Source of the DNA: Mobula birostris
Lineage: Eukaryota
DNA: 64,000 nucleotides
Direction of reading: 5' to 3'
Assembly: GCF_030028105.1 (NCBI RefSeq)
Contig: NC_092377.1
Location: 14,318,782 to 14,382,781 of the forward strand
Shown: in pieces, positions 1 to 64,000 of the stretch
Layout: each line of letters begins with the position of its first letter
Numbering within the stretch: the first letter of the stretch is position 1
Made by a program: the position numbers and the translations under genes
Notes under the pieces: generated by a model
Databases searched by the model: none
The model's input: only the letters and a program-made list of their open reading frames with translations
What the model was told of the DNA's origin: nothing

Positions 1-1689
1 TGGTGCAAGTGCACTAGGGTTTTGGATATCAAATAGGAACGTCCACAGTTTCCTGCTTTTTAAATTAGCCAAACTCGATACTGTAATGCAAGACTTGAGA
101 GCTCTGGAAGCTTGGGGTCAGAGCAGGGGAGCATGGCAGAAAGCTTCTTCATCCCCAGAAAACTTAATCTGACAAAGGGACTGAACAGCTTTGACATAGT
201 ATTTCAACTGTGCATGAGGGAGATTATGGAGAAAGGTAAAGATTGGCTTTATTTATCACATGTGCGTTGAAGCATAAAGCGAAATGCATCATTTGCGTCA
301 AATCAAGTCAGCGAGGATTGCGTTGGGCAGCCCACAAGTGCCACCATGTTTCCAGTGCCAACTTAGCATGCCCACAGCTCACTGACCCTAACCCGCGCGT
401 CTTGGAATGTGGGAGGAAACCAGAGCAGTCACAGGGAGAACGTACAAACAACTTGCTGACTGTGGCAGGAAATGAACCGTGATCGGCATTAGTGTTATGG
501 AAGCCACTATGCTACCTTGCTGTAAACTCTATCCGGGCCGTTCGATTATGCATCATTAAACCCAAGTGTTTCCATTGTGGAAAGCTGGTTACTGGAGCCT
601 AAACCCCCATTGTGCAGGTCTGGGGAGAAAGTGATATCGCAGGAGAAAACCTAGTGTCATATGTTGTACCTTATCCCGCTGAATTCAAAGATTCGTGGTT
701 GGAGACCTACAGATTAAATGCTCACTTTGACTGCAGACACTCGATCTCGCAGAGAAATATAGAACATAGAACAATACAGCTTGGGAACAGGCGCTTCAGC
801 CCACAGTGACTAAGTAATTAGTAGTCAAATTCTGGAATCAGCTAATCCCTTCGTTCTACGCAAATCTCAGAAGGGAGGGGTTAGATTGACCTTAGAGTAG
901 GTTAAAAGGTCGGCACCACATCGTGGGCCAAAGGACCTGCGCTGTGCTGTAGTGTTCTATGTTCTGTGTTTATATACTGAGATGACTGGACCCAGAACTA
1001 TTGGGGTGAGGTCACTGAGCTCACGTTACTGACAGGGTTACTAAACCCAAGCTGCTAAAGGTGTTTGCAATCTGAAACTCTCTGCCCGAGGGGGTGTGGC
1101 GCTTTGCAAACATTTATGAAGCTGAAAACCCGTGGGACAGATGAGGGTAGATGCGTACTTGGTGGCTTCACACTACCCTCTCTACGACTCTAAGACTCTT
1201 AATTGGCTATACATGTTTTAGCCATTTCAGAAATGCATCTCTTAGATAATACTCTTAGTTGATTATAAAACTTCAACAAGGCACAAAATTCAGTAACTTG
1301 CTGCTGTAAGTGAAGTTTGTTTATTTTGGGAAAGATATCTGTCTCAGGTAGGTTCCTTCTGCTAATGTTGCTTTAGAGGTCTGCCAATGAAACAGGGCCT
1401 CAGGGAATACTTACAAAATCACATATCAAGGGGCCATTTCATTCTTTGTGTACCTTGTTTCGCATTCATAGATAGACCCACACTTGGGTTATGCTGCAGG
1501 GCCACCTGCTCTCAACTCTTCCTTAGATTTATTTTGATGTTTAACAGTATCTGCAGGCCACAGCACAAGGACCTTCTAAACGGGAGAGAGTGAGGTGCCA
1601 GCAGCTTTCGCAGCTGAAGGCAGCAATGACAGGTGGCTGTGGGTCAACTATTTTCAGCACAGTTTAAAAACTTGCCACCTTGGAACCTG

Positions 1690-2455
1690 CCAACAGTGAT
1701 GGAAAGATAGAGAAGGTCAGTAGCTTTAAACTCTTTTCCACTAACATGTCAGAAGATCTGTCCTGGGACCAGCACGTAAGGTCATCTCAAAGAAGGCACA
1801 ACAGTGCCTCTGCTTTCTTAGAAGTTTCCGTAGATCCTGCATGTCACCAAAAACTTTGACGGACTTTGAAAGAAACACAGTGGAGAGCATTCTAATTGGG
1901 TGCATCATGACCTGATACGGAAATATCAATGCCCAGGAAATGGAAAGGCAACAGAAATTGGTGGATGCAGCTCAGTCCATCACAGGGAAAGCACTCCCCA
2001 CTATGGAGTGCTGCCACAAGAAAGCAGCGTCCATTGTCAAAGACTCCCACCATCCAGACTGTCTTTCTTCTTGCTGCTACCAACGAGCAGGAGGTCCAGA
2101 AGCCACCGACTGGGTTCTGGAACAGTTATTATTCCTCAACCATCAGGCTCCCGATCCGGTGTGGATAGCTTCATTCACCAATGCTCCGAACTGATTCTGC
2201 AACCTACAGACTCACTTCCAAGGACCCTTTACAACACATGTTTTCAGTGTAACTTTTTTTCCTATTTGCACAGTTTGTCTAATTTTGCATGTTGGTTGTC
2301 TGTCTGTCTTAGTCGGTTTATGTATCATTTTTTTGTAAATTCTGTTGTGTTTCTTTTTTTCCTGTAAATGCCAGCAAAACAATGTATTTCAGGCTAATAT
2401 ATGGTTACATACACATACGTACTTCGATAACTATTAAATTTAGTTTGAATTTTGA
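1690..2455 (+). mobile_element. Rex1/Babar-like LINE, degenerate 3' part
   Basis: Broken frames such as KKAQQCLCFLR, VESILIGCI and KKAASIVKDSHHP, followed by a T-rich 3' UTR ending in a tttgaa-like tail. The same family recurs throughout the window. Confidence 0.7.
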
Positions 2456-3079
2456 AAATGGCCTTCTGTTGAAAGATGTTTTTTTTATATAACATAGCAA
2501 CTGTTACTAAATCACATAAAAATTACTAGGACCTGATCAAAGAAGGTAGGCTTGAAGGGGAGAAAGCATGGAGGATGGGGGAGAAATTCTAGACACTGAC
2601 ACAAGAGTGGGGGTGCTGGTGGAGTGATTATAAGCGGCCATTGGCTTCATTTGGTCTCACTCATACACTGTTGCATTGTGGGGCATAATACAATAAACTT
2701 CCTTTCACGACACAACCCTGTGACCCCTGGGAGAGGTATGTGGGAGAACCTCCAGGCCAAAAGACGTTGGCACCTTCCTTTCCATCATTTCACATACTCC
2801 AACCCTGGTAATTATATAATATCCATTCAAGGATGTGGGCTTTGCATAACTCGTCCATAGGATCACCTAGGCCTTGATACTTCCTGGCACCGTCTCGTGA
2901 AAAATACAAACTGGCTCAGGCCATGACCCTCAGAGTGAGGTCTTGGGGAACAGTTACAAAGTTTAGATTTTCTGAGGTGCCCTGTCTAGAACCGGCATCT
3001 TAGTCGACATGACAGGGTGAGTCAGAGGTCAGAGGGCATGTCACTCAGCAGGGTGGGATCAATGGTCAGAAGACAGGTC

Positions 3080-3450
3080 AGGAATCTGAATCGGCTTATT
3101 ATAACGTGACATAGGTCGTGAAATTTGTTTTGTTTTTGTTGTAGCAGTACAGTGCAAGACGTTAACAAAATGCAATAATGAAATAAATAAATAGTAAGAT
3201 AGAGTTCATGAGTTCATGTTCAGAAATCTGATGGAAGAGGGGAAGAAGCTGTCCCTGATGATGGATGTGGCTTTCTTGCGACAACGCTCTGTGTAGATGT
3301 GCTGAATGGTGGGGAGGGCTTTATCCGTGATGGACTGGGCCGTATCCAGCACTTTTTGTGGGGATTTTCTGTTCAAGGGGATTGTTGTTTCCATAGTAGG
3401 CTGTGATTCAGCCAGTCGATATACTCTCCACCACACATCTATAAAGATGT
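3080..3450 (-). mobile_element. Rex1/Babar-like LINE 3' fragment
   Basis: ORF 3206-3436 reads QKVLDTAQSITDKALPTIQHIYTERCRKKATSIIRD...IRFLN; attcagattc-type tail near 3082. Confidence 0.7.
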
Positions 3451-3699
3451 GTTAAAGTTGTCCCTCGTGTATAGGTAGGAGAGGGAGAATTGATGGTGTG
3501 TGCTGTTGATTGGAATATAGGTTTACGGTAAGGTTTGGTGATTGGTTGTTGGTGGTCATTTGGTGAAAGAGCCAATAAAGGGCCCAATATCTAATGGTGA
3601 GAGCAGTTTGACCATTGTCCACTCTTCCATCCAGTTCAGGAACACGGTCAGTCAATGGCTCACATGGTCACCTGCCGTCTTGTTGCTTCACTGTTTCAG

Positions 3700-3862
3700 G
3701 GAGAGCAAGCTCACCATGCTGCTGCGAGAGTCCCTCGGCAATCTGAACTGCCGGACCACCATGATCGCCCACATCTCGTCCTCCTCCAGCCACTACTCCG
3801 AGACCCTGTCCACCATCCAGATCGCCTCCAGAGTGCTCCGAATGAAGAAGAAGAAGACAAAG
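3700..3862 (+). CDS. KIF26B: KIF26B exon encoding the end of the kinesin motor domain
   Basis: Acceptor tttcag|G and donor AAG|gttggt. Translates [54 protein letters not shown], closer to recalled KIF26B ([26 protein letters not shown]...[14 protein letters not shown]) than to KIF26A. Confidence 0.93.
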
Positions 3863-4199
3863 GTTGGTAGGGTTCACCAGATGCCGGGAGGATGGGTTCT
3901 TTTGTTAAAGGGAGTGGGAGATCAATAGGGAGAACGTGCAAACTCCACGCAGTCAGTGGGGAAGACCTGGATCAAACCCTGGTCTCTGTGAGGCAGCAAC
4001 TCCGCCAGCTGTGGCCCCACGCTGCCCACAGGAGCGGTCCGTTGAAAATGAACCATTTTAATGACCCAGAAATTTCTTCACATAACTCCATAAGAAACAG
4101 CAGCATCTGGTTAAATGGGGCTTAGCCCAGGCCAGTCTGTCGCTGCAAATATTACGAGTGTCAGCCTGCGTTAGGAAGTTTGAATCCAGTCTTTTCTTC

Positions 4200-5800
4200 T
4201 TCCAGGAAAGTTGGAGTTTAATCTGGCCAAGTGTGAGGTGTTGCACTTTGAAAGATCAAATGTAAAGGGAGAGTACACAGTTAATAGTTCAGTAGTTCGA
4301 TTTAATGTCAGGGAACTGTATGCAAAATGCATGCTGAAATTCTTGTTCTTCGCAGCCATCCACGAAAACAGAAGAGTGCCCCAAAGAATGAGTGACAGTA
4401 AAAATGTTAGAACCCCAAGCTCCCCTCCTCTCTCTCCCTCCCACACACAAGCAGCAGAAAAGCAATGACTCTCCACTGCCCCCACCCACTTCCACAAAAA
4501 GCAATAGCACCCTCCACTTATCAAACAAGCAATAGCAAAGACCCCGATAAAGACCATGATCTGCAGTACCAAAAAAAACTANNNNNNNNNNNNNNNNNNN
4601 NNNNNNNNNNNNNNNNNNNNNNNNNNNNNNNNNNNNNNNNNNNNNNNNNNNNNNNNNNNNNNNNNNNNNNNNNNNNNNNNNNNNNNNNNNNNNNNNNNNN
4701 NNNNNNNNNNNNNNNNNNNNNNNNNNNNNNNNNNNNNNNNNNNNNNNNNNNNNNNNNNNNNNNNNNNNNNNNNNNNNNNNNNNNNNNNNNNNNNNNNNNN
4801 NNNNNNNNNNNNNNNNNNNNNNNNNNNNNNNNNNNNNNNGTCACTACGCTTTTTTTTTCCCAATTTCTCCACCCGGAGAATTGGGAGCAACCTCTGCCCA
4901 ACCGAGAAGAGAGAGAGAACACGATTCGCAGAGTACAGAGGCTCTGGCAGCTGTTCCCGATATTCCATTTTCTCCCGCGACACTTCAGTCAGAATCAGCC
5001 CGTCCCCAGGGCCACAAAACCTTGGAACCCCGAAAGTGCGCTTATCTTCTTGGCTGCATCCTTGGGACATCAAGAAGCCCCTAGGAGTGGGTCTCACTAC
5101 TGTAGAGAACCAGTCTGAGTGTAACTCCTGGTCAGAGTCTTCAACAGAACCCCATCCACCTGGAAAGGGAAAAAGGAGAGACATCAAAGGTAGAAATTAA
5201 GCTGCTTTCGTGATGGACACAAAAGTGTTGCCATTGAGCGTCATCGTAATGCTATGACCTTTAACCGTGCTGATGTACAGAGGGATCCTCGGGTCCAAGT
5301 CCATAGTTCCCTGAAAGTGGTTCCGTGGTGAAGAAGGCAGATGACATACTTGCCTTTGTTAGTCAACGCATTGAGTTCAGGAGTCAGGGAGTCACGTTGC
5401 AGCTTTAGTTGGGCTGCATCTGGAGTACTGCATACAGCTCTGGCAGCCCCATTATTGAAAGCACCTGGAGACTATGGAGAAGGTGCAGGATGCTGCCTGA
5501 TTACAGGGCAAGTCCTACAAAGAGAGGTTGAACAAACTTGGGTTGCTTTCCCTGGAGTGGCGGATGCTCCAGGGAAACCTGATAGAAATTTACAGGATTA
5601 TGCAAGCTATAGATAGATAGATAGGTAATTTATCCCCAGGGTTGAAATGTCTAATACTGCAGGGTATGCATCTAACGTGAGACGGGGTAAATTCAGCTGA
5701 AATGTACTGGACAATATGAGTCAAACGTTGCCAGATAGGACGAGCTCAAAGGGAAATCTTGGTCAGTATGGACCAATAGGCTGAAGAGTCTATTTCAGTG
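4200..5800 (+). mobile_element. CR1 LINE 3' fragment interrupted (~4290-5250) by another repeat and the assembly gap
   Basis: EFNLAKCEVLHF at 4214; CR1 sequence resumes near 5255 (gatgtacagagggatcctcgggtccaagtccatagttccctgaaagtgg). Confidence 0.65.
4582..4839. other. Assembly gap (258 N)
   Basis: Run of N. Confidence 1.
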
Positions 5801-5949
5801 CTGCAGTGCTCTGTATGAGTTTCAACTAGTCTTTCAGGGGTCTGGGAACTGGAGCCCCAGCTCAGTAAGGGAAGGATCGGACCAGAAGGTAGATGTCAGG
5901 AAAAGTATTAAAAGACAAAATCAAAATAACAGGTAGGATGGGTTGGATA

Positions 5950-8870
5950 GTTTGAAGTGGGTATATTTTAATGCTATGAGTAGTTTGGGTAAGGGTGATG
6001 AACTTGGAGAATGGATCATACATGGAACTCTGATGTTGTAGCCACTACTGAAACTTGATTGAGAGAGGGGCAGGAATTAATGTACCAGGTTTTCAAAGTT
6101 TTAGAAAAGATAGAGGAGGAGGTAAAAGAGGCGAGGGAGTGGAGTTGCGTTACTAATCAGGGACAACATCACGGCTGCACTCAGAGGAGACATATGGGGG
6201 GGGGTCAGACACTGAATCCATTTGGGTGGAGGGGTGCAATCACACTGATGGGATTGTACTACAGACACCCCCCCCCAGTAGTCACCAGGACATTGGGGAA
6301 CAGATATGCAAGCAGATTAAGGAAATGTGTAAAAATAATAGGGTTGTTGTCATGGGGAATTTCAACTTCCCAAGTATAAACTGGGACCTTGTTAGTGCAG
6401 GAGGTTTCGATGGGGCAGAATTTGTTAAGTGTGTCCAGGAAGATTTCTTAAGATAATATGTGGACAGTCCAATGAGAGGAGGGGCCGTACTGGACTTGGT
6501 GTTGGGTAATGAGCCTGGCCAGGAGATTGATCTTTCAGAGGGTGAACGGTTAGGGAACAGTGACCACAACTCCTTAACTTTTGGGATAACTAAGGATAGG
6601 TCTAGTCCTTGTGGTAGAGTTTTAAATTGGAGTAGGGCAAATTATGAAAGCATTAGGCAGGAACTAAGAAGCCTTAATTGGAAACACCTTTTCTCTGGCA
6701 AGCTCGTATCGGACACGTAAAGAATGTTGAAAGATCAATTGCTCAGAGCACAGGAAAGGCAGGAGGAAGGACGGGATGAAAAGACGAGAACCTTGAATGT
6801 CGAGAGGTGATGAATTTAGTCAAGAAGAAAAAGGAAAAGTATGTAAAGCTTCGGAAATTAGGATCAAATGAAGCAAATGAGGAGTATAATGAAACCAGAA
6901 AAGAACTAAACAAGGGAATTAGGAAAGCCATGTGGGGCCATGAAAAGTTCTTGGCAAGTAGGATTAATATGAATCCCAAGGCATTCTATACATACATCAG
7001 GAGTAAAAGCATAAGTAGAATTAGAGTGGGACCACTCAAGGATAAAGGGGGCAACATTTGTTTGGATGTGGAGAATGTGAGTGAGGTACTTAATGAGTAC
7101 CAGTATTTATTAGTGCTGAGTGCATCAATATGTTAGGGCATTTAGAGGTGAAGGAGGAGGAAGTGTTGGGTCTTCTAGTGAGTATTAAGGCGGACAAGTC
7201 CCCAGAGCCTGATGGATTTACCCCAGGTTATTGAATGAGGGAAGAGACGAGTTCGCTGGGCCCTTGACCAGAACCTTTGTGTCCTCTCTAGACACAAGCG
7301 AGGTACTGGAGAATATTAGCGAGTGGCTAATATTGTACCTCTCGTTATGGTGAGTCTCACATCAGCTTTAGGGAAATTGCTGGAGAAGATTCTTAGGGAT
7401 AGATATGTGAGCATTTGGAAGCCCATGGCCTAATTAGGGAGAGCCAGCATGGCTTTGTGCGTGGCAGATCATGCCTTACCAACTTGATTGAATTTTTTGA
7501 AAAGGTGACGAGAGATTTACGAGGGTAGATTAGTATATGTTATCTATATGAATTTTAGTAAGGCCTTTGACAAAGTCCCTATGGAAGGCTAATCCAGAAG
7601 ATTAAGATGCATGGGGTCCATGGTGAATTGACTGGATTCAGAACTGGCTTGCATGTAGAAGACGAGGGTAGTGGTTAAAGGGACTTACTCGAGCTGAGGT
7701 CTGTAATTAGTGGTGTTTCACTGGGACCTGTGCTGGAACTTCTGTTGCTTGTGATGTATATAAATGATCTGGATGAAAATGTAGATGGGTGGGTTAGTAA
7801 GTTTGTAAATGATACCAAAATTGTGGGGTTGTGGGTAGTGTAGAACAGTGGTCCCCAACCTCCGGGCCACGGACCAAAACCGGGCCATGAAGCATGCAGG
7901 TGTGCAGCGGTAGCCGGGACGCACCCAGCACATCTTTAAGAAAAATGACGAAATAAACAAGCTAATTAATTAGGTGCCACCCAGAGGCAGAATGAGGCCC
8001 AGATCAGAGGCGATTGCTGAAATCTGGGCCGACATTTACGTGCCGGGCGACACCTAATTAATTAGCTTGTTTATTTCGACTTTTTTCTTAAAAATGTGCT
8101 GGGTGCGTCCCAGCTACCACTGCGTGCTTCGCGGCCCGGAGGTTGGGGACCACTGGTGTAGAAGATTGGGAAAGATTACAGCACGATATAGAACAGTTGC
8201 ATATATGGGCTGTGAAATGGCAGATGGATTTTAACCCAGATAAGTGTGAGGTGTTGAACCTTGATAGGGCAAAGGTAAGAGACGGTACACTGTTAACAGC
8301 AAAGTATGTTGAGTTCAAAAGTCAGGAGGTTATGTAGCAACTTTATAAAACTCTGGTTAGGCCACATCTGGAGTATCACGTATGGTTCTGGTCACCCCAC
8401 TATAGGAAGGATATTGAGGCTTTGGAGAGGGTGCAGAAGAGGTTCGCCGGGATGCTGCCTGGTTTAGAGGGCATGTGCTACAACGAGAGGCTGGATAAAC
8501 TTGGGTTGTTCTCTCTGGAGTGTCGGAGGCTGAGGGGAGATCTGATAGAGGTTTACAAGGTTATGAGATGCAGAGATAGAGTGGACAGAGAGTATCCATT
8601 TCCCAGGGTTGAAATGTCTAATACCAGGGAGCTTGCATTGAAGGTGTGGGGGGGGGGGGGGGGGTGAGTTTTTTACTCAGAGTCAGGGATGCCTGGAATG
8701 TGCTGCCTGGTATGGTGGTAGAGGCAAATAAACTTTAGAGGCTTTTAAGAGATGTTTGGATAGGCACAGGAAAACGGTGGGATATGGATATTGTCTAGGG
8801 AGGAAGGATTAGTGTTTGGGTGTTCTTGATTTGCTCTTTAGCTGGTTCCTGTGCTGTACTTTCCTATGTT
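5950..8870 (+). mobile_element. CR1 LINE, degenerate ORF2 (APE endonuclease + RT) with 3' tail
   Basis: VVVMGNFNFPSINW, AVLDLVLGN, LGNSDHNSL, SQHGF-like and FNPDKCEVL motifs, ERVQKRFAGMLPGL; many stops and frameshifts. Confidence 0.9.
7846..8155. mobile_element. hAT-family MITE (310 bp) inserted in the CR1
   Basis: TIRs CAGTGGTCCCCAACCTCCGGGCC...GGCCCGGAGGTTGGGGACCACTG, long internal inverted symmetry, and a perfect 8-bp TSD GTGTAGAA at 7838-7845 and 8156-8163. Confidence 0.92.
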
Positions 8871-9748
8871 AAACGACAGCATTGCTGACTATAATTCTAT
8901 CCAGTCAGAAGCACTTGCTCTCCTGTGTTAGAGATCTGGATGGCCCAGCATCCAATGGAGAGAGGATTGCACAGTAGATGTGCTTCCAAATCTCGTTCCA
9001 GGTGTCCCCGGAGCTGGGGAGGGGGAAGGGTCAGCTGCAAATCTGCGTGGCATTAATCAGGCAGCTGGATTCACACAGGGGCGGGGGGGGCAAGGGTTCA
9101 GTGTGATTAATTGGTGCCTCGCCCTAGGGAGGGGTGGGATGCAGTTCAGACTGAAGGGCAACAGTGTAAATCCTTCTTCCTATAATTACCCTGTACCTAA
9201 AGCAGAAAGGAATCCTGCCCCAGCCGGTAAAACCAGCCAGCATGAAAGAGGCACCGTACCTGGCGATAATAGTCAGCCGTTTAGGAAGAAGACAGGGAGA
9301 TTCAACCCCACCATGGAGGAATGTCCCTCCTTCTGGATTTCTCTGTTCCAGAGACTGAGGATGTATGGACATTGAGCAATGGGGGAATTGGGATAAATAT
9401 GGATACGGCAGGAAAACTTCGGCCATAGTCATGTTGAAAGGAAGCTTATGGTTGTTGGGTAGAATGGCCTGGTCCTCAGTGGCTGGAGCGGGAGTCAGGT
9501 TCCATTCAGCAGGATATTTCAGACCTGCACAGGGTGACCCTGGATACAGTATGTTTGAAGATAAATCACAAAATCCTGCGCCTCTGTACGTTCATTTCTG
9601 GTGACTAGCCTTTCCCACTCCCGATTCGTTGCTGCCACTCCACCGGTCTCCCAGCTCTGGCTCACAGCCTCGTCTCTTGCACTCGAGTCCCAAGGTTGTT
9701 GGCGAAAGATTCACAAGCGCGCAGTCATGAACTGATCCTTGGTTTTGT

Positions 9749-9770
9749 CTGTGTGTGTGTGTGTGTGTGT
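9749..9770. repeat. (TG)n microsatellite
   Basis: About 11 TG units. Confidence 0.9.
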
Positions 9771-10220
9771 ATTATACAGGAACAGATGCTTGCTTGTTGT
9801 ATTCGGCTTCTGAAAGTTCAGTTCCGTTGAGATGAAGCTGTGCCTCATCCTGTGATGAATCGATAAGTCCAGTTGCCCCGATGTTGCAGGACTGGGATGG
9901 AGCGGCTCAGATTTGGCTCCACTGTGAGCAAGTGGTTCGGTGGGCAATTGGAAACCCTTCAACTGCTTCCCTTCAGCCCACCCCAGACCCCACCTTTGGT
10001 GGGTGGTTTGGCCCCCCTTGTCCATGGTCTAAGATGAACTAGAGCTGACTGAACCGGGATCTACAGTTCACTAAGATTGCCAGCAGGGTGAAATGGGGAA
10101 AACCTCATGTGGAGCATTCACTAGTTGGACCGAATGGCCTCCTTCTACACAGTCAGTCAGTGGGTGCCATCCTGAATCCAGGGTTGGCGGCTATGCACCT
10201 CCATCTTCTTCGATCTTGCG

Positions 10221-10398
10221 ACAGCACCGAGTACAGCCTCTCCTCCAGTTTGTTCTTGCTGGCAGCCTTGGCACCGCCCACCACCGCCCCCGCCGAATTC
10301 GAGCCCGAGACCGTGTCGGCCTCCAGCCGCGGCTGCTTCTTCGAGCTCGACCCTTCCTTAGGCAGAGGCCTTGGGCAGGTCCAGGCACACGGTGCAGC
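10221..10398 (-). pseudogene. CYHR1: Circularly permuted fragment of CYHR1/ZFTRAF1 N-terminal coding sequence, inside a 260-bp TSD-flanked insert (10154-10413)
   Basis: Minus strand encodes [11 protein letters not shown], then in another frame PKEGSSSKKQPRLEA...[11 protein letters not shown]. Recalled CYHR1 reads [25 protein letters not shown]. 13-bp direct repeats CCTTCTACACAGT at 10141-10153 and 10414-10426. Confidence 0.85.
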
Positions 10399-10649
10399 GC
10401 CCAAGCTCATCAACCTTCTACACAGTACTTTACAGCAAATCTGTTATGTTCTCGCCTAAGGTTATCGACATCTAGGACAATTAGCAAATCAGTTTGCAAA
10501 AGTAACTAATAGGCTTCCTTCATTTTAGCAGCTTCTAAATGCTTTTTAATGCACACGTGCAATAAATCAAAGACTTCTGAGCTGCTTTATATAGCAGACA
10601 TTTATCTTCCCATGCCACACAAACCACAAGTTATTTTTAAACATAGCGA

Positions 10650-10980
10650 TACTGCAGGTACCAGAAATCCAGAGTGACACACACAAAATGCTGGAGGTAC
10701 TGAGTAGTTCTGCTGGTATTTATGGAGGGGAATAAACAGTTGACGACTCAGGACGAGACTCTTCATCAGGAACACTTCAAGTTATTTTTGTCTCCTCTAA
10801 TCAGGAGTGGGTTAGATTGTACAGTTACTGAGGGAATGCGGTTCCATCTGTCACGTCACCTCGTCCATCTGCCAGTAAACCACCTCATTCGGCTCCATCG
10901 CTCTTCCTCACCCCTTTATGTTGGATACCTATCCTCTATCTTTCAGCTCAGATGAAGGGTCTACACCCAAAACGTCACAG
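10650..10980. mobile_element. Penelope-derived repeat, two inverted pieces with degenerate hammerhead motifs
   Basis: acacaaaatgctggagg...cttcatcagga (minus-strand motif) and cagatgaagggtctacacccaaaacgtc (plus-strand motif). Confidence 0.6.
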
Positions 10981-11099
10981 AGTACTACAGCACAGAAACA
11001 GGCCCTTCGGCCCATCTAGTCTGTGTTAAACTGTTATTCTTTCTAGTCCCGTCGACCTGCACCTGGACCATAGGCGTCCATATCCCTCCCAACAATGTA

Positions 11100-13232
11100 C
11101 TGTACTGTGCAAAAGTATTGGGCACATATATATAGCTAGGGTACCCAAGGCTTTTGTACAGTACCGTAGTAATTTTATGTATTGCATCACAAAAAATATA
11201 AAATTTAATGACATGTGTGAGTGATGATAAACCTGATTCTGATATGGGTCTTTGTTGTGGACTGAGAGTGGGAAAGGGGGCAGAGTGAGGAGAACTAGGG
11301 TTGGGAAAAGGTGAAGGGAGAGTGGAGAGAGTGGGAAGCACCAGAGAGGCATTCTGTTGTGATCAATAAGCCGATTGTTTAGAATCAAATGATGCTGCCT
11401 GGTGTTTCAGGGCTGGGTGTGTCTGCACCCACACCACCATCCCACCCCACCCCAGCTCTCCTCCTCTGCAGCACTCCACCCTCACTATTCCCAAAATCTT
11501 TTACTCTCGCCAGATTTACAAACTCGCTCTCCAATCCACGTTGACAAATACAGTGCCTATAAAAAGTATTCACCCCCCCCCCGCCGCCCGGGAAGTTTTC
11601 ATGTTTTACTGTTTTACAATATTGAATCACAGTGGATTTAATTTGGCTTTTCTTGACACTGATCAACAGAAAAAGACTCCTTTGTGTCAAAGTGAAAACA
11701 GATCTCTACAAAGTGATCTAAATTAATTACAAATATAAAACACAAAAGAATTGATTGTATAAGTATTCATCCCCTTTAATATAACCCACCAAATCATCAC
11801 TGACGCAGCCAATTGGTTTTAGAAGTCATAAAACTATTTAAATGGAGATCACCTGTGTGCAGTGAAGGTGTTTCAATTGATTGTCGTAAAAATACACCTG
11901 TATCTGGAAGGTCCTACTGTTGGTGAGTCAGTATCCTGGCAAAAACTACATCATGAAAACAAAAGAACACTCCAAGCAACACTGTGAAAAGGTTATTGAA
12001 AAGCACAAGTCAGAAGATGGATACTAGAAAATTTCCAAGTCACTGAATACCCCTTTGAGTACAGTTAAGTCAATCATCAAGAAATGGAAAGAATATGGCA
12101 CAGCTGTAAATCTGCCTAGAGCAGGCCGTCCTCAAAAACTGAGTGACCGTGCAAGAAGGGGACAAGTGAGGGAGGCCACCAAGAGACCTATGACAACTCT
12201 GGAGGAGTTACAAGCTTCAATGGCTGAGATGGGAGAGACTGCGCATACAACAGCTGTTGCCCAAGTGTATCACCAGTTGCAGCTTTATGGGAGAGTGGCA
12301 AAGAGAAAGACACTGTTGAAAAAACTCACATGAAATCTCAACTGGAGTTTGCCAGAAGGCGTCTGGGAGACTCTGAAGTCAGCTGGAAGAAGGTTCTATG
12401 GTCTGTTGAAACCAAGATTGAGCTTTTTGGCCATCAGACTAAATGTTATGCACTGCACATCATCAAAAACACACTATCTCTGCCATGAAGCATGGTGGTG
12501 GCTGCATCATGCTGTGGGGATGCTTCACTGCAGCAGGCCCTGGAAGGCTTGTGAAGATAGAGGGTAAAATGAATGCAGCAAAATACAGGGAAATTCTGGA
12601 GGAAAACCTGATGTAGACAGCAAGAAAACTGCGACTTGGGAGAAGATTTGTTTTCCAGCTCGACAATGACCCCAAGCGTAAAGCCAAAGCTACACAGAAA
12701 TGGTTTAAAAACAACAAAGTTAATGTCTTGGACTGGCCAAGCCAGAGTCCAGACCGCAATCCAATTGAGAATTTGTGGCTGGACTTGAAAAGGGCTGTTC
12801 ACTCACGATCTCCATGTAATCTGACAGAGCTTGAGCAGTTTTGTAAAGAATGGGGACAAACTGCAGTGTCCAGATGAGACCTATCCACACAGACTCAAGG
12901 CTGTAATTGCTGCCAAAGGAGCATCTACTAAACACTGACTTGAAGGAGATGAATACTTGTGCAATTAATTATTTTGTGTTTTATATTTGTAATTAATTTA
13001 GATCACATTGTAGAGATCTGTTTTCATTTTGACATGAAAGAATCTTTTTCTGTTGATCAGTGTCAAAAAAGCCAAATTAAATCCATTGTTGTGGAACAAT
13101 TGTTGTAAAACAATAAAACAGGAACATTTTCAAGGGGGGGGTGAATACTTTATATAGGCGCAGTACAGTACTATGCAAAAGTCTTATCAATCCTAGCTCT
13201 ATATATATATCTAAGACTTCTACATAGCTCTG
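11100..13232. mobile_element. Non-autonomous Tc1-type composite element (mini-palindrome ends, ~390 bp core), split by the Tc1 insertion
   Basis: Ends c(a/t)gtact(g/a)tgcaaaagt at 11100 and 13166; a second copy without the insertion lies at ~14297-14778. Confidence 0.7.
11551..13163 (+). mobile_element. Full-length but inactive Tc1/mariner transposon (IR/DR-type TIRs)
   Basis: ~225-bp TIRs (CAGTGCCTATAAAAAGTATTCACCCC...) with an inner repeated AAGTATTCA(C/T)CCC and TA flanks. Transposase remnants ~11953-12938: STVKSIIKKWKEYG...[41 protein letters not shown]. Stops and frameshifts present; the first catalytic D reads V (WSVET). Confidence 0.95.
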
Positions 13233-13622
13233 TACTTATCCAAATTTATAAGATAAAGATGAGCTTTATTTACCGTACATACATTAAAACATACAGTGAA
13301 ATGTGTTGTTTGCATCAAATCAAGTAGGTGAGGATTGTCAACACAGTATGGCCTCGACTCACTAACCATAGTGGCGCTGTTAAGCTATTGCGCTACTGTC
13401 TCTCTTAAATATTGCTCTCGAACCCTCATGCACCACTCCCGCTGGATGCTGCCTGATCCGCTGAGTCCCTCCAGCAGGTCGTTTCTGCTCCTGAGTACAG
13501 AGGCAGCAGGTTTGCTGTCCGGGGATGACTGGGTAAACTAGGCCTGAGTTCCCTAGGGTTTAGTGGAAGGGCAGGGTGGAAGGTGCCATTACAAAGTTTC
13601 TGCATTACGACCTGGGCATGCT

Positions 13623-13890
13623 ATGGCGGCACGGTTGTGTTGTGGTTAGCGCAGCATACTGCCGACGTGGGTTCAATTCCCATCACTGTCTGTAAGGAGT
13701 TTGTATGTTCTCCCCGTGACCGTGTGGATTTCCTCCCAGTGCTCTGGTTTCCTCCCGGCTGGTAGGAAAAATCATTGTAAATTGTCCCGTGATTAGGCTA
13801 GGATTAAATTGAGGGATTTCTGGGTGGTGTGGCTTGAAAGGCCAGAAGGGCCTATCCCCTACTGTATCTGGATAGATAAATAAATAAACT
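13623..13890 (+). mobile_element. tRNA-derived V-SINE (HE1-like)
   Basis: A/B-box-like head (tggttagcgc...gggttcaattccc), V-domain gagtttgtatgttctccccgtgaccgtgtggatttcc, (taaa)n tail. Related copies at ~400-530, 21300-21520, 35420-35650, 37380-38050, 42790-43000, 45400-45940, 50395-50640 and 55935-56215. Confidence 0.75.
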
Positions 13891-14296
13891 CCCTGAACTG
13901 TACTGATTGTTAACACAGACAATGCATTTAACTGTACCTTTCAATGGAGACGCGACAAATTAATCTGACTCAGAATACAAGGCGGTACAGACTGGATGCG
14001 GGAAAGATGTCTGGACCGGGGATCGCAGTATCAGGATAAGATGTAGTACGTTTAGAGTTAGAATGAGTAGGAATTTCTTCAGTGAAGAAAGCCGGTCACA
14101 GGGTTCATTTGATACCCGATAGATTTCCGAGCAGGAAAGGAAGCGAGGGCTGTGGGGACGGTGGAGGAAAATGGTGCTGAGGTAAAAGGACATCAAGCAT
14201 CATGACATGTGTCAATCATCACACAGGACACGAGCAGCCCACACGATATGGATCCCATCCAAAACCACAGCCATTCACTCACTCACCCCACTGGAA

Positions 14297-14778
14297 TACA
14301 GTACTGTAGTAATTTTATGTATTGGCCTATAATGCTGCCACAAACAAAACTTCCTGACATATGTGAGTGATGATAAACCTGATTCTGATATGGGTCTCTA
14401 TTGTGGACTGAGAGTGGGAAGGGGGCAGGGAGAGGAGAATCATGGTTGGGAAAAGGGAAAGGAGTGGGAAGAACCAGAGAGACATTCTGTAATGATCAAT
14501 AAACCAATTGTTTGGAATCATATGACCTTACCTGGCGTCTCAGGGCTGGGTGTGTCTGCACCCTCATCACCCCCACCCCCCCCACCACCAAAGGCACACT
14601 GCTGCCTCTTGTCCCACACCCCTCCCGTGGCACTCCACCCTCGCCATTCCCAACATCTTTCGTTCCCACCAGATTTACAGACTTGCTCCATGCTCCATGT
14701 TGACAAATAGGGTACTGTGCAGAAGTCTTAGGAGCCCTGGCTATTTATCTGTGCGGAACACTTTAGCACAGTTGCTGT
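14297..14778. mobile_element. Second copy of the Tc1-type composite non-autonomous element
   Basis: Core aligns with 11167-11550 (gtagtaattttatgtattg...gttgacaaata) and is followed by ggtactgtgcagaagtcttagg. Confidence 0.75.
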
Positions 14779-14797
14779 ACCGATTAGCAGCAGTACC

Positions 14798-15447
14798 ATT
14801 TATGATTATGATTATGAGGACACGTAGTCCCCTTTTATTGTCATTTAGTAATGCATGCATTAAGAAATGATACACTGTTTTCCAGAATGATATCACGAAA
14901 ACACATGACAAACCGACATAAAAACTGACAAAAATCCCATAATCATAACATATAGTTACAACAGTGCAAAGCAATACCATAACTTGATAAGAACAGACTA
15001 TGGCGCAGTAGAAGTCTCAAAGTCTCTCGAATGTCCCATCATCTCACGCAGACAGTAAACCTCCAGCGCCACCAACTTGCCGATGCAGCATCCTGGAAGC
15101 ATCCGACCACAGTCCGACTCCCGAGTCCATCCGAAAACTCCGAGCCTCCGACCAGCTCTCCGACACCGATGCACCGAGCACCATCTCTGCCGAGCGTTTT
15201 GACCCCAGCCCCGGCAACAGGCGATATGCAAAGCCGAGGATTTGGGGACTTCGTCTCCGGAGATTCTGGATCGCACAGTAGCAGCTACAGCGAAGCAGGC
15301 ATTTCAGAAGTTACTCCAGATGTTCCTCTGCGCTTCTCATGGCTGTCTCCATCAAATCTGGATTGTGCATGGCCCCTAGTTACATATAATCGATATTCAT
15401 TCGGAACAGCAGCACGCGCTGCGTCGCGCCGCCATCTTCTCCTCCCT
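14798..15447 (-). mobile_element. CpG-rich non-autonomous retroposon-like repeat
   Basis: Minus strand begins ggaggagaagatggcggcgcgacgc and ends with aataaaa plus an (atcata)n tail; CpG-rich compared with its flanks. Confidence 0.55.
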
Positions 15448-16024
15448 CCATCTGCGGGATGCGCTGCAGCAATGCACAGATTCAGTTCAGCGCAGAGCCG
15501 CAAGCCCCTCGCCTCCAGCTCCGACACCCTGACCTTTTCAATCTGACCTGATGCTTAAAATTGTCCAAACATCAGATCAATCCTTGCTCCATTTCGGCTT
15601 AAATCAATTAAACTCTCTCTTGTGCTTCCAGGGGAAATGAAGTGCTGGCTCAGCCTGCAAATCTCACGTCCCTTGAATAAATAACAAACAGAAGATCTTG
15701 ATGTATTGTGGGACAGGCTTGGAGAGCCAAATGGTCATCTCCTGCTCTTACTTGCTAAATCCTGAGGCAGGAGTTCCCGACTTTTTTTATGCCATGGACC
15801 CTTCCCAATAGCGGAGTTTGTCCATGGATCCCGGGCTGGGAGCCCCTGCTCTCAAGAGACTTACGTTGAAAGATGAGTTTATGCATAGATACAGTAAAAA
15901 AACCTGCCTGCAGCAGAATCACAGACACAGAGCATCATACGTACAGCATTCCCAGGAAAAACATAAACGCGTCATTCATGATATTTGCAAGAAAAGCACA
16001 ATTACAAGAACATAATTAGAAACA

Positions 16025-16650
16025 GAATCAGAGTCAGATTTAACATCACTGGCATATGTTGTGAAATTTGTTGTTATGTGGCAGCAGTACATTGCAAAAC
16101 ATAATAGTAAAATTGTAAATTACAGTAAAAAAGTGAAATAAGTAGTGCAAAATGAGAACAAAGTAGTCTGTTTTAGTGGAAAGTGGTCATAGTCTTCACT
16201 TCTTTTGTTTTAATGGGTTCTTCTGGGCCTCTTTATTGCGTGGCTCCCTGTAAGGAGACAAATCTCAAGATTGTACGAAGCGTACTTTCTTTGATAATAA
16301 ATGTACTTCGAACTGTAGTGATTAGGCTTGTGCAGGTTGGTTCAAGAACAAGATGGCTGAGGGAAGTAGACGTTCTTTAACCTGTGGTGTCGGAGTTCAG
16401 GCTTCTGGTCTCCTTGCACAGTGGTAGCTGTGAGAAGAAGGCATTGCTTGGACGGTACGGTAGGTATCTTTGTTGCTTTCCTGTGGCAGTGCCTCCTGTA
16501 GGGAACACCAGTGGCAGGGAGGGATGTATTAGGCTGGTATCTCTGCAGCTCAAATTGCCACATTAGCCATGATGGAGACTTTCAACGGCACATGTAGAAG
16601 TTTGTTTGAGTATTCAGTGCCAAGTCAAAGCTCCTTAACCTCTGAAAGAA
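16025..16650 (-). mobile_element. Old Rex/Babar-like LINE remnants
   Basis: agaatcagagtcag tail and degenerate RT C-terminal sequence similar to other copies in the window. Confidence 0.5.
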
Positions 16651-16714
16651 GTGGGTGGAGGGTTGCCTAGTGCTTTTAGGCAGTGATGTTGACTGGCATT
16701 CTCTCCTCTTCCAG

Positions 16715-19700
16715 TACACCTCCAGCTCATCCGGAGGCGAGAGCTCCTGCGAAGAGGGACGAATGCGGCGGCCAACGCAGCTGCGGCCTTTCCACCCGCG
16801 GGCTGGGGCTGACCCGGACCTGCCCATGCTGAACTTGGCGGGAGAGCCCGATTACTCCTCCAGCAGCGAGCAGTCGTGCGACACCGTGATCTACGTGGGC
16901 CCTAACGGCGCTGCGCTCTCCGACAAAGAGCTGACGGACAACGAGGGCCCGCCCGAGTTCGTCCCCATCATCCCCTCGCTGCAGAGGGCCCGAAAGGAGG
17001 CAGGGCCGGAGGGAGGGGCAGAGGGGGACTGCCTGAAGTGTAACACATTCGCTGAGCTGCAGGAACGACTGGAGTGCATTGACGGCAGTGAGGAGCCCAC
17101 CAAGTTCCCGTTCGAGGAGGGGCCCGGCTCACAGAACCCTGCCGGCCATGGGGAGGCCGAGGCTCCTCAGCGACTCGCTAGAGAGGTCTCCGAGGAGCCC
17201 GTCCAGACCAGGCCCCAGGCTGGCTCAGCTCTGGCTGGTGGCCCCTCAGCTCCCCCGTCCCCCGGGTCCCAGTCTGGCGCGTCCAGGGGTCAGGGGGCCA
17301 GGGAGGGCAGCGATCCTAAGCCCAGGCCAGCCGGCTCCCCCAGACTGGGGGTGGCCAGCCTGTCCAAAACGGCAGACTACAAGCCCCAGCCCTCGCCCTC
17401 CCAGCGCTGCAAGGTCTACACCCAGAAGGGCTCCCTGCCCAGTCCTGCCCCGCCCCCTCCACCTCCCCCACCGCCTCCTCCCCAGCCCGAGGCCCGGGCG
17501 TCCCCGGTCGGGATGAGCCCACAGGCGGCAAAGAGGCCGGCAGCAGAGCCGGAGGTGGCAGTTCAGCAGAGGCCACTGGAGCTGAATGGGGAGGATGAGC
17601 TGGTCTTCACCCTGGTGGAGGGGCTGGTAGCCAGCAGTGCCCTGGGCGGGGGACGGCCCACCAGCATCGCCAGCCTGGACAGCGACTGCTCTGTGCGGGC
17701 CCTGCCTTCGGGATCCAGGCCCGTCAGCATCATCAGCAGCCTCCACGAGGAGCTGGAGGGCAGCCTGCCCACTTCCCTCTCACAGCTGAGCCTGGCCCAG
17801 TTCCTGCCCTTCGATGAGCCAAGCCCAGAGGGGGAGGAGGGGGGCACGGTGCCCGGCAGCCGCCGTTCCTCAATCAGCTCCTGGCTGAGCGAGATGAGCA
17901 CAGGCAGTGACGGGGAGCAGTCGTGCCACAGCTTTGTGGCGCAGGGCGGCGAGGGTCAGGCACAGCCCCGGCTCCCTGCTCTTGAGACAGGTGATGTCAG
18001 CGGCCCCCAGGATGAGGGGCCGGCCCACGCGCAGAGCGGGAAGTTCTCCATCATGGACCGGTTCCTGCGCCTGCGGGAGAAGGGGTCCGAGGCCGGAGGC
18101 AGCCACCAGGTGGCGGCTGGATCCCGCGGTGTGACAGGCTCTCCGGGGAGGGCCACCGGGTGTAGCTCCAGCCCGCTGGGCCTGGCTGCGCACCAGGGAT
18201 GCTCCCCGCCCCAGACTGAAGTCCCAGTGTACCCCAGCATCAGTCCGAAGCCCAGTGACTCGAATGAGGAGGGTGGGAGCTCCCAGGAGCCATCGCCTGC
18301 ACCCAGCCGGGCCTCTGGTGGAGAGCCAGAGGGCGACCAGGCCTCCAGTGGGGCGAGATTCGAGGACCCTTGGCTGAAGCGGGAGGTAGAGGAGGAGCAG
18401 GAGGATGAGGAGGAAGAAGGAGTGTCTGGGCTGGAGGGGAGCCACAGCTCAGAGACGAATCAGGATAAAGTCCAGGGCTGGGTGGGGAGTGGGGATTGGT
18501 CTGGCGGGAGGGTGGCAGATGGCTGCGAGATGGCACTCAGTCCCTCCCCCAGCCAGGCCTCCGTCCTCTCAGCAGAGGGTGGAAGCGGCGGGAGCCAGGC
18601 CCCAACTCCACCTGGTCTCCGTAACGACATTGAGGCCCCAGCCCCCTCTGGTCACCGCGATGACATCGAGGCCTCAGCCCAGTCCTGTCGCCATGATAAT
18701 GCTGAGGCCGCGGCCCAGCCTAGTCACCATGATGACGCTGAGCTCTTGTCCCAGACCTGTTGCCGCGACGACACTGAGGCCCCGGCCTGGTCCAGTTGCC
18801 GCGATGATGCTGAGGCCCCAGCCCCGAGGACCCCCTGCCTGGGCACAGAGAGCAGCGCCTCCCCCTCACAGGCCACCACCCCTTGCAGTCCCAGGACCAC
18901 CCTAGAATGCAGACTGGGCTCCCCCAAGCACGGGATGCTGCCCAAACCCAAGGGCATGCCACCTCTGCCCCCGGTTCGCAAGTCCAGCCTGGACCAGAGG
19001 AACAGGGCCAGCCCTCAGCACTTGCCCTCCGCCCCACCACAGACCGGCATCCTTGACGACTGGAACCCTAAGGCCAAGAACCCTGCCGCAGATGCCGGTG
19101 GAAAGGGAAGCAGCGGCAAGGGTGAGCTGGCCAGTTCCCGGACCAGCTCCCTGAACCGCAGGGGCACTGGTCACTACGACTGCCTGTCTCTGGAGCGGCT
19201 GGGTAGTCTGAGCCCTGGAGGCCCCAAGCTGGGCGCCGGACGGGACAGCACCATGCCCAGGACCGGCAGGAGCTTGAACCGGGCTGGCCCTGGCCCCTCC
19301 TCGCCCACCCACACAGGCCCGGCCTCTTCGCCGAAGCCTGGACCCTCCAAGATGTCGGCTGTCAGCAGGCTGCTGCTGGCCGGCCCCAAGTGCCGCAGCC
19401 TCTCGGCTTCCAGCACCAAGACCCTCAGTTTCTCCACCAAGTCGCTGCCGCAGTCGGTGGGCCGCAGCCCCAGCATGCCCTCCCACTCCAGGAACATGTC
19501 CTGGTCCACACAGTCGCTCAGCAGCAAGCAGAGCCGAGGTGCCTCCGGCCTGGTGGCCAAGCTACCGCTGCGTGCTGTCAACGGCCGCATCTCTGAGCTT
19601 CTGCAGGGGGGCAGCAGCCTGTGGGCCCAGCAGACGCCCGGAGGAGGTGGAGGCGAGCCTGAGGGCCAGTCCCCAGACAAGGCCGCGCCACCCCCTCCCC

Positions 19701-19991
19701 AGGCCCTGCCCTCACCCTACAGCAAAGTCACGCCCCCTCGCAGGCCCCACCGTTGCAGTAGCGGGCACGCCAGCGACAACAGCAGCGTCCTGAGTGGCGA
19801 GCTGCCTCCGGCCATGGGCAAGACGGCCCTCTTCTACCACAGCGGGGGTAGCAGTGGCTACGAGAGCATGATGAGGGACAGTGAGGCCACGGGCAGCGCC
19901 TCCTCCGCTCAGGATTCCACCAGTGAAAACGGCAACTCCGTCCCCGGGCGCTGCAGGAGCCTGAAGGCCCCAAAGAAACGGACGACTGCAG
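16715..19991 (+). CDS. KIF26B: KIF26B large exon (3277 bp; low-complexity stalk)
   Basis: Acceptor ctcttccag|TAC and donor GCAG|gtaggc. YTSSSSGGESSCEEGRMRRPTQLRPFH...DYSSSSEQSCDTVIYVGPNG...CNTFAELQERLECIDGSEE...ELPPAMGKTALFYHSGGSSGYES are conserved KIF26 motifs. Phase 0 in, phase 1 out. Confidence 0.95.
18599..18826 (+). repeat. Coding 36-bp (12-aa) tandem repeat, ~6.3 copies
   Basis: APTPPGLRNDIE/APAPSGHRDDIE/ASAQSCRHDNAE/AAAQPSHHDDAE/LLSQTCCRDDTE/APAWSSCRDDAE/APAP. Confidence 0.85.
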
Positions 19992-20761
19992 GTAGGCTGG
20001 TCCGTGCGCATTTTCACAGCTCCGTGGGCTGGGTTTGGCCTGCAGAGGCCTTTGGCTTACACATCTATTGGCAGCAGGGAATCAGGCCTTCTGGTTCAGC
20101 GCATCTTGGCCGAGCAAGATACCTGTCTTGCTGGAGGAGTTCTGCGGGTAGAGCAGCATCTGTGAGAGGAAAGAAGTTGCCAATATTTTGAGACAAAACC
20201 CTGCATCAAGACTCAAAACGCCAATAAATCCATTCTTCCTTCAGACGCTGTCTGACCTGTCAGTTCCTCCAGGAGATTGTTCCCAGCATCTGCAGTCTGT
20301 TGTGTGCACACGTCCAAGCTGGAGTCCCATTTCGCCGTGGTTAGCTCACATCCTTCCAAACCTTTCCTATACATATACTTGTCCAATTGTCCACTAAATC
20401 TTGTAATTGTAACCACCAGCATCAGTTCCTCTGGCAGCTCATTCCATGTCCCCAGCACCCTCTGTGTGAAAAACGTGCCACCTCACACTGTAAACCTATG
20501 TCTCTGAGTTTTAGACTTTCCAATCCTGGGGAAAAGACTGAAACTGTTCACCTTGTTTGCCTCCCAAAGCTCCAAAGTCACCCCTCCACCAACTACAGTA
20601 TGTTCCAGGGAAGTAAGACCAAGCCTGTAGCTCTATCCCTCCAGTCCCTATAGTATTCCCATTAATCTTTTCTACCCCATTCTAGCTAATGATATCATCT
20701 TTACACCACTGTGTATAGAACATACAATACTGTGCAAAAGTCTTAACCACTCTAGATATTC

Positions 20762-20990
20762 AGTCATCGTCGTGGCTGTCCCTCGAGGTCGAGTATGATG
20801 GTCTTCGTTCTGTTGATCTACTTATGGGCTCTCAATTGGCTTATGAGTCCAATCTTGGCTTTGAAAGTTCTTCCACATTCAGGACAGGTAGTTCCAGATG
20901 GCAGATCGGGCTTTGGTTGTTGCTGCCTCTCTTTCCATTTTCTTCCCTTTTCTTCTAATTCTGCACATCTGTTGGCTTCAAAACCAACCT
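20762..20990 (-). mobile_element. RTE-clade LINE 3' end
   Basis: Minus strand encodes ...KWKERQQQPKPDLPSGTTCPECGRTFKAKIGLISQLRAHK*, a C-terminal C2H2-like finger typical of RTE elements, followed by a short 3' UTR. Confidence 0.7.
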
Positions 20991-21519
20991 TTTAACCTAC
21001 TCTAAAATCAATTTGACCTTTCCCTCCTACATAACCCTCCAGTTCTCCTTCATTCATGTGCCTATCTAAGAGTTTCTTAAATGCCCCTAATGTGTCTGTT
21101 TCTACCACCACCGCTGGCAGGGTGTTCCACGCACCCATCGCCCTCTGTGTAAAAAAACTTACTTCTGATATCCCCCCCAGACCAGGTGACCAGAAATGCA
21201 CACAATACTCCAAGTGTGGTCTCTCCAACCTCCTGCACAGCTCTGTGCATACTGGTTTGTCTGAGGTGTTGCTCCCTCTCTCCCTTGACACTGCGGATGG
21301 CAGAGAAGTGTAGCTGGTAGAGCTGCCTCACAGCCTCAGAGATCCAGGTTCAATCCCAGCCTCCGGTCCTCTCTGTGTGGAGTTAATGCTACCCCTGTGA
21401 CCCGGAGTGCTCCAGTTCCTTCCCACCTCCCAAAATCCACACATCTGGTTGGTTTCTTGGCCACTGTGATTTGTCATTGGTAGTTAGGTGAGTGATCAAA
21501 TCTGTGGGGCAATTGATAG

Positions 21520-22736
21520 TCTGTGAGACCATAAGACATAGGAGCAGAATTAGACCGTTCGACCCATCATGTCTGCTCATTCCATTTCATCAAGGCTGCT
21601 CCATTTTCCCTCTCAACCCCATTCTTCTGCCTTCTCCCTATTACCTTTCACACCCTGACTAATCAGGAACCTATCAACGTTCATTTTAAATACACCCAAT
21701 CACTTGGCCTCCAAAGCTGCCTGTGGCAACGAGTTCCACAGATTTACCACCCTTGGGCTAAAGAAATTCCTCCTCATCTCCATTCTAAATGGACACACCC
21801 CTAATCTGGGGCTGTGCCTTCCGATCGTGGACTTCCCCCACAATAGGAAGTATCCTCTCCACATCCACTCTATCTTGGCCATTCAATATTTCAATGAGAT
21901 TCCCCACTCATTCTTCTAGATTTCAGTGAGTAAAGGTCAAGAGCCATCAAATGCTCCTCATATGTTCCAGCTTTTCTTGTGAACCTCCTCAGAACCATTT
22001 CCAATGTCAGCACATCCTTTCTTAAATAAGGGGCCCAAAACTGCTCTCAATACCCCAAGTGAGGCCTCACAAATGCCTTATAAAACCTCAGCCTTACATC
22101 CTTCCTTATAAATTCTAGTCCTTTCAAAGTGAATGCTAACATTGAATTTCAAGAGGATTGGAATACAAGAGCAGGGATGTGATGCTGAGGCTTTATAAGG
22201 TACTGGTGAGGTCTCACCTTGAGTATTGGAACAGTTTTGGGCTCCTCATCAAAGCAGAGATGGAGAGGGTTCAGAGGAGGTTCACAGGGATGACTCTGGG
22301 AATGAATGGGTTATCATACGAGGAAGGTTTGATGGCTCTGGGTCTGTACTCGCCGGAATTTAGAAGGGTGAGGGGGAATCTCATTGAAACCTTTCAAATG
22401 TTGAAAGGCCTAGACAAAGCAGATGTAGGAAGGATGTTTCCCATGGTTGGGGAGTCTAGAACAAGAGGGCACAGCCTCAAAGTAGAGGGGTGTCCATTTA
22501 AAACAGATGTTTGGAGAAATTTCTTTAGCTAGAGGATGTTAAATTTGTGTGGAATTTATTACCACAGGCAGGCTGTGGAGGCTAGGTCATTGGGTGTATT
22601 TAAGGCAGAACTTCATAGGCTCTTGATTGGACATGGCAACAAAGGTTATGGGGAGAAGGCTCAGGAATGGGGCTGAGGAGGGGAGAAAAAAGGATCAGTC
22701 ATGATTGAATGGCAGAGCAGACTCGTTGGGCTAAAT
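21520..22736. mobile_element. Two CR1 3' fragments in opposite orientation (minus ~21520-22145, plus ~22145-22736 resuming at 25926-25965)
   Basis: ORFs 21700-21882(-) and 22158-22532(+) contain LRLYKVLVRSHLEY, ERVQRRFT and RNFFS. Confidence 0.8.
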
Positions 22737-25700
22737 CAGGGGTCCCCAACCTTTTTTGCACCGCGGACCGGTTTAATATTGACAATATTCTTGTGGACTG
22801 GCCGACTGGGGGGGGTGGGGGTGGTGTTCATGTAGGGTTAAACACACCTCAACATGTCTTTTACAGTTAGGGTTGCCAACTTTCTCACTCCCAAATAAGG
22901 GACAAAAGTAGCAGTCAAATCCTGACGAAGGGTCCTGGCCCAAAATGTCGACTGTACCTCTTCCTATAGGTGATGCCTGGCCTGCTGTATTCACCAGAAT
23001 TTTTTGTGTGTGTTGACGGGACACTTGTGCTTACCCCGAGAAAGACTACCTTTACCATGAAGCCTTGCGCGGGCACCTGTGTGCGCATGCGTGGCGTGCG
23101 CATATGTGACGTGCGCATGCGCGTATGTGCCGATTTCCCCCCCCCCCACACATCGGTTTTGGCCTAATCTTCCCAACTACACTGTACATACATTATTTCT
23201 ACTTCAAAAAGGCTGTGTATTTATCATATCATTCCTGCTTTTAGAAAACATAGAAAATAGGTGCAGGAGTAGGCCATTCAGCCCTTCGAGCCTGCACCGC
23301 CATTTATTATGATCATGGCTGATCATCCAACTCAGAACCCTGCACCAGCCTTCCCTCCATACCCTCTGATCCCCCTAGCCACAAGGGCCATATCTAATTC
23401 CCTCTTAAATATAGCCAATGAACTGGCCTCAACTGTTTCCTGTGGCAGAGAATTCCACAGATTCACCACTCTCTGTGTGAAGAAGTTTTTCCTAATCTCA
23501 GTCCTAAAAGGCTTCGCCTTTATCCTCAAACCGTGACCCCTCCTTCTGGACTTCCCCAACATCGGGAACAATCTTCCTGCATCTAGCCTGTCCAATCCCT
23601 TTAGGATTTTATATGTTTCAATCAGATCCCCCCTCAATCTTCTAAATTCCAACGAGTACAAGCCCAGTTCATCCAGTCTTTCTTCATATGAAAGTCCTGC
23701 CATCCCAGGAATCAATCTGGTGAACCTTCTCTGTACTCCCTCAGATGTCTTTCCTCAGATTAGGGGACCAAAACTGCACACAATACTCCAGGTGTGGTCT
23801 CACCAAGGCCTTGTACAACTGCAGTAGTACCTCCCTGCTCCTGTACTCGAATCTTCTTGCTATAAATGCCAGCATACCATTCGCCTTTTTCACCGCCTGC
23901 TGTACCTGCATGCCCACTTTCAGTGACTGGTGTATAATGACACCCAGGTCTCGTTGCACCTCCCCTTTTCCTAATCGGCCACCATTCAGATAATAATCTG
24001 TTTTCCTCTTTTTGCCACCAAAGTGGATAACTTCACATTTATCCACATTAAGTTGCATCTGTCATGAATTTGCCCACTCACCCAACCTATCCAAGTCACT
24101 CTGCATCCTCTTAGCATCCTCCTCACAGCTAACACTGCCGCCCAGCTTCGTGTCATCCGCAAACTTGGAGATGCTGCATTTAATTCCCTCATCCAAGTCA
24201 TTAATATATATTGTAAACAACTGGGGTCCCAGCACTGAGCCTTGCGGTACCCGACTAGTCACTGCCTGCCATTCTGAAAAGGTCCCGTTTATTCCCACTC
24301 TTTGCTTCCTGTCTGCTAACCAATTCTCTATCCACATCAATACCTTACCCCCAATACCGTGTGCTTTAAGTTTGCACACTAATCTCCTGTATGGGACCTT
24401 GTCAAAATCCTTTTGAAAATCCAAATATACCACATCCACTGGTTCTCCCCTATCCACTCTACTAGTTACATCCTCAAAAAATTCTATGAGATTCGTCAGA
24501 CATAATTTTCCTTTCACAAATCCATGCTGACTTTGTCCGATGATTTCACCGCTTTCCAAATGTGCTGTTATCACATCTTTGATAACTGACTCCAGCAGTT
24601 TCCCCACCACCGACGTTAGGCTAACCGGTCTATAATTCCCCAGTTTCTCTCTCCCTCCTTTTTTAAAAAGTGGGGTTACATTAGCCACCCTCCAATCCTA
24701 AGGAACTAGTCCAGAATCTAACGAGTTTTGAAAAATTATCACTAATGCATCCACTATTTCTTGGGCTACTTCCTAAAGCACTCTGGGATGCAGACCATCT
24801 GGCCCTGGGGATTTATCTGCCTTTTATCCCTTCAATTTACCTAACACCACTTCCCTACTAACATGTATTTCGCTCAGTTCCTCCATCTCACTGGACCCTC
24901 TGTCCCCTACTATTTCTGGAAGATTATTTATGTCCTCCTTAGTGAAGACAGAACCAAAGTAATTATTCAGTTGGTCTGCCATGTCCTTGCTCCCCATAAT
25001 CAATTCACCTGTTTCTGTCCGTAGGGGACCTACATTTGTCTTTACCAGTCTTTTCCTTTTTACATATCTATAAAAGCTTTTACAGTCAGTTTTTATGTTC
25101 CCTGCCAGTTTTCTCTCATAATCTTTTTTCCCCTTCCTAGTTAAGCCCTTTGTCCTCCTCTGCTGAACTCTGAATTTCTCCCAGTCCTCAGGTGAGCCAC
25201 TTTTTCTGGCTAATTTGTATGCTTCTTCTTTGGAATTGATACTATCCCTAATTTCTCTTGTCAGCCACAGGTGCACTACCTTTCTTGATTTATTCTTTTG
25301 CCAAACTGGGATGAACAATTGTTGTAGTTCATCCATGCAATCTTTAAATGCTTGCCATTGCATATCCACCGTCAATCCTTTAAGTGTCATTTGCCAGTCT
25401 ATCTTAGCTAATTCACGTCTCATACCTTCAAAGTTACCCCTCTTTAAGTTCAGAACCTTTGTTTCTGAATTAACTATGTCACTCTCCATCTTAATGAAGA
25501 ATTCCACCATATTATGCTATATTTTACTATATGTTAGAGTTATTTTAGGTTTTATGTGTTATTTGGTATGACTTGGTAGATTATTTTTTGGGTCTGGGAA
25601 CGCCCAAAAATTTTTCCCATATAAATTAATGGTAATTGCTGTTTCGCTTCACGCCATTTCGGCTTACGAACGGTTTCATAGGAACACTGTACCTTATCGG

Positions 25701-25925
25701 GGGAAATGCAGGACAAGGGCGGTCCCGTATGGGACAAACCAATTTAGCCCAATATACGGGATGTCCCGGCAAATACGGGACAGTTGGCAACCCTACGTTC
25801 AAGTTCAACAGTACGTGACAGGGAATGAGGAAAGGTGCAGCTGACTCGTATCGTTTCCTCACGGCCTGGTAGCACATGCTTTGCGGCCCGGTACCGGTCC
25901 GCGGCCTGGTGGTTGGGGACCGATG
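22737..25925. mobile_element. hAT-family non-autonomous element carrying nested insertions
   Basis: Ends CAGGGGTCCCCAACC / GGTTGGGGACCGATG; 8-bp TSD GGCTAAAT / GGCTAAGT (7 of 8 match). Confidence 0.8.
23242..25516 (-). mobile_element. Young 5'-truncated CR1 LINE (ORF2 RT region, few lesions)
   Basis: Long ORFs with ANVTPLFKKG, NYRPVSLTSVVGK, SQHGF, YLDFQK, VPQGSVLGP, KFADDTK and LVRPHLEYCVQFWSP; ttttctatg tail at 23242-23260. Confidence 0.95.
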
Positions 25926-28044
25926 GGCTAAGTGACCTAATTCTGTTCTAATGTATTATGGTCTGCAAACCTGGCCTCAGAACTATCATCAAAATCATTC
26001 ACCTACAATGTAAAAGCATCAGTCCCAACGCAAACCCCTGTGGAACATCACTAGTCAGGGGCACCCAACTAGTAAAGGCTCCCTTTTTCCCACTCCTCCT
26101 GTCAATCAGCTAATGCTCTTTCCATGCTAGAATCTTTCCTGTAATACCATGGGCTCTTATCTTGTCAAAGACTTCTGAATATCCAAGTATACAACATCCA
26201 CCGATTCTTCTTTGTCTGTCCTGCTTGTTGTTTCCTCAAAAGTGGGAATGATTTGATGGAAATGTGAGAAGGATAAAATGGGATTGGTGCAAAGTTGGTG
26301 TAAATGGTTGATAGTAGGGATGGATTCGATGAGTGGAAGTGCTTGTTTCCACTCTGTCTCTCTCTATGACCCTATCTATCTGTGAGACTACCAACCTGGA
26401 AAGTTTTGGTGCTTCTGCTGGTGTGTGCTGGTTTGTACATTCAGAGGTCCAAAAAGTTGTTGCGAGTCTGTGTCACACACAGTTAAGGCAAACCCCTGCA
26501 AACCAGGTGGGTGTTGGCTTCAGTCCAATAAATTGTAGTCACCGACTCCTGAGATAAAATTTAATTTTGTGTAATTAACTGAATTGAACTATCCCAGATG
26601 CCCTTGTGGAATTCCAGCTTGTGCCTTGCAGATCATTAGTTCTGGTCTGGACATAAGACAGGAATTTAGCAAGAGTGCTGCAATCCTTCATTTGCCTTCG
26701 CAACATTTTGAGATTAAACTTGGGATGCTTTATCTACAGAAGCAGTCTTGATGATTTGCTTTCATCGAGGAAGGTCAAGGTCAAACTCTTCCTAAGTGTT
26801 TAATAGCATTGGGAATGCACCAGGAGTTCATTGTTTTACAAGATTTGGTTTAAAGGAGGCAGACAATTGGCTGATGAAGTGTAATGGGAGAGCACACTGA
26901 AATTGAAATCATAGCAGGAGTGTTGACAAACACATAAGCAATATCCAAGCAAAAGAAAAATCCAAATTAACATTTTGGCTCTGGGCATTGGCAACAGTCC
27001 AGTCGTTTCACTGTTCCTGAGAATGAATGTTTCTTTTTAATTAAGCAAATTTAAATATCCTAAATGCCTTTGTGTACCCATATCTATCAACTCTCCTGAT
27101 GTCCTGAAATCTCAGGAGACAAAAATTAGTCTTCCGGACAATTCAGAGACAAAATGGAAGACACTAATATGAACTTATTGAAGAAATCCTTATGTTTAGA
27201 GTACATTTCTTTATTGGTGATAAAAATATTGGATAAATACCAATTTGACTTGGTTGGGTAATTGGATTGGAGTGCATCCAAGCAGGTTTTACAACCAAAT
27301 GATAAGATTACCACTGAGAAGTGACCTTATCCCTGAGGCACTATCACCTGCATTCTCCTTCAAACCCACGCAGAGGGATAAAACCAGAGATAAAATAAAA
27401 GCAGGAAGTATTGGAAATGCTCTGCAGGTCAGGCAGCATCTGTGGAGAGAGTGTTCAGGACATTGACCTTGGATTATGAGGACAGAGTTTGTAAAGCAAG
27501 CCTGGTTACTCACTGTAGCAAAGGGAGTTACAGGGAACCGTTGTTTCCCTGAATCCAACATGATTAATCCAAAACTCCATCAAGTCCATTGTTTGATTCA
27601 ACTGACTGAACAGACCAAAACTTGACTGAGAACTCTTCACTCCTTCAAATGCATTCTCTTAAATCAATCTCTCCAATCAATATATCACTTTATTGAACCC
27701 ATTTCTTCCTGGCATCCATCCATTAAATGAATCACTTCACTTAATGCACTGCTTCATTAAATCTGTCAGGTGCATCACTTCTTTGAATTGATCTTTGTAT
27801 TCTCACTGACAGCCAAGTCTGCAGGGAATCATCCCTGTAGTGACCTGAGGTAACGTTTCAGTTTCATGCCCAATGTTGTTTGCCCTTGTGTTGAGTGCAT
27901 CAGTCTCTGTACCTGCGGCATCCTTATGGCTCTCGTGTCAATCATTGACTCCTGAAGCTGTTGCAAACTGACTTTTCTGTCGATTATTTTTCCTCCATAA
28001 TGTGTTCCTTATGGGAGAAGTTGATTATCCTTGTGCCTAACCAT

Positions 28045-29172
28045 AAGGTTCCACACGGTAGGCTTATTCAGAAAGTCAGAAGGCATGGGATCCAGGGAAG
28101 TTTGGCCAGGTGGATTCAGTATTGGCTTGCCTGCAGAAGGCAGAGGGTGGTGGTGGAAGGAGTACATTCAGATTGGAGGGTTGTGACTAGTGGTGTCCCA
28201 CAAGGATCTGTTCTGGGACCTCTACTTTTCATGATTTTTATTAACGACCTGGATGTGGGGGTAGAAGGGTGGGTTGGCAAGTTTGGAGACGACACAAAGG
28301 TTGGTGGTGTTGTAGATAGTGTAGAGGATTGTCAAAGATTGCAGAGAGAGATTGATAGGATGCAGAAGTGGGCTGAGAAGTGGCAGATGGAGTTCAACCC
28401 GGAGAAGTGTGAGGTGGTACACTTTGGAAGGACAAACTCCAAGGCAGAGTACAAAGTAAATGGCAGGATACTTGGTAGTGTGGAGGAGCAGAGGGATCTG
28501 GGGGTACATGTCCACAGATCCCTAAAAGTTGCCTCACAGGTGGATAGGGTAGTTAAGAAAGCTTATAGGGTGTTAGCTTTCGTAAGTCAAGGGATAGAGT
28601 TTAAGAGTCGCGATGTAATGTTGTAGCTCTATAAAACTCTGGTTAGGCCACACTTGGAGTACTGTGTCCAGTTCTGGTCACCTCACTATAGGAAGGATGT
28701 GGAAGCATTGGAAAGGGTACAGAGGAGATTTACCAGGATGCTGCCTGGTTTAGAAAGTATGCATTATGATCAGAGATTAAGGGAGCTAGGGCTTTACTCT
28801 TTGGAGAGAAGGAGGATGAGAGGAGACATGATAGAGGTGTACAAGATAATAAGAGGAATAGATAGAGTGGATAGCCAGCACCTCTTCCCCAGGGCACCAC
28901 TGCTCAATACAAGAGGACATGGCTTTAAGGTAAGGGGTGGGAAGTTCAAGGGGGATATTAGAGGAAGGTTTTTACTCAGAGAGTGGTTGGTGCGTGGAAT
29001 GCACTGCCTGAGTCAGTGGTGGAGGCAGATACACTCGTGAAGTTTAAGAGACTACTAGACAGGTATATGGAGGAATTTAAGGTGGGGGCTTATATGGGAG
29101 GCAGGATTTGAGGGTCGGCACAACATTGTGGGCCGAAGGGCCTGTACTGTGCTGTACTATTCTATGTTCTAT
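28045..29172 (+). mobile_element. Young CR1 LINE 3' portion
   Basis: KVPHGRLIQK...GVPQGSVLGP...KFGDDTK...LEYCVQFWSPHYRKD; (ttctatg)n tail. Confidence 0.93.
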
Positions 29173-30089
29173 GACATCGCAGAATTAGGCCATTCAGCCC
29201 ATCGTCTTCTCTGCCATTGTGTCATGGCTGATTTATTATCCCCTTCGACCCCATTCTCCTGCCTTTTCCCTGTAACCCTTGATGTGCTTGCTAGTCAAGA
29301 ATCTGTCAACCTCTGCTTTTTAAATGTACCCAATGACTTAGCCTCCACAGTCATTTGTGGCAATGAATTCCACAGATTTACTACCCACTGGCCAAATAAA
29401 TTCCTCCTCATCTCTTTTCTAGAGGGATGTCATTATATTCCGAGGCTGTCCTAAACTCCCCTAGACTCCTAACCTCAAGCAGTAAGACCAGGGTGTGGGT
29501 CTTATGCCTCTGCCTCAGAGCAGTTTGGTAGAGTTGGCAACCTATACAAACTGAGGATATTGGCTCAGTGTAAACACCAGGGGATGGGTGTAATTCAGCG
29601 ATGGAAACAATATAATGAAGGATGGATAGAATATAGAGTAGAGAGCTGGAGAGAGTGTTATGACAGAAAGAACAGAGGGATTGATAGAATAGAGTGTTGG
29701 GAAATAATGGAACGACATGCAATGGAGAGAAAGTTTATTGGACAGTCAGGTACAATGGAGTAACAGAAATTAAGGATTTACTGCAGTGGTGGTTTACAAC
29801 AGGTATTGTGGATTCATAGATTTAATGGTAATTTAAGTTCTAAACAGAGTCTGATGCAATGAAGAGTTAGCTTCAGTGAGGTCACGGACTCAAAGGAGTC
29901 ATGAACTAAATGGACTGGACGTCAGTGGACTGGTGGATTTGATGCATCGGTGTGGATGCAACAATGTGATGGATTTTTGGAGGAGCGGAGTGAAGGATGT
30001 GATGGATTCCCTGGAATTGTGTTGCTTCTGCCAAGGTGGCAGATTTGCTGAAGTCAGTGATCCACTGGCGTGGGGAATTGTTGTCATAG

Positions 30090-30476
30090 TCATACTTTAT
30101 TGATCTCGAAGGAAATTGATTTTCGTTACAGTTGCCCCAACCAAGAATATAAATATATTAATATAAAACCATAAATAATTAAATAGTAATATGTAAATTA
30201 TGCCAGTAAATTATGGAATAAGTTCAGGACCAGCCTATTGACTCACGGTGTCTGACCCTCCAAGGGAGGAGTTGTAAAGTTTGATGGCCACAGCCAGGAA
30301 TAACTTCCTATGATGCTCTGTGCTGCATCTCGGTGGAATGAGTCTCTGGCTGAATGTACTCCTGTGCCCACCCAGTACATTATGTAGTGGATGGGAGATA
30401 TTGTCCAAGATGGCATGCAACTTGGACAGCATCCTCTTTTCAGACACCACCGTGAGAGAGTCCAGTTCCATCCCCA
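30090..30476 (-). mobile_element. Rex/Babar-like LINE 3' end (distinct subfamily)
   Basis: ORF 30235-30477 reads ELDSLTVVSEKRMLSKLHAILDNISHPLH...PRCSTEHHRKLFLAVAIKLYNSS. Confidence 0.75.
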
Positions 30477-32489
30477 TTAACCTGTAACGTGTTGACGTGA
30501 CAGATTTGGTGGTGTGATGTATTACAGGGACTGATGGATTCAGTGGGCCAAGGGATTACATGGATTTAGAATCAGAATGAATTCAGTGGAGTCAAGTGCT
30601 GGTGGAACTTGTTTGGCAGATTTAACGGAGCAATAATGGCAGTGTGCCTGGTCTTCCAGAGTCAGGAATCCCCAGGAGTGATGCACTGGATGAAGTGCTA
30701 GATTTCCCGGAGTATTGGGCCTGATGAAGTAAGGATTTCAACAGAGAGGGTAATTTGAATGACAAGTGCATCTGTAGGATTTTAGATTGAATGGATGTGA
30801 CGGACAGATAGATGTAACAGAGTGATAAAGTTATTAACTCATTTGAGTGATGGATCCAATCAATTGACCAATTAAAGAGTTGATGGCCTCGCTGGAACAG
30901 ATACAGTGATGTATTGGATTCATAAGTGGGAGATTTATGGCCGTGATGAACTTCAGTGAGTATTGGCTTTGGTGGTTCAGTGGAGAGATTAGTTCACAGG
31001 TTTACTAGAGTGACGGGTGCGGTGGAGCTTTCTGTACTTGCGATGTGGAGATTGGAGGGGTTATACAGACATTTATTGAACATCCCCTGTTGCCTCTGAA
31101 CTGTGGAGATTGTTAAGCACCAGTCACACCAGTGGGTCTGCATTTGTGTGCAGGCCGGTAAGGACGGCAGATCTCATTCACTGAAAGACATTAATGAGCC
31201 CCAGTTCAGTAATTCTTTGGTTTCCATGACTATATGTGTCAGATTTATTAATTTACCACAAGTTAAATTCCCCAGCAGTATGGTGGGATCCCAGCCTGTG
31301 TTTCAGGGTCATAACTGCAGCACTCTGGGTGCTGGTCTGGTATCTTCACCACTACACTGAAGTAGAGAGGTCAGAGGAGGTCACTGGTTAGAATCAGAAT
31401 CAGAATTAAGCTCGTTATCACTGTGTGTCATGAGATTTGTTGTTTTGTGGCAGCGGTGCAGTGCAAGTGTCGGCCCTCGAGTTGAGGGTCTTGGAAGATT
31501 GGAACAGCGAGTTGCTGCTCTCCGTCTCCGTTGCTGCGGGAGCAACCTCACTCTCCCTTGATGGAGAGAGAGAGAGAGAGCCTGTCTGAGATACGGAAAT
31601 GCTGAGTTATGAGCTGTAGCTGTTAATGGACGCTGGATCAACGTCTCTCTGGGGGGGCTTTTGCTATTGCGTGAATGGTTGGAGGAAGCTTGTGCGTTGG
31701 AGGGGAGCTTTGAGGTGCTGATGTTACTATCATTCATTCTTTGGGGTTTCTTGTTTCGTGGATGTCTGTGAAGAGTAAGAATTTCAGGTTGTATACTGTA
31801 TACATTCTCTGATATTAAATTGAGCCATTTGAATTACAATAAGAATATAAATAACTTAATTAAGTAGTGTAAAAAGAGCAAAAATTAAGTAGTGTGAAAA
31901 GAGAAGCTGTTAATAAAATGTTGAGTGTGTGTCTTCAGGCTCCTGTACCTCCTCTCTGCTCGTAGTAATGAGAAGAGGGCGTGTACTGTATGGTGGGGGT
32001 CCTTAACAATGGATGCCACCTTTCTGAGGCATCGCCTTTTGAAAGTGCCCTTGATGGTGGAGTGGCTAGTGCCCGTGATGGAGCTGACTGAGCTTACAAC
32101 TGTGCAGAGGCCTCTCTGTACCAGGCAATTATACAACCAGTCACAATCCTCTCCACAGTACATCCGTGGAATTTTTCCAGAGTCACTGATGACATACCAA
32201 ATCTCCTCAAACTCCTTCATAAAATATCACCACTGGTTATGCCATTTTTGTCATTGCATCAGTATGTTGGGCCCAGGATAGATCCTTAGAGATGCTGGTT
32301 AAATGGGGTGATTGATGTAGTGGAGTTTAATATAGGAATTGATTCAGTTGATTGTTCAGTTCATTGGATGTATGGATTTAATGAAACGATGATATAATCA
32401 GTGAAACAATGCATTCAGTTGGCTAGTTGGTTCCATCGATTAGTGGCCCACTACACTGATAATTTCAGTGGAATGAAGGTTTGATGCAA

Positions 32490-33995
32490 GAGTTTCTCAC
32501 CTGCTTCGAAAGGGCACCAATCATACCAGTGCCCAACAAGAGCAGGGCGATCTGTCTCAATGGCTGTCACCCAGTGGCACTGGTTGAAGTGCTTTGAGAG
32601 GTTGGCCATGGCTGGAATGAACTCCTACCTAAGCAAGGACCTGGACCCACTGCAATTGTCTATTGCCACAATAGGTCTACAGCAGATGCAACCTCACTGG
32701 CTCTCCACTCTTCACCTGGTTTATAGTAATACTCACCTCAGGTCACTGTTTATTGATTATACCCTCAGTTCTAATCAACAAGCTTCAAAACCTGGGCCTC
32801 TGTACCTCCCTCGGCAACTGAATTCTTGACTTCCTCACTGGAAGACCACAGTCTGTGAGGATCAGAAATACCAGCTCCTCTTCATTGACAGTCAACACTG
32901 GCCCACCTCAAGATTGTGTGCTTCGCCCACTGCCCTACGTTCTCTCCACCCACGACTGTGTGTTTAGGCACAGCTGAAATGCCATTATAAATTTGCCAAT
33001 GACGCAACTATTTTTGGCAGAATTTCAGATGGTGATGAGGAGGCGTTCAGGAGCAAGGTAGATCAGCTGGTTGAGTGGCGTCTCAGCAACAACCTTGAGC
33101 TCATCAGCAGTGAGGCCCAGAGATGATTGTGAACTTAAGGGAAGAGGTAGTCAAGGGAACACACACCAGTCCTCATCAAAGTATCTGAAGTGCTTTTGGG
33201 TGAGCAGTTTCTAGTACCTGGGTGTCAACATCTCTGAGAATCCTGACCCCAACATATTGATGCTCTGTCCCGTCCTGTCCATACTGCACCAACCACCGCT
33301 GCCGGGCTATAAGCGTGCAGGAGCAATGTGTGGTTAAGTGCCTTGCTCAAGGACACAACACGCTGCCTCAGCTGAGGCTCGAACTCACGACCTTCAGATC
33401 ACTAGTCCAACACATTAACCACTTGGCCACGTGCCAACTGATGGAATGGCAAGGAAGGCATGACTGCGGCTATGTTCATTAGGAGCTTGAGGAGAATTGG
33501 TACGTCACCAAAGGCATTCACAAATCTCTACACATACACAATGGAGAGCTTTCTAACTGGTTTCATCACCATCTGGTATGAGTGGCCACTACACAGGTTT
33601 GGAAAAAGCTGCGGAGAGTTGTAAACTCTGCCAGCTCCATCATGGGCACTAGCCTTCCCAGTATTGAGGACATCTTCGAAAGACAATGCCTTGAAAAAGT
33701 GGCATTCATCATCAAGTACCTCCAACACCCAGGACATGCCCTCTTCTAGGTACAGGAGCCTGAAGACACACACTTCTTACTGTTTGCACAACAGTAGACG
33801 TTGGCTGTTTGACGGTCTTTCTTAATGAGTTCTATTGGGTTTCTTTGTTTTGTGGCTGCCTGCAAGGAGATGAATCTATGGGTTGTATATAGTATACATA
33901 TTTTGATAATAAATGAACTCTGAAACTTGTACTGTTGCCACAAAAACATTAAATAGCACAACATAGGCCAGTGACATTAAACCTGATTCTGATCA
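32490..33995 (+). mobile_element. Degenerate Rex1/Babar LINE (RT region to tail)
   Basis: KCFERL, DLDPLQ, LFIDY and (K)FANDAT motifs; aaacctgattctga tail. Confidence 0.8.
33265..33438 (-). mobile_element. tRNA-derived SINE with CORE/Nin-like domain, nested in the LINE
   Basis: Minus strand: gtggccaagtggttaa (A box)...gagttcgagcc (B box)...gtgtccttgagcaaggcacttaacc. Confidence 0.7.
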
Positions 33996-35659
33996 GCTGA
34001 GTGACAGAATATAGTGATGTATTCAGCGGAGTGATGGGTTTACTGAAGCAAGGGGTCACATCAGTAATTGGTTTAAAGGAGGGATAGGTCCACTACATTG
34101 TCTGATTCAGCAGAGAAATGACAGCAATAATAGACTAGGCGACACGGTAAGATGAAATGGAGTCTCTTACAACCTTAGATTCTTACGGAGCATTGGTGGG
34201 ACAGTGTGAAGTCTTTCTGAGATCTGGTCGCTGAAGACGCTGAAGAGTTGAGCTGAAGTTCATGGAAGTCAGTCCACAGCGACGAAGCCAGACATCACCG
34301 CAGCCGACCCAAGAGCCTGTTAATTGCTGGCCACAACCTCAGTTCAACGCAGAGATGTAGACACCTCACAAGCAGTGAGCTGAATACCGGCCCATCCCTC
34401 GCCTTCAGCCCCGGAGTATTGTTATTATTATTTATTATTATTAATCAAGGATCAAACTCTATTTGCCGTATGCATTTACATGCATTAGGGATTTGCTGTG
34501 GTGTGTTGGCTTAACATACAACAAAAAGCAAGACCATTCAACGTAAATAAAGAGTAAGGAATTATAATGATTCATTGATAAGATCAGTGGGGAGTGATAG
34601 CAGTGGTTAAATCTAAGGAGCTTTCGGTATACTGGTCTGTTTTGAATTTGTTGATGATTTTGACTCATCTCATTTTGTCGCCGGCTGATTCCGGAAAGCT
34701 TCCCAAAGAACCCGCTGGTGATGGTGACCCCTTCTTGCTCTTCAGGCAGGCAACCCTCTCTTGTGGAATGCACCCAAAAGACCACAGGGCCTTTCCCTGT
34801 GATGCCCACCCAAACAAACTCGGTACAGGCAAGGGCTCTTGAGAAAGGGCTGCCTGGATGGAGAGGAACTGGAGCTACGTCTGAACAGCCCTGCATCGAA
34901 CAGTTTGGTGAACCATCTGGAAAGGGGGAAGATTACAGTTTGGCCTGCAGTGTTCATGACTCCTAGAGTAATACAGCTTAATGCCAGGTCCAAAGTCTGG
35001 GTCCACAGCTCCTCAGTCACTCATCCACACAGCCTTTAAATGCAGAGGGGATTTCTGACTCCACTTAGCTTTCGAGCTCCTCCACCCACCTTCTGAGTGC
35101 GCAAATATACTGGTCTTTCTACCTGGTGATTGAGCTCTCTGCCAGGGACGATAATGTGGAAGACCTGTAGTCCCCCATGACATTGTTCCGACATCCCAAT
35201 GGCTGTCGACACCTGGCTTACTGTTACCTCAATTCTGCACTCCCGGACAACACACTTCTGAGCCCTCATGGTGCGGGAAAGCAGGGAAAAGCTGGAGTCA
35301 ACAAGGGCGGATCGGGCCAAGTAGCCTGTTTCATGACAATCCCATGTGTATCCTGCCTTTCAAAGCCAAGTATCCTGCAGAAACACGAGAGATTCTAAAG
35401 ATGCTGGAAATTTATTGATCTGCAGAGTGGGGCCCTTTGAGCGTACCGCCCAGCAACCCCCAATTTAACCCCTCATCTAATTTACAATGACCAATTAACC
35501 TACCAACCGGTACGCGTTCAGACCGAGGAAACTGGAGCACCCAGAGGAAACTCACGCAGTCACGAGAGAACGTACAATCTCCTTACAGAGAGCAAACCTG
35601 GGTCGCTGGTACTGTAAAGTATTGTGCTCACTACTACACCACTGCGCCATCCAGAAATC

Positions 35660-36105
35660 TTGAACAACACAACACAACACAAAATGCTGGAGGGAGTCGA
35701 GTAGGCCAGGCAGCATCTATGGAGAGGAATAAACAGTCGATGTTTCGGGCCGAGACCCTTCATCAGGACTGGAAAGGAAGGGGGAAGGGCCAGAATGAGA
35801 AGCTGGAGAGGGGGGAAGGAGTACAAGCTGGCAGGTGATAGGTGAGACCAGGTGCTGGGGACGGTAGGTGGGTGGGGGAGGGTTATGAAGTAAGAAGCTG
35901 AAAGTGGATAGGTGGAGAGGTAAAGGGCTAAAGAAGAAGGAATGTAATAGGAGAGGACAGTGGACTATGGAAGAAAGGGAAGGGGGGAGCTGATGAGGCA
36001 AATCAGGAAAAGGGAAAAGGTGAGAAGCTAACCAGAAAGAGCAATTGAAAATGCAAGGAGAAATTGCTGGAAATTTGAGAAATCGATGTTTATGCCATCA
36101 GCAAT
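35660..36105 (-). mobile_element. Penelope-like element terminal fragment
   Basis: Longest copy of the recurrent repeat (acacaaaatgctggagg...cttcatcaggactggaaagg plus purine-rich extension); carries a hammerhead motif. Confidence 0.6.
35734..35771 (-). ncRNA. Minimal type-I hammerhead ribozyme motif (stem III mismatch)
   Basis: Minus strand CAGUC-CUGAUGA-A-GGGU-CUCG-GCCC-GAAA-C-AUC-GACUG, with a 5-bp stem I, a stem II and both core boxes. Confidence 0.7.
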
Positions 36106-38761
36106 TCAGCAAGCCTTCTGAGTCACCTTATCCGGCTGCCTCAGACATTCCAAAATATCGGCAATGCTCTAAGGGCCCTTCCTGTTCTGTGTCCCTTCTC
36201 CAAGCACATTACCTCACAATTCCCCGGATTACATTCCATTTCCCTTTTTTGAACCTACCAGACCTGTTCAAAGCTTCCTGAAGCCCAGAACTCTATTCCT
36301 CACTCTCCAGCTAATCTTCAAATTTATAAAATAACTTCACAATGGTGACATTCTTTACCATGAATAGATTTTTGTAAAGCGAAGGCAGTTAAAATTTATA
36401 GGAGCCCTATGTGCAAATGGCGTTAAGAAGCAGATTGGTCATGTTCTAATCAAATGGAATGTGTTCCCGAGGGTTTACGAGGACCGAAAGTGGTATTGAG
36501 TGATTTGTGGAGGGTTGATGGGTTGTAGAGAGAGGTGATCACAAAGTTATCCTTTTTTAGTTGTCAAAATAATATCTCAGAGACTGCAACCATGGCATGC
36601 ACAGAGGAGACCTCATGGAGACTAGGGAGACTGAACGACACACATAGAGAGATTACAGCCCAGAAACAGGCCCTTTGGCCCATCAAGTCCACTTGGATCA
36701 TCATTTCAAAGTATCAAACTACGTATATGTCATCATCTACAATCCTGAGATTCATTTTCTTGTACACGAACTCAATAAATCTACAGAAAAATGACCGTAA
36801 CAGAATCAGTGAAAGACTGCACAAACTGGGCATTCAGCTATAGTGCAGGAGAAAGCAAACTGTAAATGCAAAAAGAATGAAATAATAATAATAAATAAAT
36901 AAGCAGTAAATATTGAGAATATGAGATGAAGAGGCCTTGAAAGTGAGTCCACAGGTTGTGGGAACATTTCAATGACGGGGCAAGTGAAGTTACCCCCTTT
37001 GGTTCAAGAGCCTGATGGTTGAGAGAGCACGTCCTGTGGTGGGGGTCACTGATGATGGATGCCGCTTTCCTGCAACAACGTTTCACGTAGATGTGCTCAG
37101 TGGTGGGGAGGGATTTACCCATGATGGACTGGGACATACCCACCTCTTTTTGTAGGATTTTTCATCCAAGGGCATTGGTGTTTCCATACCAAGATGTGAT
37201 GCAGCCAGTCAATATCCTCTCTACTACACATCGAGAGAAGTATGTCAAAGTCTCGGATGTCATGCCAATCTCCGCAAACTCCTAAGGAAGTACCCAGTTA
37301 TACTAATCCTGTGTTAACTGTATTTTTAAATTCTTCCTGATATTCCATTGAATTCTCCCAGATTCTGTCACTGACCCAGACGGGGGGCAATTTACAGCAG
37401 AAAGTGAATCTACCACCATGCATGTCTTTGGGATGTGGGAGAAAACCTGAGCACACGGAGACCATGGAAACTCCACACTGACAGCATCGCCGTCAGAATT
37501 GAACACAGGTCTCTGTTGGTGTGAGGGTGAGGCAGTGGGGTGTCACGATAGCGTGGCGGTCGGTGCAATCACTTTGCATCACCGGATCACCGATCGGCGT
37601 TCGATTCCCACCGCTGTCTATAAGGAGTTTGGAAGTTCTCCTTGTGACCACGTGGGTTTCCTCCCACATTTCAAAGAGGCACGTGTTAGGGTGAGTAAGT
37701 TGCGGGCATGCCACGTTGGCATCGATGCATGGCGACACTTACAGGCTACCCCGGCATTATTCGGACTGTGTAAGTCATTGACATAAATGATGCATTTCAC
37801 TGTATGTTTCAGTGTTTTGAAGTACATGTGACAAATAAGATAATCTTTTAATCTAATCCAATTTGCACTAATCCTACACAGATTCTACCATGCAACTGGA
37901 CCACGGGCAATAAATCTACCACCAGTCATGTCCTTGGAGTGTGGGAGGAAACCGTACCAATCTCCACACAGACCACACAGAGGCTGAGATTAAACCAGGA
38001 TCTCTGGTGGTGTGAGGCACTGTGTTACTAGCTCTGCCACTGTGCTGTCCAATGCCTATTCCTCTGAGTATCATTTCTCAGTAGGACTACTGGACAAACA
38101 AAGAGTAGATTGTTAGCTCTACATGTTTCTGAATTTAAGCAAAATATTGAAGTGTTGGTCCACTATTCCACCAGAAAAACCCATCGGTGTGTGGAGCGAG
38201 GCAGGATTGAGCCTCTCTGCTGGAATGTGTGCGGCAGCTCATGTTAGACTCAGTTACTCAGACAGACCGTAAAATTTAATTGCTATTTTAACAGCAGCGC
38301 TGTTGGATTCCAAACAGGGGACTCCCCTCGCATTCCCATGGATAAGTTTAACACATCTCGTAAAACAGTAAGTGAAATAAGCCACAGATGAGGCTACACG
38401 CTAGTGAGCTGTCTTGCAGTCTACCAGGCCCTTCACTGCATTCAAGATGATAATCGAGCTTACGAGCTCGATTTCAACGTTAAAGAGAAGTTTGGATGGG
38501 TACGTGGATGGTAGAGGTATGGAGGGCTGTGGTCCCAGTGCATGTCGGTGGGAATAGGCAGTTTAAATGGTTCGACATAGACTAGTTGGACAGACTAGGA
38601 GCAATTTTTTTCAGAATGCATTGGATGGCAGAGGGGACGAAGCTATTCCTGATTCACTGAGTGTGTGCCTTCCGGCTCCTGTACATCCTTCCTGATGGTA
38701 GCAGTGAGAAGAGGGCATGTCCTGGGTGATGGAGGCCCTTAATGATGAATGCTGCCTTTCT

Positions 38762-39718
38762 GAGGGCATCCACCTATTGAGTTCAAGACCAGCTAGTTCT
38801 CTTTCAATGAATAAGGTTTCTGACATAACTTAATATTTAGTTCCTGGCTGGAAGATTTTTTCTTATTTGTTGTTTTCTAATTTCTTCCCCTGTTTGTCCT
38901 TGATGGTTTCAGCTTCTCTGGAGGGTCACGCACTTCCTGTAAGGATACCTGTGGGACCTCTCTACAGGTTGGGCATAATCCGTAGAAAGAGGAACTTCTA
39001 ACATTTCAAGTTTAGGACCCTTCAACAGAACGTAGATCTCCTTGACGATGTCCTGGATACTGCGGAGGCCAGTGCCCGTGATGGAGCTGACTAAGTTTAT
39101 GACTCTTTGCAGCTTACTTCGATCCTGTGCAGTAGCCCCCCCTCGATACCAGGCGATGATACGGCCAGTTAGACTGCTCTCCACAATACATCTGTAGAAT
39201 GCGAGTGTCTTTGGTGACTTTCCAAATCTTCTCAAACTCCGAATGAAATATAGCCGCTGGCGTGCCTTCTTTGTAGTTGCATCGATGTGTCGGGTCCAGA
39301 TTAGGTCCTCAGAGATATTGACACCATGGAAGCACGGGCTGAGGGGCCTGTTTCTGCTTTTTCCATGCTGGAAGACTGTCGTTTCCATTTTATGTTCAGG
39401 GCCCGTAATAAAAGAGTCTGAAAGGGTTATAAAAAGATCTATTACCTGCTCACACCATGACCAAACCTTCACTGTCGCAGTAAAATATTCATTGCTGGTG
39501 AAATCTAACAGTATCATTGCAACCGGTCAGGGTATCCTTACAGGAAATGTGTGACCCTCCAGAGAAGTCGAAACCTTCAAGGACAAGCAGGGGAAGAAAT
39601 CAGAATGCAAGAAAAACAATCCTTTCTTCCAGCCAGGAACTAAATATTAAATAATGTCAGAAACCTTATTCATTGGAAGAGAATTAGCTGGTCTTGAACT
39701 CGATAGGAGGATGCTCTC
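38762..39718. repeat. ~190-bp inverted repeat pair (arms ~38762-38950 and ~39530-39718)
   Basis: For example gagttcaagaccagcta / tagctggtcttgaactc and cttcctgtaaggatacc / ggtatccttacaggaa. Confidence 0.85.
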
Positions 39719-39854
39719 CTGTGTGTAACTGAAATGGAAAATGAAACTGGTGTTTATTTGGCATCTGGCAGTTCTTCCTTAGCACTTTACAGAGTGGCTA
39801 GTGAAGGAAATGCGGCATGTTTGCAAGTTTTGCAAGCTCCCACAAACAGCAATC

Positions 39855-41283
39855 AAAATCAGAATCAGGTTTATTATCACCGGCATGTGTCGTGAAATTT
39901 GTTAACTTAATAGAAGCAGTTCAATGCAATACATACTATAGGAGAAGGAGAATAATAATAATAATACTTTATACTTTATTGTCACCAAACAATTGATACT
40001 AGAACATACAATCATCACAGCGATATTTGATTCTGCGCTTCCCGCTCCCTGGATTACAAATATTAAATATTAAAAATAGTATAAATTAGTAAATATTTAA
40101 AATGTTAATTATAAATTATAAATAGAAAATAGAAAAATGGAAAGTAAGGTAGTGCAAAAAAACCGAGAGGCAGGTCTGTATATTTGGCGGGTACGGCCCA
40201 GATCCAGGTCAGGATCCGTTCAGCAGTCTTATCACAGTTGGAAAGAAGCTGTTCCCAAATCTGGCCGTACGAGTCTTCAATCTCCTGAACCTTCTCCTGG
40301 AGGGAAAAGGGATGAAAAGTGTGTTGGCTGGGTGGGTTGTGTCCTTGATTATCCTGGCAGCCCTGCTCCGACAGCGTGCGGTGTAAAGTGAGTCCAAGGG
40401 GGAAGATTGGTTTGTGTAACGTGCTACGCCGTGTTCACGATCTTCTGCAGCTTCTTCATAAGTAAATCAATTTATAGTATACGTATATTGAATAGATAAA
40501 ATCATGCAAAAAACAGAAATAATTGTATATTAAAGAAGTGAGGTAGTGTTCACGGGTTCAATGTCCATTTAGGAATCAGGTGGCAGAGGGGAAGAAGTTG
40601 TTCCTAAATCTCTGAGTGTGTGCCTTCAGGCTTCTGTACCTCCTACCTGATGGTAACAGTGAGAAAAGGGCATGCCCTGGGTGCTGGACGTCCTTAGTAA
40701 TGGACGTTGCCTTTCTGAGAAACTGCTCCTTGAAGGTGTTCTGGGTACTTTGTAGGCTCGTACCCAAGATGGAGCCAACTAAATTTATGACCCTCTGCAG
40801 CTTCTTTTGGTCCTGTGCAGTATCCTTCCCATACCAGACTGTGATGCAGCCTGTCAGAATGCTCTCCATGGTACATCTATAAAAGTGTTTGAGTGTATTT
40901 GTTGACATACCAAATCTCTTCAAACTCCTAATGAAGAATAGTCTCTGTCTTGCCTTCTTTATAACTGTATCGATATGTTGGGACCAGGTTAGGTCCTCGG
41001 AGATCTTGACACCCAGGAACCTGAAGCTGCTCACTCTCTCCACCTGATCCCTCTATGAGGATTGGTGTATGTTCCTTTGTCTTACCCTTCCTGAAGTCCA
41101 CAGTCAGCTCTTTTGTCTTACTGACGCTGAGTGCCAGGTTGTTGCTGCAACACCATTCCACTAGTTGGCATATCTCACTCCTGTACACCCTCGTCTCCAT
41201 CTGAGATTCTACCAACGATGGTTGTATCACCAGCAAATTTATACATGATATTTGAGCTATGCCTAGCCACACAGTCATGGGTG

Positions 41284-41314
<31 letters not shown>

Positions 41315-42146
41315 TTGAGCGGTGGGCTAAGCACACACCCCTGGTGCACCAATGTTGATCATCAGCAAGGAGGAGATATTATCACCAATCTGAGCAAATT
41401 GTGGTCTTCTGGTTAGGAAGTCGAGGATCCAATTGCAGAGGGAGGTACAAAGGCCCAGGTTCTGTATCTTCTCAGTGAGGATTGTGGGAATGATGGTATT
41501 AAATGCTGAGCTATAATCGATGATCAGCATCCTGACATAGGTGTTTGTATTGTCCAGGTGGTCTAAGGCAGTGTGAAGAACCATTGAGATTGCATCTCCC
41601 ATCGATTATTGTGGCGATAGGCAAATTGCAATGAGTCCAGGTCCTTGCTGAGGCAGGAGTTCAGTCTAGTCATGACCAACCTCTCAAAGCATTTCATCAC
41701 TGTCGATGTGAGTACTACCGGTCGATAGTCATTAAGGCAGCTCACATTATTCTTCTTAGGCACTGGTTTAATTGTTGCCTTTTGAAGCAAGTGGGAACTT
41801 CCGTCCATAGCAGTGAGAGGTTGAAAATGTCCTTGAATACTCCCACCAGTTGGTAGGCACAAGTTTTCAGAGCCTTACCAGGTTCTTCATCAGGACCTTC
41901 TGCCTTGCGAGGGTTCACTCTCTTTAAAGACAGACTAACATCGACTTCTGAGACAGAAATCTCGGGGTCACCAGGTGTAGCAGGGATCTTCACAGCTGTA
42001 GTTATGTTCTCCCTTTCAAAGCAGGCATAGAAGGCATTGAGTTCATCTGGTAGTGAAGCATTGCTGGCATTCATACTATTGGGTTTTGCTTTGTAGGAAG
42101 TAATGTCTTGCAAACACTTGGCAGAGTTGCCGTGCATCCAATGTGA
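39855..42146 (-). mobile_element. Rex1/Babar LINE, 5'-truncated, with a younger copy nested at ~39965-40457
   Basis: [69 protein letters not shown]. Confidence 0.9.
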
Positions 42147-42321
42147 CTGATGAAGTCATCTGATTTTTTTTAGTCACATTGAAATAAAACAAACACAACT
42201 AAAAACACTCTACAGGTTAGGCAGAATCTGTAGGAAGAGAAATAGTTAACATTCCGTCTGGGACCCTTCAACTGAACTGTTTTTTTTATGACTTATTAGA
42301 GATACTTATTACAGAGAAAAT

Positions 42322-42780
42322 TTATAAGGATGTTGCCAGGTTTGGAGGACCCTGAGTTTTAGAGAAAGAATTAAATAGATTAGGACTGTATGCTTTAGAA
42401 GGTAGAAGATTGAGAGGAGATTTGTTAGAGGTACACAAAATGATGAGGGGTATAGATAGGGTAAATGCAAGCAGGCTTTTTCCTCTGAGGTTGGGTGGAG
42501 CTATACCAGAGGTCATGGATTAAGGGTGAAAAGTGAAAAATTTAAGGAGAACGTGAGGGGAAACTTTTTACTCAGAAGTGTGGAATGAGCTGCCAGCACA
42601 AGTGGTTCATGCGAGCTCGATTTCAAAGTCTAAGAGGAGTTTGGATAGGTACATAGATGGTAGAAGTACAGAGGTCTCTGGTGCCCAGTGGAAGTCAATG
42701 GGAGTAGGCAGTTTAATTGGTTTCGGCATGGACTAGATAGGCCGAAGGGCTTGCTTCTGTGCTGTACTTCTCAATGACTC
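42322..42780 (+). mobile_element. CR1 3' fragment
   Basis: agattgagaggagatttg (RLRGDL), accagaggtcatgga (TRGHG) and a gggccgaaggg-type tail. Confidence 0.75.
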
Positions 42781-44353
42781 TTTACAGCACAGTAATAGGC
42801 CTTTTAGGCCCAATGAGGCTAATTATAGCCATGTGACAGTCAACCTACTAATCAGTACGTCTTTTGAAATGTAGGAGGAAGCGTGGAGAAAACCCACACA
42901 GGAACAGGGAGAATGTACAAACTCCTTACAGACAATGACTGAATTGAACCAGGGTCACGGGCGCTCTGATAGCGTCAAGCTAGCCACTGCGCTAATGGTG
43001 CCGCCCATCGAGGTGACCATGTTGCCGTTTAAAGCACCTGGTCGACAGGATTGGAACCTTCGCAGTGAAGCCCCAGTAGACTTCTGGCCTGTCATCTTAA
43101 CCACTTGGCTTTCATACACACCTTATTCAGATTCAGATTCATTTCATTTATCACATAGACATCAAAGTATACAGTGAAATGTGTCATTTGCAGCCATGAC
43201 CAACACAGCCTTGGGATGTCCTGGGGTCAGTGAGCACAACTGGGACATGACTCTCTCTGTGGTCATTTTTGCCATTGAGTCAATATCTTCTCCTACCATG
43301 CTTCATCGGAGCTGTTATGGTGGGATAAGTATAGCCCAGGACTGCAGGAGTAACTCCCTGTCAGAGTAGTCTCTTGCACCACTGTGGGGTGGGGAGGACC
43401 AGCACCCACTAGAGTGCTGACCAGGACTTGGAACTCACCAGGGCGAGAGACGGTAGTCAGGAATGATGGCCTGATGTAACAGTGTCTGAAAGAGACAAAT
43501 CGAAAGGTTAGAGAATAGCTGTCCAAACAGCAAGATTATTAATGTTTTCTGTGCAAGAGTGTTAATGAGACTCTTAGTCCCCTTAAACAGCAAGCAGCAC
43601 ACTAATGGACCATACCATGGCAGGGATTTCATGTGAGCACGCCTTATGTTAAACACATGTGGCTCAGGGAAATAAATCTCATTTTGTATTGTACAGGGTG
43701 GGACGATTTCACACAGCCGACTGTACAGTAAGGATCCAAGTAATCACATTTATCACGCCTGGATTTAAGATGCACTCCAAGCACATTTCAATTCCTGTGA
43801 GATCCAGGCCCAAGGAAATTCTGTTGACTTATAAGAGAGTATAATAGGCTTTTGTTAGGAATTGAACTCTCTGTACATCATGTGTGATGGAATCAGACGT
43901 CGTCAGGCCCAGTGTAAGTGATCCTCAGGAATGTGTCCTTGTCGGATTAGCCTGCTGGAATCCTGTCAGCCACCCAAACTGTCCAGTGTTGCGACAGGAG
44001 TGGCTGAGTGCAAGGGAAGTGCCCACCCTGGTCCCCGTGACTCGTTCACATCCCCCTCAGCAACTCTCCGCCTTCCAAAATACCTGCACCTGAGTCCTGC
44101 TGTTGTACATCTGTCGTCAGTTGCAAGGGTTTCGGCTGCCATGCCCGGCATCTTGAATTCACACCAGAAACCTCGCCACTTCCTCATCCTTTATAATCTG
44201 CTCTTTCACCAATGTTTCGATCACCTTCATAGTCCTTGACATGTTCCCCCCCCCCCCAGAGATCCCTTTCAATAGTACCTTGCACAATCCAACAGCGACA
44301 CTCACAACACGCTGGAGGAACTCAGCAGGTCAGGCAGCATCTGTGGAAACGAT

Positions 44354-44390
44354 CAGTCAACGTTTCGGGCCGGAACCCCTCATCAGGACC
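44354..44390 (-). ncRNA. Minimal type-I hammerhead ribozyme motif, core intact
   Basis: Minus strand GGUC-CUGAUGA-GGGGUUCCGGCCC-GAAA-C-GUU-GACUG, with palindromic AACGUU at stem III; lies within a Penelope-derived repeat (~44295-44420). Confidence 0.72.
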
Positions 44391-45944
44391 CCAGCATCTA
44401 CAGAGTATTTTGTGTTTACAATCCAATAGCGTATGTTTCAGCCTCAAAAATGCCAGAACTGAAGAATGTCTAATACTAAAATCCGGCTGAAACTGCATTT
44501 AAAACTAAGATGCATAGGAAACATTCCTCCACTAAATGGTTCTGGTGAAATCAAGAGCCATGATGATATTGAGTGACAGGGCAGGTCTGAGAGGACGAGT
44601 GAGCTTCTGCTCGTATTTGAGTGGGGGGGGGGTTGGGGGCTAGGGTGACTCCTAGATTGGATCTGGCTTGGCCAGCCCAACAACATAGAACATTACAGAA
44701 CAGCCTCTAGAACATAGAACATTAAGCACAGTGCAGGCAATTTGACCCACAGTGTTATGCTGACTCCTTGACCTACTCCAAGATCAATTTAACACTTCCT
44801 TCCTATTTTTTCTTTCATCCGTGATGAGCCGATCTCTTAAATGTTCCTAATGAATCTGCTCTACTACCACCCCTGGCAGGGTGTTCCCCCACATCCTGAA
44901 AACAGCCTCCCCTATACTTTCCTCCAATCACCTTAAAGTTACCATATGTGCCCTCATATTAGCCATTTCCACCCTGGGAAAATCCCCTGGCCATCTATGC
45001 CTCTTATTATCTTGTACGCCTCTGTCGTCACCTCTCATCCTCCTTCGCGCCAAAGAGGAAAAAAACCCTATCTTGCTCAACGTACCCTCATAGAACAAGC
45101 TCAGTAATCCAGACAGCATCCCAGTAAATCTCCTCTTTACTCTCTAATTGACCTCAGCATCCTTGGCTGTGGAGCGAGGGCAGGATCTGATCGTTGTCCC
45201 ATGATCCAGTGGGGAATGTCAGCGTTGGGTTGAGGTGTTAGACCAGAGTGGGGATTCTGATAAAGTGGCAACTCCCAACCAGTGTTGGCCATTAGAGAGC
45301 ATCTTCCCCAGAGCAGTGCTTGGGGATCAGTACAAGTGGATACCCCCACCATCTCTGGTGTCCACTCATGGCCAGTAGTTCAGTTAATTTTATTTATTGA
45401 TTGATTGATTGATTGAGATGACAGCACGGAGAAGGCCCTTCCAGCCCTTCAAGCCATGCTGCCCAGCAATCCCCAATTTAATGCTAGCCTAATCATGGTA
45501 CAATTTACAATGACCAATTAACCTACCAACTGGAATGTCTTTGGGAGGAAACAGGAACACCTGGAAGAAACCCACATGGAGAATGTACAAACCCCTTACA
45601 GGCAGCAGCGGGAAATGAACACGGGTCGCTGGTACTGTAAAGTGCTGTGCTAACCAATACGCTACTGTGTTTTGGAACAGGCAAAACTCACCCTCTGTGA
45701 CTCAGTATCAATTCTCGCTTCTCGGTAGAGACGCTACCTCATAGCCCCAGAGTCCTGGGTTCAATCCTTGCCTCGGGCACTACTCGTGTGGAGTTTGCAA
45801 GTTCTCTCTGTGACTGCATGGGTTTCCTCCTGGTGCTCTAGTTTCCTCCCGTGTCCTAAAGACGTGCAGGTAGGGAATTGTAAATTGGCCATAAAGTGTG
45901 GTTGAATCAGGCTATGAGATGATAGCTATAAAATGGATTAGAGT

Positions 45945-46510
45945 TCAGGCCCTCCGTTGGTCAGGGTCAACCATGGATATTGGTTCCCAGCTGTATACGT
46001 GATAAGCAAGCTAGTACTCGAGCCAAGGCAGTACGATACGGAGAGTAGACTGTAGCCCATGCAGCAGGCTCACCTCTCCACACAGCTGACAAATCTAAAG
46101 GAATGGCAGAGACCGATACAGTTTGGCAGCACAGGAGTTGCCAGTCAGCATTGAACTCAGTATAGGACCGTCTCAGGGAATCCAGCTCCCTACTTTTCCT
46201 CGGGGTTTACTCCCAAAGCCTACCCCCTGAGTGGGTACAACCGCAAGACAGCGGAGGTTTGAGATCAGCGTTTTCCTTCTAGATGAGCTACCGACCACAG
46301 TTGATGAGCCCTCGCTGGTTTTAACATGCAGTTGACCCTTCTCCTGTCAGTAGAAACAGTTCCACTGGGTTTAGTAGCTAAGCCACACATGAAGACCAGG
46401 AGCTGGACTTGGTTGTCAGAGGCTATTTGAGATGTACCCCCATTGGTAGCATTGAATAGGTAGTGGGAGCTTATCTCTACTACCTCCCCCATCCAGGACA
46501 ACCTTAAGGA
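45945..46510. mobile_element. Probable RTE-related non-autonomous element / 5' UTR remnant
   Basis: gcccatgcagcagg and ccgcaagacagcggaggtttgagatcagcgttttccttc resemble RTE-associated sequence as I recall it; no ORF. Confidence 0.4.
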
Positions 46511-46714
46511 ACATAAGTAGGATGTGTTAAATATGTGATTGTTGTGGGGCGGAGGGCATCTTCAAGAGGTGCCACCATCCTTTACAAAGGAGCATCAACA
46601 CCAAGGACATGCCATCAGAGTCAGCTTTAATATCACTGACGTACGTTGTGAATTTTGTTATGTGAAAGCAGTACATTGCATACATAATAAGAAAAGACTA
46701 ATTTACAATATATA

Positions 46715-47450
46715 TACTATATATTGTCGCCAAACAATTGGTACTAGAACATACAATCATCACAGCGATATTTGATTCTGTGCTTCACACTCCCTGGATT
46801 ACAAATATTAAATATTAAAAATAGTTAAAATTAGTAAATATTAAAGATTTAAATTATAAATCATAAATAGAAAATAGAAAAATGGGAAGTAAGGTAGTAC
46901 AAAAAAACCGAGAGGCAGGTCCGGATATTTGGAGGGTACGGCCCAGATCCGGGTCAGGATCCGTTCAGCAGTCTTATCACAGTTGGAAAGAAGCTGTTCC
47001 CAAATCTGGCTGTACGAGTCTTCAAGCTCCTGAGCCTTCTCCCGGAGGGAAGAGGGACAAAAGGTGTGTTGGCTGGGTGGGTCGTGTCCTTGATTATCCT
47101 GGCAGCACTGCTCTGACAGCGTGCGGTGTAAAGTGAGTCCAAGGACGGAAGATTGGTTTGTGTGATGTGCTGCGCCGTGTTCACGAACTTCTGCAGCTTC
47201 TTCCGGTCTTGGACAGGACAACTTCCATACCAGGTTGTGATGCACCCTAGAAGAATGCTTTCTACGGTGCATCTATAAAAATTAGTGAGGGTTTTAGGGG
47301 ACAGGCCAAATTTCTTTAGTTTTCTCAGGAAGTAAAGGCGCTGGTGGGCCTTTTTGGCAGTGAACTCTGCTTGGTTGGACCAAGTCAGGTCATTTGTGAT
47401 ATTGACCCTGAGGAACTTAAAGCTTTTGACCTGTTCCACTTACACACCAC
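46715..47450 (-). mobile_element. Young Rex1/Babar LINE 3' end
   Basis: Intact 161-aa ORF 46954-47439 (EQVKSFKFLRVNITNDLTWS...FFPTVIRLLNGS); closely similar to 39965-40457. Confidence 0.9.
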
Positions 47451-49564
47451 ATATATATTTAGTAAGTTAAATTAAGTAAGTCGTGCAAAAATGAAAAAAA
47501 TATAATGAGGTGGTGTTCATGTGTTCAATGTCCGCTCAGAAATCTGATGGCGGTTGGGGGGGTGGTGGAGAAGTTGTTCCTGAATCGTGGGGTGTGTGCC
47601 TTCAGGCTCCTGTACCTCCTCCCCGACGGTAGCAATGAGAAGAGGGCCTGACCTGGGTGAATGGGGGTCCTTAATGATGGATTCCACCTTTTTGAGGCAT
47701 TGCACTTTGAAGACGTCCTGGACGCTGGGAGGGGTTAGGGAGCCTGAAGCCCCGCACTCAATGATTCAGAAACCATCCACCATCAGATTTCTGTACAGTC
47801 CATGAACGCTACAGCATTATTCCTTTTTTGCAATAATTATTTATTTTGTAATGTTTTATGTATTTGTAGTGTACTACTGTTGCAAAAACAGCAAATATCA
47901 CATCATATAAGACAGTGACAATAAATCTAATGTTGATGGTGAGTTTGTACTCAATGGGCTGAAGAGTCTGTTTCTATCTCTCTGTGACTTTGTGATGCTC
48001 CTGTGTCTGGGTCCTGTATAAAATGGATGTTGTGGGATGAAAGACTGGCAGGTCTGCAATGGATGGGGCTGATTGTGGGGAGCCTTCAAAGGCCCAGTGG
48101 GTTAAATATCCTGCTGCTCTTTACTGTGTTGCGGAGACAATTGAAAAGCAAATAAATGTTTATTATTTCCTTCTTCGTCTTCTTCTGTTGAGGTACTTAA
48201 AGCGTTTACAAGTGACATTCCTGACAGCTTCCCTGCAGAGTTTAAGACCAGTCAGGTCCTTAAGTGAGGATAATTTATTTAGTTGGAGAGCTATCCACTT
48301 CTAGCCTGAGGCCCTTGTAAACAAGGGCCTGGGGATCTGTAAAAGTAGCACAGGGCAGTATCAGAATATCAGAAGGAATTTCTTCTCTCAGAAGGTTGGG
48401 AATCTTTGGAATTCTCTGCCCAGAGTGCTGCAGAGGCGGAGTCACTGAATATATTCAAGGTGGAAATTGATAGTTAAACTACAGGGGAGACAAACGATAG
48501 GAAATGATGTTGAGGCCAGGATTGGTTCAGCCCTGATATTATTGAATGGTGGTCCAAACACTTGCTGTTCCAGCAGAATAATTCTGGCTGGATTTCTGTC
48601 ACGTCTCTTAAAATGTCCCAAAGCTCTTCAAAGACAGCAAAATACTTTAGAATCTAATACTGCTTGTATGTCTTAAGATCTTACGGCCTAAAGTTTAGAC
48701 CTTAAGACATAGGAACAGAATTAGGCCATTTGGCCCATCGAGTTTGCTCCGCAATTCCATCATGGCTGACTCATTACTCCTCTCAACCTAATTTTCCTAC
48801 CTTCCCCCTGTAACTTTTGATGCCCTTACTAATCGTGAACGTCTGCTTTAAATATACCCAAGGCTCACGGGGTGGTAGGCAAGACACGAGGAATTTTCAC
48901 TGTTGAGTACCTCTAGTACCGGGAGAGTACAGCGCTGTCCGAGGTGCTGCTCCTGGGAATGGGCATTAAAACCAAGCCCCAGGTACAACACCATTCGAGG
49001 AACGGCAGGGAAGGTCTCCAAAATGAGCAAAATTCCACCCTTCATTAGATGTTACAGACAGCCCATGTTGATGGTGAGAGGGAAGAGAGGAGAAACTTAA
49101 TAGGAGAATGAGGAGCAACTTTTGCATGCAGAGAGTGGTCAGTATGAAATGAACTATATAACCATATAACAATTACAGCACGGAAACAGGCCTTCTCGGC
49201 CCTTCTAGTCCGTGCCGAACTCTTACTGTTACCTAGTCCCCCCGACCTGCACTCAGCCCATAACCCTCCATTCCTTTCCTGTCCATATAACTATCCAATT
49301 TAACTTTAAACAACAACATCAAACCTGCCTCAACCACTTCTGCTGGAAGCTCGTTCCACACAGCTACCACTCTCTGAGTAAAGCAGTTCCCCCTCATGTT
49401 ACCCCTAAACTTTTGTCCTTTAACTCTCAACTCATGTCCTCTTGTTTGAATCTTCCCCACTCTCAATGGAAAAAGCCTATCCACGTCAACTCTGTCAATC
49501 CCCCTCATAATTTTAACTACCAGAGGAATTGGTTGAGGCAAGGACATTAACATTTAAGAGGTAG

Positions 49565-49745
49565 CACAAACACAAGAAAATCAGCAGATGCTGGAAATTC
49601 AAGCAACACACACGCACACACACACAAAATGCTGGAGAAACTCAGCAGGTCAGGCAGCACCAATGGAAATGAATAAACAGTCAGCGTTTCAGGCCGAGGC
49701 TCTTCATCAGGACTGGAAAGGAAGAGGTCAGATGCCAGAATGAAA
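49565..49745 (-). mobile_element. Penelope-derived repeat with hammerhead motif (cleavage triplet mutated to GCU)
   Basis: Minus strand CAGUC-CUGAUGA-AGAGCCUCGGCCU-GAAA-C-GCU-GACUG at 49678-49715. Confidence 0.6.
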
Positions 49746-50739
49746 ATGGAACTAGCTTGGATAGCCATCCGGGTACCAGTGGACGAGGTAGGCTGAAGTT
49801 GTGCCTCTGGGCTCTATAACTATACAACCTCACCAGGTATCTTGCTCAATGTTCCTCAACCGTCAGGTTATTGAACACTCATTTAAGGACCCTGTTATAT
49901 TGTTATTTAATGCTCGTTATTTATTGCTATTTATTTATATCTGCATTTACACAGTTTCTTTACAATTAACAGTTCCTGATGTTTACAGTTTACAGTTACT
50001 GTTCTATAAGTTTGCTAAGTATGCCCACAGAAAGAGAAAAAGATTCTCAGGCTTGTATGTGGAGACATATAAGTACTCTGATAATAAATTTTACTTTGAA
50101 CTTTGGCATAAGCATTCATGATGGTCCGGCCCTTTTTTCCCTGAGCTTTTCTACCACTGACTGGGAGCATGTCAGCGGTGTGAGTGTGTGAGTAGGAGTA
50201 GGCCATTCAGCCCTGCTAGCTTGCCTTCAAAGTTCAGAGTAAGTTCATTATCGAAGTACATATACATCACCATATACAGCCTTGAGAATCATTTTGCCAT
50301 GATCACGGCTGATCTAAACCTTTTCTACTTTCCTGCCTAGTCATGATATCCCCTGCAGCTCTGACAGTCCAGAGATCTAAGGGGCTGGTTTTTCATGCAG
50401 TAGTATAGCAGTTGGCACGGTACCTGTGACGCTGGTTCAATTCTTCCACTGGCTGTGAGGAGTTTATATGTTCCCCCTGCCACCGCATGGTATTTTATTT
50501 CCTGGGTGCTCTGGCTTTCTTCCACAGTCCTAAGCCCTACAGGTTAGGTTAATTGGTCACATGGGTGGTATTTGGGCTGGCGTAGGCAGTTTAGGCCAGA
50601 AGGGCCTGTTACCATACTGTATCTCTAAATAAATAAAATTAAACTTCATATGAAAATACATTCTTCAAAGGATGGTGAAGATCTGGCATGAACTGCTGGA
50701 GGAGGTAATGGAAGCAGATACAATTACATTTAAAAGATA

Positions 50740-52905
50740 GAAATCATAGAAAACCTACAGCACAATACAGGCCCTTCGGCCCACAAAGCTGTGCTGAACA
50801 TGTCCTTACTTGAGAAATTACCTAGGGTTAACCATAGCCCTCTATTTTTCTAAGCTCCATGTACCTATCCAGGAGTCTCTTAAAAGACCCTATCGTATTT
50901 GCCTCCACCACCGTTGCCGGCAGCCCATTCCATGCACTCACCACTCTGCATAAAAAACCTACCCCTCACATCTCCTCTGTACCTGCTTCCAAGCACCTTA
51001 AAACTGCGCCCTCTCATGTCAGCCATTTTAGCCCTGGGAAAAAGCCTCTGACTATCCACACAATCAATGCCTGTCATCATCTTATACACCTCTATCAGGT
51101 CACCCCTCATCCTCCGCCGCTCCAAGGAGAAAAGGCAGAGTTCACTCAACCTATTCTCATAAGGCATGCTCCCCAATCCAGGCAACATCCTTGTAAATCT
51201 CCTCTGCACCCTTTCTATAATTTCCAAGAAGAGGTACAGTTGACGTTTCTTGTGTGTCGCTTGAAATTCCAGCATCTGCAGGTTTCCTCGTGTTTGCGTT
51301 CTATAATTTCCACATCTTTCCTGTAGTGAGGTGACCAGAACTGAGCTTAGTACTCCAAATGGGGTCTGACCAGGGTGCTATATAGCTGTAACATTAACTT
51401 TTGGCTCTTAAACTCAATCCCACGGTTGATGAAGGCCAATGCACCATATGTGTTCCTAACCACAGAATCAACCTGCGCAGCTATGGACTTGGACCCGAAG
51501 ATCCCTCTGATCCGCCACACTGCCAAGAGTCTTACCATTAATACTATATTCTGCCATCATATTTGACCTACCAAAATGAACCACCTCACACTTATCTGGG
51601 TTGATCTCCATCTGCCCCTTCTCAGCCCTGTTTTACATCCTATCGATGTCCCGCTGTAACCTCTGACAGCCTTCCACACAACCCACAACACCCCCAACCT
51701 TTGTGTCATCAGCAAATTTACTAACCCATCCCTCCACTTCCTCATCCAGGTCATTTATAAAAATCACAATGAGAAGGGGTCCCAGAACAGATCCCTGAAT
51801 CACCAACCTCCATGCAGAATATGACCCGTCTACAACCACTCTTTGCCTTCTGTGGGCAAGCCAATTCTGGATCCACAAAGCAAGGTCCCCTTGGATCCCA
51901 TGCCTCCTTACTTTCTCAATAAGCCTTGCATGGGGTACTTTATCAAATACCTTGCTGAAATCCATATACACTACATCTATTGGTCTACCTTCATCAATGT
52001 GTTTAGTCACATCCTCAAAAAATTCAATCAGGCTCGTAAGGCACAAACTGCCTTTGACAAAGCCATGCTGACTATTCCTAATCATATTATGCTTCTCCAA
52101 ATGATCATAAATCCTGCCTCTCAGGATCTTTTCCATCAAATTACCAACCACTGAGGTAAGACTCACTAGTCTATAATTTCCTGGGCTATCTCTACTCCCT
52201 TTCTTGAATAAGGGAACAACATCTGCAAACCTCTAATCCACCGGAACCTCTCCCGCCCCCATTGATGATGCAAAGATCATCGCCAGAGGCTCAGCAATCT
52301 CCTCCCTCGCCTCCCACAGTAGCCTGAGGTATTTCTCCTCCGGTTCTGGAGACTTAAAACAATTTGATGCTTTCCAAAAGCTCCAGCACATCCTCTTTCT
52401 TAATGTCTATATGCTCAAGCTTTTCAATCTGCTGTAAGTCATCCCTACAATCAGCAAGATCCCTTCTCTATCACCTGCCAATCTTCCCTCTTGCACTGTC
52501 TCCAAGCTTTCTCTTTTCTCTAACCATCCCTTCCTCCATCTCTTCAGTTCGGTTCCCCAGCAATTCTACTTTAAACTCTCCCCAATAGCCTTACCAAACC
52601 TCCCTACCAGGATATTGGTCCCCCTCAGATTCAGGTGCAACCTGTCCTTTTTGTACAGGTCATGCCTTCCCCAAAGGAGGTCTCAAGGATCCAAAAATCT
52701 GAATCCCTTCCCCCTGCTCCAATCCTTCAGCCACGCATTTATCCTCCACCTCATTCTATTCCTATACTGTACTCACTGTCGCATGGCACAGGCAGTAATC
52801 CCAAGATTACTACCTTTGAGGTCCTGCTTCTCAACTTCCTTCCTAGCTCCCTGTTTTCAGGACCTCCTCCCTATGTCGTTGGTAGCAATATGTACCACGA
52901 CATCT
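50740..52905 (-). mobile_element. CR1 LINE, internally deleted
   Basis: SLTSVVGNLMEKIL, SQHGFVKG, YMDFSKVFDKVPH, QGSVLGP, KFADDTK and LVRPHLEY; ttctatg tail near 50740. Confidence 0.9.
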
Positions 52906-54549
52906 GGCTGTTATTTGGACAAGTACTAAAATGAGAAAGGCCTAATTGCCGTTAGATTTCCAGTGTACTAAATAATCTTTTGATCTCAGTCTCTGAGTTA
53001 CCGTTTACTGAGCTCCTGGGAAAGAGACTGCTGAAGATTCATCATGCTCTGAGCATTGATTGTAGTTAAAGTGAAATAGATTCTGCTGCTGGTCTTCCGT
53101 GCTTGACAGATAGACATCTCTATTTAACTGGACCGGCTCCTCCCAAGTACACGTTGTGCATTCAGATGAGTTTCAGTTGTTGGAAGCTGAAGGTTAATGA
53201 GCCACCTTTAACATTTCAATGCCTAATACGTAAAGAGCATTTAATGGTTCTGGGCCTGTATTCATTGGAGATTCGAAGAACGAGTGGGTCTCATTGAAAC
53301 CTGTCGAATATTGAAAGGTCTTGATAGAGTGGATGTGGAGAAGATGCTTCCCATCATGCAGGAGTTTAGGACCAGAGAGTGTCCCTTTAGAACATAGATG
53401 AGGAGGAATTTATTTAGCCAGAGTATGCAGAATCAGTGGAATTCATTGCTACAGATGGCCATAGAAGCCAGTTCATTGGTTATATTTAAATTGGAGGTTG
53501 ATAGGTTATTGATGAGTAAAAGCATCAAAGATTACGGTAAGAGAATGGGATTGAGATGGATAATAAATCTCGATGGGCTGAGTGGCCTAATTCTGTTCCT
53601 ATGTCTTATGGTCTTTCAGCTGGGAACCTGTTTTTATCACAACTTTGGTACAATATTTCTAAAAATTATTCAAGCTAAGCTCCCAAAGTTTCCTAAAAGT
53701 TTTACAGCTTTTGTGTACTGGGAGACTAATTAGTAATTAATAAAATTTGCACAGCAAATTTGGTCTGATTAGCATAATTAATTAATTTATTTGTTGTCCC
53801 TAATGGGATCAGTTATTCTGTTCCATAAAAATAAGGCTCCCATTTTTTGATGTTCCAACAGAGCTAATTAACTCTATTTGCATATTTAGATGTGGGTGCT
53901 GTACTACAGCCTATTAATGTGTTTTTTCGCTAATGGACTGATGATTTATAGCCTTTGGATTCTGCAAGCATGGTCCTGGGTTATTACTGAGGTAACGACG
54001 AGGACTTTTCGGAGAGATTGTCCCCAGAGTGGTGGGGTGATCAGGGCGGAACAGGCGTTGTATGAACAGTGTGTGACCACAATGGTGCACGAAAGGCAGT
54101 GGAGTTCTGTCTCTCTCTCCACGTCCCCTGACACTTCTACAGAAAAAGTAGAAGTCTCTCAATAGTATCGAGGGGTCTCTGCTTCCATAGGAGCGGCAGG
54201 GAACAGGGAGCAGAGAATATGGCACTATATACAGATTAGTCACCAAGCCCTTAGGGCCTTCATGTCTGGAAGGGGCAATTGTGACTCCTTTTTGGCTCAG
54301 AGGGTGTGCTGCACAACGTTACTCACACCGGGTTTACACTTCACTGAATGAATTGGAAAGATCTATTGGTACTGAGAGTGCTCACTGAGTTCAAGATTTT
54401 AGAGCTGCTTGTTTAACCTGGAGAATCTGATGATTTATGAAAATTTTGGGTTTTTGGTGAAGTATTAGTGAGCTATGGGCTAAGAGGGCTAAGCACAGCT
54501 CCATCTCCTCCTTCTGTTCTCCGAGCCTGTCACATAACACCAGTGACAG

Positions 54550-54830
54550 AGGTTAGGGTCTGTTGGTCAAATTTGCCTCAGATTAGGGTCCGTTGATCAA
54601 GTTGCACGTAGGCCAAAATGGCCTCAGGTTGGGGTCCATTGCTCAGTTAGGCACGCTGGGGTCTATTGGATTGGGGCCTTTTGGTCAATTAGGTCTCAGA
54701 ATTTGGTCTTTTGGTCAATTAGGAATCAGACTGGTGTCTGTTGGTCAAACCAGCCTTGGGGTGTGCTCTTTTGGTCAAATTTGCCTCAGAATGGGGTCTG
54801 TTGACCAAATGGGACTCAGGCCAACTTATG
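54550..54830. repeat. Degenerate ~30-bp minisatellite (~9 units)
   Basis: Consensus approximately ggggtctgttggtcaaatt(ag)gcctcagatt; ttggtcaa recurs at 54681, 54711, 54741 and 54771. Confidence 0.75.
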
Positions 54831-56863
54831 ATTGGACTTAAAACCAGAAAATGTTGGAAGCACTCAGCAGGTCAGCCTTTGGGAAAGCAAAATGATCTAA
54901 CTTTTCAGGTCAGGAATCCTTTGTCGGAACGATTGATGTTCCTGGGTGTGAAAATGTTGAAATGTTGGTAAAATTCTGGTAGAATGTTCCCTGCCGCATC
55001 TCAAGCATGTAATTCCAGACCTACCCTTCCCATCCATTAGGTGACGTGAATAGCCTTTGTGCTGCAAAACCAACACCCATTGTTCTCTTGTCTTTTTGTT
55101 CCCTTGAGCCTACCTGTGGTCCCCCCGGAAGGTAAGCCTGGTGAACCCCATAAGCTTTGCTTCCACGGGCTCCCTCCACAGATGCTGCCTGACCTGCTGG
55201 GCATTTCCAGCAAGTTCCATGTTTATTTCTTATTTCATGGAGGTCGGTGGTCCTTTCAATCACAGCAGGTCAGCCCTGAAGGAAGAGGGGAGGTGGTGAC
55301 ACACTTACAGAAATGAATGGGCCCTGGAAAGAACGGAGGAACAGAGGGATGTTGGTGTATAGGTTCAAGCAGCTCTGGAGGTGACAGCACAGGTAGATAA
55401 AGAGATGAAGAAGGCAAGATGCTCATTAGACAAAGGAGATTCTGGACTTCTTCAGCAACACCCACAGAGTGATGGAGGAGCTCAACAGGTCAGGCAGCAT
55501 CTATGGAGGGGAAGAAACAGGCAACGGTTCAGGCCCAGACCCCTCATCAGAACACATAATGTCCTAATTAATGACCTGTGGCTCAAAATGGCGACCATTT
55601 ATTTCCCTTCATAGATGTTGCCTGACCTGCTGAGTTCCTCCACCATTTTGTGGGTGTTGCTTCAGTTTATTAGCTAGTTCATAGAAGATGAAAGCAGGCG
55701 GGTTATGGTGCAACTTTTAACATTGGTTTTGTCCCAGAGTTCAATTGTGCAGGTCAGGGACCCACACTATAGGAAGGACTTGATTGCACTAGACAGGGTA
55801 CAGGGGAGCTTCACCAGGATATTGCCTGGGATAGAGCAATTCAGTCATGAGGGGAGACTAGGTAGGCTGAATTTGTTTTACCTGGAGCAAAGGAGGCTAA
55901 GGTGGGGACTAGACTGAGGTATACACAGTAATTGTTTTAATTTATTGAGATACAGTATGGAGTAGGCCCTTCCAGCCCTTCAAGCTGAGCCGTCCAACAT
56001 CTCCCAGTTTAACCCTAGCCTAATCATAGGTCAATGTACAATTACCAATTAACCTACCGACTGGTACGTCTGTGGGAGGAAACCGGAGCACCCGGAGAAA
56101 ACCCATATGGTCACAGGGAGAGCTTGCAAACTCCTTACAGGCAGCGAGCGGCAGGGATTAAGCCTGGGTCAATGGGACTGTAAGGCGCTGTGCTAACCAC
56201 CACACTACCCTGCCACCCTCTGAAGGGTAAAGATGGGGTAAATGGGAGACTTTTCCCCATCTCCAATACTAGAGAACATGGGTTTAGGATAAAGAGTAAA
56301 AAGTCTAGAACATCAGACATTACAGCACAGGAACCATGTTGTGCCAAGCTAATTTAACGGGATAGGAAGAAGGCCCATTTTCACCCTGTGTTCGGTTGGG
56401 ATCCAGAATGCACTACCCAGGAAGGTGGAGGGGTCAGTGACTCTCTCAACATGTATAGCAAAGAGTCGAATTGCCAAGCAACTGAGGGCTACAGAGCAAG
56501 CGCTGGTAAATGGGATGGTGTAGATTGGTTGCCATGGAAACAGCGAGGCAAGGGGGCCTGAATCTGTGCTGTTGACTTGGTGTTTGCAAGTGTCCATTGT
56601 GCAGGTGCCCCCCCCCCCCCCCCAGCTTGAGACAACACTGCTGCAGCACTGTTGCATGGTGAAGATGGGCATGGCAGTGGCCAAGGCACCGGTGCATGCA
56701 GGAGCAGCCACTTCCATTGCGCTGACACCATTGCATTAGGCAGCCTGCAGCTCTTTTCCTCCCGGCTGCAAAGCATGACGCACGCGCTACTCACGGAGAC
56801 CCAGCGGACAGCTGTGCAGACCTGAGGCAGCACATCACTGTTGTCCCTCTCTTCTGTTTCCAG

Positions 56864-57060
56864 GATCCCAGAGACGGCGCCTCCTGCCCGGCCCGTCGTC
56901 TGAGGCCGCGCCTATTGCCAGGAAACCAGCCGGCAGCTCCGGCCTGCGCTGGGTGGACCTCCGGCCTGTGCAGAGGGGGATGGCTGAGCCCTTCGAGATC
57001 AAGGTCTATGAGATAGATGACGTGGAGCGGCTGCAGAGGAGGAGGGCGGCCGATAACAAG
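56864..57060 (+). CDS. KIF26B: KIF26B exon (C-terminal tail)
   Basis: Acceptor ctgtttccag|GA and donor AAG|gtttgt. Reads (G)SQRRRLLPG...[13 protein letters not shown]...[20 protein letters not shown]; phase 1 in, phase 0 out. Not listed in the ORF track. Confidence 0.95.
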
Positions 57061-57961
57061 GTTTGTAGATTTTCTTCACTCTTTCTACTCACTGCTCCAT
57101 CACCGTCAACATGTCTAACCTGAACATGACATTCAAACAGCAACTGGTCGTAGTGTACAGAATTGGGGGAGGGAAGGTGGAATTGGGACCAACTGAATTG
57201 TTAATGTAAAGGGAAACTGGTCTCGGAATATGTAGTAACCTTTCTGAGAGCACCACTAGCTTCACCCAGCACTCAGTATGTTAACACCAAATCAGTTGCA
57301 GTCTATTTAAGCCTTAAGGCACAATAGCAGAATTAGGCCTTTTGTCCATTGAGTCTGCTCCACCATTCCATCATGGCTAATTTATTTTCCCACTCAACCC
57401 GATTCTCCTGCCTTCTCCCCATAAGCATCGACACACTTATAATAATCAAAAACATATCAACCCCCACTTTAAACATACACCATGGACTCGGCCTACGCAG
57501 CTGTCTGTGGCAATGAATTCCACAGGTCCACCAGCCTTTGGTTAAAGCAATTCCTCCTCATCTTTGTTCTAAAGGGATGTCCTTCTATTCTGGGTTGTGC
57601 CCTCTGGTCCTAGACCCTCCCTCCCGTCCAATATAGGAAGTATCCTCTCCACATTCACTCTGTCTAGGCTTTTCGGTATTTGGTAGGTTTTAGTGAGATC
57701 CCCCTCATTCTTCTAAGCTCCAGTGAGTACAGGCCCAGAGCCATCAAACACCAGTCTCACTCTGTTCAGCGCTCTCTATGTCATGGGAGTAATGCAACAG
57801 AGAGTCTGGATGGGGAAGGGCAAAAGTTGTCGTTGGTATCATGTCCTTGTTGAGTCATAAGGGGTAAGTTTTATGGAGAGACTGGGCACTCAGTCAGCTG
57901 GAAGTCATGGCCTTTGAGACGTGGAGAGGGAGCTCTAAGACCGGCTGTTTTTCACTTCCAG

Positions 57962-58118
57962 CTGCGGGGATTTATCTGTTTCAACGCAAAGCTGAAGATA
58001 CCCGAGAACCGGCAGCAGAGGATTTCAGAGGTCAAAACCAAATACAACGTGTTGATGCAGGAGCTGGAGGCAACCAAACAGCGGCTGATGTTGGAGCCCA
58101 GTAAATGGATCAGTGAGT
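57962..58118 (+). CDS. KIF26B: KIF26B penultimate exon
   Basis: Acceptor cacttccag|CTG and donor GAGT|gtgagt. Reads [52 protein letters not shown]; phase 1 out. Confidence 0.92.
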
Positions 58119-58515
58119 GTGAGTACCCTGCTGGTGTGTCAGCCGAGCACCGTTGGCAGGGGTGAGAATGGGTCAGTGAGTGTGAATACCCTGCTGGTGT
58201 GTCAGCCGAGCACCGTTGGCAGGGGTGAGAATGGGTCAGTGAGTGTGAGTACCCTGCTGGTGTGTCAGCCGAGCACCGTTGGCAGGGGTGAGAATGGGTC
58301 AGTGAGTGTGAGTACCCTGCTGGTGTGTCAGCCGAGCACCGTTGGCAGGGGTGAGAATGGGTCAGTGAGTGTGAGTACCCTGCTGGTGTGTCAGCCGAGC
58401 ACCGTCGGCAGGGGTGAGAATGCTGGAGCCCGGTAGATGGGTCAGTGAGGGTAACTACCCTGCTGGTGTGTCAGCCGGGCAAGTTCCCACCGTCGGCAGG
58501 GCTCAGAATGCTGGA
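58105..58515 (+). repeat. 63-bp minisatellite spanning the exon/intron boundary (5 near-identical units plus a diverged longer unit)
   Basis: Unit atgggtcagtgagtgtgagtaccctgctggtgtgtcagccgagcaccgttggcaggggtgaga, period 63. Confidence 0.95.
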
Positions 58516-58602
58516 ACCAGAAAAGAACAAGTGTATGGACAGGAAACACATGCACACATGCAACACACACTGTCACCAACATCCAATACACACATAGTCC
58601 AG

Positions 58603-58638
<36 letters not shown>

Positions 58639-58889
58639 ATCAAGGAAATGTACCAGCATCCAAAGAATTACACCTCGTCAGATATCTCCCTCATCTATGT
58701 CCTCATCCAACCTTTACTGAATGCTACAACTGAACCCATAGCTACCACTTTTGCTGGCAGTTCATCCCACACTCTCAAAATAAGCTGGAAAATTATAAAC
58801 CAGTTAGCCTGACATCAGGGGTGTTAAAGGGGACGTGAGGGTTAAGTATTTTACATAGAGAGTAATTATCTAGAAGGTGCTGCCAGTGA

Positions 58890-59405
58890 AATCAGGTACA
58901 ATTACTGGCTGTATCACCAAAGCCATTGAATGGAAAGTGTCGTGGATACAGCCCAGACCATCACGGGTAAAGCCATCTCCCCCATTGAGCACATCTACAC
59001 AGAGCATTGTCGCAGAAAAGCAGCATCCACCATCACGGATCCCCAACACCAGGTTCGGGAACAGTAACTACCCCTTAGCCATCAGGCTCCTGAACCCTTG
59101 GGGATAATTTCACTTGCCCCATCACTGAAATGTTCCCACAACCTATGGACTCACTTTCAAGGACTCTTCATCTCATGTTCTTAATACTTATTGTTTATTT
59201 ATTTATTATAATTTCTGGTTTTTGAATTTACACAGTTTGTTGTCTTTTGCACATTGGTTGAACACCAGTCAGTGTGGTCTTGCATTGATTATATTATGGT
59301 TATTATTCTATGATGAATTTATTGAGAATCCCTACAAGAAAACAAATCCCAGGGTTATATATGGTGACATACATGTACCTTGACAATAAATTTACTTTGA
59401 ACTTT
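58890..59405 (+). mobile_element. Rex/Babar-like LINE 3' fragment
   Basis: gtggatacagcccag...cagaaaagcagcatcc...ccatcaggctcctgaacc; aataaatttactttgaacttt tail. Confidence 0.7.
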
Positions 59406-59940
59406 AAGAGGCACTTAAGTAGGCATGGCATAGAAGTATATGGTTCTAATACAGGTGTATAGGATTGATATAGATGGGCTGAATGGCTGGCATGAAACTG
59501 GTGGGCTGAAGGGCCTGATTCTGTGTGGTACAACTCCATGCTCAGCATAGATAGGCTGGACAGCCAGCAACATTGTCCCAGGTTGCAAAGGCTAATGGCC
59601 AGAGGCCATCCTTTTATGGTGGGTGGAGGAGTTAAAGAGAGATGACGGAGGTAGATTTTCTCCACAGAGAGCCGTAAGTATGTGGAAGGCACTGCTGGAG
59701 GTGGCAGGAGGGGCAGATACACTAGCGTCACTTACGAGGCACAAGGATGTAGAAAAATGGAGGGTTATGAGCTATGTGTGAGGGAAGGGTTAAAAGGTTG
59801 GGCATTAATTATATCATGGACCAAAGTGCCCAGTACTGTGTTGCTCTGTGCTCTGTGACTCCAAGGAGTTCATGTTGAAGGTCGGTATGATGTCTGTATT
59901 TTTACATATTTTTGACCTGGTTGCCTGTCTCTCTTCCCAG

Positions 59941-60089
59941 TCGACCTGGACCAAGGGTTTGAGGTGGACTCACTGGAATACCTAGAAGCCCTGGAATGCG
60001 TCACGGAGCGACTGGAACACCGGGTCAACTTCTGCAAAGCTCACCTCATGATGATTACGTGTTTCGACATCGCCTGCGGAAGGCGTTAA
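59941..60089 (+). CDS. KIF26B: KIF26B last coding exon, to TAA stop
   Basis: Acceptor ctcttcccag|TC. Reads (F)[48 protein letters not shown], matching the recalled KIF26B terminus. Confidence 0.95.
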
Positions 60090-61484
60090 CGGATGGGGGA
60101 AGGTGTTGGGGGAGGGGGGGAGTTGTGACTGGCGAGCGAGTGCACGGACAGACCAGGAGGAAGGAAACAGAACCACCCAAAGAGAACAGGAAGACGACAA
60201 GCGGAAGTGCAAAGTGTGGAGCACGTATGTGAAGAGTTTTTTTTCCCCACAACAGAATGTAAAAAAAAGAGAGAAGAGAACCAGAGATGAATATTGGAGT
60301 GTGAGAATGTCTTTTCTTTCATCATATTGGGAGAGCACTTTCAGGAACATTGGTTATGTTGTATATATATGAAGGCCTTGCTCCAGTTCCCTTGTCTTCA
60401 GAGTGTGAGGATGGAAATGGAACGCAGGGCTGTCTCTGATGAGCTCAGAACAATATACAGAAGGACTACAAGTGCCTTGTAAACTTTATTATATTATCCA
60501 AAATCTTACACGGACTCATTATTGTACAGTCGTTGGTTGGTGATGCATATTTCACTGTACGATTATAGAGGCAGTATCCATTTTGTAGACCAAACTCAAA
60601 CCTACACACCATTCCTGTTTATATCCATTCTCACCAGAACAGGGAGGGTTATATAAAGAAAAATTTGACACAGGGTGGGAGGGGGAGAATGCTTGTGATA
60701 TCATGTTTTCTTCTGGGCCCGTGGCAGGTTATTTGGTAACGTTTTGAATCAAGTTTCATGGTACATTTTTTTATATAAAAATATGACTGATTGTTAAGGG
60801 TATTGTTGTGTGGATTTGAGTTTTGAAATCCAGTAGATTTTCAAATGAGCAAGAAATACAAGGGTAATGTTTCAGTAAAGGTTGAACTCAAAGGTTGTTT
60901 TGCTAGGTGTTTTAACTACTTGCTGTTTTTAAGTAATTTGTACCTATAGAGTAGGCCTGTAGTCAGGAAGCAGCACATTATTAACGTGACTGTCGTTTAC
61001 TAACAGTGAATGAGCCACTCGGAGGCACGGTGATGCCTCTCTGGCAGACTGATTCCTCCCCCAAGCCTCGGCGTAGAAATGAAACACATTAGATTTGAAA
61101 GCAGACGAGCTCTTCCCCCCTTATTGACTGTAGTCCATGGGATCATTGTAAATGCACTCCTGCACACATCACAACCAGAATGCCTTCTTACCTGGCCAGA
61201 CTCTGCAAATGCAGACCACGCATGTTTGTGAGGATTCTTGATTTCATGAGAACAGAATAATAAACCCCAGGGGCCTACTTGCCCCTCAATTTGCCCCCCT
61301 TTAACCAAAAAGCACAAAAATAGGCCCCATCCATGCCAACTAGCAGCATCCTAACTATATGAGTTCCTCTTCCCGAGCCAACTCTACCTTGGTGATCCAA
61401 CTGCTGGTCAAGCATTCTGCAAATATTTCTTCCCCAAACAATGCAGCCTTACCTGCAGCATAAAATCACCTCCTAGGCACAAGC

Positions 61485-61740
61485 AATTCTGCAGAGGCTG
61501 GATGTCTTGAGCAGCACACACTAAATGCCAAGGAACTCAGCAGGTCAGGCAGCATTTGTGGAGGGGAATAAGCAGTTGATGTTTCGAGCCAAGATCCTTC
61601 ATCAGGACCGGAAAGGGAAGGATGTTCTGAGATTTGTGAGCGATGAAGGGTCTCAGCCCAAAATGTCAGCTGGTTATTCCAACTCCATAGATGCTGACTG
61701 ACTTGCTGAGTTACTCCAAAATTTAGTATGTGTCACATAA
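61485..61740. mobile_element. Inverted pair of Penelope-derived repeats in the putative 3' UTR
   Basis: gaactcagcaggtcaggcagcat...cttcatcagga followed by the reverse-complement copy gatgaagggtctcagccc...gctgagttactcc. Confidence 0.7.
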
Positions 61741-63027
61741 AAGCAGTTGCGGGCTCTCCCCCCCCTCAACTTCTGATACCGGGTTCCCTTCCTTGTAGCT
61801 GAACTTTGGAAGTGGAACACATTTTCCTCTTCCTGCATGACCCGTGATCCAGTGTGGTCAAAATCACCCAGGAGTAACATTTCAACCAAAGATGCAATTT
61901 TTCTCCTTGTTACCAAGGCTGCATCTTCAAATCTTTTCTCCCAGCCAGTACTTCAATGATGTTCTTCAACTTCAACGATGTTCTTCAGCTTCAACTTCAG
62001 TTTAGGTCAGGTCCCGGGACCCAAACCTGTCACCACCTAGCACTATCACTTACTGTACACCAGTGTGGAGACGTGATACATTTCAACCTGGAAAAGCCCC
62101 GATGAACTGTCTGCTAAATCTTAAGACCATTAATACATAGGAGCAGAATTAGGTCATTCAGCCCATTGAGTATGCTCTGCCATTCCATCAAGGAGAATTT
62201 ATTACCCGTCTCAACCCCATTCTCCTACCTTCTCCCCGTAACCTTTGACGTTCTAAAGCGATCTTATTCTGAGTCTGTACCCTCTGTCCTAGACTCCTCC
62301 ACAAAGGAAATATCCTCAGATTTGCCATTTGACCTGCCAAACAGGTCAGAAGTTACTTTCAATTCCATATTCACTGATTCATCAATTTTACTGTGGGGAT
62401 GATCACATTGTTGAAGCTGTGGTCCACTAAGACTACAATTAAGATAGCGAACAGGGTTTGGAAGAAAGCTAATTATTGGCAGAGGACATCGAAATTTGTT
62501 CCTTGAGGTAACGAGGAGGTGACATCCAATAGCCCATACAGTAGGTAGTCGTGCATTTAAATGATAAACAAGGTTGAAGTTCTGTCCGAGAGCCATATTA
62601 CCTCCGAGTGGCCTTTCCGAAGGTTGTTCATTATATTTTGCGGATATTTGTCTCTTTAATGGTGCTTAAAGCAGTTTCACCTCTAAATGTCTACACGTCC
62701 TCTCTCTTTTGCCTACACTCAGAACTGCTGCCAACTAACACATCTTTGTCATGTTATGTATGAAGGACATAATTTATTTATGAACTCAGGATGCTCTTGT
62801 TTTATAAAGTTGCTTGTATTTTGTAATTTATTTACACATTACGATAAAAGGCTAACAATTGCTATCTATGCATTGTTATGTACAGTCGCCTGATTCACAT
62901 CTTTAGGCTTGATTTTCTTTGCCATTGTATTCTTGGACATCTATTGTCAGAACAATTGAAGCTTGCTGTTTACCTAACCCTTGTATAAAATGTGTATGAT
63001 AGTCAAATATTGTAGCCTGGTATTGTG

Positions 63028-63033
63028 AATAAA
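63028..63033 (+). terminator. Candidate polyadenylation signal AATAAA
   Basis: Canonical hexamer preceded by UGUA motifs and followed by U/GU-rich sequence. Confidence 0.55.
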
Positions 63034-63433
63034 CATTATATTTTACATCCTGTTAAAGAATACTCACTGTCTTGCTGAATTGTGCATGAATGTACCAGTT
63101 TGCTGGACATACCACAGTTTACCGCAAAGAACAATACAGCACAGGAATAGGCCCACAGTGTTGTGCCAAACCATCTGCCCAACTGTCTGCATACCTGCCC
63201 CACTGTTGATCTAACAGCACTGAAACAGGCTCAGAACCGTGCACAATATCCCAGATGTGGCCCCACTAACGTCCTATACAGCTACAACATGACGTTGTAC
63301 TCCAGTACTCAGTGCTGTGTGTCACAGGCCATCTTCACTATCTCTCCCACTACAGCTGAAACTTAACTCAGACAAGTTCAAAGTGATTACTTCGTTAAAA
63401 TCAAAATAAGATGAGCTTTATTTGTCACATGTA

Positions 63434-64000
63434 CAGTACTGTGCATAAGTTTTAGGCACCCGAGATTTTTTATATGGTTTCAGATGCTATGGCCGCCGCT
63501 GAGCCCTGATCTCAACATCATTGAGGCTCTCTGGGATTACCTGGAGAGACAGAAGCAAGTGAGACAGCCCAAGTCTGCAGAAGAACTGTGGCAAGTTCTC
63601 CAAGATTCATGGAACAATCTGATTTTCTTATGAATAAGATCAAGAGAATTCTGAACAGAGTTTGGCTCATCTAGTCTTCGCCATTTCATCATGGCTGATC
63701 CATTTTCCCTCTCAGCCCCAATCTCCTGCCTTCTGCCTGTATCCCTTAATGCCCTGACTAATTAAGAATTTATCAACTTCTGCCTTAAATGTACCTGGCC
63801 TCCACAGCTGCCCGTGGACACGAATCCCACAGATTCACCACTCTGGCTAAAGCAATTCCACCTCATCTCTGTTCTAAATGGACACCCCTCTATTCTGAGG
63901 CTGCATCTTGACACGACACGGTAGTGTACTTCAGAGAATTGATGCAATTTTAAAGGCAAAGGGTGTTTGCACCAAATATTGATTTTAGTTTTTTTACTAT
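63434..64000 (+). mobile_element. Internally deleted Tc1 element (CAGTACTGTGCA terminus) interrupted by a CR1 tail (~63660-63905)
   Basis: TA|cagtactgtgcataagttttaggcacc, then WPPLSPDLNIIEALWDYLE...AEELWQVLQDSWN, and after the insertion RIDAILKAKGVCTKY*. Confidence 0.8.

Follow-up and report, generated by a model that had tools for sequence, protein, structure and literature searches.

A LINE-derived retroposon family in Mobula birostris carries a circularly permuted piece of ZFTRAF1 exon 1, possibly copied from a small circle

A short insert in a 64,000-nucleotide stretch of the Mobula birostris genome (hereafter the window, meaning that whole stretch) is a worn, 5'-truncated copy of a ~570-bp non-autonomous retroposon, laid out as the 5' UTR and start codon of a LINE, a circularly permuted block from exon 1 of the host gene ZFTRAF1 (CYHR1), the last 67 nt of the same LINE and an (ACTG)n tail. 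We regard it as virtually beyond doubt that this family exists, that it has the anatomy and partner LINE described below, with blunt joints and a single arrangement common to its copies, and that target-site duplications (TSDs), 5' truncations and neutral decay mark those copies; they are estimated to occupy 1,500–2,500 places in the genome. How the exon entered the LINE is a matter of interpretation: we think it probable that a circle of ~180 nt from a CpG-island first exon, either a circRNA or a mononucleosome-sized extrachromosomal circular DNA (eccDNA), was copied for one turn into a germline LINE and so founded the family. The parts of the window copy are as follows.

10414..10426, no strand: TSD of 13 bp on the element's 5' side, an exact direct repeat (100%)
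10413, minus strand: extra T at the 5' truncation point, where full copies have A; an untemplated base or a substitution
10399..10412, minus strand: end of the 5' part taken from the LINE, 14 nt at the beginning of the LINE ORF, which in this family carries a fixed 10-nt deletion
10359..10398, minus strand: block B, 40 nt, the downstream part of the ZFTRAF1 exon 1 piece (parent 1784–1823, 38/40 identical)
10221..10358, minus strand: block A, 138 nt, the upstream part of the ZFTRAF1 exon 1 piece (parent 1646–1783, 128/138 identical)
10154..10220, minus strand: terminal 67 nt of the partner LINE, comprising the end of its ORF and two ACTG tail units, identified by its match to the LINE 3' end
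10141..10153, no strand: TSD of 13 bp on the 3' side, exact, its first four minus-strand letters continuing the ACTG tail

The two 13-bp repeats, reported as exact when the window was read from its letters alone, are indeed identical (spacing 273), and about 310 nt of the element's 5' part is missing from this copy through truncation. Window 10412–10150 aligns with positions 311–573 of a family reference copy at 92% identity, and the natural LINE copy L112 matches window 10220–10150 at 91.5% over 71 nt. The 82 bp outside the exon block, which the sequence-only reading had left as 15 bp and 67 bp of unknown origin, both trace to the LINE, with the exception of the extra T. The copy probably lies in an intron, antisense between two plus-strand exons: a kinesin-motor exon (Pfam PF00225) at about 3692–3835, and a GC-rich open stretch of 1,181 codons at 16646–20191, which we take to resemble the large exon of KIF26A/B and for which an Atlas comparison of the 1,181-aa exon gave only leads under 0.9. 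With its left flank single-copy, the locus has no empty-site paralogue in this genome. Elsewhere in the window are plus-strand remnants of a Tc1/mariner (Sleeping Beauty-like) transposase at 12028–12874, with HTH and DDE_3 matches; reverse-transcriptase-like ORF pieces of other LINEs at 24062–25516, 27949–28626 and 51633–52232, presumably of CR1/L2 type as judged by eye; older repeats common to many fetched loci, at 70–83% identity (10640–10770, 10970–11100 and 11130–11500); a ~66-bp tandem repeat that reads as a repeated peptide (57952–58470); and a run of N (4582–4839).

Searching the genome with the insert produced 1,311 candidates, of which 40 were scored; all 40 span nearly all of the insert, 39 of them being other copies at 92–94% identity and the remaining one the window itself. 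Family copies extend upstream to a common start, reaching ~570 bp in all, at loci with different flanks. Every one of the 30 loci chosen by their 5' head contains the block, and among 88 loci picked by a 5'-UTR motif both blocks occur in 82 and part of the blocks in five (through deletion, interruption or divergence), while one breaks off before the block; these 88 loci included neither a LINE nor an empty form. TSDs of 9–17 bp flank 33 of 97 distinct copies, as against 1 of 97 shuffled-flank controls, an (ACTG)n tail, mostly of two to five units, is found in 85 of the 97, and among 29 copies picked by a 3' motif 10 start within the first 4 nt and are full-length, the other 19 being 5'-truncated. 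The family thus has the variable-length TSDs, fixed 3' end, simple-repeat tail and variable 5' truncation that define a non-LTR retroposon inserted by target-primed reverse transcription, a process that also accounts for the TSD and tail at the window locus. The absence of poly(A), which had been held against an ordinary retrocopy, is uninformative in a family whose copies have an (ACTG)n tail. Copy number was estimated by dividing exact motif counts in the genome (223 for the 3' joint of the element, 442 for the 5' motif) by the fraction of copies that each motif captures (8/84 and 9/30, respectively), yielding ~2,300 and ~1,500 copies; by exact 3' motifs, element and LINE stand at about 223 to 100. 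Divergence from the column majority is 5.8% in a mixed set of copies and 7.1% in an unbiased set.

The assignment of the block to CYHR1/ZFTRAF1 exon 1, made at first from a conserved motif, held up: among 370 candidates, the sole match to a 47-aa piece of a family copy is ZFTRAF1 of the sawfish Pristis pectinata, which in turn maps as four exons on G000:C4 (minus strand, 228.29–228.44 Mb) at 82–98% identity. Against this genome's own ZFTRAF1/CYHR1 exon 1 (the parent, with coordinates given in minus-oriented L054), BLAST returned the two abutting pieces in swapped order that had been predicted, 10398–10359 corresponding to parent 1784–1823 and 10358–10221 to parent 1646–1783, and the 178-bp permutation is exact, the joining of end to start without a lost or gained base being borne out by the gene itself. 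The putative circle junction proves to lie at 10359/10358, about 4 nt from the position first proposed (10362/10363), and the microhomology expected there is absent (0 shared letters). Block B stops 4 nt short of the exon-1 donor, whose GT comes after parent 1827. The earlier view that the junction falls at no obvious splice boundary therefore carries less weight than it was given: the joint is not canonical, yet the block ends 4 nt from a donor. With a GC content of 71%, a CpG observed/expected ratio of 0.91 and a CpG island as its source, the 178-bp block does have the microDNA-like size and composition ascribed to it. Gene order at the opening point, allowing up to two mismatches, occurs once in the genome, in the gene. 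A lookup of the exon-1 stretch listed it in 20 records from 8 studies under 7 organism codes, none of those listed being RNA.

The LINE was reached through its 3'-end pattern, which, preceded by a non-T letter, occurs at 111 places in the genome; 30 of these were fetched and comprise 27 LINE 3' ends and three family copies. An alignment of two long copies covers 3,241 bp, and the 5' UTR extends ~150 bp beyond it, for a length of ~3.4 kb. The LINE encodes endonuclease and RVT_1 (reverse transcriptase, RT) domains, frameshifted in the copies examined, and its 117 relatives are mostly single endonuclease-and-RT proteins of ~1,000 aa, three of them named 'craniofacial development protein 2'. One endonuclease-and-RT ORF, no ORF1 and a microsatellite tail are the architecture of an RTE, and we call the partner RTE-like on the basis of that architecture, database names and known motifs. 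Two unnamed assembled proteins, P0004 and P0005, are 65–66% identical to the endonuclease half of the LINE, the next best being 41–48%; they may represent intact relatives or point to horizontal transfer. Inversions at the 5' end, resembling twin priming in L1, were seen in two of four LINE copies in one set, and inverted pieces in 6 of 21 loci holding the 5' end (inversion-bearing copies are L111, L113, L115, L119, L121, L126, L128 and L129). L122 and L123 share ~140 bp (oriented 1001–1150) further upstream than most LINE copies, which may reflect a 5' UTR of greater length or a transduction common to both.

From this LINE the element keeps the 5' UTR, the first 25 nt of the ORF (minus the 10-nt deletion) and the last 67 nt, the permuted block standing in place of the missing 2,914 nt. 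Its 5' part is 84–92% identical to the LINE 5' UTR over about 215 nt, and a 7-nt UTR deletion is already present in LINE copies L117 and L132. At the head, about 90 nt of LINE UTR has been lost and an inverted duplication gained, which folds at -89.6 kcal/mol (z = -5.55); a hairpin of this kind is absent from 13 aligned LINE 5' ends. The inverted duplication of LINE 5' UTR gives full-length copies, among them L039 (1501–1640), a near-perfect hairpin over their first ~130 nt. Other origins for the ends of the element were considered and rejected: the head is not that of a Pol III SINE (derived from tRNA, 5S or 7SL), aligning instead to the LINE 5' UTR and containing no tRNA in 4/4 full-length loci; no ribozyme was found there, nor any Rfam match near threshold; and a snoRNA origin, raised by box C/D-like ends, received sub-threshold Rfam matches only, both ends being LINE sequence.

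The element reads open for 86 codons, from the LINE start to the LINE stop, and Pfam has no match to the 86-aa product. Stop-making changes numbered 4 against 11.8 expected in an early sample of 27 copies, and 5 against 15.9 in one of 42. In 84 copies picked only by the 5'-UTR motif (4 broken copies of 88 being dropped first), selection on the frame was rejected, with 33 stops against 38.8 expected (P = 0.32) and an omega of 0.98; the frame is intact in 25 of the 84. The copies decay neutrally.

Several observations bear on how often the rearrangement occurred. Out of 178 columns, 3 separate the family majority from the gene; the majority follows the Mobula birostris allele rather than that of the sawfish, including a three-residue length difference, so that the capture probably postdates the split from sawfish. 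All three joints are blunt, with 0 microhomology, and the block lies in the sense orientation of the LINE. Exact-pattern searches, which miss most diverged copies and might overlook small subfamilies, gave one match each for a longer-joint subfamily (a damaged family copy with a 1-nt insertion) and for an empty bipartite form (again a damaged family copy). Because the same junctions recur throughout, fixed differences are few, gene order is confined to the gene and no longer-joint or empty variants appear, the comparison points to a single founder, in which the permutation is likely to have happened once, replacing the missing stretch of LINE. Parent-state letters were rejected as a subfamily mark, 13 of 97 copies carrying one and only 1 carrying two; so were rolling-circle multimers and ordinary exon-1 retrocopies, given that single occurrence of gene order at the opening point.

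As to the capture itself, we lean, without great confidence, towards an exon-1 piece taken once from a small circle that was copied exactly one turn during reverse transcription, a circle being the simplest route to an exact permutation. The LINE RT would first have copied 67 nt of LINE RNA, switched at parent 1783 to exon-1 sequence in the form of a ~178-nt circle, closed or nicked once, gone round it a single time, to parent 1784, and returned to the LINE 5' UTR, skipping 2,914 nt; one turn round a circle would explain why nothing was lost or gained. RNAs ligated end-to-end before copying would give an identical product, and the sense orientation, the replacement of the ORF and the blunt joints fit either RT end-jumps or RNA ligation. 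According to the accessible part of one report (PMC8857657), the R2 RT jumps from one template to another that is not connected to it, and RNA pre-ligation gives rise to chimeras of L1; double template jumps are described for LINE chimeras in that of another (PMC2104539). In LTR-element captures by template switching, the available text gives microsimilarity at 25 of 29 junctions (PMC5131818); by analogy, its absence from the joints here would count against capture by RT.

The chimera likely then spread in trans by means of the partner RTE-like LINE; the TSDs and truncations, together with a 3' end and tail in common with that LINE, point to mobilization by target-primed reverse transcription. 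Later edits of the founder would comprise the 5' UTR deletions, the 10-nt deletion after the start codon and the 5' inverted duplication that forms the long hairpin. As no intermediate survives, the order of these events is not readable. Counting against RT capture, entry into a closed circle without homology is not, to our knowledge, a demonstrated RTE activity. As the source, an RNA circle appears slightly more likely than a DNA circle, the closeness of the block's end to the exon-1 donor pointing towards RNA, although the block's 178 bp, 71% GC and CpG-island origin resemble ~180-bp germline eccDNA and favour DNA.

We weighed four other accounts. The sequence-only reading had a circle opened and inserted at the window locus itself, creating the 13-bp TSD, and it could point to an exact TSD and permutation and to a left flank that is single-copy in the genome; the chance that it is right is now negligible, the whole insert recurring genome-wide, with the same arrangement and LINE parts at hundreds of loci with different flanks, and 13 of the 260 positions of the window copy departing from the family majority. 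A DNA circle in the founder is a more serious contender that we nonetheless consider unlikely: the CpG island of exon 1 would have given rise to an eccDNA of mononucleosome size, this would have been linearized and ligated to the broken ends of a LINE copy in the genome, with the loss of 2.9 kb, and that copy would have become the master. Beyond the size, base composition and CpG ratio of the block and a joint away from canonical splice sites, the accessible text of published work speaks for this route, germline eccDNAs peaking near 180 bp and being GC-rich and 5'UTR-enriched (PMC10581685) and swapped-order duplication through eccDNA having been described (PMC7188851); the former source, however, gives microhomology-mediated joining as the main germline route, and the circle joint has none. 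A DNA circle further requires that much of the LINE be deleted and the block inserted at the same point, adding two blunt joints, and makes the sense orientation a one-in-two coincidence. An empty form with the same breakpoints was not found (0 of 88 among the 5'-UTR-motif loci). Of the features looked for in eccDNA reintegration, then, size, GC content and a CpG-island source are present; microhomology at the joint and an insertion private to one locus are not.

Distinctly doubtful, and somewhat less probable than a DNA circle, is an origin without any circle, in which a cut in exon-1 RNA (or DNA) left two abutting pieces, one of 138 nt and one of 40 nt, and serial end-to-end RT jumps or ligation put them together in swapped order. 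Such jumps, or ligation, would produce blunt joints throughout, as are seen; the 3' end of the block, 4 nt from the exon-1 donor, may recall a trimmed 5'-exon splicing intermediate; non-colinear joints can arise circle-free (Dong et al., PMC4897178); and the partner LINE is prone to rearrangement, as its inverted pieces attest. Both pieces must nevertheless have been kept together, in the right order and with no base lost, for which a circle offers one tethered molecule. Within the preferred reading of one turn round a small circle, a refinement that we rate lower still would make the circle a back-spliced circRNA whose joint links the exon-1 donor with the AG that opens block A, with a subsequent loss of 2 nt in the founder. 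The back-spliced form would be 180 nt, or 60 codons, and in frame, the observed joint being 2 edits away, and 1.2% of 24,948 random blunt circles (140–220 nt, exon 1) lie within the same distance of a donor-to-AG joint, a figure that is post hoc. It is weakened too by the tendency of nucleosome edges towards exon ends. The opening point falls in phase 1, as do both breakpoints in the LINE, so that the 180-nt form would run in frame from LINE start to LINE stop, and the 2-nt loss and the 10-nt deletion add up to 12, in keeping with the open frame of the present element. Against this, first exons rarely back-splice, the acceptor is a GAG without a pyrimidine tract while a better-looking CAG lies 24 nt upstream, the longer joint is kept in no copy (its one match being the 1-nt insertion) and the 86-codon frame is not under selection in the copies.

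Among known systems, the element works like the bipartite non-autonomous RTE elements, of which Bov-A from BovB, RTE-N2_Lch and WALLSI3/RTESINE2 (Kojima 2018, PMC5786205) and cases in hagfish (PMC7245038) are given in the accessible parts of the reports, as a variant carrying host exon sequence. As in the elements outlined there (PMC5786205), the 5' UTR and extreme 3' end of one LINE remain, the ORF is deleted and a microsatellite forms the tail, RTE-N2_Lch keeping 214 + 70 bp and the ray element about 330 + 67 bp; unlike them, as far as those parts describe, the ray element is not made of LINE-derived parts only, 178 bp of permuted ZFTRAF1 exon 1 having replaced the ORF, and it has gained a 5' inverted duplication. 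The 33 mouse circRFWD2 pseudogene copies, circRNA-derived and flanked by LTR sequence (Dong et al. 2016, PMC4897178), likewise combine non-colinear host exon order, no poly(A) and retrotransposon-associated amplification. Their joints, however, are canonical exon-exon back-splices, whereas the ray joint lies inside one exon, 4 nt off the donor and 2 edits from a GAG-acceptor back-splice, a joint that the exact-pattern search found in no copy; moreover, the ray carrier is a LINE derivative and its copies are about 50 times more numerous.

Further parallels come from sources of which part of the text was accessible. SVA_F1 with MAST2 exon 1 (PMC12593883) resembles the ray family in that a single founder event fixed a piece of a host first exon in a non-autonomous retroposon; there the exon was gained by splicing, at the 5' end and in gene order, whereas in the ray the piece sits inside the element, in permuted order and with blunt joints. 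LTR-mediated retrocopies (Tan et al. 2016, PMC5131818) also replace an ORF with host sequence through a double switch, as do LINE template-switch chimeras (PMC2104539; bioRxiv 10.1101/2025.02.02.635956), some of which retrotranspose again; the ray family differs from what is described there in its non-LTR carrier, the lack of microsimilarity at its joints, its permuted insert and its more than a thousand copies. It shares a swapped-order signature with eccDNA-mediated duplications (PMC7188851), which as published are ~20-kb segmental events, and size and GC content with ~180-bp germline eccDNA (PMC10581685), whose circles mostly have microhomology; in the accessible text, neither system is shown to found a mobile family. 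We found no match for a circularly permuted host exon in a SINE or non-LTR element, and no description of this family, in the literature searched; Repbase and Dfam, outside that search, may hold it.

The element is a base-exact fossil of a LINE taking up a small host fragment and becoming a successful mobile family. If the circle reading is true, a small circle entered the germline and was amplified more than 1,000 times, into a family that outnumbers its parent LINE about two to one, which suggests that retrotransposons, in addition to direct reinsertion, offer small circles a route of inheritance. Each copy mimics a one-off eccDNA insertion, and in this lineage reads from ZFTRAF1 exon 1, 'retrocopies' and apparent circle junctions will mostly be this retroposon. 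With the founder joints preserved in more than 1,000 copies, and probably in related species too, the choice between a DNA and an RNA circle can be put to the test.
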